Positions 1 to 64,000 of a stretch of DNA of 64,000 nucleotides are shown here, in pieces. A program made the position numbers and the translations under genes. Source of the stretch: Oligoflexales bacterium (GTDB lineage: Bacteria; Bdellovibrionota_B; Oligoflexia; Oligoflexales; JAPPIL01); NCBI GenBank assembly GCA_965215515.1, contig OZ244057.1, positions 1,952,001 through 2,016,000 of the forward strand, given 5' to 3'. Position 1 is the first letter of the stretch. The number at the start of each line of letters is the position of its first letter. The notes beneath the pieces are model-generated. The model saw only the letters and a list, made by a program, of their open reading frames with translations. It ran no database searches and was not told the DNA's origin.

Positions 1-537
1 CTGCATCGTCCAGATGGGGAGTTCACGATGGCGCAGCCCCTCGCAGGCGATGTCTGCGCTGTGCGCAAAAACCTCGAAGCCATCAGGAACAGCAGTAACA
101 ACCTCGTTGTGCGAGATGACGATCTCCTGCTGGCGTGCGGTAATGCCGAGTCGCGCGTCTGCCAGCACCTCGATGCTACGCAAACCCGACTCCCTCTTAC
201 GATCGGGATGCAGGAAAGCCACCTTGCCACCAAAAACCGCGGCGAGCAGCTGATGGCCATAACATATACCCAACAGAGGTCGCTGCCGTTCGCAAAAACG
301 TCGCAACCATGTGGTAAAAAGCTCCTGGTAGGGACAAGGTGAGTTGATACTGCTGTTACTGCCGAGCACAATCGCCCCCGCGATCCTGTCCTGATCGAGA
401 GAAAGTAACGACGTGATGCCGTGCAAGAAAGGCAAGTGGTAGGTGAGCGGCAAAGGCGACAGCATCGCCATCTCATTGAAGCCAGTCGTCGCGGGAGAGC
501 TGACCGCAGGGTCGATTACCGCTACACAAGTAGACAT
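1..537 (-). CDS. Class I glutamine amidotransferase (GMP-synthase-like GATase), runs off the window end
   Basis: Manual translation of the minus strand from ATG 537: MSTCVAVIDP...AIVLGS...PLLGICYGHQLLAAVFGGKV...SHNEVVTAVPDGF...PIWTMQ. GICYGHQ is the nucleophile elbow. Missing from the ORF track because the stop is outside the window. Confidence 0.85.
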   Translation of the reverse strand, partial: MSTCVAVIDPAVSSPATTGFNEMAMLSPLPLTYHLPFLHGITSLLSLDQDRIAGAIVLGSNSSINSPCPYQELFTTWLRRFCERQRPLLGICYGHQLLAAVFGGKVAFLHPDRKRESGLRSIEVLADARLGITARQQEIVISHNEVVTAVPDGFEVFAHSADIACEGLRHRELPIWTMQ

Positions 538-538
538 A

Positions 539-805
539 TCACCCGTCTCGTGGAACACGGTGAAAATTATCCCGCCAAGCACACTCGTTAAGCAGTTGAG
601 TACTGAAAGAGGTAACTTTGGTGAGGTTTTCCTCCCGCAAAAAACTCACCTTCTCACCCGCAGTGGAAGTGAAAATAACTACCTGACAATGCGGACAACG
701 CAGTTTCACAGGAGCTGAGTCTGCATACTCCTCGTCATCATCACAGGCGAGATGAAAGCGGCGCATGCATACTGGGTTGTCGACGATAATTTTGCGGTAA
801 ACCAC
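539..805 (-). CDS. Small hypothetical protein with a CPHC motif (possible metal binding)
   Basis: 88-aa ORF with GAGGT RBS upstream; its stop lies 1 nt before the GATase ATG. Confidence 0.6.
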   Translation of the reverse strand: MVYRKIIVDNPVCMRRFHLACDDDEEYADSAPVKLRCPHCQVVIFTSTAGEKVSFLREENLTKVTSFSTQLLNECAWRDNFHRVPRDG

Positions 806-934
806 GCGCCCCGTACCTCAAGTTGAACTTGCAACTGACATCAACCACAAGTATAACCCCTGTGCCTCGCGCTTGACAACAAGATTTGACCTGTCGTGCG
901 GTAGACGAAGGTGAATTTAAATGGAGGTGTGGTG

Positions 935-1276
935 ATGGCTGATTCGGTTTTTGATCAGATTATCCGCAAGGAACTGCCTGCGGAAATAATTCACGAGGAC
1001 GATGACATTCTTGCTTTCGGAGACAGCAAAGCCCAAGCACCCGTGCACGTGTTGGTCATTCCCAAGGAGAAACGCGTGTCCTTCGGCGATTTCCAACAGG
1101 GCAACCCCGCTGCAATCGGTCGCTACATCCAGGGGATTGCACGGGTGGCACAAAAACTGGCGGGCGGGAATGGCTATCGCGTCGTCTTCAACGTCGGCAA
1201 ACACGGGCAGCAAAGCGTCGACTATGTTCACGCCCACATTCTCGGTGGCAAGCAACTAGGCTGGCCACCAGGTTGA
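935..1276 (+). CDS. HIT-family nucleotide-binding protein (HinT-like)
   Basis: DSVFDQII...PQAPVHVLVIPK-like and GYRVVFN.G..GQQSVDYVHAHILGG..LGWPPG; GGAGG RBS before ATG 935. Confidence 0.92.
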   Translation: MADSVFDQIIRKELPAEIIHEDDDILAFGDSKAQAPVHVLVIPKEKRVSFGDFQQGNPAAIGRYIQGIARVAQKLAGGNGYRVVFNVGKHGQQSVDYVHAHILGGKQLGWPPG

Positions 1277-2343
1277 TGGCGGTCGATTTTACCCGCCCCG
1301 TGCTACTGCAAGCGCTTAACGCCTTGCCCTTGGCACGTACGCCGTGGGCCGGGCGAGACATCTATCCCCTGCTGTGCGCCCCTTTGCCCGCAGGTGAGGT
1401 CGCACCGCGGCTCGGCGAGTGTTGGGAATTTTCCTGTGACCCACAGCACCCCTCCCGTCTGGCCAGCACGCAGATGCGTCTCGACACCACCATCGCGGCA
1501 CACCCGCGCGCTGCCCTGTCGGCAGCACACGTGGCGCAGCGCGGTCACTACTGTCAACTGGTGGTGAAACTGCTTAACGCGGCCCGCCCCCTGTCGGTGC
1601 AGCTGCATCCCCCTCTCCAGCCTGAAGCACCGCGGGCAGGGAAGTGGGAATCGTGGTTGGTACTCGCCGCAGCAGCCGACAGCAAGGCCTACGTTGGTTT
1701 TGAGCACGAGTTGAGCAGAGCACAGCTGCGCGCCAAAATTCGCACAGGCACGTTAGCTGAACACCTCGCGAGCATCGCACTGCATCAGGGCAGTTACCTC
1801 GAAATTCCCCCCTGCACCGTGCACGCTCTCGACGCAGGCACAGTCGTGTTGGAGGTGCAGCACCTGTTGCAAGGTCGCGGCGGTGAAACCCTGCGCCTCT
1901 GGGATTGGGGACACAAGTATAACGAAGCGGGCGAACTTGACCTGCAACACGGGACACCCCGCCCTCTCGACCTCGCCCGTGCTCTGTCCTGGGTCGAGCC
2001 CGCGGCGCAAACACGAGACACACTGCACGGACGTATCCTGCCAGCCGCCCAAGCTTTCTTCGTCAAAAAAAATGGCATAGAAATTTTGCAACGGAGCGAC
2101 AATCCTTACTATCGTCTGTTCACAGTGCACAGTAAGCAACGCACCGTGTTTAACCTCAGCCTCACCGATGGCTATGGTATCATGTTATGTTGGCAAGGTA
2201 GGTGGCAGTTGGGACAAACAAAAATTACGGGCTATCAACCGTTGTTTTTGCCCGCTGAACTCAGCACAATAGAGATCGTAAGCAGCAAGGACAGCACAGC
2301 GGTGCTGGTTGTCCCACACGGAACGCAAGTTGGATGTCAATAA
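1276..2343 (+). CDS. Class I mannose-6-phosphate isomerase-like cupin protein
   Basis: TPWAG, GECWEFS, LVVKLLNA..PLSVQLHP, GKWESW, IPPCTVHAL, EVQ, LRLWDW; TGATG overlap with the HIT gene. Confidence 0.85.
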   Translation: MAVDFTRPVLLQALNALPLARTPWAGRDIYPLLCAPLPAGEVAPRLGECWEFSCDPQHPSRLASTQMRLDTTIAAHPRAALSAAHVAQRGHYCQLVVKLLNAARPLSVQLHPPLQPEAPRAGKWESWLVLAAAADSKAYVGFEHELSRAQLRAKIRTGTLAEHLASIALHQGSYLEIPPCTVHALDAGTVVLEVQHLLQGRGGETLRLWDWGHKYNEAGELDLQHGTPRPLDLARALSWVEPAAQTRDTLHGRILPAAQAFFVKKNGIEILQRSDNPYYRLFTVHSKQRTVFNLSLTDGYGIMLCWQGRWQLGQTKITGYQPLFLPAELSTIEIVSSKDSTAVLVVPHGTQVGCQ

Positions 2344-2358
2344 CGGCAGGAGATACAG

Positions 2359-3466
2359 GTGGAATTAGACGCGATTGTCGCGGAGTTTGCTCGTCTGCAA
2401 GAAAAATTTTCGCAGCTGCGGGGGTTTCTTTGACGTTGACAGCAAACGGGTGCGTTTACAGCAGTTGGAAGAACAACTAGCCAGCTTATGGGACAGACCC
2501 CAACAGGCCACACCGCTTGCGAAAGAAAAAAAAACGCTGGAGAATTTCTGCGCGGCGTTGCAGCGGCTCGCTAGCTTGTGCGGTGATTTGGCTGCCGCAT
2601 GTGAGTTGGCCACCGAAGGCGAAGAGTTTCGTCGCGAAGCAGAGCAGTTGTTGCAAGATTTTAGTTGTGCTTTGAACGCCCTAGAAGTGGAGAGTTTGCT
2701 GAGCGGCAAGCTCGACAACAGTGCGGCTCTCGTCACCATCAATGCAGGGGCGGGGGGCACGGAGTCTTGCGACTGGGTAGCGATGCTGCTGCGCATGTAT
2801 CTGCGCTTTGCGGAAAACAAAGAAGGGTTCAGATGCGAAATTTTTGATCAACTCGACGGCGATGAAGCGGGAGTCAAGAACGTCACCTTTGAAGTCCGTG
2901 GCGAGTACGCCTACGGTCTGCTGAAAGCAGAAATAGGCGTGCATCGTCTCGTGCGTATCAGTCCTTTCGATGCGGGGGCGCGTCGTCATACGAGTTTTGC
3001 TTCGGTCTACGTCTCGCCTGTGGTGGAAGACGACATCGAGGTGGCAATCGACACCGCCGCTTTGCGTATCGACACCTACCGTGCCAGCGGGGCAGGGGGA
3101 CAGCATGTGAACAAAACCGACTCCGCAGTACGCATTACCCACATCCCTACAGGGGTGGTGGTGCAAAGCCAGACGCAGCGTTCCCAGCACCAAAACCGTG
3201 AGCAAGCGATGAAAATTCTCAAGAGCCGCCTCTACGAACGCCAACTTGCTGAGCGCAAAAAACAAGCTGAACAGGAAGAAAACCAAAAAAGCAGCATCGC
3301 CTGGGGTAGCCAGATAAGGAGTTACATTCTGCACCCTTACAAGATGGTCAAAGATCATCGCACCGCCCTCGAACATCACAATCCTGAACGCGTCCTCGAT
3401 GGAAGCATCGAAAAATTTATCCATACCTTCTTGCTAAAAAGTATAAAAAACGTTACCGCCCGATAA
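2359..3466 (+). CDS. prfB: Peptide chain release factor 2 with programmed +1 frameshift
   Basis: GTG 2359 after AGGAG; frame 0 reads VELDAIVAEFARLQEKFSQLRGFL then CTT TGA C at 2428-2434; the +1 frame carries the SPF and GGQ motifs. Confidence 0.97.
2419..2434 (+). promoter_or_regulatory. prfB +1 frameshift site (internal SD-like run plus CTT TGA C)
   Basis: CGG GGG TTT CTT TGA C matches the canonical AGG GGG TAT CTT TGA C layout. Confidence 0.93.
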
Positions 3467-3500
3467 CATGAGAGATCAGTCAATCGTTGCATCGCTGACA

Positions 3501-4571
3501 ATGCGGAAGAAGCTCGTGTTGCTGCTTGCCCTGTTGACGCTAAGCGCAGGTGGCGGCACAAGCCTCCGTGCCTCTTCGCCTCTCAAACAGGGGTTAGGGG
3601 CACGGCTGGTGTCGCCGTTCAAGAAAACCATCGCCACCGTCGTGCTAAGCTTAACCCTAGCGACAGGGGCGTACCGAGTGACCACGACAGAAGAGCAGGC
3701 GGTTGCGGTCAAGATAATCGCCCCTGGTTTTGTCGTGCCGCCGCGTAAGCTACGCTATCGCATAGAACAGCTGCGGCAACAGGGTTTCGACGCTTCTTTC
3801 GCCTACCCTGAGGATAGGAGTGTTGCGGAGAGAGCTGCCGCACTGGTCGCGGCCTTGTCCGACCCCAGCTGCGAAAACCTCGTCTGTGCCCGCGGCGGTT
3901 TTGGCACGTCCGATCTATTGCCTCACATCCCTTATGAAGATCTGACCGTGCACAAACGTGTGATCGGCTATTCCGATATCTCGTCTCTGCTCAGTGCTCT
4001 GTGGACTAAAAAACAGTTCGTCGGTATCAGCGGGCCGATGCCTTGGGCGGTGACCTGGCGTTCTGGCACGGAAGAGATGCGGGTACTGTTGGGCATAATG
4101 CGCGGCGAAATTACCACAGGCAGTATCCCTGTCCGCTTACAGAAAAAACCCGACATCGTCGTCATAGAGGAAGAAGAGAGCATCACAGGAACGCTATACG
4201 GTGGTGATATGTCTGTCTTGACCAACCTCATAGGTACTCCCTATATGCCCGAGTCACTGCAAGGCTACCTTCTGTTCTTTGAGGGCTTGTCTGAAAACAC
4301 CTTCCGCGTTATCCGCTATCTCAATCAATGGCAGCAGAGTGGCATGCTCGACGATGTGCAGGCCATCGTGCTAGGTAGGTTTGACAAACTCGACGGCAAA
4401 ATGTCCGACTTGTATGCTAAGTTTGCCGCGCGAGTCAGTTGTCCTGTCTATACCACCAGTGCTTTTGGGCATCTGCGCCCTCTTTATCCCCTTCCCGTGG
4501 GAGGGCAGGGACGCATTGCGGACGGCAAACTGATTTGGGAACTGCCGACACATGAACGCACCGACGATTAA
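3501..4571 (+). CDS. LD-carboxypeptidase (peptidase S66) with signal-peptide-like N-terminal extension
   Basis: CARGGFG, IGYSDIS (Ser), GTLYGGD, LLFFE (Glu), FGH (His); N-terminus MRKKLVLLLALLTLSAG. Confidence 0.88.
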   Translation: MRKKLVLLLALLTLSAGGGTSLRASSPLKQGLGARLVSPFKKTIATVVLSLTLATGAYRVTTTEEQAVAVKIIAPGFVVPPRKLRYRIEQLRQQGFDASFAYPEDRSVAERAAALVAALSDPSCENLVCARGGFGTSDLLPHIPYEDLTVHKRVIGYSDISSLLSALWTKKQFVGISGPMPWAVTWRSGTEEMRVLLGIMRGEITTGSIPVRLQKKPDIVVIEEEESITGTLYGGDMSVLTNLIGTPYMPESLQGYLLFFEGLSENTFRVIRYLNQWQQSGMLDDVQAIVLGRFDKLDGKMSDLYAKFAARVSCPVYTTSAFGHLRPLYPLPVGGQGRIADGKLIWELPTHERTDD

Positions 4572-4633
4572 CAGATGATGCCGAGAACAGTCCTTGTCTA
4601 GAAACGTCTACAGCTGGGCGGGAAAGCGACGCG

Positions 4634-5473
4634 ATGCCTGAACTGCCTGAAGTTGAGTGTCTCGTGCGCGGCTTGCGTGCCCGCGTGCTAGGCTGGCGCA
4701 CGCAGCGCGTCGAGTTCCGTCGCACCAGTTTGCGCGAGCCGCTCGACCGCACGGCGATCACGACCGCGGTGCACGGCCGTGCCTTTGCCGCTGTCGTGCG
4801 CCGTGGCAAGTATCTGCTACTCAGCTGCCGTGGGGGACAGGGTGTGATCGCTCATCTCGGCATGACAGGCAATTTTATTCTCTCGCCTCAAGCACAACCC
4901 TTGAGCAAACATGCTCACGTTATCTTTCATCTCACATATGGCGGACAGTGTGCCTCATTGCAGTTTATCGACCCGCGTCGTTTCGGCCGTCTCGCGGCTT
5001 TCGCCTCCTCGCCTGCCGCGCACCCTTGGCTGCGGCGACTGGGGGTAGAACCCTTGTGCCACAAGTATCTTGCTCGTTATCTGTGGCAGCAGAGCCGTCA
5101 GAGACGTGTGCCGATCAAAAACTTTATCATGCAGGCTGACATCGTCGTGGGTATCGGCAATATCTATGCTTCCGAAAGCCTGCACGCCGCGCACCTCTTC
5201 CCCTTCGCTCCCGCGGGGGAACTCAGTTACGCTGATTATCAACGCTTGGCACGTGCTCTGAAAAAAATTCTGCGTCGGGCGATCGCCGCGGGCGGCACGT
5301 CGTTTCGCGACTACCGTGATCTGGGTGGCGAGCCAGGCTACTTCACTGTCAGTCTTGCCGTCTATGGCAAACGCAACCAGCCTTGCCCGCGGTGCCGAAC
5401 ACCTATCGTCGCACCGCGCCGCAGCGGGCGCAGCACTTTCTTCTGTCCTACGTGTGCTAAATATCCTGCCTAG
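4634..5473 (+). CDS. mutM: Formamidopyrimidine-DNA glycosylase
   Basis: MPELPEVE, RRGKYL, HLGMTG, DPRRFG, GIGNIYASE, C-terminal CPRC...CPTC zinc finger. Confidence 0.97.
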   Translation: MPELPEVECLVRGLRARVLGWRTQRVEFRRTSLREPLDRTAITTAVHGRAFAAVVRRGKYLLLSCRGGQGVIAHLGMTGNFILSPQAQPLSKHAHVIFHLTYGGQCASLQFIDPRRFGRLAAFASSPAAHPWLRRLGVEPLCHKYLARYLWQQSRQRRVPIKNFIMQADIVVGIGNIYASESLHAAHLFPFAPAGELSYADYQRLARALKKILRRAIAAGGTSFRDYRDLGGEPGYFTVSLAVYGKRNQPCPRCRTPIVAPRRSGRSTFFCPTCAKYPA

Positions 5474-5628
5474 TTGTCTTCGCGAAAAGATTGTGAGACA
5501 GATATTTTTACGGTACAACTCATTGCTTTCATTTATTTTTATACGTAGAATTGATCATAACTAAACTTTCTATCAATTTATCCGAGTAGGTAGAGTAAGA
5601 GTTGCTAATTTTATTTGGGGATTGTGCC

Positions 5629-6801
5629 ATGTGTAGGGGGCTTTTGTGTGTTGCGGCGGGATTTTTTTTCGGTTTCGTGTCTGCCTGTGGTGATTTAAGT
5701 GAGATCGATGACGACCGTATACGTAACTTCGTGAAGACAGCCAAGAGGGTGATATTCGATGAGCTGTTGACCGATGGCAACACGGAGGATGAGATCGATG
5801 ACAAGATGAATGTCATTGTCGAGGCTTTGGAGCAGGATGAAGAGGGGGGAAACGGTGATCAGGTGTCGGAGGCGCATCGTTGTCGTGAAACGGGGCGCAA
5901 AACGGCGGTTATGTTTCGTGACCCTGCGGGGCATCTCCTTGATTACTTTAATGATCCCAGTGGATTTACGTGCAGCAGCACCGATGCCGACAGTACCGAG
6001 TGTAGCGATGGCGATGATGTCTGTGCATGTGATACCGACGATACGCTGAATCCTGCGGGTAGCACGAAATTTGCGGTAACTTGCACGGAAAGCGATGGCA
6101 GTGGCGTAACGTTTGACTTTTCTGATGCCGAAACTTTGGTTTATGACGCACCTCCGAGCAGCAGTGCCTACAGTATCATGGAACGCAATCAAAATGAGAA
6201 AGCTCCAGGCGTTGTTTTCCCCATAACTGTTGTCGATAGCAACGGGGTGACGGTGACCCCTACGGATGAGGCTTCGTTAGCGGTGTATGATAGTGATGGT
6301 GATGAGGTAGATGGCGCACTTGCCACGTGGAAGACGGCGGTCGGTGATGATATCTACGATCTCAGTGCCGCCGCGGGTGACAGTGCTAGTTTCGAGGTGT
6401 TTTTGGTGCGTGACACCGCGGGGGTGGCAGAAATCGGCGGCACGGTGGATGGCACTGCGATCGCGCCCGTGACACTGACTGCGGGTGACTATACGGGGGA
6501 GAACGATATTTTGGCGATCGACGATGACGACAAGATCCTTCTGATGTTCAGTGGTGCCGCGTACACTGCGCTCAACACTGCCAGCAAGTTGGTCAGCTAT
6601 GTCGTAACCGATGCTAATGGCGAAGTGCAGGAGAGCGTGCTAGAGCAGACGGTGCAGGGCATTGATGTGCAAGGAGCGAGCGGTAGGACTTTCGCGACGC
6701 TGCGCGCAGGTGGCTGTGTCGTCGGCCACTACGTGCTGGTTAGAATTGGGCGCAATGCGGACAAGGTTTATCTTGTGCGTTGTCAAACTCAATCCCAGTA
6801 A
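5629..6801 (+). CDS. Hypothetical acidic, Cys-containing lipoprotein
   Basis: Signal MCRGLLCVAAGFFFGFVSAC (lipobox VSAC); D/E/T/S-rich, beta-strand-like body. Confidence 0.7.
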   Translation: MCRGLLCVAAGFFFGFVSACGDLSEIDDDRIRNFVKTAKRVIFDELLTDGNTEDEIDDKMNVIVEALEQDEEGGNGDQVSEAHRCRETGRKTAVMFRDPAGHLLDYFNDPSGFTCSSTDADSTECSDGDDVCACDTDDTLNPAGSTKFAVTCTESDGSGVTFDFSDAETLVYDAPPSSSAYSIMERNQNEKAPGVVFPITVVDSNGVTVTPTDEASLAVYDSDGDEVDGALATWKTAVGDDIYDLSAAAGDSASFEVFLVRDTAGVAEIGGTVDGTAIAPVTLTAGDYTGENDILAIDDDDKILLMFSGAAYTALNTASKLVSYVVTDANGEVQESVLEQTVQGIDVQGASGRTFATLRAGGCVVGHYVLVRIGRNADKVYLVRCQTQSQ

Positions 6802-6992
6802 CCTTCTCCTCAACTGACTGACGGGCAAGGGCATAGGGGAAGACAGACAAACGCCGCAAAATCAGGCCTTCTGTCGCCCAAAAAATTAAATTAAGCGCCC
6901 TATCCACGGAACTCGGGATGTGCGTGCTAGCCTAGAAGCTGTTCAAACAAGACGTAACACGGTAGAATAACTGAAGAGGAGGAAATCCAGCC

Positions 6993-7729
6993 GTGACCCG
7001 CGCCATGTGCTTCCTGGGGCAAAGCCTGAAACAGATGGTCACCCCGCCCCTCAGTATCTACCTGTTAGTCAAACAAATGGAGTTTGTCGGTAACCGCAGT
7101 TTCGACATCATCGTCTTCGCAGGTGGTATCGTCGGTGCGGTGTTCGGCCTGCAACTGGGAGAGATCTTTCTCGTCTTCGGAGCTGAATCAATGATCGGTG
7201 CGGCAGCCGCTTTCGCCTTGTCGAAAGAACTTGCCCCCGTCGTCGGCTCGTTTCTAGTCACCGCCCGTGCGGGCTCGGCAATGGCTTCCGAAATTGCCAC
7301 CATGCGTATCAACGAACAAATAGACGCTTTGCAAGTAATGGCGATCAACCCTGTCGGTTACCTCGTCTCCCCCCGTATCCTCGCCTCTGTCATTATTATG
7401 CCGTTTCTGACAGGAGTGTTCATCCTCAGCGGAATCATCGTCTCCTTCCTCGTCGGAGTGTATGTTTTTGATGTTGATGTCGGAGTGTTTTTTGATAACA
7501 TCTCCTGGATCGTCGGACCGCTCGATGTGCGGCAGGGTATGGAGAAGTCCCTGGTTTTCGGTGCGATTTTTTCTTCCGTCGGTTGCTACTGCGGGTTCTA
7601 CGCCCAGGGGGGAGCGAAGGGAGTCGGCAGAGCAACAACCCGTGCCGTAGTCATCTCCCTAGTGGCAATCCTAGTGGTTGATTTTTTCATCAGCTGGCTA
7701 CAACTGCAAGGCAATAGCCCATCTATTCG

Positions 7730-7733
<4 letters not shown>
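6993..7733 (+). CDS. mlaE: MlaE-family lipid ABC transporter permease
   Basis: ELAPV...ARAGSAMASEIATMRINEQIDAL.VMAINP..YLVSPR and GAKGVGRATTRAVV; GAGGAGG RBS. Confidence 0.92.
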
Positions 7734-10159
<2,426 letters not shown>

Positions 10160-10183
10160 ACTGGCGTAGCGGCAAAAAACCTT

Positions 10184-10212
10184 TTGACGAAACGCCCTAC
10201 AGGGATTATACC
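10184..10212 (+). promoter_or_regulatory. Sigma70-like promoter for tRNA-Phe/secG
   Basis: TTGACG-N17-TATACC followed by a GC-rich discriminator. Confidence 0.5.
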
Positions 10213-10224
10213 AGCGGCGGGGTT

Positions 10225-10297
<73 letters not shown>

Positions 10298-10332
10298 CTT
10301 CCGCGACGTTTTGTTCCAGGCAAGGGCGTGCT

Positions 10333-10680
10333 ATGCTTACTTTCGTGATGACCGTGCATGTCACGGCTGCGTTGTTCATCATCTGTGTCGTGCTCCTGCA
10401 AGGCGGCAGTTCGGGAGGACTGGGGGCGGGTTTCGGTGGCGGTAGCGGCAGTTCGCAGAGCATGTTCGGTGCTTCGGGGCCGGTGAGTATGCTAGGCAAG
10501 ATGACCTACGTGTTCGCACTCATCTTCATGGTCACCTCGATCAGTCTTACCATCATGCAAGGCACAAATTACGACATCGGCCTGAAGGAGAAGTTGCAAA
10601 AAGCAAGCGAGAACGAACTCGATAGCGACGCACCACCCGCACCAGACGAGGAGAAACAAGGCACCGCAACACAACCGTGA
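10333..10680 (+). CDS. secG: Preprotein translocase subunit SecG
   Basis: VLLQ.G...GLGAGFGGG...SMFG between two TM helices; followed by tRNA-Leu(GAG) as is common. Confidence 0.93.
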   Translation: MLTFVMTVHVTAALFIICVVLLQGGSSGGLGAGFGGGSGSSQSMFGASGPVSMLGKMTYVFALIFMVTSISLTIMQGTNYDIGLKEKLQKASENELDSDAPPAPDEEKQGTATQP

Positions 10681-10686
10681 CATTGA

Positions 10687-10771
10687 GCTCAGGTGGTGAA
10701 AATGGTAGACACGCCAGCTTGAGGGGCTGGTGACCCGTAGGGTCGTGCTGGTTCAAGTCCAGTCCTGAGCA
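10687..10771 (+). tRNA. tRNA-Leu(GAG)
   Basis: GCTCAGG/CCTGAGC acceptor stem, CCAGC-TTGAGGG-GCTGG anticodon arm, long variable arm. Confidence 0.95.
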
Positions 10772-10919
10772 CTGTGATAGGCATTGCTGGTAAAATGTAA
10801 GTAAGCTCACTAAATTCTGCCAAAACATGCTGATGTACTGGCAGGGTGTTTTTTATTGGGGGTTTGCCCGTGTCGTGCCGATCGGGGGTGTGCGTGGTAA
10901 AGCTTCGACTTGGAGAGAT

Positions 10920-12947
10920 ATGCACATGACAAGTTTTTTACGCCTCTGTTGCCTGCTGTTGTTTTTCTACAGCCAGAGCGGTTTTGCCCTCAACTGCACA
11001 CAGCTCAAGCACATGGTTGCCATGTACCTGAAGATGCATTTCAAGTTTGAGAAATTTGACGATAAATTGTCAGAACGCACCCTGCGTAATTTTCTGCGCA
11101 GCTGGGATCCAGGCAAGGCCTACCTGTTTCAAAAAGACGTGGACACACTTACCAAACGCTACCGCACCACACTCGATGACCAAATCAGCAAAGGGAGTTG
11201 CCGAGCACTCGACGACATCATCAACACCTTCTCGATGCGTTTTCACAAAGTACACAGCAATATTAACAACATTATCAACGCCAAACACAACTTCGAAATC
11301 GACGAATACATGTTCATCGACCGCCGAAAAATCTCCTACGCCAAAAACCAACGTGAGTTGGACGAGCGTTGGCGCAAGCGCATAAAATTTCAGTTGCTGC
11401 AACTAAAAAGCTCTCTTGATGATATGGATAAAGTGCACCGCAAACTTACCAAGCGTTATCAGTTGATTGCTCTGCGACATAAGGAGTTGGATAGTGACGA
11501 TGTTTATGATGCGTTCTTAAGTGCTTTTGCGACGGCACTCGATCCGCACTCGGATTATCTGGCGGCGGAAGATCTGGAGGATTTCCAAATTCGTACACGT
11601 TTGTCTTTGGAAGGTATCGGGGCGGTGTTGCGCAGTGAGGATGGTTTCACGGTTATTCAGTCACTCGTACCTGGCGGAGCGGCGGAGAGGTCTGGACTGC
11701 TGAAAGAAAACGACAAAATCATCGGTGTGGCACAAGCGAAGGGCGAAAGTGTCGATATCATCGACATGGATTTGCGCGAGGTGGTGAAACTCATTCGCGG
11801 TGAGAGAGGTACGAAAGTCCGCTTGACCATCCTGCGTGAGAGAGAAAAAGACACACAGCGCTCGTCGGTGAGCATTGTACGCGAGAAAATCAAACTTAAA
11901 GATCAAGAAGTCAGTTCCAAAGTTTACCAGCTCAAAGCCGCCATCTCCAAACAAAAAAGCAAGTTGTATAACATCGCAGTGATCGACTTGCCTTCCTTTT
12001 ATATCGATTTTGAAGGGCGACAGAACAAACATTCCGATTTCAAGAGCTCGTCGCGAGATTTGCAGCATGAGTTGACCAAACTAAAAAAGCAGAAAATCGA
12101 TGCTCTCGTGCTCGATTTGCGCAGCAACGGAGGGGGCAGTCTTGATGAAGCAATCAATGTTGCTGGTCTCTTTATCCCTGCAGGGCCTATCGTACAAGTA
12201 AAAGCAACGGGCCGCTCTGTCAAGGTGCATCGTGATGAAGACAACGTTACCCACTACAACGGGCCGCTGGTCGTGCTGGTCAATCGCCATTCCGCCAGTG
12301 CGAGCGAAATCGTAGCTGGCGCGGTGCAGGACTATCAACGTGGTATCATCGTAGGTGACGCACACACCTTCGGGAAAGGCACGGTGCAAAGTCTATCCGA
12401 AGTCAGCCGTACTATCGGTGCTTTGAAAGTTACCATTTCCAAGTTCTACCGTCCGTCTGGTTCGAGTACACAGTTGCAAGGTGTAGAGTCAGATATCGTG
12501 TTCCCTTCCATCGCGGACAAACTGGAAATGGGCGAAAAATACTACGATTACGCGCTGGAATGGGAACGCATCAAGCAGACAAAATACAAGTTGCAGCGAC
12601 ATACCTTGCCCTACACAGCGAAACTAGCCCAAGCGAGCAGTGAACGTATCAAGAACGATCCGCAGTTTCGGGAAATTATCGCTAACATCAAAGAATTCAC
12701 CTCCCAAAAGGAGGAACGCACACGTGTAAGCCTGCAAGAAAAACCTGTAGAACAGAAAAAAACAGACAAAGACAAACAAAAAACAACCGACGCGACCCCC
12801 ACCTCCGACGAGCCTCACGTCGAACTGCACGAAGACCCATATCTGCAAGAAACTCTAAAAGTTACGAGCGACTACCTCAGATTACGAGCAGGAGCTAAAC
12901 TAGTCCCTACCACCATCCCAATCCTGCAAACGAAAACGAAAAAATAA
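10920..12947 (+). CDS. prc: Carboxy-terminal processing (tail-specific) protease, S41 family
   Basis: Signal peptide, LDPHSDY, EGIGAVL PDZ domain, DLRSNGGGSL, SASASEI, TFGKGTVQ. Confidence 0.93.
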   Translation: MHMTSFLRLCCLLLFFYSQSGFALNCTQLKHMVAMYLKMHFKFEKFDDKLSERTLRNFLRSWDPGKAYLFQKDVDTLTKRYRTTLDDQISKGSCRALDDIINTFSMRFHKVHSNINNIINAKHNFEIDEYMFIDRRKISYAKNQRELDERWRKRIKFQLLQLKSSLDDMDKVHRKLTKRYQLIALRHKELDSDDVYDAFLSAFATALDPHSDYLAAEDLEDFQIRTRLSLEGIGAVLRSEDGFTVIQSLVPGGAAERSGLLKENDKIIGVAQAKGESVDIIDMDLREVVKLIRGERGTKVRLTILREREKDTQRSSVSIVREKIKLKDQEVSSKVYQLKAAISKQKSKLYNIAVIDLPSFYIDFEGRQNKHSDFKSSSRDLQHELTKLKKQKIDALVLDLRSNGGGSLDEAINVAGLFIPAGPIVQVKATGRSVKVHRDEDNVTHYNGPLVVLVNRHSASASEIVAGAVQDYQRGIIVGDAHTFGKGTVQSLSEVSRTIGALKVTISKFYRPSGSSTQLQGVESDIVFPSIADKLEMGEKYYDYALEWERIKQTKYKLQRHTLPYTAKLAQASSERIKNDPQFREIIANIKEFTSQKEERTRVSLQEKPVEQKKTDKDKQKTTDATPTSDEPHVELHEDPYLQETLKVTSDYLRLRAGAKLVPTTIPILQTKTKK

Positions 12948-12958
12948 ACATCATCTTT

Positions 12959-14239
12959 TCACCCCTCGTGTATCTCAGCTCCCAGCTGCTGAAGTTTAGT
13001 GACGATACCGCCGTAGCCGCGTTCGATTTGTGCTGCGTTGTCGATGTGGCTTGTGCCTTTCGCTACCAATGCGGCCATTAACAGTGCCATACCGGCGCGC
13101 ACGTCAGGTGAGGTCAGGTGCGCCGCCGACAGGCGGGTGGGGCCGCTAACGACGACGCGATGCGGATCGCACAGCACGATGTTCGCTCCCATCGCCAGCA
13201 AACTGTCGATAAAGAACATGCGCCCTTCAAACATTTTTTCGAAAAAAATTACTGTGCCATGTGCCTGTGTCGCAGCGACGATGGCAACGGACATCAAATC
13301 GGTGGGAAAAGCAGGCCACGGGCCGCTGTAAACCGATGGCAGTCGGTTGCCGATGTCTTTTCCGATGTGCAGAGCCGCACCGCTGACCTCTACTGTATTG
13401 TGCTCGTAATCACAAGCAACACCGATACCTAGCCGCGCGAAAATCTTTAGGATAAAGCGCAAATCGTCCAACTCCACATCTTGTATTGTCAGTGTGCCAC
13501 CGCTAATTGCCGCGAGACAGATAAAACTGCCAACCTCCATATAATCAGGAGAAATCGTATGCGTTGCACCCCGCAAACGTGCCACACCCTTGATAAGCAA
13601 GCGGTTTGACCCCATCCCACTTATGTCTGCGCCCATCGCCTTCAACAAACGACACAAGCCCACCACATGTGGTTCACAGGCACAGTGTTTGATTATCGTC
13701 TCGCCTTCGCCTAACACGGCGAGCAAGACGATGTTCTCCGTCGCGGTAACGGAGGGCTCATCGAGTAAAATTTCGCAGTCTCTGATGCGCTCGATATGCC
13801 CTTCGATACGCTGGTCGAGGGTGAGTTCGCCACCCAAGGCGGTAATCCCTTCCCAATGTGTATCGATACGCCGTGCACCGATGACATCGCCCCCTGGCAG
13901 AGGTAACGATACTCGTCCACAACGTGCCAACAAAGGTGCGAGTAGTAGGATAGAGGCCCTGATCTTAGCACACAAGTCAGCACGCGGTGCGTAGCTCCTC
14001 ACCTCACGAGCACGACAAACAAGCGTGGAGGCATCTTGCCATGCGATCTGCACACCGAGATTTTTCAAAATCTCCACCATCACCAACACATCACCAATAC
14101 GTGGCACACGCTTAAAAATAACCTCTTCATCGGTGAGCAGTGTCGCCACAAGACAAGGTAAGATTTCATTCTTGTTACCCGCAGCCACCAGTGTACCGTT
14201 CAGCACCTGTCCACCCGTAATGTCAAAAAAACTCGCCAT
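12959..14239 (-). CDS. murA: UDP-N-acetylglucosamine 1-carboxyvinyltransferase (Asp-type active site)
   Basis: GNKN, RASIL, LPGGDVIGAR, SVTATEN, PAFPTD, FEGR, DVRAG, IERGY. Confidence 0.95.
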   Translation of the reverse strand: MASFFDITGGQVLNGTLVAAGNKNEILPCLVATLLTDEEVIFKRVPRIGDVLVMVEILKNLGVQIAWQDASTLVCRAREVRSYAPRADLCAKIRASILLLAPLLARCGRVSLPLPGGDVIGARRIDTHWEGITALGGELTLDQRIEGHIERIRDCEILLDEPSVTATENIVLLAVLGEGETIIKHCACEPHVVGLCRLLKAMGADISGMGSNRLLIKGVARLRGATHTISPDYMEVGSFICLAAISGGTLTIQDVELDDLRFILKIFARLGIGVACDYEHNTVEVSGAALHIGKDIGNRLPSVYSGPWPAFPTDLMSVAIVAATQAHGTVIFFEKMFEGRMFFIDSLLAMGANIVLCDPHRVVVSGPTRLSAAHLTSPDVRAGMALLMAALVAKGTSHIDNAAQIERGYGGIVTKLQQLGAEIHEG

Positions 14240-14272
14240 CTCCCCCCACCTCTATAACCCCCCTCCTACCCT

Positions 14273-15022
14273 TCAACCGTGCTCAGATTTAGGCGACAGA
14301 GCCTGTTCGATCGCCTCCCGTTGTGCGGCAAAGACAGGCTGTAGCCCCGCGTGAGCGAGATCGACGATATCGTTCAGCTGCTCCTTATGGAATGCACTGT
14401 GTTCCGCCGTGCCCTGAATTTCGACGATACCACCCGCCGCGGTCATGACGATGTTCACATCCGTGCCGATATTCGAGTCCTCACGATAGTCGAGATCACA
14501 CAGCAGACGCTCACCCTGCACACCGACAGAGACGGCTGCAACCGCACCATGCAACGGGTCTTGTTTGAGCCGACCACTGCGCAGAAGCCTTGTCAACGCT
14601 ACCCGCAAGGCCACATACGCCCCTGTGATCGAGGCCGTACGCGTGCCGCCATCTGCGAGCAAAACATCACAATCGACAGTGATGGTGAGATCAGGACATC
14701 TGTTTAGATCAGTCACGGCACGCAACGACCTGCCGATGAGTCGCTGAATCTCCTGCGTACGTCCCGACAGAAAATTGCGCTCGCGACGCGTACGGCTGGG
14801 AGTCGCAGCGGGTAACATGGCATACTCCGCAGTTAACCACCCCTGCGCGGGCGAGACATTGCGCAGAAAAAAAGGTACACCCCCATCCACGCTGGCGGTG
14901 CAATTGACACGGGTAGCACCCAGCTCAATCAACACACTGCCCGCAGCAAACTTGTTCGCGACAGGGACAATACGCAAAGGACGCAACTGTCGGTCGGTTC
15001 TACCATCGGCACGAGCCTGCAT
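14273..15022 (-). CDS. rph: Ribonuclease PH
   Basis: GWLTAEYAMLP, GRTQEIQRLIGRSLRA, DCDVLLADGGTRTASITGA, EIQGTAE. Confidence 0.97.
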   Translation of the reverse strand: MQARADGRTDRQLRPLRIVPVANKFAAGSVLIELGATRVNCTASVDGGVPFFLRNVSPAQGWLTAEYAMLPAATPSRTRRERNFLSGRTQEIQRLIGRSLRAVTDLNRCPDLTITVDCDVLLADGGTRTASITGAYVALRVALTRLLRSGRLKQDPLHGAVAAVSVGVQGERLLCDLDYREDSNIGTDVNIVMTAAGGIVEIQGTAEHSAFHKEQLNDIVDLAHAGLQPVFAAQREAIEQALSPKSEHG

Positions 15023-15083
15023 TGTGATCGTCCTCCAAAAGTCAGTTAACGGAGGGCAATCTAGCCTGCTCTGCCTGTGCGGG

Positions 15084-15560
15084 TCAAGTCTTGCCGCGTG
15101 CCTGCCGTCGCTTGATTTCCAACTGGAGATTACGGTAGATAGCCTGGTAAGTTTGAGGCTCGACCACCTCTTTGCTGTGTTGTCTGCCGCTGCCTAACTG
15201 TGTAATCCCTGCGATGGTCAGGCGAGTCTCGGTGTTGCCCTTGCTGACTTGCTCGATGTTGAAAGAGACCTGATAGGTAACGCCTGTTATCTCGTGATCA
15301 TCCGCAAGAAGAGGAAGACCGAAAACTTTTAGTCGCCTATCGATGTTTTTTTTCGCCACAATCAATCCACCACGATAGTCCTGGCTCTTAATCTGATAAC
15401 CATCGTCTTGCAAAATATCTTTGATGGCAAGAAACACATTGCGATAAGAAGCTTGGAAACTGCGGGTTTGCAAGGCACGACGTTGCTGTGGTGTCCATTC
15501 TGGCGTATGGGCACAGGCAAAAGCAGTGCCCAAAGCTAACATACCTGGCACTATTTTCAT
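15084..15560 (-). CDS. Hypothetical lipoprotein
   Basis: MKIVPGMLALGTAFAC lipobox; QTRSF...VF.AI..ILQDDGYQI; GGGAGA RBS. Confidence 0.75.
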   Translation of the reverse strand: MKIVPGMLALGTAFACAHTPEWTPQQRRALQTRSFQASYRNVFLAIKDILQDDGYQIKSQDYRGGLIVAKKNIDRRLKVFGLPLLADDHEITGVTYQVSFNIEQVSKGNTETRLTIAGITQLGSGRQHSKEVVEPQTYQAIYRNLQLEIKRRQARGKT

Positions 15561-15592
15561 TTTTCTCTCCCTTAAACTAGCCAAAACTAAAA

Positions 15593-15955
15593 TTAATATT
15601 TAGTGCTCACCACCGAATAATCTACCACCACATCCTTTTTGTCGAAAGTAATGATAAAATCAAAACTTGCCGTGGAAGTGCTGCTGTAAGCAGAATCACC
15701 CCCGACAACACCGAAAAAACCGTGCGAGCTACTGCTCTTTGCACGACTCGACTGCCGCGAATAGGTCCAGACTTCCAAGCCTTTTTTATTTTTACTAATA
15801 ATATTTGGCGAGCCGAAGATTTTAACTATTTCCAACTGCGTTGTCTCGCCCTTTTTTACCTTGCTCTTAATTATTCCATAAGTGAGATTGCTGTTTTTTT
15901 TGCTGCTCGAGGTGGTGACACAAGCCGTTAGCAATAATGCCGCCAAAATATTCAT
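15593..15955 (-). CDS. SmpA/OmlA (BamE)-like small lipoprotein
   Basis: LLLTAC lipobox; VKKGETTQLEIVKIFGSPN...EVWTY...IITFDKKDVVVDY. Confidence 0.7.
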   Translation of the reverse strand: MNILAALLLTACVTTSSSKKNSNLTYGIIKSKVKKGETTQLEIVKIFGSPNIISKNKKGLEVWTYSRQSSRAKSSSSHGFFGVVGGDSAYSSTSTASFDFIITFDKKDVVVDYSVVSTKY

Positions 15956-15987
15956 CTTCCTCTCCCTCTCGTAAAGTTAGCTACTCA

Positions 15988-16827
15988 TCACCACTTAACA
16001 TCATCATCGTCATCGTCATCCACTACAGCATCATCATCTTCGAACACCACATCGTCATCGTCCGCCATATCATCTACTACCTCCGTCATCTCTTGCTGAT
16101 GATCTGAGTCATACACGAAACTATCGTAATAACGTCCTGAACTACGTTTTCTAAACATCAAAAAAGGCAATCCTATGAACAGGAAAGCGGCAAGTGCCCC
16201 ACCCCCCCAGACGTAGTAGCGATAGCGGTAGGGGGGTGAACCATCCACCACGATAGAGGTAAAACAATTCCACCATAGGTTGCCATAGTCGTCATTATTT
16301 TCGTTCTTTTCGTAATTTTTGAGCAGATCCGTGAAAGTAACGATATAATATTCTCTGCTACCCGAAATGAGCATAACGATGTGCATCATATCCACCTTGT
16401 TGATGGAATAGCTATTGTAGAAAAGAATTGCCTCACGACCTCCAATATCAACAATGGAGTGTCTGGAAACCTGATAGTTCTCGATGGAAGGGCTGTATTT
16501 GGAAAATTTGGGAGCGATTTCGGCAGCTAACCCACGTGCGGCAGCATCGTCTATATAGTGAAAGCCCTTATTCCAAAACACCTGAATATTACGGCGATAG
16601 GTCCGACCGCGACGGTGCGGTTCACGCATGTTGAGAAAAATTCCCCCCGCATTGTCTTGTACCTCAAAACCAGTGGGTGGCACAATAGAAAAATTACGCT
16701 CTGGATACTCAAATCGCTCTCCCTCGGCGAGGTTTAAGTTTTCTGCAATTACCACCTGCCCAGCAAAAAAACCTGCCACCAAAGCTACGTGGCACACGAT
16801 ACGCACGCCAACCTCCTGACACGTCAC
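15988..16827 (-). CDS. Exported membrane-anchored protein (PsbP/DcrB-like pattern) with acidic C-terminal tail
   Basis: N-terminal signal, FSIVPPTGFE, C-terminal TM helix followed by KRSS and a poly-Asp tail. Confidence 0.65.
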   Translation of the reverse strand: MTCQEVGVRIVCHVALVAGFFAGQVVIAENLNLAEGERFEYPERNFSIVPPTGFEVQDNAGGIFLNMREPHRRGRTYRRNIQVFWNKGFHYIDDAAARGLAAEIAPKFSKYSPSIENYQVSRHSIVDIGGREAILFYNSYSINKVDMMHIVMLISGSREYYIVTFTDLLKNYEKNENNDDYGNLWWNCFTSIVVDGSPPYRYRYYVWGGGALAAFLFIGLPFLMFRKRSSGRYYDSFVYDSDHQQEMTEVVDDMADDDDVVFEDDDAVVDDDDDDDVKW

Positions 16828-16860
16828 CCTGCCAGCGCTTCGGCACAGAAATACTAAACC

Positions 16861-17058
16861 TTAGCGGGCAACTTTTTCTATTTCATGCGTGCGATCTATG
16901 AGAATTTCACGTAATTCGACGTAACAATCATCGCACAAAGCCTTCCCCATCGTCTCGGATCGCACCTCACCCCAATCGAGCAGTGCTGCCCAAGCACGAT
17001 CGCTAAACTGACGTTTCCTGACCATCACCTTTAAACCACAATGATGACAGAAATTCAT
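16861..17058 (-). CDS. Small CxxC...CxxC putative zinc-binding protein
   Basis: MNFCHHCG...LCDDCY; GGGGAGG RBS before ATG 17058. Confidence 0.7.
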   Translation of the reverse strand: MNFCHHCGLKVMVRKRQFSDRAWAALLDWGEVRSETMGKALCDDCYVELREILIDRTHEIEKVAR

Positions 17059-17168
17059 CCAACCCTCCCCTGACACATAGTTACCCGAAACCACAGAAGG
17101 CACTGCCAACCCAGCAATGGCCTACCCAGCCCCAGCTACACCGACCGATAAATGATTAACTGCGAACC

Positions 17169-17196
17169 ATTCTCCACAAATAAAAAATTGTGTCAA
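17169..17196 (-). promoter_or_regulatory. Sigma70-like promoter for the zinc-binding protein gene
   Basis: Minus strand TTGACA-N16-GAGAAT. Confidence 0.45.
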
Positions 17197-17475
17197 GTTT
17201 TTATTTGTGCATTTTTGTCACCGATAAGGACAATTGCTCAGTAAAAGTTGCTTTTCGTCAGCTCCTCCTCTCTCCCTCCAGTTATGCGAGCCGATATTGC
17301 AGGCAGACAACGGTAATTGTGGGCTTTTTGCCATGTAACCTAAGGCGCAAAAAAAAACGCCGATGTGTGTTGTATATAGCCTTATTAGGGGGAACAAAAA
17401 TGAAACTGCTAGCCGTCTTTTCTTTACGATGTGCAGGGGGAGATAACTGTGTTCTCTGACGTGCTGGCTGAATAA

Positions 17476-17943
17476 TCAGGGTCGTCGCAGCACCACTGCA
17501 AAATGTCCGCGCAGGGGTAAATCGCCTATCTTTACGTCGTGTGGCGACTGCTCGATAGCGACGATCTGAGCACGGTATTTGTGTCGCAGCCAGCTATGTA
17601 CATCTCTTGCCAACAGGTGTTCGCCACGTTGCTGGTGTCGTCCTTTGCCTGTGATAATCTTGACCCGTACGTTGTTCTTGCCGACAACAACCCGCCGCAA
17701 CAACGCGTCTATCCGCTGTTGTGATTCCCGCAGTGTCAGGCCATGCAAGTCTATTTGGTATGAGCTCGGTCGCGGACGTTGTTTGTGGGGGGGTGGCTTT
17801 TTGTCCTTTGCCACGCGGTCTTTGTCGCTCTGTGCAGGCATGGAAGCGACCGCATCTCGCATCATCTGCGCGGCGTTTTTTTCCAGGTGGAAGTGGATGC
17901 CGTTTTTGTGTGCTGTTGTCTTTTTAACTTTTTTGCGAACCAT
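17476..17943 (-). CDS. Smr-domain protein (stand-alone)
   Basis: IDLHGLT and VKIITGKG motifs; start uncertain. Confidence 0.85.
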   Translation of the reverse strand: MVRKKVKKTTAHKNGIHFHLEKNAAQMMRDAVASMPAQSDKDRVAKDKKPPPHKQRPRPSSYQIDLHGLTLRESQQRIDALLRRVVVGKNNVRVKIITGKGRHQQRGEHLLARDVHSWLRHKYRAQIVAIEQSPHDVKIGDLPLRGHFAVVLRRP

Positions 17944-18835
17944 GTCTGTGTCGCTGTGCAGTGGTAAAAACTTCTGCGGCACGATAACTGCTGCGCGACA
18001 ACGGGGCGGCGACTACGGCAGCAAAACCGAGGTTCAGTGCGAAGGTACACAGTTCTTGGAACGCTACAGGGGGCAGATATTCTTTCACCGTCAGGTGCTT
18101 GCGGGTGGGGCGCATGTATTGTCCGATGGTGACGATGTCTACCTCGTGGGCGCGCAAGTCACACAAGGTCTGCTCGACCTCTTGACGTGTTTCACCCAGT
18201 CCGAGCATCAGGGAACTTTTGCTGAGCAGATCAGCGCGGCAACGTTTGAAATTACGCAGTACTTGCAGCGACGTACGATAAGCGGCACGGCGATCTCGCA
18301 CTCGTGGGGTCAGGCGTGCAACGGTTTCGATGTTGTGTGCCAGCACATCGGGGGCGACAGCACACAGTGTCTCCAATGCGGACAATTCACCTTTGAAGTC
18401 GGAGGTCAGCAGTTCCACTTTGATCTGTGGTCGTACTATGCGCACCTGCCGCACGACTGCGGCGAGATGGGCCGCCCCTCCGTCGGGCAAATCATCACGA
18501 TCGACCATTGTAATCACTGCATAGTTCAAGCCCATCACCCGCACGCTATCTGCTACCCGCTGTGGTTCTGTGTGATCGACGTACCCCTGTGGATTGCCAG
18601 TCTTGATATGGCAAAAACGGCAAGCACGGGTACAGGTATCACCCAACACCATGAAGGTCGCCGTGCCTGTATTCCAGCATTCTCCGATGTTGGGGCACTT
18701 GGCTTCTTGGCAGACGGTGACCAGTTGCTGCTGCGCCAAGTTTTTTTTAATTTGCAGGTAAGTCGAGCCTCGTGGCAACGAAGTCTTCAGCCATTTCGGT
18801 TTACCGCTCTGCGCGCGCGCGTGTTTTGGACGCAT
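17924..18835 (-). CDS. lipA: Lipoyl synthase
   Basis: KPKWL, TVCQEAKCPNIGECW, CTRACRFC, HNIETV, GQYMRP, RSSYRA. Confidence 0.97.
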   Translation of the reverse strand: MRPKHARAQSGKPKWLKTSLPRGSTYLQIKKNLAQQQLVTVCQEAKCPNIGECWNTGTATFMVLGDTCTRACRFCHIKTGNPQGYVDHTEPQRVADSVRVMGLNYAVITMVDRDDLPDGGAAHLAAVVRQVRIVRPQIKVELLTSDFKGELSALETLCAVAPDVLAHNIETVARLTPRVRDRRAAYRTSLQVLRNFKRCRADLLSKSSLMLGLGETRQEVEQTLCDLRAHEVDIVTIGQYMRPTRKHLTVKEYLPPVAFQELCTFALNLGFAAVVAAPLSRSSYRAAEVFTTAQRHRHGSQKS

Positions 18836-18927
18836 GGCAACCCTCCTTCTCTCTAACTAATCTAACTTTTGCTGCGCCGCATGAACACCATTATCTTTTC
18901 CAGCGGTGGCAAGGAAGGCGAATTCTG

Positions 18928-20040
18928 CTAGTTTCCTTGCCTGATAACTCGTTGCCAGGGGGTGAAATCGAAGTCAGTGGTAAGGGTGATGGTATACACG
19001 GGCACGGGTTGCTGTGCATAGAAATCTTCATCGCGCCAGTAGTCCTTGGTTGTCGTCACGATAGCATTGGCGTATGGGGTGAGGCGGCGCACGACGTGTC
19101 GGGGACAGGTTTCGTGGTCGGCTAGGTACAGGGCGAGACGCACTTGGATACCGAGGTGTTGCACTGCGGAGAGCACTTGGGTAGGGGCGGCAACACCGCA
19201 GATAAGGAGTACGGGGTTGTGCTGCTCCCCGAAGGAGGTGCGTGTCGGGGGCATGGCTGCGAGGGTAGGGCTGACGAATTTTACCAGCACTGTGTGTGGC
19301 GTGTGTTGTTGGACTTTACGTACCTGATAGGCGCTGGGTGTGTCGGCGGTAGCACGGGTGAACAGCACGAGATCGGCACGACGCAGAGCACCGCGCGGTT
19401 CACGCAGCATACCGCATGGTAATGGTCGAGCATCGGCAAATGGTCGTGCGGCATCGAGTAACACGATATCGAGATCGCGGGCGATTTGCACGTGCTGGAA
19501 ACCGTCATCGAGCACAAAACAGGTCGGCGGTGCTTCCTCGCTCACCGCAAGATAAGCTTGTGCGGCAGCGTAACGACGTGGGGCAGCGATCACCGTCGCT
19601 TGTGGCAAGGCGTGTGCGAGCAGGCGGGCTTCGTCGAGTGCCTGCACGTCCTTTTTCCCGCATACGATGCGGTCACCCCGCAGCACCGTGAATTCACGGC
19701 CTCGCAGATTGCTACCGTAGCCGCGGCTGAGTACTGCTACTCGTTCGTCCTGTGCAGCCAGTTGCTGGGCGATGGTGAGCACGATGGGGGTTTTGCCACT
19801 GCCGCCACTGACGATATTCCCGACCGAGATAGTGGGTGCGGGTAACTTGTGGCGCGGCAGTAGGCAGCGATACAAAAACAAACGCCCCCACACCGCGGCG
19901 CGGTAACAGAGAGCGAACGGCCACAACAACGCTTGCATGCCAGTTAACTGCTGTATCTGCCACAGGCGCTCGTGCCACCGATACCGTCGTGACTTGTAGA
20001 TACGCACGCGTCTGCCCTCATCCTGTGGTCGGTACATCAT
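18928..20040 (-). CDS. lpxK: Tetraacyldisaccharide 4'-kinase
   Basis: ISVGNIVSGGSGKTP, LSRGYG, DE, LDDGFQH, PCGMLREP, TTTKD; start uncertain. Confidence 0.93.
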   Translation of the reverse strand: MMYRPQDEGRRVRIYKSRRYRWHERLWQIQQLTGMQALLWPFALCYRAAVWGRLFLYRCLLPRHKLPAPTISVGNIVSGGSGKTPIVLTIAQQLAAQDERVAVLSRGYGSNLRGREFTVLRGDRIVCGKKDVQALDEARLLAHALPQATVIAAPRRYAAAQAYLAVSEEAPPTCFVLDDGFQHVQIARDLDIVLLDAARPFADARPLPCGMLREPRGALRRADLVLFTRATADTPSAYQVRKVQQHTPHTVLVKFVSPTLAAMPPTRTSFGEQHNPVLLICGVAAPTQVLSAVQHLGIQVRLALYLADHETCPRHVVRRLTPYANAIVTTTKDYWRDEDFYAQQPVPVYTITLTTDFDFTPWQRVIRQGN

Positions 20041-20119
20041 GTGTTATGCGCTGGCAGAAAGCACCTGTAACGCTGCTGAACTCACGAGCACGGGAGGGTG
20101 CGGCATCGTTGCGTCGTGC

Positions 20120-20593
20120 CTACTCGTTTGCTTCCAATACTTTATCTGTGCCGCGCAGAGGTTCGGACAGCATGCGTTCAATACTCTGCAACTTTTGCAT
20201 GATATTGCTAGCCACGTGTCGATCTCTGACTTGTGTGATGTCAACCCTGGTGTCGAGGCTGCCGTCGGCGGCGAGGTAAGGCAACTCCTCCTTGAGGTTT
20301 AAAGACCAGCTCTGAAACTCGGTGTTGAGTCGCAACACCGTGTCGTGGTCGGTGGTGTCAGCAATGGCGTTTTCAAGCCTCTTCCTGGTTTTTTCCAAGT
20401 TGTGACTGATTTTGTTGGCGTGCCAGCTTAACATCATCAACGAGTCTGCTTCGGCGATGCCACGGGCGTGGTGGATAATGAGTTTGCTCTGGATCAACAT
20501 CGGTGTGATACGGCGTGTACTTCCGCCGCGTTCTGAACGGTGATTGTTGCATGCCTGACTCATTAATAACGGTAGTAAAAATAAAAACTGCAT
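20120..20593 (-). CDS. Hypothetical helical lipoprotein
   Basis: MQFLFLLPLLMSQAC lipobox; GAGG RBS. Confidence 0.65.
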   Translation of the reverse strand: MQFLFLLPLLMSQACNNHRSERGGSTRRITPMLIQSKLIIHHARGIAEADSLMMLSWHANKISHNLEKTRKRLENAIADTTDHDTVLRLNTEFQSWSLNLKEELPYLAADGSLDTRVDITQVRDRHVASNIMQKLQSIERMLSEPLRGTDKVLEANE

Positions 20594-20627
20594 AAATTTC
20601 CCTCATCTAAAATAATACAACTCGGTG

Positions 20628-20655
20628 AGTGTACTTTTTGGACATAGGATGTCAA
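20628..20655 (-). promoter_or_regulatory. Sigma70-like promoter
   Basis: Minus strand TTGACA-N16-TACACT in an AT-rich intergenic region. Confidence 0.55.
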
Positions 20656-20725
20656 CAAAATTATCTATGGTAAGCTTTAATGACTGGATATTATTCATAA
20701 AAATCAGGGTGGCCCCCTTTTTCCA

Positions 20726-21916
20726 TTACAGCAGTGCCTGCAGACCGACAAGACGTTCACCTGCCAGGTACTTTAAACTCGCGCCCCCACCTGTGGAAAT
20801 ATGAGTAAAACCTTCGCTCAACCCACAAGCCTTGACTGCCGCGACCGAATCACCTCCGCCGACGACGGTGGTGGCACAGCTAGCGTGGCAGGCGGTAGCG
20901 ATAGCGTGCGTGCCGCGGGCGAAGTTGTCCCATTCGCACACTCCCAGCGGCCCGTTCCACAAGACAGTGCCAGCGCGCGCGATGGCTTGGCAGTAAAGCG
21001 CACAGGTGCGCGGCCCGATGTCCATTCCTAGCAAACCGTCGGGCAAGTCAGGGCTATCGATCTGCACAGGGGTGGCGTGTTGAGAAAATTCCGCCGCGGC
21101 GATATGATCTTGCGGGAGAAGAACCTTGACACCTCTTTCCGCGGCACTGCGCACGATAGCGGTAACGAGTTCCTGGCGGGTATCGACTTTCGATTTACCG
21201 ACCTTGTGCCCTTGCTGGCGCAAAAACGAATAGGACATACCGCCGCCGATGATTACTGTGTGGCAATACTTGAGCAGATTGAGGATTACGGCAATTTTAT
21301 CGCTAACCTTTGCACCGCCAATGATGAACACGAAGGGTGGCTGCGCGCTATGCATAACCCCGTCCAGCGCCGCGAGTTCCTCGCTAACCAGCAGACCGAT
21401 CCCGCGTGCTGTCGGAGGAAACAGTGCTGGCACACCACAGACCGAGGCGTGTTTTCTGTGCAATGTGCCGAAGGCATCGTTGATATAAACGTCAAAACCC
21501 GTCGCCAGCCGTTGCGCAAAATCCGCCGCATTTTGCTTTTCGCCTGCATGAAAACGCAAATTCTCCAGCAAAATCACCCGTGCACCTGTGTGCGTCAGCA
21601 GTGACGCAACGCTGCCCTCGTCATAATCATGCAACAACACCACCTCTTCTGCCAACAAATGCGCCAAGTGTGTCGCCACGGGCTCAAGTGAAAAGGCCGA
21701 GTCATATCCGTCTCCCTGTGGTCTGCCGAGATGTGAGGCCAGCACGAGCAGTTTGGCTTGTTTTAGCACGTGCTCGATACTCGGTAGGGCGGCACGCACA
21801 CGACTGTCGTCGGCAATTTTTCCAGCCCGTAGCGGCACGTTGAAATCGACGCGCATGAACACCTTGCGATCAGGTAACGCCAGTGCGGACAAAGGACGAA
21901 GATCGTGTGCGGACAT
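20726..21916 (-). CDS. pgk: Phosphoglycerate kinase
   Basis: RVDFNVP, SHLGRP, LLENLRF, NDAFGT.HR, GGAKVSDK, WNGPLG, ISTGGGASL. Confidence 0.97.
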   Translation of the reverse strand: MSAHDLRPLSALALPDRKVFMRVDFNVPLRAGKIADDSRVRAALPSIEHVLKQAKLLVLASHLGRPQGDGYDSAFSLEPVATHLAHLLAEEVVLLHDYDEGSVASLLTHTGARVILLENLRFHAGEKQNAADFAQRLATGFDVYINDAFGTLHRKHASVCGVPALFPPTARGIGLLVSEELAALDGVMHSAQPPFVFIIGGAKVSDKIAVILNLLKYCHTVIIGGGMSYSFLRQQGHKVGKSKVDTRQELVTAIVRSAAERGVKVLLPQDHIAAAEFSQHATPVQIDSPDLPDGLLGMDIGPRTCALYCQAIARAGTVLWNGPLGVCEWDNFARGTHAIATACHASCATTVVGGGDSVAAVKACGLSEGFTHISTGGGASLKYLAGERLVGLQALL

Positions 21917-21942
21917 AACAACTTCTCCCGCCTAAGCGCGGA

Positions 21943-22027
21943 CGGAGAGAGGGGGATTCGAACCCCCGATGCCTCTCGGCATAACGGTTTTCAAGACCGT
22001 CACCTTCGACCGCTCGGACATCTCTCC
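21943..22027 (-). tRNA. tRNA-Ser(TGA)
   Basis: Reverse complement GGAGAGA...ACGGT-CTTGAAA-ACCGT...variable arm...GGTTCGAATCC...TCTCTCCG. Confidence 0.95.
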
Positions 22028-22060
22028 GCAGAAGGCTGTACCACATTTGCGGAGGAGAAT

Positions 22061-22480
22061 CTATCGCCTCACTGTCCCTCCCCCACGATTTTTCGTCCTG
22101 GCATGGAACAGCAGTGTCCCATGCCAGGACAGATACGAGACATGGCGAAGGGTAGCAATACTCGTCATTATGCGTCCCATATTCCACCGCAAAGGCGATC
22201 GTCTCTCAGGCACAACCTTACCAGGTTTGGCTTCGAGCATTTCCTTTTCGAAGTATTTTACCATCGCTCCTACAGTGTAAGGCAGATGTGCCCAGTCATG
22301 GACGCGGGTTACACTATCGGAGTAAAAAACACTACGATCCTGAACATTCTCGCTCGCCTCGCTCTCATCGATGCGCACCCTAGTTAAGTCTAACACCTCT
22401 AACTCTGCTTCGGTGAAGCTTAGCGCCACAATTTCTTGCACAAATTCTTTATGCAGGATCGCACTAGTCGATGTCCGCAC
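22061..22480 (-). CDS. Possible hypothetical protein or gene remnant
   Basis: 139-aa ORF filling the gap between the BspA-like gene and tRNA-Ser; no motif and no convincing start. Confidence 0.3.
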   Translation of the reverse strand: MRTSTSAILHKEFVQEIVALSFTEAELEVLDLTRVRIDESEASENVQDRSVFYSDSVTRVHDWAHLPYTVGAMVKYFEKEMLEAKPGKVVPERRSPLRWNMGRIMTSIATLRHVSYLSWHGTLLFHARTKNRGGGTVRR

Positions 22481-23567
22481 CGCCGTCGTAGATCGTCCAG
22501 CCAGACTCGCCTTTGAGTCTGTGTTTCGCGTTTGCCCCGACGGTGTTGTATGTTGAACCGCCTGCGTCGAAATAAACGTTCATCATTACCGAGCCTTCTG
22601 CAATTTTGTCCAACATATTGCTATAGCTTGCGGTGGGTAGAGTCTGGCCGCGCAGCATTCCCGCCATCGTCGTTACCTTGCTGAAGTCCCAATCTACGAG
22701 GTAGGGTGGTTTGTCCATGCTGCCTGAAAAACCCGCGTTGGCGAACATCCGTTCCATGCTAGTAACCTGTCCAGTATTCCAGCCATCGACTCTGAGGTCT
22801 TCGATCCCCGTGGCATCCTCGAACATCGCGGTCATGTCGGTGACACTGCTCGTTTCCCAATCACTGACATCAGGGTTGGTCAGCCTTGTGTTGGCGAACA
22901 TGCCACTCAGGTCGCTGACCGCGCTGGTATCCCAATTGCTGACATCGGGATTGACGAGATCTGCCCCCGCGAACATGTTTGCCATACTCTCTACGCCGCG
23001 GGTGAATTCACTTTTTCCCGCCCCTACGGAGATCAGATTATCACATTCTTCGAATGCGCCGCGCAGGTCTCGCCAGGCAACACTGCCGAGATCTGTGACC
23101 GCCAACAACTGATCACGGCTGTGTGGCAGTTGCTGGAAACTCCAAGCTTCCATGACTCCAGAGATTTTGACTATGTAGCGACCTGCCTGCCTGTAGACAT
23201 GGGTCGCACCACGGTCATCGAAGGCACGGACGCTGGTCTGCTGATCGTCACCCCAATCGACTACGAAGTCGTATTTGAAACCTTCAGGGAGAGGGAGCAC
23301 TATTTTCAGTTCGCCGCCGATGTTGGTAACTTCCCATTCCGAGATGAAAGGAAATTCATCGTCAGGCAACGGTGGTGGTGGCGGGGGAGGCGGTGGCGGC
23401 ACAGGAGGTAGCTGGGGAGGTAAAGGTTCGGTGGTAATATCGGGTGTAGCAGTGGGAGGCGACTCGCTCACGGCGGTGCGCTCGTCGATGTCGTCTACGC
23501 AGCCCGCCACGTAGCCGCACAACACGTGCAGGCAGACGAGACTGGGCAGCAATCTTGGCACAACCAC
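22464..23567 (-). CDS. BspA/DUF285-type surface repeat lipoprotein with polyproline linker
   Basis: VAGC lipobox, poly-Pro stretch, FVVDWGD...HVY..AG.Y, repeats of DVS.W.TS.V.DM..MF. Confidence 0.88.
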   Translation of the reverse strand: MVVPRLLPSLVCLHVLCGYVAGCVDDIDERTAVSESPPTATPDITTEPLPPQLPPVPPPPPPPPPPLPDDEFPFISEWEVTNIGGELKIVLPLPEGFKYDFVVDWGDDQQTSVRAFDDRGATHVYRQAGRYIVKISGVMEAWSFQQLPHSRDQLLAVTDLGSVAWRDLRGAFEECDNLISVGAGKSEFTRGVESMANMFAGADLVNPDVSNWDTSAVSDLSGMFANTRLTNPDVSDWETSSVTDMTAMFEDATGIEDLRVDGWNTGQVTSMERMFANAGFSGSMDKPPYLVDWDFSKVTTMAGMLRGQTLPTASYSNMLDKIAEGSVMMNVYFDAGGSTYNTVGANAKHRLKGESGWTIYDGGADID

Positions 23568-23715
23568 ACCTTGTCCCGAAAGAAGATAGCCCTACCCCTC
23601 ATCATACCACTTTCCCAAAGTTTGAACACCGCGGAACGAAAACAGCCACTTGCAACGCACCGCGATACTGGAGTAAGAGTCAGCCGCGGGATTTTGTTTT
23701 GTCGCGGAGGAACGC

Positions 23716-23940
23716 GTGGATAAGGATAGTATCGAACAGAGATTGCGCCGAGATTTTCCCGATGCGGAGTTGCAGGTGGTGGATCTGACAGGCACGGGCG
23801 ATCACTGGCGGGTCGATATCGTGTCGGTGCGTTTCGAGGGGTTGAACCCTGTCGCCCAGCATCGTCTCGTCTATCAGGCGTTGGCTGAGTTCATGCCCAG
23901 TGCTATTCACGCACTGCAGCTCAACACGCGTGCCCGTTAG
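23716..23940 (+). CDS. BolA/IbaG family protein
   Basis: GDHW...IVS..FEGL..VAQHRLVY.AL......IHALQL; GGAGG RBS. Confidence 0.92.
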   Translation: MDKDSIEQRLRRDFPDAELQVVDLTGTGDHWRVDIVSVRFEGLNPVAQHRLVYQALAEFMPSAIHALQLNTRAR

Positions 23941-23977
23941 CCGTTTTTTGCGACAGAACTGCCGCGTAGTTGTGGTC

Positions 23978-24655
23978 ATGATTACTATCGATCGCCGTGT
24001 CGTTGCCCAGTGTCGGCAAAGCATCCACCTGCGGGTGTGGTCGCCCACACGTGACGTGGTGGTGTTGGGAAACAGCGATCGCGCTGTGCTCTCGTGCTAT
24101 CGGGAACGTTGTGCGGCGCATGGTGTACCTGTTCTGCGGCGAAAGGGCGGTGGCGGGGCAGTGGTCTTGCATCCACATTGCATCGTCATCAGTATGGGCC
24201 TGTGGGTCAGGCGTTACTTTCACAACGCCCACTACTTCGCTTGTATCAACGCGGCGGTAGTGGAGTGTCTCGCCGCCTATCGTTCGCTCTGGGCAGGGTT
24301 GCGGCATCGAGGGATCAGTGACATCGCCTGGGGGGAACACAAAGTAGGCGGTACATCTATTTTCCGCAGTCGCAACTACCTGCTGTACCAAGCTTCGCTG
24401 CTCTACCGAACGGAGGTGGATAGAATTAGCACACTGTTACCGCACCCTCCCCGTGAACCTGACTATCGGGCGGGACGCAAGCACGCACAGTTCCTGTGTG
24501 GTCTTGCTGACATCGTGCCTGACAGTTTGCAAAATGAAATCAGTGCCGTGCTGTACCGAGAACTACCGCATGCTGTGGTGCGCTTGCTAGCGGCTGAGTT
24601 GATCGACCCGCCCGCTGAACAGTGTGCAGGGTTATTAGCACGGTGGGGTGAGTGA
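23978..24655 (+). CDS. Lipoate-protein ligase A-like (BPL/LPL catalytic domain)
   Basis: VVLG, VPVLRRKGGGGAVV, GISDI, KVGG, LPHPPREPDYR.GR.H..F. Confidence 0.85.
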   Translation: MITIDRRVVAQCRQSIHLRVWSPTRDVVVLGNSDRAVLSCYRERCAAHGVPVLRRKGGGGAVVLHPHCIVISMGLWVRRYFHNAHYFACINAAVVECLAAYRSLWAGLRHRGISDIAWGEHKVGGTSIFRSRNYLLYQASLLYRTEVDRISTLLPHPPREPDYRAGRKHAQFLCGLADIVPDSLQNEISAVLYRELPHAVVRLLAAELIDPPAEQCAGLLARWGE

Positions 24656-25735
24656 GGCTTCTTTTTGTTGTGCCCACAGTTGACCGCACGCGGCACCGAT
24701 ATCGTTGCCCTTGCTAAAACGGATCATGGCACGTCGCCCTTGCTGGAAGAGGAGGTTTTGAAAATTTTTCACCGTCGCGTAGCTCGCGGGAGTGAATGTG
24801 CCGCCTGCGATGGGGTTGTAGACGATCAGATTGAGCTTGGCAGGGATACCTCGCAAGAGTTCTGCCAGCGATAAAGCATCACGTGCAGCATCGTTCACCC
24901 CCGCTAACAGCGTATACTGGATAAGTAGTTTGCAGCGAGGAAACTCACGCACCACCTGCAACACTTGTGGCAGCGGCCATTTGCGGTTGGCAGGCATGAG
25001 TTGTGTGCGCACGCGTGCCTCAGCCGCATGTACACTCAAGGCTAGCGGCAAGGACGGGTAGGTGGTGAGCAGACGGCGTAGGGCAGCTGGGTTACCGACC
25101 GTCGATACCGCAAGGCGGCGGGCAGCCAACGCCAAGCCGCACGGGTCGGTCAAAATAGCCAAGCTGTCGAGCAACGCGTCGAGGTTATCGAGCGGTTCGC
25201 CCATCCCCATGAAAACGACGTTACTGATGACGGAGGCACGGCTGAAGACACTGAGTCGGTGCTGGTGTTGCTCCTGCCACTGCCGTGCCAGCAAAAACTG
25301 CGCGACAACCTCCCCCGCGGTGAGATTACGCCACAGACCCATACGCCCCGTCTGACAAAAAGTGCAACCCTGTGCACAACCGACTTGCGTAGAAACACAC
25401 AGGGTCAGACGTTGCTGCTCACAGATAAGCGCCGTTTCCACCCGCAAGCCGTCCGCGAGCTGCAACAAAAATTTTACCGTGCCGTCTCGCTGCGACTGGG
25501 TAACTCCAGCCAGTGCAGGTAACTTCGCCCGCCAGTGGCGAGCCAGGTAGGCGTTGAGAAGCGCAGGTACTACCACAGGTGCGTCACGATAGAGAGCAGC
25601 AAACAGACCGCGTGCGTGGGAGGGACTGTGCCCGCGGGCACGCAGCTGTGCGGCGAGTGCAGCCCTGGGGCAAGAATAGAGATCAAGCCGATGATCGTTC
25701 GTTATGGCGGTGGCGTTACTCAAGTTCTTTGCCAT
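24635..25735 (-). CDS. rlmN: 23S rRNA m2A2503 methyltransferase
   Basis: TLCVSTQVGCAQGCTFCQTG, NVVFMGMGEPLDN, GAACGQL. Confidence 0.95.
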   Translation of the reverse strand: MAKNLSNATAITNDHRLDLYSCPRAALAAQLRARGHSPSHARGLFAALYRDAPVVVPALLNAYLARHWRAKLPALAGVTQSQRDGTVKFLLQLADGLRVETALICEQQRLTLCVSTQVGCAQGCTFCQTGRMGLWRNLTAGEVVAQFLLARQWQEQHQHRLSVFSRASVISNVVFMGMGEPLDNLDALLDSLAILTDPCGLALAARRLAVSTVGNPAALRRLLTTYPSLPLALSVHAAEARVRTQLMPANRKWPLPQVLQVVREFPRCKLLIQYTLLAGVNDAARDALSLAELLRGIPAKLNLIVYNPIAGGTFTPASYATVKNFQNLLFQQGRRAMIRFSKGNDIGAACGQLWAQQKEASLTPPC

Positions 25736-25813
25736 CGTGTTAAGTTCGCTAACCAGCCGCAGCCCGCCCCTCCCGCGCAACGACACCCTAGTACTGCAAG
25801 CGGGAAGAAAACC

Positions 25814-27568
25814 CTAACTACGCCGTGCCGCGATCTCGTCCAACAACAACTGCACCGCCTCTTCCTGTGACACCGTCTGCTGCTCACGCACCCCGTGCCG
25901 TCGCACCGTGACACTGTCGGCTGTCATCTCAGCAGCCCCGACAATCAACTGCACTGGAATTTTGCGCAGTGCAGCCATTTTTATTTTCTTGGCAAAACTG
26001 TGGCTGCTGTTGTCGAGCTCAGCCCTCAGCATCTGTGCGGTCAAACGTTGCCGTACAGTACCTGCGTAATCGTAAAAACTGGTGGCAACGGGGATAATCA
26101 TCACCTGCACAGGCGCACACCACAGGGGTAACGCACCGCCGAAATGTTCGAGCAGATGGCTGAGAAGACGCTCGTGAGTCGATAGCGGGGCACGATGAAT
26201 TATCAACGGCGTTTCTTCTACGTCTTGTTCATTACTGAAGACGAGATTGAAGTTGCGGGCACTTAAAAAATCGAGCTGAATAGTAGAAAAAGTTTCCTCC
26301 CGCCCTGTTAAATTTTTAAATTGAAAATCAACCTTCGGCCCGTAAAAAGCCGCTTCCCCCACCCCCTCGAAATACTCAAGCTGACAAGCATCACATACCT
26401 CACGCAACAACTTCTCCGCCTGTCGCCACATCTCCTGTTCACCGAGATACTTGTCTTTCTTGCTGTCATCGGCAGTCGAAAGACGCACGCGAAATTTTTC
26501 CAAATGCAAAGTCTGATAAAATTCACGGTGCATAGCGATGATATCGGTAAACTCGTCCTTTAATTGTGACAAACGCAAATAAATATGTGCATCGTGGATA
26601 GTCATACACCTGACTCGCAACAACCCCGACAGCTCGCCCGATTGTTCATAACGATAGCACGTGCCGAATTCAGCAAGGCGCAGAGGCAACTCCCGATAAC
26701 TGCGTTTGCGAAACGCAAAAATTAAATGATGGTGCGGGCAATTCATGGGCTTCAGAAAGAAAGTTTCGTCACCATCCGCAGTGTGCAAAGGCGGAAACAT
26801 CGATTCCCGATAGGCGGGTAGATGTTGCGAACGCAGATAGAGTTCGTCTTTAGCAATGTGCGGGGTAGTGACACGTTGATAGCCATGCCGAAATTCTACC
26901 TCTTTGGCATAAGTCTCCAACGCATCGCGTATAACCGTGCCGTTAGGCAACCACAGGGGCAACCCACGCCCCACCTGAGGCGCAAAAGTAAAAATTTCTA
27001 GCTCTTTCCCCAACCGCTTGTGATCACACTGCTCAGCACGAGTACGGCGGGCAAGAAATTCTTCCAGAGCCGCGGGCGTGGCAAAGGCTAGCCCATAGAT
27101 GCGAGTGAGCATGGGACGTTGTTCATCGCCAAGCCAGTACGCACCCGCAATGCGATCGAGTTTGAATGCGTCGCGCGGCAACTCGCCAGTGCGAGCGACA
27201 TGCGGCCCTTCACAGAGGTCAAAGAAATGTTCGTTGGCGTAGAAAGAAAAGTGCGTGACACCCTTCTCCTTGAGTCCCGTGACATGTTCTCGCTTGTAGG
27301 GCTCGTGCGCTAAACGCACCAAGGCCTGCTCGTAATCATCCTCAACGCGGACGAAACTCTGATTCTGGGCGATAATTTTCTTCATCTGGCGTTCGATTTT
27401 CTTCAGCTGCGCGGCGGACAGAGAGTCCTTACCGAAATCAAAATCGTAATAAAAACCGTTTTCGACAGGTGGCCCGAAGCCGAGCTGGACCTGCGGGTAC
27501 AGCTTTTTCACCGCCTGTGCCAGCACGTGTGCCAACGAATGCCTGAGGCGATAGAGACCCTCATCCAT
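25814..27568 (-). CDS. thrS: Threonine--tRNA ligase (short, no TGS domain)
   Basis: RHSLAHVLAQAV, DLCEGPH, DHKRLG, LKPMNCPHH, AAFYGPKVD. Confidence 0.97.
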   Translation of the reverse strand: MDEGLYRLRHSLAHVLAQAVKKLYPQVQLGFGPPVENGFYYDFDFGKDSLSAAQLKKIERQMKKIIAQNQSFVRVEDDYEQALVRLAHEPYKREHVTGLKEKGVTHFSFYANEHFFDLCEGPHVARTGELPRDAFKLDRIAGAYWLGDEQRPMLTRIYGLAFATPAALEEFLARRTRAEQCDHKRLGKELEIFTFAPQVGRGLPLWLPNGTVIRDALETYAKEVEFRHGYQRVTTPHIAKDELYLRSQHLPAYRESMFPPLHTADGDETFFLKPMNCPHHHLIFAFRKRSYRELPLRLAEFGTCYRYEQSGELSGLLRVRCMTIHDAHIYLRLSQLKDEFTDIIAMHREFYQTLHLEKFRVRLSTADDSKKDKYLGEQEMWRQAEKLLREVCDACQLEYFEGVGEAAFYGPKVDFQFKNLTGREETFSTIQLDFLSARNFNLVFSNEQDVEETPLIIHRAPLSTHERLLSHLLEHFGGALPLWCAPVQVMIIPVATSFYDYAGTVRQRLTAQMLRAELDNSSHSFAKKIKMAALRKIPVQLIVGAAEMTADSVTVRRHGVREQQTVSQEEAVQLLLDEIAARRS

Positions 27569-27634
27569 GTCTTAAACCTTGACCCCCGACCGACGCTGTG
27601 CTCTTGTAGCAGAGAACGGCACGGCTAACAAGCG

Positions 27635-28600
27635 ATGATTCCCGCTCCCGACCACAGCTGCACCCTACATGGCACACACCTACCCGCTCGTATCGACCGT
27701 GCGCTGGTGGTGGCCTTCCCCGCGCTTTCACGGCGGCGGATTCGACGGGCACTCGACGCGGGCGGCATTTACCTCAACCATCGCCGCGTGCGCATAGCCT
27801 CCCGACTGGTCTTCAACGGCGATGCAGTGGCTATTTTTTTGCCCCCCCCCTCACCCCGTACATCCTCGCTGTGTCGTGCTGACCTCATTCACTGCGATAC
27901 AGACCTGATGATAATCAACAAACCCCCTTGTCTGCTCAGCCAAGCTACCCGCCAACAAGCTGTCGCCCACCTTATCCCCGCCATTCGCCAGCTTTTACCC
28001 GCTTGCGGCACACTGTATATCGTGCACCGCCTCGACTACGAAACGTCAGGTGCGATCATGGTGGCTCGCCATCGTCGCATAGCGGATTTTTTGGGACAAC
28101 AGCTGCGTACACGGCGCATCGCGAAGGAATACCTCGCTCTCTGTGCTGGTATCCCCCCCTGGCGAAACTATACCGCCCGCAGTTACCTGTCGCCCATCGC
28201 CAAAGACTATGGCACGGTGAAGATAGCGACACAGCCACAACCACACACACGGGAGGCGGTGACACGCTTTACCGTGTTGGCAAGCAGTTCGGCCTACCCC
28301 GTCTCACTGCTCAAATGCGAGCCGCTGAGCGGGCGTAGCCATCAGCTGCGCGCCCAACTGCAACATCTCGGCATCCCCGTGCTGGGCGATAAGAAATACG
28401 GCCATACCCGCCCCTCCCTGCCTGCCGCCGCGGCACTCATCGCTAGCCATCACCTGTTGCACGCACACCGTCTTACCCTGCAACCCGCGCGAGGGAAGAC
28501 GAGAATCAGCATTCAGGCACAGCCACCTGCTGATTTTCGTGAGATGCTGACACTACTCGATCTGAAGGGGACACAAAAATCTTGCAAATTAATTCTTTAA
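27635..28600 (+). CDS. RluA-family pseudouridine synthase with S4-like N-terminus
   Basis: INKP, VHRLDYETSG, GRSHQLR, PVLGDKKYG, LLHA. Confidence 0.92.
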   Translation: MIPAPDHSCTLHGTHLPARIDRALVVAFPALSRRRIRRALDAGGIYLNHRRVRIASRLVFNGDAVAIFLPPPSPRTSSLCRADLIHCDTDLMIINKPPCLLSQATRQQAVAHLIPAIRQLLPACGTLYIVHRLDYETSGAIMVARHRRIADFLGQQLRTRRIAKEYLALCAGIPPWRNYTARSYLSPIAKDYGTVKIATQPQPHTREAVTRFTVLASSSAYPVSLLKCEPLSGRSHQLRAQLQHLGIPVLGDKKYGHTRPSLPAAAALIASHHLLHAHRLTLQPARGKTRISIQAQPPADFREMLTLLDLKGTQKSCKLIL

Positions 28601-28638
28601 AATTTTTTAAATAGCTGCTACTGCATCAGCTATGCTGG

Positions 28639-30147
28639 GTGGTTTTGAGGAAGGTGGTGCACGACAGGACAGCCATTACGCCACGGCGTGCGGAGAACTA
28701 TCCTGCTTGGTATCAGGCGGTGGTGCAAGCTGCAGAGATGGCGGAGATGTCGGGTATCCGCGGCTGTATGATTATGCGCCCCTGGGGCTACGGTATCTGG
28801 CAAGAGCTGCAACGTGTGCTCGATGCGGAAATCAAACGCACGGGACATGAAAACGTCTACTTCCCTCTTTTCATCCCCCTATCCTACATCGAGAAGGAGG
28901 CCGCACATGTCGAGGGTTTTGCCCGCGAGATGGCGGTGGTTACGCACCACCGTCTGGCGCAGCAGAACGGGCGGTTAGTGCCCGCCGCACCGCTGCGTGA
29001 GCCGCTGGTCGTGCGCCCAACCTCAGAAACAGTCATCGGAGCATCGCTGGCGAAATGGATCAAATCGTGGCGAGACTTGCCACTCTTACTCAATCAGTGG
29101 GCAAACGTGGTGCGCTGGGAAATGCGACCGCGCATATTTTTACGCACAACGGAGTTTCTGTGGCAGGAAGGGCACACAGCACACGCCGACCGTGCTGAAG
29201 CCGAACGCGAGACGCGACGGATGTTGGACATTTACCGCAATTTTCTGCAGGACGAACTGGCTATCCCCGTGTTGTGCGGCGCAAAACCCGCCAGCGAGCG
29301 TTTTCCTGGGGCGGTGGACACGCTCTGTGTCGAGGCGATGATGCAGGACGGCAAGGCACTGCAAGCGGGCACATCACACTATCTCGGTGACAACTTTGCG
29401 CGGGCGGCAGGAATTCGTTTCACCGCACGGGATGGAGAAAAAAAATACGTTCACACCACCTCTTGGGGTGTGACCTCACGCTTAATCGGCGCGTTGATTA
29501 TGGTGCATGGCGACGATAACGGCCTGCGTATTCCACCACGCGTTGCCCCGCGGCATGTCGTCATCGTCACCGCGGCTGGCGACACGGCAGTCGATGCCTA
29601 CGCGGACAAACTGGCTCAACGCTTGGGGGCGGTACACTACGATGCACAGCACCATGTCGTGAGTCACATCGATCGGCGCGAGCTGCGTTTGGGTGAAAAA
29701 AACTGGAGCTGGGTAAAAAAGGGCGTGCCCCTCATCGTCAATATCGGTAAACGCGAAGTGGCAAACCGCACCGTCAGTCTCATCCGCCGCGATCACCCCC
29801 CTTCGAAAAAAGCCAGCCTCGCCTGCGATGTTTTCGTCGCCCAGATAAAGGATATACTGGCGACAATACAAAAGAGCTACTTCGACAGTGCCCGTGCTTT
29901 TCTCGCCCAGCACACCCTTAACGACATCGGCACACAGGCCGACTTTGAGCACGCTTTCCGTGTGGATGCCTTCCCCCACCCTTTCGTGCGCAGTAAGTGG
30001 TGCGAAAGCGTGCAATGTCAAGCACAGGCCGAAAAACTCGCCGTGACCGTGCGTTGCATTCCCTTCGCACAGCGCGACAGCGCAGGTCGTTGCGTCATGT
30101 GCGGCAAAGAAACCGCACTCGATGCCGTTTTTGCCAAATCTTACTAG
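28639..30147 (+). CDS. proS: Proline--tRNA ligase, eukaryote/archaea-like type
   Basis: WYQAVV, EGFAREMA, RPTSET, NQWANVVRWE, EFLWQEGHT, QAGTSH, TSWG, C-terminal FAKSY. Confidence 0.97.
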   Translation: MVLRKVVHDRTAITPRRAENYPAWYQAVVQAAEMAEMSGIRGCMIMRPWGYGIWQELQRVLDAEIKRTGHENVYFPLFIPLSYIEKEAAHVEGFAREMAVVTHHRLAQQNGRLVPAAPLREPLVVRPTSETVIGASLAKWIKSWRDLPLLLNQWANVVRWEMRPRIFLRTTEFLWQEGHTAHADRAEAERETRRMLDIYRNFLQDELAIPVLCGAKPASERFPGAVDTLCVEAMMQDGKALQAGTSHYLGDNFARAAGIRFTARDGEKKYVHTTSWGVTSRLIGALIMVHGDDNGLRIPPRVAPRHVVIVTAAGDTAVDAYADKLAQRLGAVHYDAQHHVVSHIDRRELRLGEKNWSWVKKGVPLIVNIGKREVANRTVSLIRRDHPPSKKASLACDVFVAQIKDILATIQKSYFDSARAFLAQHTLNDIGTQADFEHAFRVDAFPHPFVRSKWCESVQCQAQAEKLAVTVRCIPFAQRDSAGRCVMCGKETALDAVFAKSY

Positions 30148-30151
30148 CTAG

Positions 30152-30172
30152 TGTAGATGCCCCGTAAAAAGC
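30152..30172 (+). repeat. Dispersed TGTAGATGCCCCGTAAAAAGC element, copy 1
   Basis: Matches 59063-59084 except for one C in the C-run. Confidence 0.7.
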
Positions 30173-30260
30173 GGACACCCTATCGGCTTCTGACGATCAG
30201 CGAAGAGCGTGTACTGACTAGAGCCAGTCTTTCCTCACCACCTACCCGCAGTCACCCCCC

Positions 30261-31625
30261 CTACAGGTAGGAAATCTTGATGATCTGGCCTGGATAGATG
30301 TTGGATTTTTTGAGGTTGTTGATCCGCTTGATACTGCGGATGGAGGTGTTGTACTTGCGCGCGATGCGGTAAAGGCTATCGCCGCGCCGCACGCGATGCT
30401 CGATTACCCCCGCGAAGCGGCTACTCTTACGCCGCGGTGTGGATTTGCTGTGGCTCGCAGCAATCTGCAGCAACTGTCCCGCGTAGATGCGACTCCCTCT
30501 GACGTTGTTGGCTAGTCGCAGGGCACGCACCGAGGTGTTAAAACGGCGTGCGATGGCGTAGAGAGAATCACCCTGCCGTACCCGATAATGTCCCTTGACC
30601 TCACGCCCTCGCCACGCACGGACGCGTTTCTTGCTCAGGGCCGCCAGTGTCCGTTGCGACTTCGCCCCCAACATTTTGCAGGCAGACGGCAAACGTAGTT
30701 CGACCACGTGCCGCGGATGCACCAACATACGCCGCACCGCAGGGTTGTGCTCCTTCACCTGCTTGACCGTGCAATCTGCCTGCTGGGCAACTTCGCGCAA
30801 CGAAATATGCGACGGGACACGATAGGGGTGAAAGTTTTGTGTGGCAAAACGGTGCGGCTGGCTCAGGGTGAAACCAAAACGCTTCCGATTGGCCGCGATG
30901 TACATGGCCGCGATAAACTTGGGGACGTAGTTGATCGTCTCGGTGGGGAGAACTTTTTGCTCGACTAATTCAAAAAAATCTCTCGTGTCGCGCCGCATGA
31001 TCGCCCGCAACACCCGTACTTCACCGCTGTTATACGAGGCGATCGCCAACCACCACGATTGATAGACACGGTACAAATCCTGCAAGTAGGAGATGGCCGC
31101 GGCCGTCGCGCGCACTGGGTCCATGCGCTCGTCGAGATACGCATCGATGCGCAGACCATAGTGCCTACCCGTGCGCCGCATGAACTGCCAAATACCGACC
31201 GCGTGTGCCCGCGAGCGAGCCCGATTACGAAAACCACTCTCGATCATCGCCAAATAATAAAGCTCCTTCGGCAAAGCATGCGCTTCCAGCTGTTGCTCGA
31301 TAAAACTGCGGTAATATTCACCACGATTGAGAAAACGTTGAAAACGCTCGTGTTCCCGTACGGTAAAATAATGCAGCCACTTCTTGACCAGCGGATGCTC
31401 GATGTGGGTAAGTGCCTCCGTAAAAAGGTCGGAGAAGACAAGCTCGTCAACCACAGGCGCGGCTGCCGTCTGTACCTCAGACACCGTCGCGGGTACGGTC
31501 ACCCCGTGGTGGGCAAGAGGCACACTCGTAGCCGCAGGTGCATCTATGCGGCCAGTAACAGATGGCGTGTGCATACAGGCAACGCCCACCAACAACAGCA
31601 CGACACAAGGCCACATGACCGTCAT
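30261..31625 (-). CDS. Lytic transglycosylase with two LysM domains (MltD-like lipoprotein)
   Basis: YLAMIESGF, AVGIWQFM, DERMDP, AIASYNSG, ETINYVPK; two VR.GDSLY.IAR repeats. Confidence 0.93.
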   Translation of the reverse strand: MTVMWPCVVLLLVGVACMHTPSVTGRIDAPAATSVPLAHHGVTVPATVSEVQTAAAPVVDELVFSDLFTEALTHIEHPLVKKWLHYFTVREHERFQRFLNRGEYYRSFIEQQLEAHALPKELYYLAMIESGFRNRARSRAHAVGIWQFMRRTGRHYGLRIDAYLDERMDPVRATAAAISYLQDLYRVYQSWWLAIASYNSGEVRVLRAIMRRDTRDFFELVEQKVLPTETINYVPKFIAAMYIAANRKRFGFTLSQPHRFATQNFHPYRVPSHISLREVAQQADCTVKQVKEHNPAVRRMLVHPRHVVELRLPSACKMLGAKSQRTLAALSKKRVRAWRGREVKGHYRVRQGDSLYAIARRFNTSVRALRLANNVRGSRIYAGQLLQIAASHSKSTPRRKSSRFAGVIEHRVRRGDSLYRIARKYNTSIRSIKRINNLKKSNIYPGQIIKISYL

Positions 31626-31763
31626 CTCCCGTGTAGATAGTTTCCGCTTCCATTGTACCAGCAAGCGGAGATAAAAATCTAGTGGGCAACGTGCGGGCTG
31701 TCACAGCCCAGCACATGGAGCATCGCCTTTCGTCTGCCCTATTGCTTGTTTCCTAACTTGTAC

Positions 31764-31792
31764 TTGTCAAAAAATACCAGCGCAGGTATTAC
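31764..31792 (+). promoter_or_regulatory. Sigma70-like promoter for tRNA-Trp-secE-nusG
   Basis: TTGTCA-N17-TATTAC. Confidence 0.5.
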
Positions 31793-31815
31793 CCCCTGAT
31801 CAGGAGGACGTAACG

Positions 31816-31889
31816 AGGCAAGTAGCTCCAATTGGTAGAGCGGTGGATTCCAAATCCACTGGTTGGGGGTTCGAATCCCTCCTTGCCTG
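31816..31889 (+). tRNA. tRNA-Trp(CCA)
   Basis: AGGCAAG/CTTGCCT acceptor stem, GTGGA-TTCCAAA-TCCAC anticodon arm; lies upstream of secE. Confidence 0.96.
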
Positions 31890-31909
31890 TGTAGCAGGGG
31901 AAAGTCGAT

Positions 31910-32290
31910 ATGACTAAGGATGATGGCACGTGGTTGAATATTTGCTACGTCGCCTGTGCGTTGGTTTTCATCTACGTCCTGTGGAAGGGGTTGCATGCAC
32001 TGGGGCTCTTCAGCGGCCTGTTAGATGACTACAGTGATTGGTTCGGCGTGGCCGCGGGGGCAATCAGTGTTGTGGTGGGTGTAGCGATCGTCTACCAGGC
32101 CAGAGGCCAGCGGGAGAATCACGAGTACTATCTCGCCTCGATCGGCGAGTTGCGCAAGGTCACATGGCCGACTTGGCCTGATACAAAGAAAATGACCGTT
32201 ATCGTGGTAATCGTTGTCGGGATTTTTTCCGCCATTCTCGCGGTCTTCGATCTTGGCTTCGCCTGGCTGTTGAACAAAATAATCGCCTGA
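31910..32290 (+). CDS. secE: Preprotein translocase subunit SecE (three-TM form)
   Basis: ELRKVTWPT motif; position between tRNA-Trp and nusG. Confidence 0.93.
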   Translation: MTKDDGTWLNICYVACALVFIYVLWKGLHALGLFSGLLDDYSDWFGVAAGAISVVVGVAIVYQARGQRENHEYYLASIGELRKVTWPTWPDTKKMTVIVVIVVGIFSAILAVFDLGFAWLLNKIIA

Positions 32291-32302
32291 ACAGGGAAAC
32301 AC

Positions 32303-32851
32303 ATGAGCGAACTCAAGTGGTATGTGGTGCACACGCATTCTGGTTGTGAGGGCAAGGCGAGGCTCGCCCTGCAGGAACGCATCGCGCGTAACGACATGTC
32401 CCACCTGATTCCAGAAATCTACGTGCCCATCACCGCAGTCGAAAAGCTTACCGAGGGCGGCAAGAAAAAAACCCAAGAACGCACCCTCTACCCTGGCTAT
32501 ATCCTTGTCAAGATGGCCTACACGCTGGAGACTCGCCGACTGGTGACAGGCACACCGCGCATCAACGGTTTTGTGGGCAGTTCGACACATCCAAAACCCA
32601 TCTCCGAACAAGAAGTGCTGCGTCTCACCACCCGCGGCGAGGAGGGCGCAGAAGGCGAGGATCAGACGCAAATCAGAACGTTTTTCGATAAAGGCGAGAC
32701 CGTCAAAATCAACGAAGGCCCCTTCGCTAACTTTAACGGTACAGTCGATGAAGTGCGCCCTGACAAAATGAAGCTGCGCGTGCTGGTCAGCATCTTCGGA
32801 CGCGAAACACCCGTCGAACTCGATTTCAACCAAGTGGAGAAAATCGGCTAG
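32303..32851 (+). CDS. nusG: Transcription termination/antitermination factor NusG
   Basis: [33 protein letters not shown]. Confidence 0.98.
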
Positions 32852-32962
32852 CATCCCACGTTCATGGTTAGCCCTGGCCTTTCCGTCCCCGCCGACACAC
32901 CTAGAAAAACGGCGTTGCTAGCTGACTTGCTAGCGAAAGCAAAAAATTGCATCGATCTACCC

Positions 32963-32990
32963 TTGACAATTTTTTCCCCGCGTATAGACT
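32963..32990 (+). promoter_or_regulatory. Sigma70 promoter of the rplK operon
   Basis: TTGACA-N16-TAGACT, followed by hairpin GACCCGTC...GACGGGTC at 32991-33019. Confidence 0.65.
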
Positions 32991-33094
32991 GACCCGTCTT
33001 GTCGTGTGGCGGACGGGTCGGGGTGGTCTTCAATCACAAGTCGGTGTAGGTGTATGGTGGGTAGGCCCAGCTCAGCGCGTCTGGTAGGTTGACG

Positions 33095-33520
33095 ATGGCA
33101 AAGAAGGTTACGGGTTTCATCAAGTTACAGATCCCCGCGGGCAAGGCGGCTCCCGCGCCACCCATCGGCCCCGCCCTCGGACAGCGGGGAGTCAATATCA
33201 TGGCGTTCTGCAAGGATTTTAACGCCCGCACGCAGAAGCAGGAGGGCGAGATTCTTCCGACGATCATCACCGTCTATTCTGACAAATCCTTCAGTTTTGT
33301 CACAAAGAGCCCGCCTGCTGCGGAACTGCTCAAGAAAGCCGTCGGCCTCGCCAAAGGCTCGCCGACACCAGGCAGCGGCACGAGTGGTAAGATAAGCAAG
33401 GAGCAGATTCTGGTGATTGCCCGCCGCAAACGCGCCGATCTGAACGCCCGTGACGAAGAGGGTGCCGCCCGCATTATCGCAGGCACAGCACGCAGTATGG
33501 GACTGGAAATTGCCGAGTAG
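33095..33520 (+). CDS. rplK: 50S ribosomal protein L11
   Basis: [36 protein letters not shown]. Confidence 0.98.
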
Positions 33521-33536
33521 GCTAGAGGACAGGAGC

Positions 33537-34229
33537 ATGGCCAGGTCAAAAAAATACAAACAAGCCGTCAAGAGCGTGGAGCGCAACCGCCTTTACGAGC
33601 TGGAAGAGGCAGTCGAGCTGGTCAAAAGGGTGTCCTGCACCGCGTTTGATGGCAGTGTCGATCTGGCCGTAAACCTCGGCGTTGACCCGCGTCACGCCGA
33701 CCAGAACGTGCGCGGCGCGGTGTCGCTGCCACACGGCTTGGGACGTAAAGTGCGAGTGCTCGTTTTCGCCAAAGGGGAGAAAGCGGCCGAAGCAGAACAG
33801 AGCGGGGCTGATTATGTCGGCAGTGACGAGCTCGCCACCAAAGTGAACGACGGCTGGCTCGCCTTCGATCGTGTCGTCGCCACCCCCGACATGATGAAAC
33901 TAGTGGGCAAACTCGGCCGTATCCTCGGTCCCCGCGGTCTGATGCCCAACCCCAAGCTCGGCACGGTTACCTTCGAGATCGCCAAAGCGATCCGTGAGTT
34001 GAAGGCAGGACGTGCCGAATTCAAATGCGATAAAGCGGGTATCATCCACACCTCCGCGGGTCGGATCGGTTTTCCTCCCGCCGAGTTGGTCGCTAACATC
34101 ACCGCCATCATCGACGAACTGCTGCGCTTGAAACCAGCAGCGGCGAAGGCTACTTACCTGAGACGAATCGCCATCGCCCCCACGATGGGGCCAGGGGTGG
34201 CCATCAACCCGCTACGCTTCAGGAGATAA
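33537..34229 (+). CDS. rplA: 50S ribosomal protein L1
   Basis: LGVDPRHADQNVRG, LGPRGLMPNPK, TMGPG; AGGAG RBS. Confidence 0.98.
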   Translation: MARSKKYKQAVKSVERNRLYELEEAVELVKRVSCTAFDGSVDLAVNLGVDPRHADQNVRGAVSLPHGLGRKVRVLVFAKGEKAAEAEQSGADYVGSDELATKVNDGWLAFDRVVATPDMMKLVGKLGRILGPRGLMPNPKLGTVTFEIAKAIRELKAGRAEFKCDKAGIIHTSAGRIGFPPAELVANITAIIDELLRLKPAAAKATYLRRIAIAPTMGPGVAINPLRFRR

Positions 34230-34231
34230 CT

Positions 34232-34759
34232 GTGAATGCAGCCGAGAAAAGAGAGGTAGTCGAACAACTGAACGAACGCATGCAGCGTGCCCGTGCCTGC
34301 GTTCTGGCAGAATACAAAGGCCTGACTGTCGCTGACCTCACCGCTCTGCGCCGCAGCCTCGATGCCCACACCGCTGAATTCAAAATTGCCAAAAATCGCC
34401 TGACAAGGATAGCGGTCGCAAGCAGCGCTGAATTCGCCCCGCTCCGCGAACATCTGCGTGGCCCTACGGGTGTCGCGTGGCTCTACGGCGATCTCGCCCA
34501 AGGCATCAAGCAAGTGCTCGATTTTCAGAAAGAACACGAGGATTTTAAGATAAAAACCGCCGTCATGCAAGGTACTGCGCTGAGCCCCGCCGAAATGCAG
34601 GAGATAGCCAGCCTGCCGAGTAAAGAGGTGCTGCTGGCACGCCTCCTCGGCACGCTGATCGCTCCGCATAGGAACTTGCTGAGCGTGTTGCAAGGTGTCC
34701 CCCGTGCTCTGGTGGTACTGCTGGGCGCATGGCAAGAAAAAAAGGAAAAATTGCCTTGA
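34232..34759 (+). CDS. rplJ: 50S ribosomal protein L10
   Basis: YKGLTV...LR...KNRL...GPT...LPSKEVLLA. Confidence 0.95.
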   Translation: MNAAEKREVVEQLNERMQRARACVLAEYKGLTVADLTALRRSLDAHTAEFKIAKNRLTRIAVASSAEFAPLREHLRGPTGVAWLYGDLAQGIKQVLDFQKEHEDFKIKTAVMQGTALSPAEMQEIASLPSKEVLLARLLGTLIAPHRNLLSVLQGVPRALVVLLGAWQEKKEKLP

Positions 34760-34842
34760 ACGAACAGAACAACACTGCCGTGCTTCGCACGAGAGGTCGC
34801 GGCATCGTTACGTCTTTCCATAGCTATTGAAGGAGTCTGATC

Positions 34843-35229
34843 ATGGCGGAAGTGTCTAAAGAACAAGTGGTGGCTTTCCTGGAAAACCTGACTCTGCTCG
34901 AAGCCGCACAGCTGGTGAAGGAGCTGGAGGAGAAATTCGGTGTCAGCGCGCAAGCACCCGTAGCAGTCGCCGCCGCGGGCGGCGATGGCGGTGAAGCCGC
35001 GGCTGCCGCAGAAGAGAAGACCGAGTTCACGATTGTGCTAAAATCTTTTGGCGACAAGAAAATTAACGTCATCAAGGAGGTACGCACCATCACAGGTCTC
35101 GGCCTGAAAGAAGCCAAAGAACTAGTCGAAGGAGCTCCCAAGAACGTGCGCGAAGGTGTGAGCAAAGAAGAGGCAGACAAAATCAAAACCGCACTGGAAA
35201 AAGCTGGAGCTGAGGTCGAAGTAAAGTAG
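34843..35229 (+). CDS. rplL: 50S ribosomal protein L7/L12
   Basis: [34 protein letters not shown]. Confidence 0.98.
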
Positions 35230-35375
35230 CGACGGAGCTAGCCCGCTTCTAGCCTCAGGTGCGAATAGAGCGCAGGGGTGTTTTTGTGCTGTTGCCGCTG
35301 GGCAAAAGTGTTTGATTCGGGTTAAAATGGTCTTGAGGAATTCCTTTTGTGTCTGAAAACAGGAGCAGGAAATAT

Positions 35376-38300
35376 ATGGCTTCCCTAGGAGCGAGCTGTG
35401 TGCGTCCGCGTAAAGTCTACAGTTCCATCCCCGACCTGGCGGAGATACCCTACCTAATCGAAATCCAAAAGGACAGCTACGATGCTTTTCTGCAAATGGA
35501 TGTGCCCCACGAACAACGTGTCGACACAGGGTTGCAAGCTGTTTTCAACTCCGTCTTTCCCATTCGTGATTTCGCGGAAACTGCTTCGGTGGAATACGTC
35601 AGTTACAACTTCGAGAAACCTAAATACTCGGTAACTGATTGTCAGCAACGGGGCATGAGCTATGCAGCACCGCTGAAGGTCGTCATCCGCCTCGTCATCT
35701 GGGACACCGATAAAGAATCTAAAGTTCGCAGTATCCGTGATGTCAAGGAACAGGAAGTCTATTTCGGTGAGATTCCGATGATGACCGATAACGGCACGTT
35801 CATCATCAACGGCATCGAGCGGGTGGTTGTTTCGCAACTGCATCGCTCGTCGGGGGTGTTCTTCGATCACAATCGCGTCGCGGGGTCAGCATCGGGGCGT
35901 ATCAGTTACTCGGCACGCATAATTCCCTACCGTGGCAGTTGGCTCGATTTCGAGTTCGACAACAAAGACATCCTCTTCGTACGGATCGACCGCCGTCGCA
36001 AGATCCATGTCACTACTATGCTGAAAGCGATGGGCTACAACGATGCACAACTGCTCGATCGTTTTTATCAGCGCGAACTGATCCGTATCGAAGACGGCAA
36101 ATTTGAACGTAAATTGAACTTCACCTTGATTCGTGGCCAGCGTGCCACCAGCGATATCGTCGATCCCCAAACGGGGCGGGTCTTCGTCAAGCGCAATCGT
36201 CGTATTTCGCTAGAAGCCATCAAGCAACTACGAGAGGCGGGAGTTGAGTATCAGCCCATCGAGCAGTCGGAGCTCGACGGTAAGATTGTCGTCGCAGAAA
36301 TTCGTGATGCGAAGGGCGAGCTGGTGGTTGCCGTCAACGAAGAATTGAACGAGAACGTGCTCAAGCGCATCGTGCAGAGCAGAGTGACCGAGTTCTCTAT
36401 CTTGTTCATCGATGGCACAAACGTCGATGCCTCTTTCCGCAACACTTTGCTGACCGACAGCGTCGGAGGGAAAGAAGAGGCATTGTTGGAAATTTACAAA
36501 CGTCTGCGTCCTGGCGACCCACCCACGTCAGAAGCGGCAACCATCGTCTTCGGCAACCTGTTCTTCAATCCCGATCGCTATGATTTAAGTGCCGTCGGCC
36601 GCATGAAAATCAACGAACGACTCGGTCTCGACATTTCGCTCGAAAAACGCACACTCGACGAAGAAGACATCTTTGCCACCATTGCCTACTTGCTCAAACT
36701 TAAACTCGGCAACGGCGAAATCGACGACATCGACAATCTCGGTAACCGTCGCGTACGTGCCGTCGGGGAACTGCTGGAAAACCAATACCGTATCGGTTTG
36801 CTGCGTATCGAGCGGGCGGTACGGGAACGTCTGCAACTGCACGATGTCGATTCGCTCCTCCCGCACGACTTCATCAACAACAAACCCGCCTCCGCAGTGG
36901 TGCGGGAATTTTTCGGCGGCTCGCAGCTCAGTCAATTCATGGATCAGACCAATCCGTTGTCGGAGGTCACGCACAAACGCCGCCTTTCGGCACTAGGGCC
37001 TGGCGGTCTCAGCCGCGAGCGGGCGGGTTTTGAAGTGCGCGATGTCCACCCTACCCACTACGGACGTATCTGTCCTGTCGAAACCCCTGAAGGCCCCAAC
37101 ATCGGTCTCATCTCCTCGCTCGCGACCTATGCACGGGTCAACCGTTTTGGCTTTATCGAAACTCCCTACCGTGAACTGCGCACTGCCGACGGCAAGACGC
37201 AGATCAAGTACTACACCGCTACCGAGGAGCACGACAATCATGTCGTCGCCCAATCTTCGATCGCCGATGACGTGTCCCCCGATACCCTGATCGGAGCACG
37301 ACGTAGCGGTGAGGGTGAGATCGTGCGCGCGGACGAGGCCGACATCGCCGATGTCTCGACTTCACAGCTGGTCTCGGTCGCGGCATCGTTGATTCCCTTT
37401 TTGCAAAACGACGATGCCAACCGTGCCTTGATGGGCTCGAACATGCAGCGCCAGGCTGTGCCTTTGCTGAAAACACGTGCTCCGCTGGTCGGCACAGGCA
37501 TGGAGTGGGTGGTGGCGCGCGACTCGGGTGCCTCGGTGGTCGCCCGCCGTGACGGGGAAGTGGTCGCGGTCGATGCCCGACGCATCGTGGTTAGAACAAG
37601 CGCTGAAGGAGGTGATGTCACCGAAGTGGGCACCGAGGTCGATATATATCATCTGGAAAAATACAAACGCTCCAACCTCGATACCTGCATCAACCAGAAA
37701 CCTATCGTGCAGCAAGGTGAGCGAGTGTTCAAGGGTGATATTATCGGCGACGGTTTTGCCACCGAGATGGGTGAATTGGCCTTGGGGCAGAACGTTGTGG
37801 TCGCTTTCATGCCGTGGAACGGCTACAACTTTGAGGACTCTGTTCTTATCTCCGAGCGGGTGGTCAAGGAAGATCTCTATACCAGCATTCACATTCAAGA
37901 ATTCGAGTGTATTTCTCGCGATACCAAGCTCGGACAGGAGGAGATTACCGCCGACATTCCTAACGTCGGGGAAGATGCGCTCAGCGATCTCGACGAGTCA
38001 GGGATTATTCGGGTAGGAGCGGAAGTCGAGCCGAACGATCTTCTGGTCGGAAAAATTACCCCGAAAGGCGAGACACAGCTGTCGCCAGAGGAAAAACTGC
38101 TGCGGGCTATCTTCGGCGAGAAAGCGGGCGATGTGCGCGATACGTCGTTGCGTGTTCCCCCTGGGGTGAGCGGTACGGTTATCGGGGCGAAGATTTTTTC
38201 CCGCGAGGGGGCGGAGAAGAGTGAGCGTAGCATTCAGTTAGAAGAGGCGGAGATCGCGCGGCTCGACAAAAACGAGAAGGACAAGATCGACATCATCAAA

Positions 38301-39506
38301 AACTCGGCACAGGCACGCATCGTCGCCGCCGCACAGGGTGAGAAACTGGCCGCTGATCTGGGCGGGCGAGACAACAAAATCGTCGTCCCGAAAGGTGTGC
38401 GTGTCGATCACGCCATGCTCGACAAAGCTGGTTACCTCAATTGGGAAAGAATCACGGTCGGTGATGTCGACAAGAATGCCAAAATTCAAAAAACCGTGCA
38501 AAGCCTCAAAGAGAAAATCAACCTGATTCGTTTTGAGACAGAAGAAGACCGCAAGAAAATCAAAAAAGGCGATGCGTTACCGCCAGGTGTGATCTGTATG
38601 GTGAAGATCTACATCGCCATCAAGCGCAAGTTATCGGTAGGCGACAAGATGGCAGGTAGGCATGGCAACAAGGGAGTTGTGTCACGCATTATGCCAGAGG
38701 AGGACATGCCTTATCTGGCGGACGGGCGGCCTGTCGATGTCGTGCTAAATCCCCTCGGTGTGCCGTCACGCATGAACGTCGGGCAGATTCTCGAAACGCA
38801 TCTCGGATGGGCGGCGAAGAGTCTCGGCGAAAAACTCAACCGTATGCTCGCAAACAACAAGCGTGAGGAGTTGGAGAAGTTCGCTTTTGCGGTGTGGGAG
38901 GACGACAAGGAGATTTGCGAGTTCATCACACAGAGCGATGACGAGGAGCTGAGGAAATTTATCCACAAGTATCGGGAAGGCACGCATTTTGCTAACCCAG
39001 TCTTCGACGGCGCAAGCGAGCAGGATATTAGGCGTGTGTCGGAGTTGGCTGGTCAGAGCACCGATGGACAGGTCGATCTTTACGATGGCCTGACAGGGCA
39101 GAGATTCGACAAGCGCGTCACGGTAGGGGTGATGTATATGCTGAAACTGCATCACCTTGTCGATGAGAAGATCCACGCGCGTTCGATCGGGCCTTATTCG
39201 TTGGTAACGCAGCAGCCGCTAGGCGGTAAGGCTCAGTTTGGGGGGCAACGTCTCGGTGAGATGGAGGTGTGGGCGATGGAAGCTTACGGTGCTGCACACA
39301 CCTTGCAGGAGTTTTTAACCGTAAAATCAGACGACGTGCTCGGTCGTACCCGCATGTATGAGTCGATCGTCAAGGGGCAGAATCTCATGACCCCAGGTTT
39401 ACCAGAGAGTTTCAATGTTTTGATCAAGGAGTTGCAGAGTCTTGGTTTGGAGGTGAAGCTTATTCGTGGCGACGAGCAGATCGAGTTGGATGCGCTCGAT
39501 GCGTAA
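35376..39506 (+). CDS. rpoB: RNA polymerase beta subunit
   Basis: [42 protein letters not shown]. Confidence 0.99.
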
Positions 39507-39551
39507 CGTTTCGTTGCTTGAACATCGTGTATTTCTGGGGTTGGAGTTACT

Positions 39552-42500
39552 TTGAAAGACTTGCTCAATTTTTTTGAAAAGCCGACTAATCCTTTGTCCT
39601 TCAATGCCATTCGTATTGCCATCGCTTCCCCTGAAAAGGTACGGAGCTGGTCGTATGGCGAGGTGAAAAAACCAGAAACGATCAACTATCGCACCTTCAA
39701 ACCAGAGCGCGGTGGGTTGTTTTGCGCTAAAATTTTCGGCCCTGTGCGCGATTTTGAGTGTATCTGCGGCAAGTATAAGCGCATGAAGCACCGCGGCATT
39801 GTCTGCGACAAGTGTGGAGTAGAGGTCATTCATTCCAAGGTGCGGCGTGAGCGGTTGGGGCATATCAATCTAGCCACACCTGTCGCACATATTTGGTTTT
39901 TGAAATCTTTACCGTCACGTATCGGCGGGATACTTGACATTCAATTGAAGGATATCGAGCGTATTCTCTACAGCGAGGCGTGGGTGGTGCTCGATGCAGG
40001 TGATACCGAACGCACAGGATTGGTGGTAGGGCAGGTGCTCGACGAGGAAGAATACGAAGACTTGCTCAAGGATCTTGGTAACGGGGCGTTTCGGGTCGGA
40101 GGTGGGGCTGAGGCGTTGCAGGAGTTGTTGTCGAGTTTGCACATCGAGCAGATCGCCGATGAGTTGCGGGAGGGTCTCGCGGCTGCGACTTCGGAGACGC
40201 AAAAAAAGAAACTGCAAAAACGCTTGAAGATCATCGATGCACTCAACAAGTACGACGACGACGGCAACTTGCTGGTGCGGCCTGAGTGGATGATGTTGAG
40301 TGTAATTCCTGTGTTACCGCCTGATTTGCGTCCTCTTGTGCCTCTTGAGGGCGGGCGGTTTGCCACCTCTGATCTCAATGACCTCTATCGGCGGGTGATC
40401 AATCGCAACAATCGTTTGTTGCGGCTGATCAGTTTGAATGCACCTGATATTATTGTGCGTAATGAGAAGCGCATGTTGCAGGAGGCGGTCGATGCGTTGT
40501 TTGACAACGGCAGGCGTGGCAAGGTGTTTACGGGGCCGAATAAGCGTCCGCTGCGTTCGTTGTCGGACATGTTGAAAGGCAAACAGGGACGTTTTCGCCA
40601 GAATCTGCTCGGTAAACGGGTTGATTACTCGGGGCGTTCAGCGATCGTTGTCGGGCCTGATCTAAAACTGCATCAGTGTGGTTTACCGAAAAAGATTGCT
40701 ATCGAGTTATTCAAACCTTTTCTTTACAACAAGCTTGAGGAGCACGGGATCGTTTCGACCATCAAGAGTGCGCGCAAGTTGGTGGAGAAGGAACACCCAG
40801 AGGTGTGGGATATTCTTGAAGAAATCACACGGGAGCATCCTGTCTTGCTCAACCGTGCACCGACGTTGCACCGTCTTGGCATCCAGGCGTTTGAACCTGT
40901 GTTGATTGAGGGCAAAGCGATTCAACTGCATCCGCTGGTATGTTTTGCTTTTAACGCAGACTTCGACGGTGATCAGATGGCGGTGCATGTGCCTTTGTCG
41001 ATCGAGGCACAGATGGAGGCACGGGTGTTGATGATGTCCACCAACAATATCTTGAGTCCTGCTTCAGGCTCGCCAGTGATTGTGCCGTCGCAGGACATCG
41101 TGCTGGGTATTTACTACTTAACACGTGAAGATATTGGGGCGCGGGGGGCGGGGCGGATTTTTTCCAGTCCTTCGGAGGTGCGGGTAGCTTACGACCATGA
41201 TCAGATCGCTTTGCAAGCTCCTATCAAGGTGCGTTTCCGCAATGCCACGCTGAAGACGACGGTAGGGCGGATTTTGTTATCGGAAATATTGCCGCCTGAG
41301 GTACATTTTCGCCACATCAACAAGACGATGGGCAAGAAGGAGCTGGCGTATTTGATCGATGTGACTTTTCGCCGCTGCGGGCACAAGAAGACGGTGATGC
41401 TTGCCGATGCTTTGCGTTCCAATGGTTTTCGCTACTCGACGACGGCGGGTTTGTCGATTTCGATCAATGACATGGTAATTCCTGACGAAAAGGAAAAACT
41501 ACTCGGAGAAGCTTACAACGAGGTCAAAAACATCAAAGAGCAGTATTCGGAAGGTTTATTGACGGAGGGCGAGCGTTACAACAAGGTAATCGACATTTGG
41601 GCGAAGGTGACGGAGAACATCGCCAACTCGATGTTCAGCAATATTGCCTTGATGGAACGTGCTGATCACAAAGGTAAAAAACATCAAGTGCCGAGCGCCA
41701 ATTCTATTTTTATGATGGCTGATTCGGGTGCACGTGGTTCTGCGCAGCAGATTCGTCAGCTCGCGGGGATGCGTGGCTTGATGTCAAAACCATCGGGGGA
41801 AATTATTGAGACTCCGATCACGGCTAATTTTCGGGAAGGTTTGAGTGTGTTGGAGTATTTTACTTCGACGCACGGAGCGCGCAAGGGTTTGGCGGATACA
41901 GCTTTGAAGACTGCTGGGTCAGGTTACTTGACGCGTCGCTTGGTGGATGTGGCACAGGATTCGATCATCGCCGAGTATGATTGTGGCACGAGCAAGGGTG
42001 TCAACATCATGCCTGTGCGTGAGGGCGGTGAGATACGTGAGCCGCTGGGGCAGAAATTGTTGGGGCGCACGTTGTGTGTTGATTTGAAAGACCCGCACAC
42101 GGGTGAGGTGATTGTCGCGGCGGGTGAGATGGCCAGCGAGGCGGATGCCGAACGGGTCGATACCTGTCAGGTGGAGGTTGCCACTATTCGTTCGGTGTTA
42201 ACCTGTGAGTTGCGGCGAGGGGCGTGTGCCAAGTGCTACGGGCGTGATCTCGGTTCAGGACGTTTGATTAATGTCGGTGAGGCAATCGGTGTCATCGCCG
42301 CGCAGTCCATTGGCGAACCAGGCACGCAGTTGACAATGCGCACTTTTCACTTCGGGGGCACGGCGACGCATAAGGTAGAAACAAATACGTTGGAGTCGTG
42401 TTTCTCTGGCAAGGCGAGGTTTCACAATCTGCCCACGGTGAAGAACAGGGATGGTGTTTTGATCGCTATCAGTCGCAATGGCGAGATCCGTATTGAGGGA

Positions 42501-43712
42501 GAAGATGGTGAGGTGAAAGAGGAGTTTCCCATCATCTATGGCTCGTCGATTTTTATTGCTGACGCGCAAGAAGTCACACCAGGAGTGAAGTTGGCCGAGT
42601 GGGATCCGTTTGCTTTGCCGATTGTCGCGGAGGTTGCGGGGTGTATTCGTTATCGTGATTTACTGGAGGGACAGACGGTTGAGGAGCGGGTGGATGAGGT
42701 AACTTTTTTGACTCGCAAGGTGGTGATTGAATCACGCAGTGGCGGATCGTTGAAACCTGCGTTGGAGGTTGTCGATGACAAAGGCAAGGTGTTGTCAGTC
42801 GATGAGCGCAAGGATGCGCGCTATGCTTTGCCGATTGGGGTGACGGTCAGTGTCGAGGATGGCGAAGAGGTGCGGCCAGGGGACGTGTTAGGGCGCATTC
42901 CGCGTGAAATTACCCGTACCAGGGACATCACGGGTGGTTTGCCGCGGGTGGCGGAACTGTTTGAAGCACGGAAACCGAAAGATCCGTCGATTATGGCGAA
43001 GGGTAACGGCACGGTATCTTTTGGTGATGATGTGAAGGGTAAGCGGCAGTTGATTATCACCGATGACGAGGGGGAGGAAGAAGTTTACTCCGTGCCGAAG
43101 GGCAAGCATGTCTTTGTCACCGATGGTGACTATGTGCGCAAGGGTGAGATTGTTTCTGATGGCGGCATCAACCCGCATGATATTCTGAAAATCAAGGGCG
43201 AGATCGAGTTGGCACGCTATCTTGTCGATGAGATACAAGAGGTCTACCATCTACAAGGGGTACGTATCAACGACAAGCACATCGAGGTGATTGTGCGGCA
43301 GATGTTGCGGCGTAGTAAGGTACTTGATTCTGGCGACTCACGTTTTCTTGAAGGTGAGCAGGTGGGGCGGGCGGAATTGCAGGAAGTTAATGCACAGCTT
43401 GCTGCAGAGGGCAAGCGGCAGGTGGTGGATGAACCTGTGTTGCTCGGCATCACTAAAGCTTCGTTGGCGACGGGGAGTTTTATTTCCGCGGCATCGTTTC
43501 AGGAGACAACGCGTATCTTGACCGATGCCAGTCTCAATTCCAGAACTGATTCTCTGCGTGGCTTGAAGGAGAATGTTATCATGGGACGTTTAATTCCCGC
43601 GGGCACGGGGGCTGAGTTCTACCAGGGCATCACTTCGCAGGCAAAAACTGAAAAAGCTGCCGCTCCCGAAACATCCGAGACCGCCGCGGTCGAGCAGACT
43701 GCCACGGCTTAA
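39552..43712 (+). CDS. rpoC: RNA polymerase beta' subunit
   Basis: [29 protein letters not shown]. Confidence 0.99.
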
Positions 43713-43817
43713 GTTTGTCGTTTGCCTTGCCAGAGAGAAAACTGCTTTCTGCTTGTGCACCCCATGTATTTGTGGTACGCGCCCGAACATCGCGGGCTGA
43801 TTGGACGGGGGGTATCG

Positions 43818-46800
43818 GTGCTCGGCAAGCTTGGGCTTACTCTGCTGCTGTGTAGTTGGCAGTCGTCGCTGAAGGCAGGGGTTGTGGGCAGTTTTGACGG
43901 CGTGCGCAACTTGCCAGGCTACATCTCCCTGCAACGCGGTGATGATGCGTATCGTGATTTAGTCAAGCGACCGCGGCGGCGTGGCGATGCCCTTGAGCAG
44001 CGCGGTGCGTCTCGTATTCTGAAGGAAGATTACCTGCGCGACGATGGCACAATCGATATCGCTGCTCTTGACGCGAAGATCATCGCCATCAAGGAGCATG
44101 AAAACGTAGCTTTCCTGACCTATTGTGTCGCAAGGTTGCCCCACGAAGCGGTGCAGCATGTGGAGTGGTGTCAAAGCCGTGCGGACGAAAAAATTAAAAA
44201 AAAGTGGCGGAGGAGCAAACTCGCAGCTATCTACGCTTTTGCCCTCAGCGAGCTGCACAAGGCACGTCAGTGTGCGGCGGGCGTACGCAGCGATAACATC
44301 AACCAGGCATCGAGCCAAAATTTCTTGGAGCATCTGTTTCAGGGTCTAGAAACCTTCGCCAGTATTATCGATACAGACCCTATCAATTCTGATTTTTTCA
44401 ATGCAATTATGCACGGCATCGACTTCAGCAAGGTGCGAGTAGGTTTCGCTGTCGAAGCTGCTAATCTCGTCATTCCCGTAGCGATGAAGGAGAAGTATTC
44501 TGAGTTGCAGAAGCAGGTTTTTTTCTCGCCGCGGCAGTTGCAACGTCTCGCCCCGCGTGAGGGTCTAGACATCTCGGCCATCGACCCTCTGGACTCTGGT
44601 TTTTGGCGTAAACCACATTCAATCCGTGCCTTCAACACCAGCAACTACAACGGCCAAAGTGGTTTGCCCGATGATGTTGCTGACGTACATAAGGAAATCG
44701 CGGTCACCTACGACTGGGATGGCAAGTTTACGGGGCGCACTCCCAAGATGCGCGTGCGCTACCGCGACGAACAATACAAGATGAAATATCTTTCCGAAGC
44801 GATGGACATCGAGCATGCCGATGCGCTGAGTAAGATTCACATGCATTGGCGCAAGCATGCTAGCGAAGTCAACACCGAGACGGTGGTCAATAACATCGCC
44901 GCGGCACTCGGTTTTACTGTCGATCCCACTTTCTTTAAGCACAGTGTCAGGCTGTATCTGCCCTTGCAAGACCCAACTTCGCAGGAAGAATTTGACCGTG
45001 CCTATCAACGTCTGTTAGCTGATCATCGACGTTGGAGCGGTTATACTCCTGACAGGGCTTTAGCGAGAATAGCTAGAGATGAGCGCGGCTATTGGTTTAT
45101 TCGCATGCGTTCGGTGTCGCTGGAGCGGCGTTCGCAAGTGGGTACCGATCTCAACGTCGGTGGTTTTATTAAGGCTGCGTTCAGTCGCCCCCTGAAGCGG
45201 GAGTTCCGTGCCTTCGCCTTGTTCCTCGCTTGGTTCTCGGACTTGGATGTCAAGGACGATAACGCCAGCATCGTGTTGGTAGGTGATGCCGACGGACGCA
45301 AGGTGGCTTACAGTGCCGCAGACATGGGGGCGGTACTCGGTAGCTGGATGGGGAAGGATTCGCCGAATTTTCTCAACCGTGATCTGGTCTCGCGGGTGCG
45401 ACGTAAACCCGATGGCTCGATCTACGAAATCGTGCTCAACTACATCTCTCCGTTCGGCAATTCATCCTTGAACGTCATTAGTATCAGCGATGGTAAGTGG
45501 ATAACACGTCTCATCGCACAGTTGTCGCCGACTCAAATCAAAAAAGCTTTCTTGACCGCGGGCTATTCGGAACTGCTCAGCGAGTATTATACCCAGCTAA
45601 TGCTGCGGCGGCGCGACCAGCTCGTGGAAGTATTCGGGTTGATGGGGCACACGATCACCGATGCTGCGGGCACGAATATTTTTCTCAAGCCTGAGAGTAA
45701 GATGACCGATCCCGACACGTATGCCGTCGAAGGGTACGAGCAGTATTTTAAAGATGGCTATCTGCACGACCCAGAGGGGGAGGTTTCGGACAACCCTGGC
45801 GATTTTGTGCGGCGCTATTACGACCGCAATCTCGTCCATGCAACCCCTGGCACGCTGCAAAATGCCCTTTGGAAAACGGTCGAGGCTTGGCTGAAAATCA
45901 GCACAGTGTCGATGACCAGTCAACGCCTGCACAAGTTGAAAATCACCAACCGCACCTTTGGCCTGCCGTTATTGCGCGGTGGTTTCTGTGCGCGTGAGTG
46001 TTTTTATGACGGTTTACGGATCGGGATCACTAACTTTTTGCCGCAGCGTTTTTTGTTGCGCAACCCCTATGATACAAAAGAGAAACCCCTGCTCGTTGTT
46101 GATGTTTATCGGTTTGGTTTTTTGCTAGGGGCTGACGTGGGGGAGGATTTACCCGCTCGTTTTGGCATCGATGCACCGTTGGACGATCGGATGCCGCAGC
46201 TGCGCTACCAGAAAGTCTATGAGTTTGTAAAAGTCAAGCCGCTGAGCACTATTGTCGATAGCGTCAAAACCTTGCAAGAATTATCTCCGCTACAGGTTTT
46301 GAAGTATGGAAGAATTCACCAGCAGCTTATCGAACAGTTGCAGCCTGGCGAAAGCCTTATCGCCAGCACCTATTTGAGCCGTGGGGCAGGAGTGCAGCTC
46401 GGCAAGTACCCGTTTCTCAGCCGTCCGATGGTCAATGCGGAGATTGATCTGAGTCATATCGTCGTGAGTCGCAAGGCTTTAATCAGGAGCGCGGATAAAT
46501 TTTTGTTTCAGTTTTCTGATCTCAAAGCTAGCAAATTCAAGGCGGAGATAGGAGGCGAGTTGCTGTTGACTGATTTTCCTCTTCTCAGTTGGAAAATGGA
46601 AAAGCTTGCCCAAATGGATCGGGTCTTCGCATTACCCGCCGCGGGGGAGCATTACAGCTTGCTGGAGGAGAACCTGGCGGCGCGCTTACCTTCTGATGAT
46701 ATAGCTGACTTTGCCGTAATCGCACGTGCCGTTGCACGTGTCAAAAACCAGTTCAGTCTTATCCTGAAACCAGCAAAGTTTTTCTTATCCGACACAGATA

Positions 46801-47708
46801 TCGCTACGATCAAAACAGACGGCAGCGCGGGTGCTGCTGAACTGCACATTGCGACAGTAACAGAAAAAAAGAAATTCAGGTATTTACCTTTCTACAGTTC
46901 ACACAATACCACGCTCGAAAGTTTTGTTACTCAGGACGAGCAGGTATTCGTCAGGCTGCGGATGAAATTCAAAAACCTTTTTGGTAAACGTGAGCACTTC
47001 AAGTGGGTTTACCAGCACATGTTGCCGCTGCTAGGCAGACCATTTATCTTGTTTACGCCTGAGGATGTTAACTACTACCTCGATGATTTTGAATTCGCGG
47101 GCGAGGTTTACCTTCTTCCCGAAGGGGTGGAAAAAATTATGGCTTATAGGCAGGTAACCAAACAAGAATTTTGTGTAGCCTATGCCAACGCGGCGGGTAA
47201 ACTAAACCCCCAACGATGGTGTGAGAAACTGTTCGCTGACGAACTCGGTACGTTTACGGGACGAGGACGTATGCGAAGCTACGACGAGCGGAGGTTTAGA
47301 AGTTTTTTCGGTCGTTACCTCGAAGCCACCCATAGCTGGCTACGGCAACCGACGGGTGACATGTCGGAAGAAGAGCGTGACCAGCTGTGGCGTGATAAAG
47401 CACGGACAATCGCTAGAATGCTCAGTGTGGATGGGTTCAATGCCGCGGTGTGGAAAATGTGGCAGCGCATCGCAGGAGAAGAAAACATTTACCGTGACGG
47501 CATTCTCACTTCACGTACGGGCGGTTTTCCATCCCAGAGCAAGATAGTTGCCATGCCTGCCTCAGTGCGTGGTCGAGCGGGAGAAAGGGTGGCGGAGGTT
47601 TACAGAAACATCGTGCAGTCGGTGCAAATTTCTACCGATCCGCTGTTCAGTGAACTCAGCCAAGTGTTCTACGAGCCGATGGGGGAAGGCTACTTTTCCG
47701 ATCGCTAG
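43818..47708 (+). CDS. Large, probably exported protein with atypical (PI3K/HipA/CotH-like) kinase core
   Basis: GTG 43818 gives signal-like MLGKLGLTLLLCSWQSSLKA; GRTPK, YKMK, EVNTE, DVKDDN, DMG motifs in kinase order. Confidence 0.65.
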   Translation: MLGKLGLTLLLCSWQSSLKAGVVGSFDGVRNLPGYISLQRGDDAYRDLVKRPRRRGDALEQRGASRILKEDYLRDDGTIDIAALDAKIIAIKEHENVAFLTYCVARLPHEAVQHVEWCQSRADEKIKKKWRRSKLAAIYAFALSELHKARQCAAGVRSDNINQASSQNFLEHLFQGLETFASIIDTDPINSDFFNAIMHGIDFSKVRVGFAVEAANLVIPVAMKEKYSELQKQVFFSPRQLQRLAPREGLDISAIDPLDSGFWRKPHSIRAFNTSNYNGQSGLPDDVADVHKEIAVTYDWDGKFTGRTPKMRVRYRDEQYKMKYLSEAMDIEHADALSKIHMHWRKHASEVNTETVVNNIAAALGFTVDPTFFKHSVRLYLPLQDPTSQEEFDRAYQRLLADHRRWSGYTPDRALARIARDERGYWFIRMRSVSLERRSQVGTDLNVGGFIKAAFSRPLKREFRAFALFLAWFSDLDVKDDNASIVLVGDADGRKVAYSAADMGAVLGSWMGKDSPNFLNRDLVSRVRRKPDGSIYEIVLNYISPFGNSSLNVISISDGKWITRLIAQLSPTQIKKAFLTAGYSELLSEYYTQLMLRRRDQLVEVFGLMGHTITDAAGTNIFLKPESKMTDPDTYAVEGYEQYFKDGYLHDPEGEVSDNPGDFVRRYYDRNLVHATPGTLQNALWKTVEAWLKISTVSMTSQRLHKLKITNRTFGLPLLRGGFCARECFYDGLRIGITNFLPQRFLLRNPYDTKEKPLLVVDVYRFGFLLGADVGEDLPARFGIDAPLDDRMPQLRYQKVYEFVKVKPLSTIVDSVKTLQELSPLQVLKYGRIHQQLIEQLQPGESLIASTYLSRGAGVQLGKYPFLSRPMVNAEIDLSHIVVSRKALIRSADKFLFQFSDLKASKFKAEIGGELLLTDFPLLSWKMEKLAQMDRVFALPAAGEHYSLLEENLAARLPSDDIADFAVIARAVARVKNQFSLILKPAKFFLSDTDIATIKTDGSAGAAELHIATVTEKKKFRYLPFYSSHNTTLESFVTQDEQVFVRLRMKFKNLFGKREHFKWVYQHMLPLLGRPFILFTPEDVNYYLDDFEFAGEVYLLPEGVEKIMAYRQVTKQEFCVAYANAAGKLNPQRWCEKLFADELGTFTGRGRMRSYDERRFRSFFGRYLEATHSWLRQPTGDMSEEERDQLWRDKARTIARMLSVDGFNAAVWKMWQRIAGEENIYRDGILTSRTGGFPSQSKIVAMPASVRGRAGERVAEVYRNIVQSVQISTDPLFSELSQVFYEPMGEGYFSDR

Positions 47709-47768
47709 GATAGTGGTCGGTCTCTCAGCCTATACCGCGACCATGTGATGCCAGGGGATTGATACGAG

Positions 47769-48791
47769 TTGCCGATCGAACTGACCGTCAAGGTGCCAGG
47801 CAAGGTTATGCTCTGTGGTGAGTATCACGTGCTGACTCGTGGTGCGCAAGCGCTGGCGTTCGCTCTCGTCGCCTACCTGGAGATTTACGTGCGCTACGGC
47901 ACAGCCGCACGCCAGTCACTGCTGCTGCACTCCAACCTCTGGGAGATGCCGCGGCGGGTCGACGCGCAGACAGGACACGATAGCATGCTTGTCGCCACCG
48001 TAGGCGCGCTGATGCCCCCTGGTAAACATCGGATTGAAGAGATACGGATTAACTCACAGCTGCACCCTAGCTACGGCTTTGGTTCGTCATCGGCACTGCG
48101 TCTAGGGCTGGTCTACATCGCCTACCTGCAAACGTGTGGAGGCAGTTTGCTCGTGCCCCAAGCTAAACGCTGGCAACTGGCGCGGCAAGCCTTCGCTCTC
48201 CAAAAAAAAAGCCAGCAACTGGCCTCTGGTTACGATGTGGCAACACAGCTGGTCGGCGGCATCGTCACCTACCGTAGCGAGGGCGGCGAGTGGCCACCCT
48301 CCCCGAACGTGCAGTCACTGCCAGCACACACCGAGAAAAACGCGCGCAGCAACCTCAAAAACTGCGTCCACCTCTTCGTCGGTGGTCGGGGAACAAACAC
48401 CCGCACCGTCACCCACGCGACGCAAAACTGGCTTGCCACCCAAAGGCAATTGCCTCTAGCCGTAGTTTCGGATAGGCTGAGATGTGCTTTCCTAGGCACC
48501 CTGCACGACCTGCATAACCTACCCACCCTGATCGCGGCAACGGCGCAATGGCGAGAGTGGTTTGCCTCCTCTCCCCACTTCCCTCGCCGCGTAGATACCG
48601 CGCTGCACGGTGTTCACGGACGAGATAGGGAATGGAGCTGGAAAACCAGCGGTGCAGGTGGCGAAGATGCCCTTATCGTTATCGGACTCCAGCAAAACAT
48701 CACGGCAGTCACCGCCCGCCTCGCTGCACTCGGCTGGCAACGTTACCACTACAACATCGCAACGCACGGTATACACTGGCAACGAGTTTGA
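47769..48791 (+). CDS. GHMP kinase, mevalonate/phosphomevalonate kinase-like
   Basis: VPGKVMLCGEY, YGFGSSSA, SGYDVA, KTSGAGGED. Confidence 0.85.
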   Translation: MPIELTVKVPGKVMLCGEYHVLTRGAQALAFALVAYLEIYVRYGTAARQSLLLHSNLWEMPRRVDAQTGHDSMLVATVGALMPPGKHRIEEIRINSQLHPSYGFGSSSALRLGLVYIAYLQTCGGSLLVPQAKRWQLARQAFALQKKSQQLASGYDVATQLVGGIVTYRSEGGEWPPSPNVQSLPAHTEKNARSNLKNCVHLFVGGRGTNTRTVTHATQNWLATQRQLPLAVVSDRLRCAFLGTLHDLHNLPTLIAATAQWREWFASSPHFPRRVDTALHGVHGRDREWSWKTSGAGGEDALIVIGLQQNITAVTARLAALGWQRYHYNIATHGIHWQRV

Positions 48792-48819
48792 AAAAATTGT
48801 CCACAGTCGCTTGCAGCTG

Positions 48820-48828
48820 TGCTACAAT
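48820..48828 (+). promoter_or_regulatory. Extended -10 promoter for metK
   Basis: TGc-TACAAT about 40 nt upstream of the metK start. Confidence 0.45.
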
Positions 48829-48865
48829 GAGCCGTTTCTGACTTGACGCGGGGGAGTACCGTAGA

Positions 48866-50026
48866 GTGCAAGGTAGGTATTTGTTCACCTCGGAGTCGGT
48901 GAGCGAAGGACATCCCGACAAAATATGCGATCAGGTTAGCGATGCCGTGCTCGATGCGTTGCTGGCCAAGGACACACAAGCACGGGTGGCTTGTGAGGCA
49001 TTGGTGAAGACAGGACTGCTGGTGCTAGCAGGTGAGGTCAGCAGCACCGCACACGTCGATTACGGACAGCTGGCCAGGGAGGTGATCGCCGACATCGGCT
49101 ACGACGACCTCGCTCTGGGTTTCGATGCCAGCACCTGTGGAGTGCTAGTGGCAATCGAAGAACAATCACGGGACATCGCCATCGGCGTTAACGAAGGTAG
49201 CGGTCTGGATCGCAGACTAGGAGCAGGCGATCAGGGAATGATGTTCGGCTACGCGTGCGAGGAAACACCTGAACTGATGCCAGCTACCATCAGCTACTCA
49301 CACCAACTGCTACGTAACCTCGCCGAACAACGACGCCGCGGTAAGGTTAAATTCTTGCGCCCCGATGCCAAAAGTCAAGTAACAGCCATCTACGAAAATG
49401 ACCGTATGGTCGGCATCGACGCAGTAGTCGTCTCAACCCAACACCATAAAGAAATTAGCCGCGATGACCTGAAAGAATTCGTCATCGAAGAATGCATCCG
49501 TCAAGTCATCCCCGCGGAGTTGCTGTGTGCTGACACGGATTTTTTTGTCAACGAAACAGGAAACTTCGAGGTCGGAGGGCCACATGGTGATTGCGGCTTG
49601 ACAGGGCGCAAAATCATCGTCGATACCTACGGCGGACACGGCTCGCACGGCGGAGGGGCGTTTTCAGGCAAAGACCCCACCAAGGTCGATCGCTCGGCCT
49701 CCTACATGGCGCGCTGTATTGCCAAAAACCTCGTCGCCGCAGGCACGTGTGGCAAGTGCTTAGTGCAAATTGCCTATGTTATTGGCAAAGCAGAGCCAGT
49801 GTCGGTGTACGTCAACACCTATGGCACAGCGAAGGTGGGCGGGATAGACTTCCCCCAACTGGTGAGAGAAACCTTCGCCCTGCAACTGAAGGACATCATC
49901 ACCTCGCTCGATCTGCGCCGCCCTATCTATCGAGAGACCGCGGCATACGGTCATTTTGGGCGCAACCAGTTTCCGTGGGAAAAACTTTCTCATGTTGATA
50001 AAATCAAGGAGAAGATCTTCAGCTAG
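48866..50026 (+). CDS. metK: S-adenosylmethionine synthetase
   Basis: [28 protein letters not shown]. Confidence 0.98.
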
Positions 50027-50042
50027 CATTAAGGGAGAGGGG

Positions 50043-50558
50043 ATGCGCAAAAAACTCTACTTGATCAACCGCCACTTTCAGTTCCGCTTCATGTGGTTGG
50101 CGGTGACGGTGGGCTTGTTCTCAACCGTGCTGACCGCCATTATTATTCTCTACCCGCTGTTCATGTTCCGCATTCTGCGTATCCCAGAGTTTCTGCCACT
50201 GCCCATATTCGGGGTCATGACACTGGCCGCACTGGTTAACATCGCTCTGATAAGCTACCTGACTATCACCGTGACCCACCGCGTCGTCGGGCCGCTGTAT
50301 AACCTCGTGCGCAACATGCGACGCTTCGAATCACCCAACTGGAACGGGCATATCCGCGTGCGCGAGAAAGACGAACTGCAGTATGTAATGCGTAACTTCA
50401 ACAACATGATCGACTGCATCGTCGGCACAATCAACAAAGACCTCGAAGTTCTACAAAAATCAAACAACAATACTCCAGAAATGAAAAACTTAACGCAATC
50501 CCTCCAAAAACGCACCGAAGAATTTCATTCGCTGTACACCGAAGAAACACCGTCGTGA
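50043..50558 (+). CDS. Two-TM membrane protein with HAMP-like segment
   Basis: YLINRHFQFRF, two TM helices, THRVVGPLY...IRVREKDEL...FN.M. Confidence 0.75.
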   Translation: MRKKLYLINRHFQFRFMWLAVTVGLFSTVLTAIIILYPLFMFRILRIPEFLPLPIFGVMTLAALVNIALISYLTITVTHRVVGPLYNLVRNMRRFESPNWNGHIRVREKDELQYVMRNFNNMIDCIVGTINKDLEVLQKSNNNTPEMKNLTQSLQKRTEEFHSLYTEETPS

Positions 50559-51178
50559 TTTACCAACTGCAAGGCACGTTTACCACACGCATCCCTGACG
50601 GTTTCGTATTGACCACCACGGCAGGAGTGGGCTACCAAGTGCTGTGCGCTGCACGCACCGCGGATTTTTTTGCAGAACAGCCACACGTCGAAGTGTGGAT
50701 CTTTACCCACCTGAAAGATAACGGGCTATGTCTGTACGGATTCAGCACCCAACAAGAACGAGAGTTCTTCGCTGAACTGACCGCCATCAACGGCATAGGC
50801 CCAAAGCTAGCCCTGCTGCTGCTAGAAACACTGACCATTAGCGAAATCCTACAAGCAGCCACAGCAGAAAGACACCACGCCTTCCTGCAAGTGACAGGAG
50901 TCGGCGAAAGAACAGCCCGCAAACTAACCCTGGAAATTAAACACCGCCTGCCCAAACTACAAACACTGCTGCCACCCCTACCGACAACACAAACCACCCC
51001 CCATCTACAACGACAAAAAGAAGTCGTTTCCGCCCTACTTAACATGGGATTTGCCGAGAAAAACGTACGCAATGTCCTGATCGACTTCAACTGGCAACAA
51101 AAAAACGATACTCAAACCCTGCTGCGACGAGCACTGCAAATGATGACACGCCACACCGCACAAGAGGCACAACCATGA
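50555..51178 (+). CDS. ruvA: Holliday junction branch migration protein RuvA
   Basis: MI..L.G, GVGY, LYGF, INGIGPKLAL, GVGERTA, AL.NMGF. Confidence 0.95.
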   Translation: MIYQLQGTFTTRIPDGFVLTTTAGVGYQVLCAARTADFFAEQPHVEVWIFTHLKDNGLCLYGFSTQQEREFFAELTAINGIGPKLALLLLETLTISEILQAATAERHHAFLQVTGVGERTARKLTLEIKHRLPKLQTLLPPLPTTQTTPHLQRQKEVVSALLNMGFAEKNVRNVLIDFNWQQKNDTQTLLRRALQMMTRHTAQEAQP

Positions 51179-51194
51179 ACGGAACAAAAACAAA

Positions 51195-52229
51195 ATGCAA
51201 CACAAACACAACGGAGTAGCCACCACACGTTTCATCGCAGCAGAACAAACAGAGAAGGATGCCATAGCCGAGTCCGACAGACAACTCAGACCACAATCCT
51301 TCGCCGACTACCCTGGACAAACACGGGCCAAAAGTAACCTGACCACCTACGTCAAAGCAGCACGCCTGCGCGACGAAGTGATGGATCACGTCCTCCTACA
51401 CGGCCCGCCAGGCTTAGGCAAAACAACCCTCGGCCGTATCATCGCTAACGAATTAGGTATGCCCTTCTTCGCTACCAGCGCACCTGGCCTTGAAAAACAA
51501 GGAGATTTGGCAGGAATTTTGGCAAGCTTCGAACAACGCACAACGGTGTTCGTCGACGAAATCCACCGCCTACCAAAAACAGTAGAAGAAACACTTTACG
51601 CCGCGATGGAAGACTTCGCCCTCGACCTCGTCGTTGGACAAGGACAAGCGGCACGCCCCCTGAAAATGCCAATCGCAGCATTCACCCTAGTCGGGGCCAC
51701 AACACGAGTATCACTGCTGTCACGCCCACTGCTGAGCCGCTTCGGCATTCAAGAACGCCTTGAATTCTACACCGCCACAGAACTTGCACAAATCATCACC
51801 CGCGCCGCCCGCGTGCTCGCCATCCCCATCAACGCCTCTGGCTGCGCCGAAATCAGCTGCCGAGCACGAGGCACACCACGCATCGCTAACCGACTCCTAC
51901 GACGAGTATGGGACTTCGCAGTCGTCGCAGGCCACAAAGAAATCAACCGACAAATTACCCGCCATGCCCTGCAACAACTCGAAATCGACGGCGACGGACT
52001 CGACCGAGTCGATCGCGCCATCCTCCACACACTCCACGACCAGTACCAGGACGGCCCCGTCGGTATCGATACCCTGTCCGCCTCCCTCGGCGAAGAACGC
52101 AAAACTATCGAAGAAGTCTACGAACCATTCCTCGTTTACAACGGCTACCTTACCCGCTCACCCCGAGGACGAGTACTAACTACACGCGGCATCGCACACA
52201 TCACCAACCACACCCCGACAACGCTCTAG
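51195..52229 (+). CDS. ruvB: Holliday junction DNA helicase RuvB
   Basis: LRPQSF, GPPGLGKTT, DEIHR, GATTR, RGTPRIANRLL, YEPFL. Confidence 0.98.
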   Translation: MQHKHNGVATTRFIAAEQTEKDAIAESDRQLRPQSFADYPGQTRAKSNLTTYVKAARLRDEVMDHVLLHGPPGLGKTTLGRIIANELGMPFFATSAPGLEKQGDLAGILASFEQRTTVFVDEIHRLPKTVEETLYAAMEDFALDLVVGQGQAARPLKMPIAAFTLVGATTRVSLLSRPLLSRFGIQERLEFYTATELAQIITRAARVLAIPINASGCAEISCRARGTPRIANRLLRRVWDFAVVAGHKEINRQITRHALQQLEIDGDGLDRVDRAILHTLHDQYQDGPVGIDTLSASLGEERKTIEEVYEPFLVYNGYLTRSPRGRVLTTRGIAHITNHTPTTL

Positions 52230-53284
52230 TTCTGGACAGGAATGCCACTCTTGAAATAACCCTCTCTGTTAGCGTCGGTATCACCTTCGCCAGAGAAAAA
52301 CGCGGTGCGAGGGTCTAGCTCATCTTTTGCGTACTTACCGTGCGCCCACTTGCCTGACGAGTTTTCCAAAAATTCTGCCGCGTTTACCTTAAACTGTTTC
52401 TCTAACGCTGACGAAGCGGCGGTGTGCACCCGCTCAGCATCAAAGTAACGCACACCGCCAAAACTAGCGTCTGCACACGACTTGTTGAAGTCTTCCCCCG
52501 CCCCAATGTCGCAGGTGGCAAACAAAACTGCTGAACCGCTATCTTTCAGATGCGCTAAGGCCAAGTATATTTTGCTGGAATAATCATGATGGTAGAGACG
52601 CAAGCCGAGCAGATGCTCTTTGTCAGTCCCAGAGCCGTGCTCTACGAGATAACTGCGTTGCACAACATTCTTGCCCTCCCCCGCCTGCAAAAAGAAAACA
52701 CTCGCGATCTGTCGCAAGCCGTCTTGCTTATCCAGCTCAATGCGGGTTTGAGTTCTGAAGCCGTTTTCCTGCAAGTAAAGATTAACCATCTTGCCCGTAA
52801 CCGTATCAGCCTCACCATCGGTCATAGGAACTTCGCCCGTATCGCTATCCTTTTGCTCCTCCCACTCCACAAAACGCGTGCCATCCCACAACTCAGCGCT
52901 CTGTCGGTGAGAGCGGTGAAGAACCCGCACGTCAGTTTCGTCAACGATCTCAGCCCCATCTTCTCTTGCCTGCTGACGCATGTTGCAGTCGTAAAACAAC
53001 GCCTGGGCATAGCCGTAACCAGCCATGCCCAACGCTATCTCATTACCGCTCTCACTCTTCCCCAGCGCGTCGGCCATAGCAGCACCAGCCGTGTCACGGT
53101 GTTCCATCTTCGCAATGCAATCACCATCGTGCTGCAAAGTTAACGAGGTAGCCCAGTCCTTCGTAATGTAGGAGAAAGGTTGTGCCGCGAAAGCAGGCGG
53201 TACAGCTCCGCTCCCACCCTGCTTGTCACTACTGAAACCACAACCAACCACAAGCAAAGCTACCGAGAGCAAAATAATCATCAT
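52226..53284 (-). CDS. Hypothetical lipoprotein
   Basis: MMIILLSVALLVVGC lipobox; AAAGGTGG RBS. Confidence 0.7.
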   Translation of the reverse strand: MMIILLSVALLVVGCGFSSDKQGGSGAVPPAFAAQPFSYITKDWATSLTLQHDGDCIAKMEHRDTAGAAMADALGKSESGNEIALGMAGYGYAQALFYDCNMRQQAREDGAEIVDETDVRVLHRSHRQSAELWDGTRFVEWEEQKDSDTGEVPMTDGEADTVTGKMVNLYLQENGFRTQTRIELDKQDGLRQIASVFFLQAGEGKNVVQRSYLVEHGSGTDKEHLLGLRLYHHDYSSKIYLALAHLKDSGSAVLFATCDIGAGEDFNKSCADASFGGVRYFDAERVHTAASSALEKQFKVNAAEFLENSSGKWAHGKYAKDELDPRTAFFSGEGDTDANREGYFKSGIPVQN

Positions 53285-53358
53285 GCCACCTTTCTCAAAT
53301 TTTACGCCGAACCATACCACCATGCTACCACGTCGGTCACGTCGTTGCAAATACCACT

Positions 53359-53410
53359 TGTAGATGACCCCATAGAGGGCAAGGGAGGTGTTTTTTTAAG
53401 AGCATCTATA
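53359..53410. repeat. 52-bp element with inverted ends TGTAGATG...CATCTATA (MITE-like)
   Basis: Ends match 7/8 as an inverted repeat; both resemble the dispersed TGTAGATGCCC motif. Confidence 0.5.
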
Positions 53411-53512
53411 CGTCGCACCGCACAAAACGCTTGGCATGATCTTAGCGAGAATGTACATGGAGCTTCGCCAGGCTGGCTAGACCGTCCGTTTTGAAGGAAG
53501 ACGACCCCACAG

Positions 53513-54511
53513 ATGACTTGCGCAACAAAGCCCATGTCCCCCTCCTCCTCGGCAGAGGTGCTACGCTACCGAGCACAGGTGTTCGCTTTTCTCAGGCAAT
53601 ACTTCACTGCGCATGGTTTTCTTGAAATCGAGACCCCACTGCTCGTCACCTGCCCAGGCACCGAACCCTACCTGCGCTACTTCAGTAGCCACTGGCAAGA
53701 CGAGCGTGGACGGCGACGGCGCAAGTTCTTGCGTTCCAGTCCCGAACTGCACATGAAACAGGTACTGAGCCATGCGACACCGAAAATCTTTCAGCTAGGC
53801 ACGTGTTTTCGCAACGGTGGCGAACACAGCACATGGCATCACCCTGAATTCACCCTGCTCGAATGGTACGAAGCAGAGACAGAATTCGAGACTTTCATCA
53901 CTTTCACCACCGATCTGCTAACCGAACTGTTTCGACAACACGGACAACGCCCGCTCCCTGCCCTGCACAAATTCACCGTCTATGATGCTTTCGCCGAGTT
54001 CGCAGGCATCGTCTTGCACGACAACGATCCCCAACTAGGACATGAGGCTGCGGCAAAAGGTTGTGTCTCGGTACAGAAAAGCGACGATTTCCCTACCGCC
54101 TTTTTCAAGGTGTTGCTAGAATGTATCGAGCCACGGCTGCGCAAACTCGGCAACGTGCTACTTTACAACTACCCACCCTCACAGGCAGCGCTCGCGAAGG
54201 TGGTGGCAGGACGTGCCCAGCGTTTCGAAATTTATCTCGACGGCATAGAAATTTGCAACGCCTTCGCCGAATGCCTCGACAAGGAAGAAAATGCACGGCG
54301 TTTCGCGACCTACGCACGTCTCAGACACGCACACGGCCTGCCACCCGTACCGCGTGACACGTACTTCGAGGCGGCTTTGCAGCGAGGCATACCACCCGCC
54401 TGCGGCAACGCACTCGGGATCGATCGTGTTCTCGCCCTACTGCGCGGTGCACCTGACCTCGATGCAGTACTACCGTTTCGTACCCAATTTACTCTCAAGT
54501 CTGCGCAGTAA
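53513..54511 (+). CDS. epmA: EF-P beta-lysyltransferase (EpmA/GenX/PoxA)
   Basis: FLEIETP, LRSSPELHMK, FRN, HHPEFTLLEWY, YPPSQAALA, RFE, ALGIDR; LysRS catalytic domain only. Confidence 0.92.
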   Translation: MTCATKPMSPSSSAEVLRYRAQVFAFLRQYFTAHGFLEIETPLLVTCPGTEPYLRYFSSHWQDERGRRRRKFLRSSPELHMKQVLSHATPKIFQLGTCFRNGGEHSTWHHPEFTLLEWYEAETEFETFITFTTDLLTELFRQHGQRPLPALHKFTVYDAFAEFAGIVLHDNDPQLGHEAAAKGCVSVQKSDDFPTAFFKVLLECIEPRLRKLGNVLLYNYPPSQAALAKVVAGRAQRFEIYLDGIEICNAFAECLDKEENARRFATYARLRHAHGLPPVPRDTYFEAALQRGIPPACGNALGIDRVLALLRGAPDLDAVLPFRTQFTLKSAQ

Positions 54512-54558
54512 CACACCGACAACAGGTGTGAGTGAGTGCTACAAAAGGAGATGCTGGG

Positions 54559-55206
54559 ATGTACATTCTACCACAGTTGCTACTGGCAATGCTGTTGTTG
54601 TCGTGCTCAGCAAGCGAAAAAAAGCGTACCGACGATCCTCCGTCATCGTTGCCGCCACCGCCGCAGACCCCTACACCTAAGGCAGAAGACACCACCTTGC
54701 GCGACACAAACCGCACCTCTAAAAAATACATCACCTCTGCACCGACACCCACGCTAATCGTCGTAAATGGCGACGAGGAAGGTGCACAGAAAGGAAATGA
54801 AAAGCAAGAAGAACCACCGCGCACTGAGCAGGAAGCTCGCCCTATGCCACGACAGCAACAGGAGGTGGCAGAAACCACCGCGGAGAAAGAAGAGCCCCAA
54901 CCGCCAGTTCCTCCCGCACCAGATGTTCCCTTAACGGTCAAGGTGAGTTTTGTAAACAGTGATAATGTCTTGTATCCGCAGCTGGAATTTTCTCCGCAAC
55001 ACGTGTCTGAGATAAGTGACATCACCTGGCAGCATGCGGGAGAAGTTACCATGCAGTTAGAAGACGATGCCTTTGTTTTCAAGAACGAAGGAGTCATGAT
55101 ACCACCGCTGAGCTTTTGGTTAAAGTTGCGGTGGGGTGACAAAACATGCCACGAGCGTATCGAGGTTAGCGACATGACACACACGGTGGAGATAATATGT
55201 TCATGA
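54559..55206 (+). CDS. Hypothetical Pro/Glu-rich lipoprotein
   Basis: LLLAMLLLSC lipobox, low-complexity linker; AGGAG RBS. Confidence 0.7.
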   Translation: MYILPQLLLAMLLLSCSASEKKRTDDPPSSLPPPPQTPTPKAEDTTLRDTNRTSKKYITSAPTPTLIVVNGDEEGAQKGNEKQEEPPRTEQEARPMPRQQQEVAETTAEKEEPQPPVPPAPDVPLTVKVSFVNSDNVLYPQLEFSPQHVSEISDITWQHAGEVTMQLEDDAFVFKNEGVMIPPLSFWLKLRWGDKTCHERIEVSDMTHTVEIICS

Positions 55207-56081
55207 AAATACTGTTGCTTACTATCTCATTGTTTGCCTGCAAACTGACTTCCATGTCCTCGTCCGATTTACACGATCATTCGACAGCTGCTCAGGCAGA
55301 TGACCAGGCGGTGTTTTTGCATGTGTTGCCGCGTGGCATCGAAGTTACGGTGCCAGACACGTCGGTAACAGGTGCTCTGCCACAGGCTTTCTATCACCTA
55401 CGCAGTGCTGATCAAAAATTTGCGCGAGATGCAGTTACCGCACAACCGTTGCGGGCTGCGCCTGTTACTTTTGCGGAGCTGGTCTTGGCCTGGCAGAACC
55501 AGGCCTACACCTGGTTGTGTTTTTTGCAAGATATCGCTGGTAGCCGTGTGATCGAGCCGACGCGGGATAACAGATGTTACCGACAGGACGCACAACACTC
55601 CTACCTCCAGCAGTTTGCTGCGTGGTGCAGCAAAGACAATAAGTACCACGCCCCTTTTTTTCTCGACAGCGCTGCCCCATATTGCAAGGTGGGCAAAATC
55701 AGTGCTAGCAAAACAGTACGTATTCCACTGCGTTGTTTCACAGGCAATGCCAACCTGTGTTTTCCTCCCGCAAAACGCAGCATTAAGCGTGCGGGGCGCA
55801 ATCCACAACGTATCCCCGATCGGCGTTTCAGAGCCGACGAATACTATATCGCTAAATACCTACAAAAGAGCGGCAAAACTTTCCCCGCCCTGCTCGACGA
55901 CATCTACGCACAAGCCTCAGACTGTCGTGACGGAGCTGGGATGGAGGTGCATACCTTTGTGCGAAGACATCCATTTTACTGTAGTTGCCCGCGGCACAAA
56001 AACAAAAAAATAATTCTCAATGGACAGGAAAAAAAATGTGGTGCAACGGGCTACGCTTACTTTTTTCCTCCACTCCCCTAG
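55203..56081 (+). CDS. Hypothetical Cys-containing lipoprotein
   Basis: MKILLLTISLFAC lipobox; ATGA overlap with the upstream gene. Confidence 0.7.
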   Translation: MKILLLTISLFACKLTSMSSSDLHDHSTAAQADDQAVFLHVLPRGIEVTVPDTSVTGALPQAFYHLRSADQKFARDAVTAQPLRAAPVTFAELVLAWQNQAYTWLCFLQDIAGSRVIEPTRDNRCYRQDAQHSYLQQFAAWCSKDNKYHAPFFLDSAAPYCKVGKISASKTVRIPLRCFTGNANLCFPPAKRSIKRAGRNPQRIPDRRFRADEYYIAKYLQKSGKTFPALLDDIYAQASDCRDGAGMEVHTFVRRHPFYCSCPRHKNKKIILNGQEKKCGATGYAYFFPPLP

Positions 56082-56142
56082 TTTCCAACTTGAACACAGA
56101 CACGCGGCTGCTCCCCTTCTTTCCTAATGATGGCGACTAATA

Positions 56143-56159
56143 TGTAGATGCCCTCCTAG
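56143..56159 (+). repeat. Dispersed TGTAGATGCCC element, degenerate copy
   Basis: TGTAGATGCCCTCCTAG, 14/17 identical to the start of the 59063 copy. Confidence 0.5.
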
Positions 56160-56610
56160 TTAAGGTTTGCAATTTAGTGGTCACCTCTCGCAGTTCCTGC
56201 TGTGGTCGCTGTCCAGGACAATACCACCCCCTGCGGCGTAATCGCGCCGACAAGATGATGAACGGTAGCAAAACTCCGCACCCGTGCCGCACAACGGTGT
56301 TGGACATACACGCGGTAAAGGCTGAGCATCTTGCAATAATATCCACAGGCGTAGCCTATATTGCACCTCGCGGTCACGAAACCAGGCTTTAGTTGCTTGC
56401 TTAGCTTGAGTGAACTAGGAGAGGATATACTTATCGAGATGTTTTAATTTAACCCCCTCCCCAAAACCACATCGCTCGCCTCGTTGAATAACCTGCTTGT
56501 TAATAATTTAATGGTTATTTACAAATATTTATAAATTAATACTATAAAATATATAGAACATGTTGTATCATGTCCAACGATGAGATAGGACATGCTTCAC
56601 AGGGAATGTA

Positions 56611-57723
56611 ATGGCAAAGATAACTTTTTATCCGCTTGGCAACGCGGATTCGACTTTGATTGAGCTTAATAACGGCAAGACCATGCTTATCGATTATGCA
56701 CACTCAAAAAAATCAGAGGATTGCGATGATGAAAAAATAGTTTTAGATCGGGAAATAAGAAGGAGACTCAATCATTATAATCCCCATATTGATGTTGTAG
56801 CCTTTACTCATGCAGATGAGGATCACACGCGTGGTGCTGTGGATTTCTTTGCTCTTGAGCATGCAAATAAATATCGAAGCAAGGGTCGGGTGGGCATAGG
56901 TGAGTTGTGGGTACCGGCCGCGATGATCGTCGAGGAGGGGTTGAAGGGAGATAGTAGAGCGATCAGACAGGAGGCGAGATATAGGTTGAAAAAGGGACAT
57001 GGCGTTCGGGTGTTTTCCTGCCCTGGACTTTTAGATGACTGGCTTAGTCGAGAGGGTGTAGACATGGAATCGTCGCAGCGGTGTGTTGCCATCAGTGCTG
57101 GCAATGTTATTCCTAAATTTGACCTGTTAAATGATGGGCTTGAGGCTTTTGTCCATTCACCGTTTGCATCTCGCGATGGTAAAGGTTTGCAGAGCAGAAA
57201 TGATGGTTCACTCTTCTTGCATCTGACCTTTGCTAGCGATGGCAGGAAGACAAGGGTAATGATGGGGGCTGACGCAACATGGGATGTTCTCGAAGATATC
57301 ATCAGAATCACAAAATACTACGGGCATGAAGAGCGGTTGAAATGGGATATTTATCGGGTCTCACACCACTGTTCCTATCTTTCACTGTCACCTGATAAGG
57401 GCGAGGAGGTAACCATTCCCAGCGAGAGTATCGACTGGCTCTTTAAGCAAGGAAGCGTTGGCAGCTACATAATTTCTTCTAGTAGTCCAATTGCCGCCTC
57501 TGGAGAGGGCTCCAGCCAGCCACCGCATCGGCAAGCAGCAAATTACTACAGGCAAAAAGCACGCTTCCTAGATGGTGAATTCTTGGTGACTATGGAGTAT
57601 CCAGATGCATATCTACCAAGGCCTATGGTGTTCACCATCTCTGCTCACGGAATCACGCTTGAAAGCATAACAACCTCTGTTACAGATTCTATAGTTATCA
57701 ACGATTCTTGTAGGTTAGGATGA
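56611..57723 (+). CDS. Metallo-beta-lactamase-fold hydrolase (ComEC-like HxDxDH) ending in Gly
   Basis: ITFYPLGNADSTLI, LIDY, FTHADEDH, RNDGS, GAD, SHHCS, QPPHRQAANYY; C-terminus CRLG. Confidence 0.85.
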   Translation: MAKITFYPLGNADSTLIELNNGKTMLIDYAHSKKSEDCDDEKIVLDREIRRRLNHYNPHIDVVAFTHADEDHTRGAVDFFALEHANKYRSKGRVGIGELWVPAAMIVEEGLKGDSRAIRQEARYRLKKGHGVRVFSCPGLLDDWLSREGVDMESSQRCVAISAGNVIPKFDLLNDGLEAFVHSPFASRDGKGLQSRNDGSLFLHLTFASDGRKTRVMMGADATWDVLEDIIRITKYYGHEERLKWDIYRVSHHCSYLSLSPDKGEEVTIPSESIDWLFKQGSVGSYIISSSSPIAASGEGSSQPPHRQAANYYRQKARFLDGEFLVTMEYPDAYLPRPMVFTISAHGITLESITTSVTDSIVINDSCRLG

Positions 57724-58841
57724 AAAATACGAACCCTCCCAAAATTGGAATATGTCTCTCTGGTGGTGGCTCACGCGCGATGGCTTTCCATCTGGGTTGT
57801 TTAAGGACGTTGCACAAGCGCAGCATACTCAACAAGGTATCACTGATATCCACCGTATCAGGAGGATCAGTAATCGGTGCGATGTATGCCTACAGCAACG
57901 ATAGTTTCGAAGAATTTACCGCGAAGGTTAGCCAGCAGCTTGAATCTGGATTCCAACCAGAAGAGGATAATGGTATTTTTTTTACACCCAAAATGCTTTT
58001 TTCTTTGATTAGGGTTGTTTTTTTCTCGTCTGAAAATAAATCTGAAAAACGTAAAAAAGCTGCAAAAATTTTTGAAGATCGACTCTATCGAGCAGAAGAG
58101 TTGGCAGCAATTTTTGATGAAAAGCTTTACCAAGGAAAGAAGCTCTCAGCAGAGACTCGTAATGGGCTTGAAATAACAATTAATGCCTGCGAACTCAGTA
58201 CCAACACCGCGTTTCGCTTTAGCAACAAAATCATCAATAACTGGCTTCTAGGTGAGGTATCGACAGATTCAGTGAGCCTCGCTGAAGCAGTGGCTGCATC
58301 GGCTGCCTATCCAATACTTGTCTCAACGATGGACAAACACTTTGAGTTTAAAAAGAATGGGGGAAGGAAAAAGAAAAAAGTTTTCTTGACCGATGGTGGG
58401 GTTTATGAGAACCAAGGGATTACCGCTCTTTGGCCAGATCGCTCAGCTGAGTACAGTTATCCACATTGCCACTTTGACTACATAATCGCCTGTGACGCTG
58501 AGCCCAGCCGTTCACTGCCAAGACAACCTAACTTGACCCTGTTAGATAAGTTTAAGGAGTGTCTATCAACGTTAATGGGCAGAATAAGTTCGATGAATTT
58601 TAAGGTATTGCATGAATATAAAAACGCTAGAAAAATTAAGGGGTTTGTACTTGCACGGCTGAATACCGAAGATGAAAATATTTTATTCAAGGATGATAAA
58701 TTCGTGTCGTATGCACGTGTTGCCGACTATCCCACCGATTTCAAGGCAATGAAGAAAGAAGATATCGAGAGGTTAAGCAATCGTGGCGAGCAGATCACAG
58801 ATAGTTTTGTCAGGCAGTATGCAAGTGATCTAATAGTATAA
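57720..58841 (+). CDS. Patatin-like phospholipase
   Basis: LSGGGSRA (oxyanion loop), VSGGS (catalytic Ser), ASAAYP, TDGGVYEN (catalytic Asp); ATGA overlap with the MBL gene. Confidence 0.92.
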   Translation: MKNTNPPKIGICLSGGGSRAMAFHLGCLRTLHKRSILNKVSLISTVSGGSVIGAMYAYSNDSFEEFTAKVSQQLESGFQPEEDNGIFFTPKMLFSLIRVVFFSSENKSEKRKKAAKIFEDRLYRAEELAAIFDEKLYQGKKLSAETRNGLEITINACELSTNTAFRFSNKIINNWLLGEVSTDSVSLAEAVAASAAYPILVSTMDKHFEFKKNGGRKKKKVFLTDGGVYENQGITALWPDRSAEYSYPHCHFDYIIACDAEPSRSLPRQPNLTLLDKFKECLSTLMGRISSMNFKVLHEYKNARKIKGFVLARLNTEDENILFKDDKFVSYARVADYPTDFKAMKKEDIERLSNRGEQITDSFVRQYASDLIV

Positions 58842-59062
58842 TTTTTAACAAAAACGGAAGCCATCACGGCAACAATGACGACGCGATTGGGTTGCTCTTT
58901 TTTTACTTCATTTGCTCTCCTTACCAGCACTCACTTGGTCAGCATGTGTTAAGCTCCCATTAAGCGGCGGGAAAGTCCAGAGCTTATCCCTGGATCGCGG
59001 TATTTTAAAAATTCAGGCAGTTGTGGATAGCTGTGTTCGAAGAGATCTTTTGGCATGCGTAT

Positions 59063-59084
59063 TGTAGATGCCCCCGTAAAAAGC
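59063..59084 (+). repeat. Dispersed TGTAGATGCCCCCGTAAAAAGC element, copy at the cassette's right edge
   Basis: Near-identical to 30152-30172. Confidence 0.7.
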
Positions 59085-59146
59085 CTTCTCGTTTATCTAT
59101 TACCGCAACATGCACAAAGCTCTGCTGTGAACCTGATACACCGACC

Positions 59147-60340
59147 CTAGTCCAACACTTCCGCCACCACTCCCGCACCGACCGTGCGTCCGCCCTCGCG
59201 CAGGGCGAAACGTAGCTCCTTATCCATCGCAATCGGTGTAATGAGATCGACTTCCATGTCGATGTTGTCGCCAGGCATAACCATCTCAACGTTATCAGGC
59301 AACTTGATAATACCTGTCACGTCCGTGGTGCGAAAATAAAATTGCGGACGATACCCCTTGAAGAAGGGTGTGTGTCTGCCACCCTCCTCCTTGGTCAACA
59401 CATATACCTGCGCCTTGAATTTACGATGCGGCGTAATCGCACTAGGCTTGGACAGCACCTGTCCACGGAAAACTTCGTCCCGCTTCGTGCCGCGCAGTAG
59501 CACTCCCACGTTGTCACCCGCCCGCCCCTCGTCGAGCAGTTTGCGAAACATCTCTACCCCTGTGCAGGTAGTTTTGCTCGTTTCCTTGATCCCGACAATC
59601 TCAATCTCATCACCGACCTTGACAATACCCCTCTCAATCCTACCCGTGACTACCGTACCCCGTCCAGAAATAGAAAACACATCCTCGATAGGCATCAAGA
59701 AATCCAAATCAATAGGACGATCAGGAACAGGAATATAGTCGTCGCAAGCTTTGACCAACTCAAAAATAGCCTTGCAATCGTCACTATCGATGTTGTCGGA
59801 TTCGAGCGCTTTCAAAGCCGACCCCTTGACAATAGGGGTATCGTCGCCAGGGAACTTGTACTCACTGAGCAGTTCCCGCACCTCCATCTCCACTAAATCA
59901 AGCAACTCGGCATCGTCTACCATGTCAACCTTGTTGAGGAAGACTACAATCTTGGGCACACCTACCTGACGCGCCAACAAAATATGCTCCCGCGTCTGTG
60001 GCATCGGCCCGTCCGCCGCACTCACCACCAACACCGCACCATCCATCTGCGCGGCACCCGTAATCATGTTCTTCACATAGTCGGCATGACCAGGACAGTC
60101 AACGTGTGCATAATGGCGCTGCTCCGACTCATACTCGACATGCGAGGTCGAAATCGTAATTCCCCGCTCCTTCTCCTCAGGAGCCTTGTCAATCTCCTCG
60201 AACGCTAACGCCTGCCCACCGAATTTCTTCGACAATATCTTGGTAATCGCTGCCGTCAACGTCGTCTTGCCATGATCGACGTGACCGATCGTACCGACAT
60301 TAACATGCGGCTTGTTGCGCTCGAATTTCTCCTTCGCCAT
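59147..60340 (-). CDS. tuf: Elongation factor Tu
   Basis: [32 protein letters not shown]. Confidence 0.99.
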
Positions 60341-60443
60341 CCCTGACCTCCACGGTTAAACTAAAACCCACACCGAAAATATCCCGACTCGCCAGCCGTC
60401 ATACCCCACAACAAAGAAATTGACAACAACAGCCTCTCCGTTA

Positions 60444-60515
60444 AGCCTGAGATGGGATTTGAACCCATGGCCTCATCCTTACCAAGGATGTGCTCTACCC
60501 CTGAGCTACACAGGC
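60444..60515 (-). tRNA. tRNA-Thr(GGT)
   Basis: Reverse complement GCCTGTG...CATCC-TTGGTAA-GGATG...TTCAAAT...CTCAGGCT. Confidence 0.93.
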
Positions 60516-60850
60516 CCAGCACACATACACACAAAGCGGAAGACGGGGATCGAACCCGCTACGCTCGCCTCTCCGCCGCTTCCTCGCTCCGCTTGGAAGA
60601 CCGATGCCCCCCAGCACACATACACACAAAGCGGAAGACGGGGATCGAACCCGCTGCGCTCGCCTCTCCGCCGCTTCCTCGCTCCGCTTGGAAGACCGAT
60701 GCCCCCCAGCACACATACACACAAAGCGGAAGACGGGGATCGAACCCGCTACCCTCGCCTCTCCGCCGCTTCCTCGCTCCGCTTGGAAGACCGATGCCCC
60801 CCAGCACACATACACACAAAGCGGAAGACGGGGATCGAACCCGCTACCCT
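60516..60850 (-). repeat. 95-bp tandem repeat derived from tRNA-Gly (three full units plus one partial)
   Basis: Units start at 60516, 60611, 60706 and 60801; they differ only at two positions (ACGC/GCGC/ACCC). Confidence 0.95.
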
Positions 60851-60892
60851 CAGCTTGGAAGGCTGATGCTCTACCAGATGAGCTACTTCCGC
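60820..60892 (-). tRNA. tRNA-Gly(TCC)
   Basis: Reverse complement GCGGAAG...TCAGC-CTTCCAA-GCTGA...TTCGATC...CTTCCGCT. Confidence 0.95.
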
Positions 60893-60919
60893 ACAACCCA
60901 CACACAAGCCTAGCAAGCA

Positions 60920-61002
60920 TGGAGGGAGATGGATTTGAACCATCGAAGGCTAACGCCAACGGGTTTACAGCCCGTCTCCTTTGGCCACTCGGACACCCCT
61001 CC
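60920..61002 (-). tRNA. tRNA-Tyr(GTA)
   Basis: Reverse complement GGAGGGG...ACGGG-CTGTAAA-CCCGT, long variable arm. Confidence 0.95.
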
Positions 61003-61016
61003 GTGACAGAACACAG

Positions 61017-61089
61017 AGCTGGCGATGGGACTTGAACCCGCAACCTGCTGATTACAAGTCAGCTGCTCTACCAGTTGAGCTACGCCAGC
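61017..61089 (-). tRNA. tRNA-Thr(TGT)
   Basis: Reverse complement GCTGGCG...GCTGA-CTTGTAA-TCAGC...CGCCAGCT. Confidence 0.96.
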
Positions 61090-61163
61090 CTAACAGACAC
61101 AACCCCCTGCGGCTAGGAAGTCACCGAAAAGTTATGACCGAATGACAATCTCATGTCAACAAC

Positions 61164-61856
61164 TTAACTCCCAGAACAACTGTGCTGCTGCAAAAAAATC
61201 GCCGCGGCCGCCGACACATTCAACGACTGCAACCTCCCTCGTCGCTCACTCACCCCTCCCTCAATGCACAACAGGCGATCACACTGTGCCCGTACCGCAG
61301 GCGATATCCCCCTGCCTTCCGCACCAAACACCAACACCTGCTGGGCAAAGAAACCACTGTCCCGCAAACTTTCCCCCACCATATCCGCACCCACTACCCA
61401 GAAACCACGCTTCTTTAAATTCACCAACGTGCGCGCCAAATTAGTCACCAAAAAAAGATCCAACAACGCAAAACCACCCCGCGCCGCATTAACCACCGCC
61501 GCAGTCAAACCAACCTGCCGCCGCCGCGCCACCACCACACCCCGCACCCCAAAGAAAGCCGCCGAACGCACCACCGCACCGAGATTATGAGGATCGACAA
61601 CATGATCGAGCGCTACCAACACACGGCCCAACCTGCCCGCCCCCAGCACCGCGTACAACTCACTCTCATAGCGCGGCGTAAGCCTCAACTCCGCCACCAC
61701 CCTCTTGCCAGCCTGACCCCGCACCGCGACATCCCGATCCGACAAGCCACGCAAGCGCGCCACCAAACGCGGCGGACAGCCGACCTCTACCACCACCTGC
61801 GGACGATGACGTAGATACTCCGCAACATGCCGCTCGCCCTCAATGGTAAACTTCAC
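61164..61856 (-). CDS. TrmH/SpoU-family RNA methyltransferase (RlmB-like)
   Basis: LDHVVDPHNLGAVVRSA, VFGAEGRG, QSLNVSAA; GTG start overlaps the upstream stop (GTGA). Confidence 0.88.
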   Translation of the reverse strand: MKFTIEGERHVAEYLRHRPQVVVEVGCPPRLVARLRGLSDRDVAVRGQAGKRVVAELRLTPRYESELYAVLGAGRLGRVLVALDHVVDPHNLGAVVRSAAFFGVRGVVVARRRQVGLTAAVVNAARGGFALLDLFLVTNLARTLVNLKKRGFWVVGADMVGESLRDSGFFAQQVLVFGAEGRGISPAVRAQCDRLLCIEGGVSERRGRLQSLNVSAAAAIFLQQHSCSGS

Positions 61857-63013
61857 CGCGCCGCAGAGCCGCGATACGAAGCCGTTACCCGCGTTAGCTC
61901 CCTGGCAGGCAACAAATCCACCGCCGTCTGCAGCAAAAAACGCGTCAACATATGTATCCTGCCAGCATAAAAACACACCCGACTCGGATCAAGTACACAA
62001 TGATTCGCCATACATGCCAACGCATGCGGAGTGATGTCAGCATTACAACCCAACACCAGCGTACGCAACCAAGGACTTGTCAACGTCGCAGAAAACTCAC
62101 GCACCACTCCTAACTCGCCCTCACAGCCATTGCGTGTAAACGCCACCGTCACCTTCTCCAATACCGCCCGATAGCTGTCCACCGCCTCCTTGAGCACAGC
62201 TAACTTCTCCTCTGCCAACAACCCCCTGTCAACAAAATCAGCCTGCAACGAACAGACATCCATCATCACCAACTCCAACAACGCCGCCATCGTATAAGGC
62301 GCACTCAAACGCGAGGCCTTCACCACCTCACGCACACTACGGTGACTCACCACCAAAGCCAACATGTCTCCATGAAAACTATCACGCCGCAACGACGTAG
62401 CCTTTTCTTCGGAAACAGTCAAAAGAGTGCCATCACCAACTGCGTGACAGAATTTTAGAAAAATTGCATTGAAGCTTTTAAAAGATTCAACGAGTTCATA
62501 ACAGTCATCTACGATAGCGAGGTTGGTTGCAGGTGGTGTGCCCCGCTGTATCCGATAGCTGACGTGTTCGTGCATGAACAGTGACCAGACGGTGCTGATA
62601 AGCTGCATCTGTAGCGCCTGCCACAGCTGAATACTGTTCATGAGACCGTGCTTGCGTATTACCTGTCCGAACTTGGTGGCAGGAGTCACCTTCATCGCTA
62701 ACTCGGCCAACTGCTCGGCCGTCAGTAGGTCACGTCGTCGCAGCACTTCACCGAGACGGTCATCGCTAAGTGTCGAAGTCGCAAAACAAAAACGCCCCTG
62801 ATCGAGGTAAAGGCATTTTTGCCGCTTTCCTACGTCGGCGGTAATCATGCCTGACCAGCGGTCACGGATCAAGCCCTGTAGCAGATGGCCGAACACCTGC
62901 GGCGAACTACGCCCTACATCGATGCCTGGTGCAAGTTTGTCAGCACTGTCGGTTGCTGCCAATGTAAAATCCCCCCCGTGAAGCACTAGTTCTATTCTAA
63001 CAACATTTCCCAC
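61853..63013 (-). CDS. DUF4388/PATAN-like domain protein
   Basis: WSGMI...K.LYLDQG...FATS...DDRLGEVL.R..LLT...KFGQV pattern; start uncertain. Confidence 0.65.
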   Translation of the reverse strand: MGNVVRIELVLHGGDFTLAATDSADKLAPGIDVGRSSPQVFGHLLQGLIRDRWSGMITADVGKRQKCLYLDQGRFCFATSTLSDDRLGEVLRRRDLLTAEQLAELAMKVTPATKFGQVIRKHGLMNSIQLWQALQMQLISTVWSLFMHEHVSYRIQRGTPPATNLAIVDDCYELVESFKSFNAIFLKFCHAVGDGTLLTVSEEKATSLRRDSFHGDMLALVVSHRSVREVVKASRLSAPYTMAALLELVMMDVCSLQADFVDRGLLAEEKLAVLKEAVDSYRAVLEKVTVAFTRNGCEGELGVVREFSATLTSPWLRTLVLGCNADITPHALACMANHCVLDPSRVCFYAGRIHMLTRFLLQTAVDLLPARELTRVTASYRGSAAR

Positions 63014-63014
63014 C

Positions 63015-63710
63015 TTAATCAGCAGTAATCTGCAACGGGATGCGGGCAAAAATTTTGTCGCCGCGTGCAAAACGAATTTCGTGCGACACCGCTGCGTTTG
63101 CATCGCGATAAATATCAAAGGTGAGGCCCTGGTATGATGTAAAGTTGACCGACACGTTGCTAATTGTCAAACGATCGTCGAGTGCAACTTGCACAGGTTC
63201 ACCGTCGCGCAAAACCAGCCGTTTGCTATCGTTGACGCGCAGCACGGCATAACGCAGCTGCGGGTCGAGCAAGCGCAAGAAGGCTTCGCCATGCACCTTA
63301 ACACCACTGCCCACGACAAACGCGTATATCTTCCCCTCGCCACGCTGGGAAAAATACGGCAGCAACTGCGTGTCTGTCTTGACCACATAGCCCTTGTCTC
63401 TGCCGTTATCGGGCGGATTCTTGAAACCGACGAAGTTGATATATTGTGCCTGCCGCCGACGATCCCGAAGCAGTGCAGCGACGACCTTTAGGGTATCGCC
63501 GCGCACGATGTCAGTCTGTGCCCCCGCCCTCAGCAAACGCCGCTCGCCGTTGACCTCGATGATCAGATAAGCAAGTTGCTGTGCGGGTGCGGCAAACCTC
63601 TCCCGCGGGGAATACCGCGTCGGGCTTACCCAGCTACGCCATGCGGTACAGAAAAACAAAATTAATACCCACAGTATCCTTAAAAACGGAAAAGCATGGC
63701 TTAGACGCAT
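63015..63710 (-). CDS. Hypothetical membrane-anchored protein with two similar beta-rich halves
   Basis: N-terminal TM segment; YLIIEVNGERRLLRAG...GDTLKV resembles YAVLRVNDSKRLVLRDG...DDRLTI. Confidence 0.65.
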   Translation of the reverse strand: MRLSHAFPFLRILWVLILFFCTAWRSWVSPTRYSPRERFAAPAQQLAYLIIEVNGERRLLRAGAQTDIVRGDTLKVVAALLRDRRRQAQYINFVGFKNPPDNGRDKGYVVKTDTQLLPYFSQRGEGKIYAFVVGSGVKVHGEAFLRLLDPQLRYAVLRVNDSKRLVLRDGEPVQVALDDRLTISNVSVNFTSYQGLTFDIYRDANAAVSHEIRFARGDKIFARIPLQITAD

Positions 63711-63755
63711 GAAAAAAACTTACCCTCGTGCTAGAATGGTAGCGATGACACCAAG

Positions 63756-64000
63756 ATGGCGATGGCGATGACCGATGTCTTCACCAGTGAAAATTTTACC
63801 GCATTTATTCCTGCCTTCAAAGCCCACCTCGCGATACGGGGATGTAGTGGGGCGACTGTCGACTCCTACAGCAGCGATGTGCGGTTATTTTTGCAGTTCA
63901 TGCATGCCAGACAGCTGAGCAGCGAAGATCTAGATGCGAGTACTTTGCACGCCTATTGTGATTTTCTTCAGACCGACAGTGCTCGACACGAAAACTCCCA
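63756..64000 (+). CDS. Tyrosine recombinase (XerC/XerD-like) N-terminal domain, partial
   Basis: Manual translation: ...FIPAFKAHLAIRGCSGATVDSYSSDVRLFLQFM...LHAYCDFL..., the S..T..SY..D...F pattern; open to the window end. Confidence 0.7.
   Translation, partial: MAMAMTDVFTSENFTAFIPAFKAHLAIRGCSGATVDSYSSDVRLFLQFMHARQLSSEDLDASTLHAYCDFLQTDSARHENS

Follow-up and report, generated by a model that had tools for sequence, protein, structure and literature searches.

Organization of the Locus

The window (the whole stretch of 64,000 nucleotides analyzed in this work) contains, on the plus strand, two open reading frames (ORFs), 56611..57723 (370 aa) and 57720..58841 (373 aa), encoding an MBL-fold protein and a patatin-like phospholipase, respectively. 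The stop codon of the first and the start codon of the second share the tetranucleotide ATGA (57720..57723, plus strand), which is read within the sequence GGATGA; since the two genes overlap, there is no room for another gene between them. Neither is a chance ORF, since thousands of homologues were retrieved with each protein (3136 with the MBL and 2244 with the patatin). These are the only ORFs of the cassette, and no CD-NTase cyclase is encoded at the locus. A preliminary description of this DNA had reported an ATGA-coupled, AT-rich gene pair, devoid of a cyclase gene and located between lipoprotein-like ORFs and tuf, and the coordinates, the base composition and the gene content were all confirmed.

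The G+C content falls to 0.35-0.50 over positions 56400-59000, with both flanks at about 0.50-0.60; that of the single genes is 0.46 (MBL) and 0.42 (patatin) and that of the whole window 0.535. The MBL gene is preceded by a non-coding region of about 530 bases (56082..56610, plus strand), the 3' half of which is AT-rich (G+C = 0.35 in the 56400-56799 block) and which embeds a single promoter-like site on the plus strand (56518-56545). The promoter scan of the cassette region returned 4 sites vs 5.9 expected from shuffled sequences, that is, not above chance; similarly, terminator matches did not exceed the level of shuffled sequences, and an Rfam search over the cassette plus the DNA preceding it yielded a chance-level match to isrG alone (E 0.16). 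The cassette of the congeneric Oligoflexales genome G002 also possesses an AT-rich upstream stretch (G+C 0.34), the sequence similarity between the two AT-rich upstream regions being patchy.

Three ORFs upstream of the cassette exhibit lipobox-like N-termini, as read off their translations, and had no match in the Pfam search. On the other side, tuf (59147..60340, minus strand) is separated from the cassette by a spacer (58842..59146) representing the right-hand limit of the segment not common to the congeners; indeed, the blastn matches with the G001 and G002 tuf regions start exactly at 59147, the end of tuf. Since the gene order around tuf is different in all three genomes, no clean empty site can be defined in the congeners. 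In both the window's genome and G002 the neighbors of the cassette are housekeeping and orphan genes rather than a defence island, and none of the M78/HTH, WYL and LexA-type regulators present beside canonical loci was found at the cassette of the window. The low G+C content and the non-syntenic positions are consistent with a mobile accessory cassette. A 16-base direct repeat (at 56143 and 59063) was considered as a possible target-site duplication and was rejected as an insertion scar, because the motif has 53 copies genome-wide vs 1 for the control.

A contig of 2850 bases from a public run, which may share the study of the source record, spans positions 56318-59167 with zero differences; therefore, an assembly artefact confined to a single record does not explain the junction. 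Three runs of other studies (X5-X7) gave only short, identical, low-depth fragments, with no diverged copies and never bridging the junction; no RNA run was among those listed as containing this DNA.

The MBL-Fold Protein and Its C-Terminal Tail

The product of 56611..57723 matches NF058524 ("anti-phage 6A-MBL system MBL-fold protein") with 358.1 bits, the curated cut-off being 220 bits, and covers model positions 1-346 of 346; the match was reproduced in a search of the whole genome. Hence, the suggestion that this MBL belongs to the family replacing the cyclase in Cap2/Cap3-type operons proved correct. The N-terminal part of the protein is also matched by the PADLOC models LmuA, RTasMBL and Avs1a, and its one weak match in PHROGs covers a portion of a family of phage tail proteins. 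The metal-binding motif H67-A-D69-E-D71-H72 (HxDxDH) is located at 56809..56826 (plus strand); in an alignment of 100 family members no variation occurs at H67, D69, D71, H72, D221, H252 and H253, and H182 is conserved at 90% or more. All the invariant residues are present in the window, the His and Asp metal ligands of ComEC-type MBL nucleases downstream of the motif being thus represented.

The AlphaFold model (mean pLDDT 88.5) found its best PDB match in the beta-lactamase-like domain of ComEC (9ic4; E 5.5e-14, target-normalised TM 0.69), which is also the top sequence-profile match, the HxDxDH pattern being common to both in the HMMER alignment. It is a ComEC-like protein, probably a metal-dependent phosphodiesterase or nuclease. 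No evident signal peptide could be read off the translated N-termini of either the MBL or the patatin.

The last 20 residues of the MBL (351-370; 57661..57720, plus strand) form a tail that is predicted to be flexible, pLDDT being <50 at residues 356-361 and 366-370. The family consensus ends in PRAG and the protein of the window in SCRLG; conservation across the 6A-MBL family alignment reaches 90% or more at both R368 and G370, and 85 of the 95 family loci carry the motif Arg/Lys-x-Gly within the last 14 residues. The RLG end of the window fits R-x-G; however, the 13 proteins of its clade terminate with R in ten cases and with G, T and S in one case each, the terminal Gly being that of the window and missing from the other 12. 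The final codon is GGA in the window vs AGA in G002, one base apart, and the tail of the clade is conserved as D-x-S-C-R-[LIVM]-R. Thus, the PRAG tail is decayed in this clade. The weight that the preliminary description had placed on the terminal Gly is not borne out, both for this 1/13 distribution, with Arg in ten sequences, and for the absence of a genomic E1.

The Patatin

The second protein (57720..58841, plus strand) matches PF01734, the patatin family, with 68 bits vs a cut-off of 27.7. It harbors the segment S14-G-G-G-S-R19, the serine S47 (within TVSGG) and D225 (within DGG), which correspond to the oxyanion (GGGxR), the GxSxG-like nucleophile and the catalytic-Asp motifs of patatins, respectively. 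No substitution occurs at S14-G17, R19, S47-G49 and D225-G227 among 95 aligned relatives, all these residues are present in the window, and TVSGG is the nucleophile motif throughout the whole subfamily. The catalytic motifs of both proteins are thus intact, as had been proposed, with every family-invariant residue in place.

The model of the patatin (pLDDT 90.4) matched plant patatin, CapE, PlpD and AbCapV as top PDB entries, all with E about 1e-11 to 1e-10, and the PADLOC phospholipase effector model gave a weak match (E 0.0057). Among the 14 close relatives (at least 53% identity) four are truncated (P0132, P0136, P0137 and P0144), the DGG motif being absent from the last of them; these truncations could reflect either decay in some lineages or indel errors of long-read assemblies. 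The prediction of an MBL-patatin complex scored 0.00 vs a mark of 0.32, the tool giving no verdict, and is neutral on binding.

Organization of 6A-MBL Loci and Absence of the Ligase Gene

The neighborhoods of the family were surveyed in 95 unique loci harboring an MBL of the family, 72 of which are flanked by 1.3 kb or more on each side. A gene encoding an E2-E1-JAB fusion lies immediately 3' of the MBL in 69 of these 72 loci; 39 loci possess both the fusion gene and a patatin, 30 the fusion gene only, two a patatin without the fusion gene and one (L075) the MBL with neither. The two patatin-bearing loci without the fusion gene are those of the window and of G002, in which the MBL is directly followed by the patatin; the preliminary description had proposed tabulating this layout against the one with the ligase genes, and its view of patatin as a partner is in agreement with the 39/69 canonical loci with enough flank in which it occurs, mostly as the third gene. 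Pfam checks recovered Prok-E2_A, ThiF and Prok-JAB in all three fusion proteins tested and patatin in all nine third genes tested.

In loci embedding both the fusion gene and the patatin, the latter is downstream and on the same strand in 30/44 cases, often with a 4-base overlap with the fusion gene; moreover, three loci encode the patatin and the E2-E1-JAB protein as a single polypeptide, which ties the patatin to the MBL pathway. The neighbors of the 30 loci without patatin include many defence-type regulators and defence genes, and the MBL may work without a patatin, since 30/69 canonical loci have none.

The E2-E1-JAB gene is missing not only from the locus but also from the genome. NF058523 (the Cap2/Cap3-like fusion) had no match in the window's genome (2.18 Mb, a single contig), and PF14457, PF14464 and PF00899 had none in either this genome or G002. 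Of the 14 control genomes, 12 were positive for ThiF and 8 for JAB; PF14457 was positive in 0/14, so that absence by PF14457 alone is weak evidence. The reported lack of Cap2 and Cap3 was therefore found, by profile searches, to extend genome-wide.

The fusion protein of L038, a Bdellovibrionales locus, was also used as a query: among the best 120 of 123 relatives none is located on a contig of any of the seven lengths listed below for the paired MBL and patatin matches, and the search reached contigs of the sister lineages (23181, 48775, 7321, 7141 and 99408 bases). Within the same best 120 of 123 it missed the P0011 lineage (contig of 156224 bases), whose MBL tail is canonical-like; this may reflect either an imperfect sensitivity of the search or the context of P0011.

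Phylogeny and Selection

The phylogeny of 105 MBLs groups the window and G002 with eight metagenome proteins in one clade (SH-aLRT 99), the successive sisters of which include L038, where the MBL, the fusion gene and the patatin are found in line. This well-supported clade is nested among three-gene systems. The MBLs of the clade share 68-90% identity with that of the window, and the motifs HxDxDH and HHCSY are present in all of them.

The proteins of the window and G002 share 71% (MBL) and 65.5% (patatin) identity; the flanks of the two cassettes are not syntenic, and ATGA is found at the junction in both (AGATGA in G002). Between the two genomes, the MBL gene yields a dN/dS of 0.18-0.21 and the patatin gene one of 0.12-0.14; these values are rough, dS being near saturation (0.9-1.9 for the cassette genes, with 0.81 for tuf in this pair of genomes), and indicate purifying selection on both genes.

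Direct adjacency of MBL and patatin was seen in DNA in two congeneric genomes; for the remaining clade members the pairing comes from matching contig sizes. Indeed, in seven metagenome lineages the MBL and patatin matches fall on contigs of the same size (7089, 138746, 5963, 2558385, 46637, 87002 and 2849281 bases), and the identities of the two proteins to those of the window drop in parallel over the seven pairs. The viral-contig search returned one truncated match, which is uninformative.

Discussion

The position of the clade among three-gene systems, the absence of a ligase in trans, the decay of the tail and the purifying selection suggest that the pair is a maintained ligase-less derivative. 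On balance, we consider it rather probable that it derived from a three-gene 6A-MBL system through loss of the ligase gene and has been kept by selection, most likely as a conjugation-free phage defence. The preliminary description had mentioned a deletion derivative as one of its options, and the recurrence of the pair in a second species (G002), under purifying selection, is in agreement with it; together with this option, the family assignment, the absence of the ligase and the role of patatin as a partner were retained, and the weight on the terminal Gly was not.

According to this scenario, the ancestral form would have comprised the MBL, then the E2-E1-JAB fusion and then the patatin, and the middle gene would have been lost in an ancestor that the window's genome shares with one or more other Oligoflexales species, the deletion bringing the stop codon of the MBL into overlap with the start codon of the patatin. 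As for the mechanism, the cytoplasmic ComEC-like MBL might act upstream, recognising infection or cutting a phosphodiester substrate, and the patatin might be a membrane-damaging effector. We infer the defence activity, the coupling of the two proteins and this order of action from the features of the pair and of its family.

Different explanations might be proposed for the extant organization. It is possible, even though unlikely, that both proteins work but are uncoupled, the MBL being a stand-alone nuclease-type protein with a defence or housekeeping role and the patatin an independent lipase left adjoining it after the deletion. The existence of 30/69 canonical loci without patatin, the MBL of L075 with neither partner and the occurrence of related MBL domains in other defence systems (the Avs1a, LmuA and RTasMBL models) are consistent with this idea; however, it does not account for the presence of MBL and patatin on the same contigs with identities dropping in parallel across lineages, for the 4-base overlap retained in two species or for the fusion, in three loci, of the patatin to the ligase acting on the MBL.

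We regard as quite improbable that the pair is a decaying remnant, that is, a system that died upon ligase loss and whose genes are both becoming pseudogenes. This might explain the loss of the PRAG tail in the clade, the truncation of 4/14 close patatin relatives and a cassette without defence neighbors or regulators, but both genes are full-length and retain every invariant catalytic residue, dN/dS is 0.12-0.21 across a divergence of dS of at least 0.9, the ATGA junction has been kept in two species despite non-syntenic flanks, and MBLs of 68-90% identity all conserve HxDxDH and HHCSY. Least probable of all appears co-option for a non-defence job, e.g. lipid and nucleic acid turnover in a predatory or host-dependent life of these Bdellovibrionota-related bacteria, to which the housekeeping surroundings in both genomes, their small size, their lack of any ThiF-type E1 and the Oligoflexales lineage itself might point, but against which stand the lack of an evident signal peptide on either protein (export to prey is not indicated), a family otherwise bound to E2-E1-JAB ligases, the defence-type regulators and defence genes often adjoining the 30 loci without patatin, and the low G+C content and non-syntenic positions befitting a mobile accessory cassette.

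A clade that keeps MBL and patatin after the loss of ligase, peptidase and Gly-tail is a natural experiment, suggesting that the pair can work alone. More tentatively, one can speculate that the MBL-patatin link is the core of the patatin-bearing 6A-MBL systems and that conjugation is a regulatory layer that can be dispensed with, so that in this clade the remodelled MBL tail or the product of the hydrolase would directly activate the phospholipase with no C-terminal priming. If so, the pair would represent a natural "type I" MBL defence system and a simple two-protein model to ask what the MBL senses and makes. The presence of patatin in 39/69 canonical loci points to membrane damage as a common 6A-MBL output. 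Moreover, a two-gene system would be easier to reconstitute than a three-gene one and could help to distinguish signalling by the MBL from its direct binding to the lipase.

Comparison with Known Systems

6A-MBL corresponds to the operons that Iyer, Burroughs and Aravind (2006; PMC1779556) classified as type 6a, in a description where patatin is never mentioned. According to NCBIfam, 6A-MBL is defined by NF058524 (the MBL) and NF058523 (the Cap2/Cap3-like fusion), patatin not being part of the definition. Passages of 10.1101/2025.09.30.679545 and PMC13276650 refer by citation to the anti-phage activity of canonical 6A-MBL, and PMC11601596 refers to conjugation to "unknown targets". Our literature search found no published two-gene MBL and patatin system. 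For the anti-phage activity of 6A-MBL, van den Berg et al. 2024 is the source given by two papers.

Like the canonical 6A-MBL, the window encodes a full-length MBL of the family, in which the invariant metal ligands are retained and the C-terminus forms a flexible tail, and a patatin of the subfamily found 3' of the ligase gene in 39/69 canonical loci. It differs in the absence, at the locus and genome-wide, of the defining E2-E1-JAB protein, in the decayed PRAG tail of its clade and in the direct overlap of the MBL stop codon with the patatin start codon.

The MBL shares with the ComEC domain 9ic4 the fold and the HxDxDH motif; however, their identity is 16%, and the MBL extends at its C-terminus by a further 100 residues or so, in addition to the tail. 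Furthermore, it is a soluble, stand-alone protein, whereas the ComEC domain belongs to a membrane channel.

Type I CBASS consists of a CD-NTase and an effector, e.g. the patatin CapV, and type II adds Cap2 (E2-E1) and Cap3 (JAB). Type II CBASS and 6A-MBL are alike in that the C-terminus of an enzyme is conjugated by E2-E1 and trimmed by JAB, patatin being a frequent partner in both. The patatin of the window resembles CapE and AbCapV at the fold level (E about 1e-11 to 1e-10); on the other hand, it is as close to plant patatin and PlpD as to CapV and CapE, and the upstream enzyme is a hydrolase-fold MBL, with no CD-NTase/cyclase at the locus. By analogy, the pair of the window might stand to 6A-MBL much as type I CBASS stands to type II CBASS.

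The gene pair and its surroundings

The MBL gene (56611..57723, 370 aa) and the patatin gene (57720..58841, 373 aa) both lie on the + strand, and an ATGA is common to the stop of the former and the start of the latter. The G+C content is 0.35-0.50 over this cassette and its upstream spacer versus 0.50-0.60 on both sides (0.46 for the MBL gene and 0.42 for the patatin gene, versus 0.535 for the whole window), and a 2850-base contig from a public run matches positions 56318-59167 with zero differences. The coupled, AT-rich pair reported in the preliminary description is thus borne out, as is its placement between orphan lipoprotein genes and tuf: three ORFs (374, 224, and 294 aa; 52226-56081) with lipobox-like N-termini, in which a Pfam scan recognized no family, are located upstream of the cassette, and tuf, preceded by a tRNA cluster (Thr, Tyr, Gly, Thr), downstream of it. 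The three ORFs fall within a stretch that is absent from the tuf regions of the congeners.

Two kinds of repeats were found in this region. A 95-base unit, including a stretch resembling a tRNA T-arm, is present in 3.5 tandem copies with 98% identity (60515-60851) between tRNA-Thr(GGT) and tRNA-Gly(TCC), just upstream of tuf; repeated blastn matches to this area came also from the tuf region of the congener G002. Copies of a 16-17-base motif (TGTAGATGCCCCCGTA and variants) flank the cassette (56143-56158 and 59063-59078), with an inverted partial copy at 56413-56434; the motif is ruled out as a cassette-specific scar, since 53 copies were counted in the 2.18-Mb genome versus one for the reversed control.

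None of nine flanking window proteins has a match in the 20 kb around the G002 cassette, tuf and an epmA-like gene are far apart in both congeners (G001 and G002), and the homology of the congener tuf regions begins exactly at the tuf end (59147). The G002 cassette likewise has a low G+C content and an AT-rich upstream stretch. On the basis of this lack of synteny and of the low G+C content in both genomes, the pair behaves as a self-contained accessory cassette.

The two proteins

The kinship, noted in the preliminary description, with the MBL family of E1-E2/JAB operons is established by the NCBIfam model NF058524 ("anti-phage 6A-MBL system MBL-fold protein"); the window MBL spans the full model with 358 bits (cut-off 220 bits). 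A Pfam scan returned only sub-threshold MBL matches, and the PADLOC models LmuA, RTasMBL, and Avs1a, which represent MBL components of other defence systems, match the N-terminal part of the protein. The AlphaFold model (100 relatives in the alignment; mean pLDDT 88.5, with residues 356-370 forming a low-confidence tail) is closest to the ComEC beta-lactamase-like domain (9ic4, E 5.5e-14) among solved structures, followed by the phosphorylcholine esterase Pce. The patatin matches PF01734 with 68 bits; its model (pLDDT 90.4) fits CapE and AbCapV about as well as plant patatin and PlpD. Both active sites are intact, as previously noticed: the window MBL keeps the family-invariant residues H67, D69, D71, H72, D221, H252, and H253, and the patatin keeps all the residues invariant across 95 relatives, including the oxyanion motif (S14-G17 and R19), the nucleophile S47, and D225-G227.

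Weight had been placed on the terminal Gly of the MBL. The family consensus tail is APRAG, with R368 and G370 conserved in at least 90% of the sequences, and [RK]-x-G lies within the last 14 residues at 85 of 95 loci; in five of the ten others the gene is truncated at a contig end, and the rest are L043 (motif further upstream), L071 (a read-through ORF), L075, L078, and G002. In the clade of the window MBL, 10 of 13 sequences end in Arg and one each in Gly, Thr, and Ser, the sole Gly being that of the window, whose terminal codon (GGA) is one base apart from that of G002 (AGA). Because the genome has no E1, the terminal Gly is best read as incidental, and the earlier emphasis on it is not sustained. 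The clade tail still shows fair conservation around D-x-S-C-R-[LIVM]-R, a hint of a new constraint.

Organization of the homologous loci

According to the available portion of Iyer, Burroughs and Aravind 2006 (PMC1779556), operon type 6a usually consists of two genes, one for a specialised metallo-beta-lactamase and the other for a triple-module protein (E2-like/E1-like/JAB); patatin is nowhere mentioned in that portion. The NCBIfam partner model of NF058524 is NF058523 ("6A-MBL_cap2_3", 665 positions). In the accessible parts of two later papers, 6A-MBL is among the tested defence systems of Pseudomonas aeruginosa (10.1101/2025.09.30.679545; PMC13276650), and a preprint, in its accessible part, places "Type II CBASS/Pycsar/MBL" together as pathways with an E2-E1 fusion that attaches the signalling enzyme to "unknown targets" (PMC11601596).

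We sampled 18 metagenome loci, 80 loci from species-representative genomes, and that of G002, and the ORFs called in them were scored with purpose-built HMMs of the three proteins (MBL, fusion protein, patatin); Pfam recognized Prok-E2_A, ThiF, and Prok-JAB in three of three fusion proteins and patatin in nine of nine third genes. Once four duplicates were dropped, 95 unique loci (window included) remained, 72 of them with at least 1.3 kb on each side. When these neighbourhoods were tabulated, as had been proposed, the fusion gene was found with a patatin at 39 of the 72 loci and without it at 30, the direct MBL-patatin arrangement at two (the window and G002), and the MBL alone at one (L075). 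Among all 44 loci having both the fusion gene and a patatin, the latter is downstream on the same strand in 30 and on the opposite strand in four, upstream on the same strand in five, upstream on the opposite strand, about 3 kb off, in two, and fused with the ligase in a single protein of 1032-1185 aa in three. These single proteins, all from Acidobacteriota (L076, 8085-11642; L077, 1981-5076; L081, 8136-11633) and encoded by the gene that follows the MBL, match both the E2-E1-JAB and the patatin models; such fusions link the patatin with the MBL pathway. The MBL tails at these loci terminate in RVGFGRHD or RVGFGRYD. From the 30 canonical loci lacking a patatin, it follows that the MBL may also work with other partners or alone.

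A Pfam scan of the 71 ORFs flanking L075 and the loci with a fusion gene but without patatin revealed M78 peptidases (some with HTH), WYL, LexA/S24, and various defence-type genes. Just upstream of many canonical loci without patatin there is an IrrE-like M78 peptidase (some with HTH), a WYL protein, or a LexA-like repressor; examples beside MBL loci are L040, L064, L083, L089, L097, L102, and L113 for M78, L067, L069, L070, L080, and L091 for WYL, and L042 and L084 for S24/LexA. Such genes resemble regulators known beside CBASS operons; none of the three types lies beside the window cassette. The L075 MBL (6941-8131; 453 bits to the purpose-built MBL HMM), from a gammaproteobacterial MAG, has no fusion gene or patatin within 5.7 kb downstream; it lacks the R-x-G tail, and an HTH and M78-peptidase gene is located upstream.

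Origin and maintenance of the ligase-less form

Maximum-likelihood analysis of 105 MBLs places the window in a clade (SH-aLRT 99) with G002 and the metagenome proteins P0002-P0009. The sister of this clade is P0010 plus P0011; the next group outward includes L038, a locus from Bdellovibrionales whose three genes follow one another in line, and further canonical loci branch outside it. The pair is therefore nested among three-gene loci, in agreement with the deletion derivative that the preliminary description had offered as one option. The lack of Cap2 and Cap3 extends to the whole genome: PF00899, PF14464, and PF14457 had no match in the window's genome or in G002, nor NF058523 in the former. 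The ThiF and JAB searches found matches in 12 and eight of 14 control genomes, respectively; the E2 search found none in the 14, so that its result is weak evidence. The missing ThiF/MoeB-type E1 domain (PF00899) also suggests that the genus lacks the molybdopterin and thiamine sulfur-carrier pathways.

In the phylum of the window such MBLs are rare, with three of the 131 genomes searched having one above the cut-off. The two-gene layout is not unique to the window, since in G002, of the same genus, a 370 aa MBL is followed by the patatin with a homologous junction (AGATGA). Between the two genomes, the MBL shows a dN/dS of 0.18-0.21 at a dS of about 0.9-1.0, and the patatin a dN/dS of 0.12-0.14 at a dS of 1.65-1.9, values that are rough since dS is near saturation; the dS of tuf is 0.81. 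Both genes are clearly constrained, under purifying rather than relaxed selection. As judged from sequence comparison, the MBL-patatin form is derived and recurrent.

As for the other clade members, MBL and patatin matches pair on longest contigs of identical size (7089, 138746, 5963, 2558385, 46637, 87002, and 2849281 bases), and over these seven pairs the identities of the two proteins to the window drop in parallel; the two genes are co-inherited. Among the best 120 of 123 relatives of the L038 fusion protein, none was on contigs of those sizes; the search recovered contigs of sister lineages (23181, 48775, 7321, 7141, and 99408 bases). Since none of the same 120 was on the 156224-base contig of P0011 either, the absence of the ligase throughout the clade is only suggestive. 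Four of 14 close patatin relatives (the metagenome proteins P0132, P0136, P0137, and P0144) are truncated to about 210-260 residues, with unrelated tails at the end, and P0144 also lacks both the DGG motif and the N-terminal GGGxR. This may reflect real decay (the P0008 lineage) or indel/frameshift errors in long-read assemblies, and it counts against a uniformly stable pair.

Possible function

On the genomic evidence, the window pair is a genuine and clearly delimited variant, lacking the ligase, of a known defence system, and it probably still has a role in phage defence. The first step would fall to the ComEC-like MBL, which would either sense infection or cleave a phosphodiester substrate; the patatin would be the membrane-damaging effector. 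As a natural minimal form with a presumed defence role, the pair could open the role of the MBL enzyme to experiment; it would stand to the canonical 6A-MBL system as type I CBASS stands to type II.
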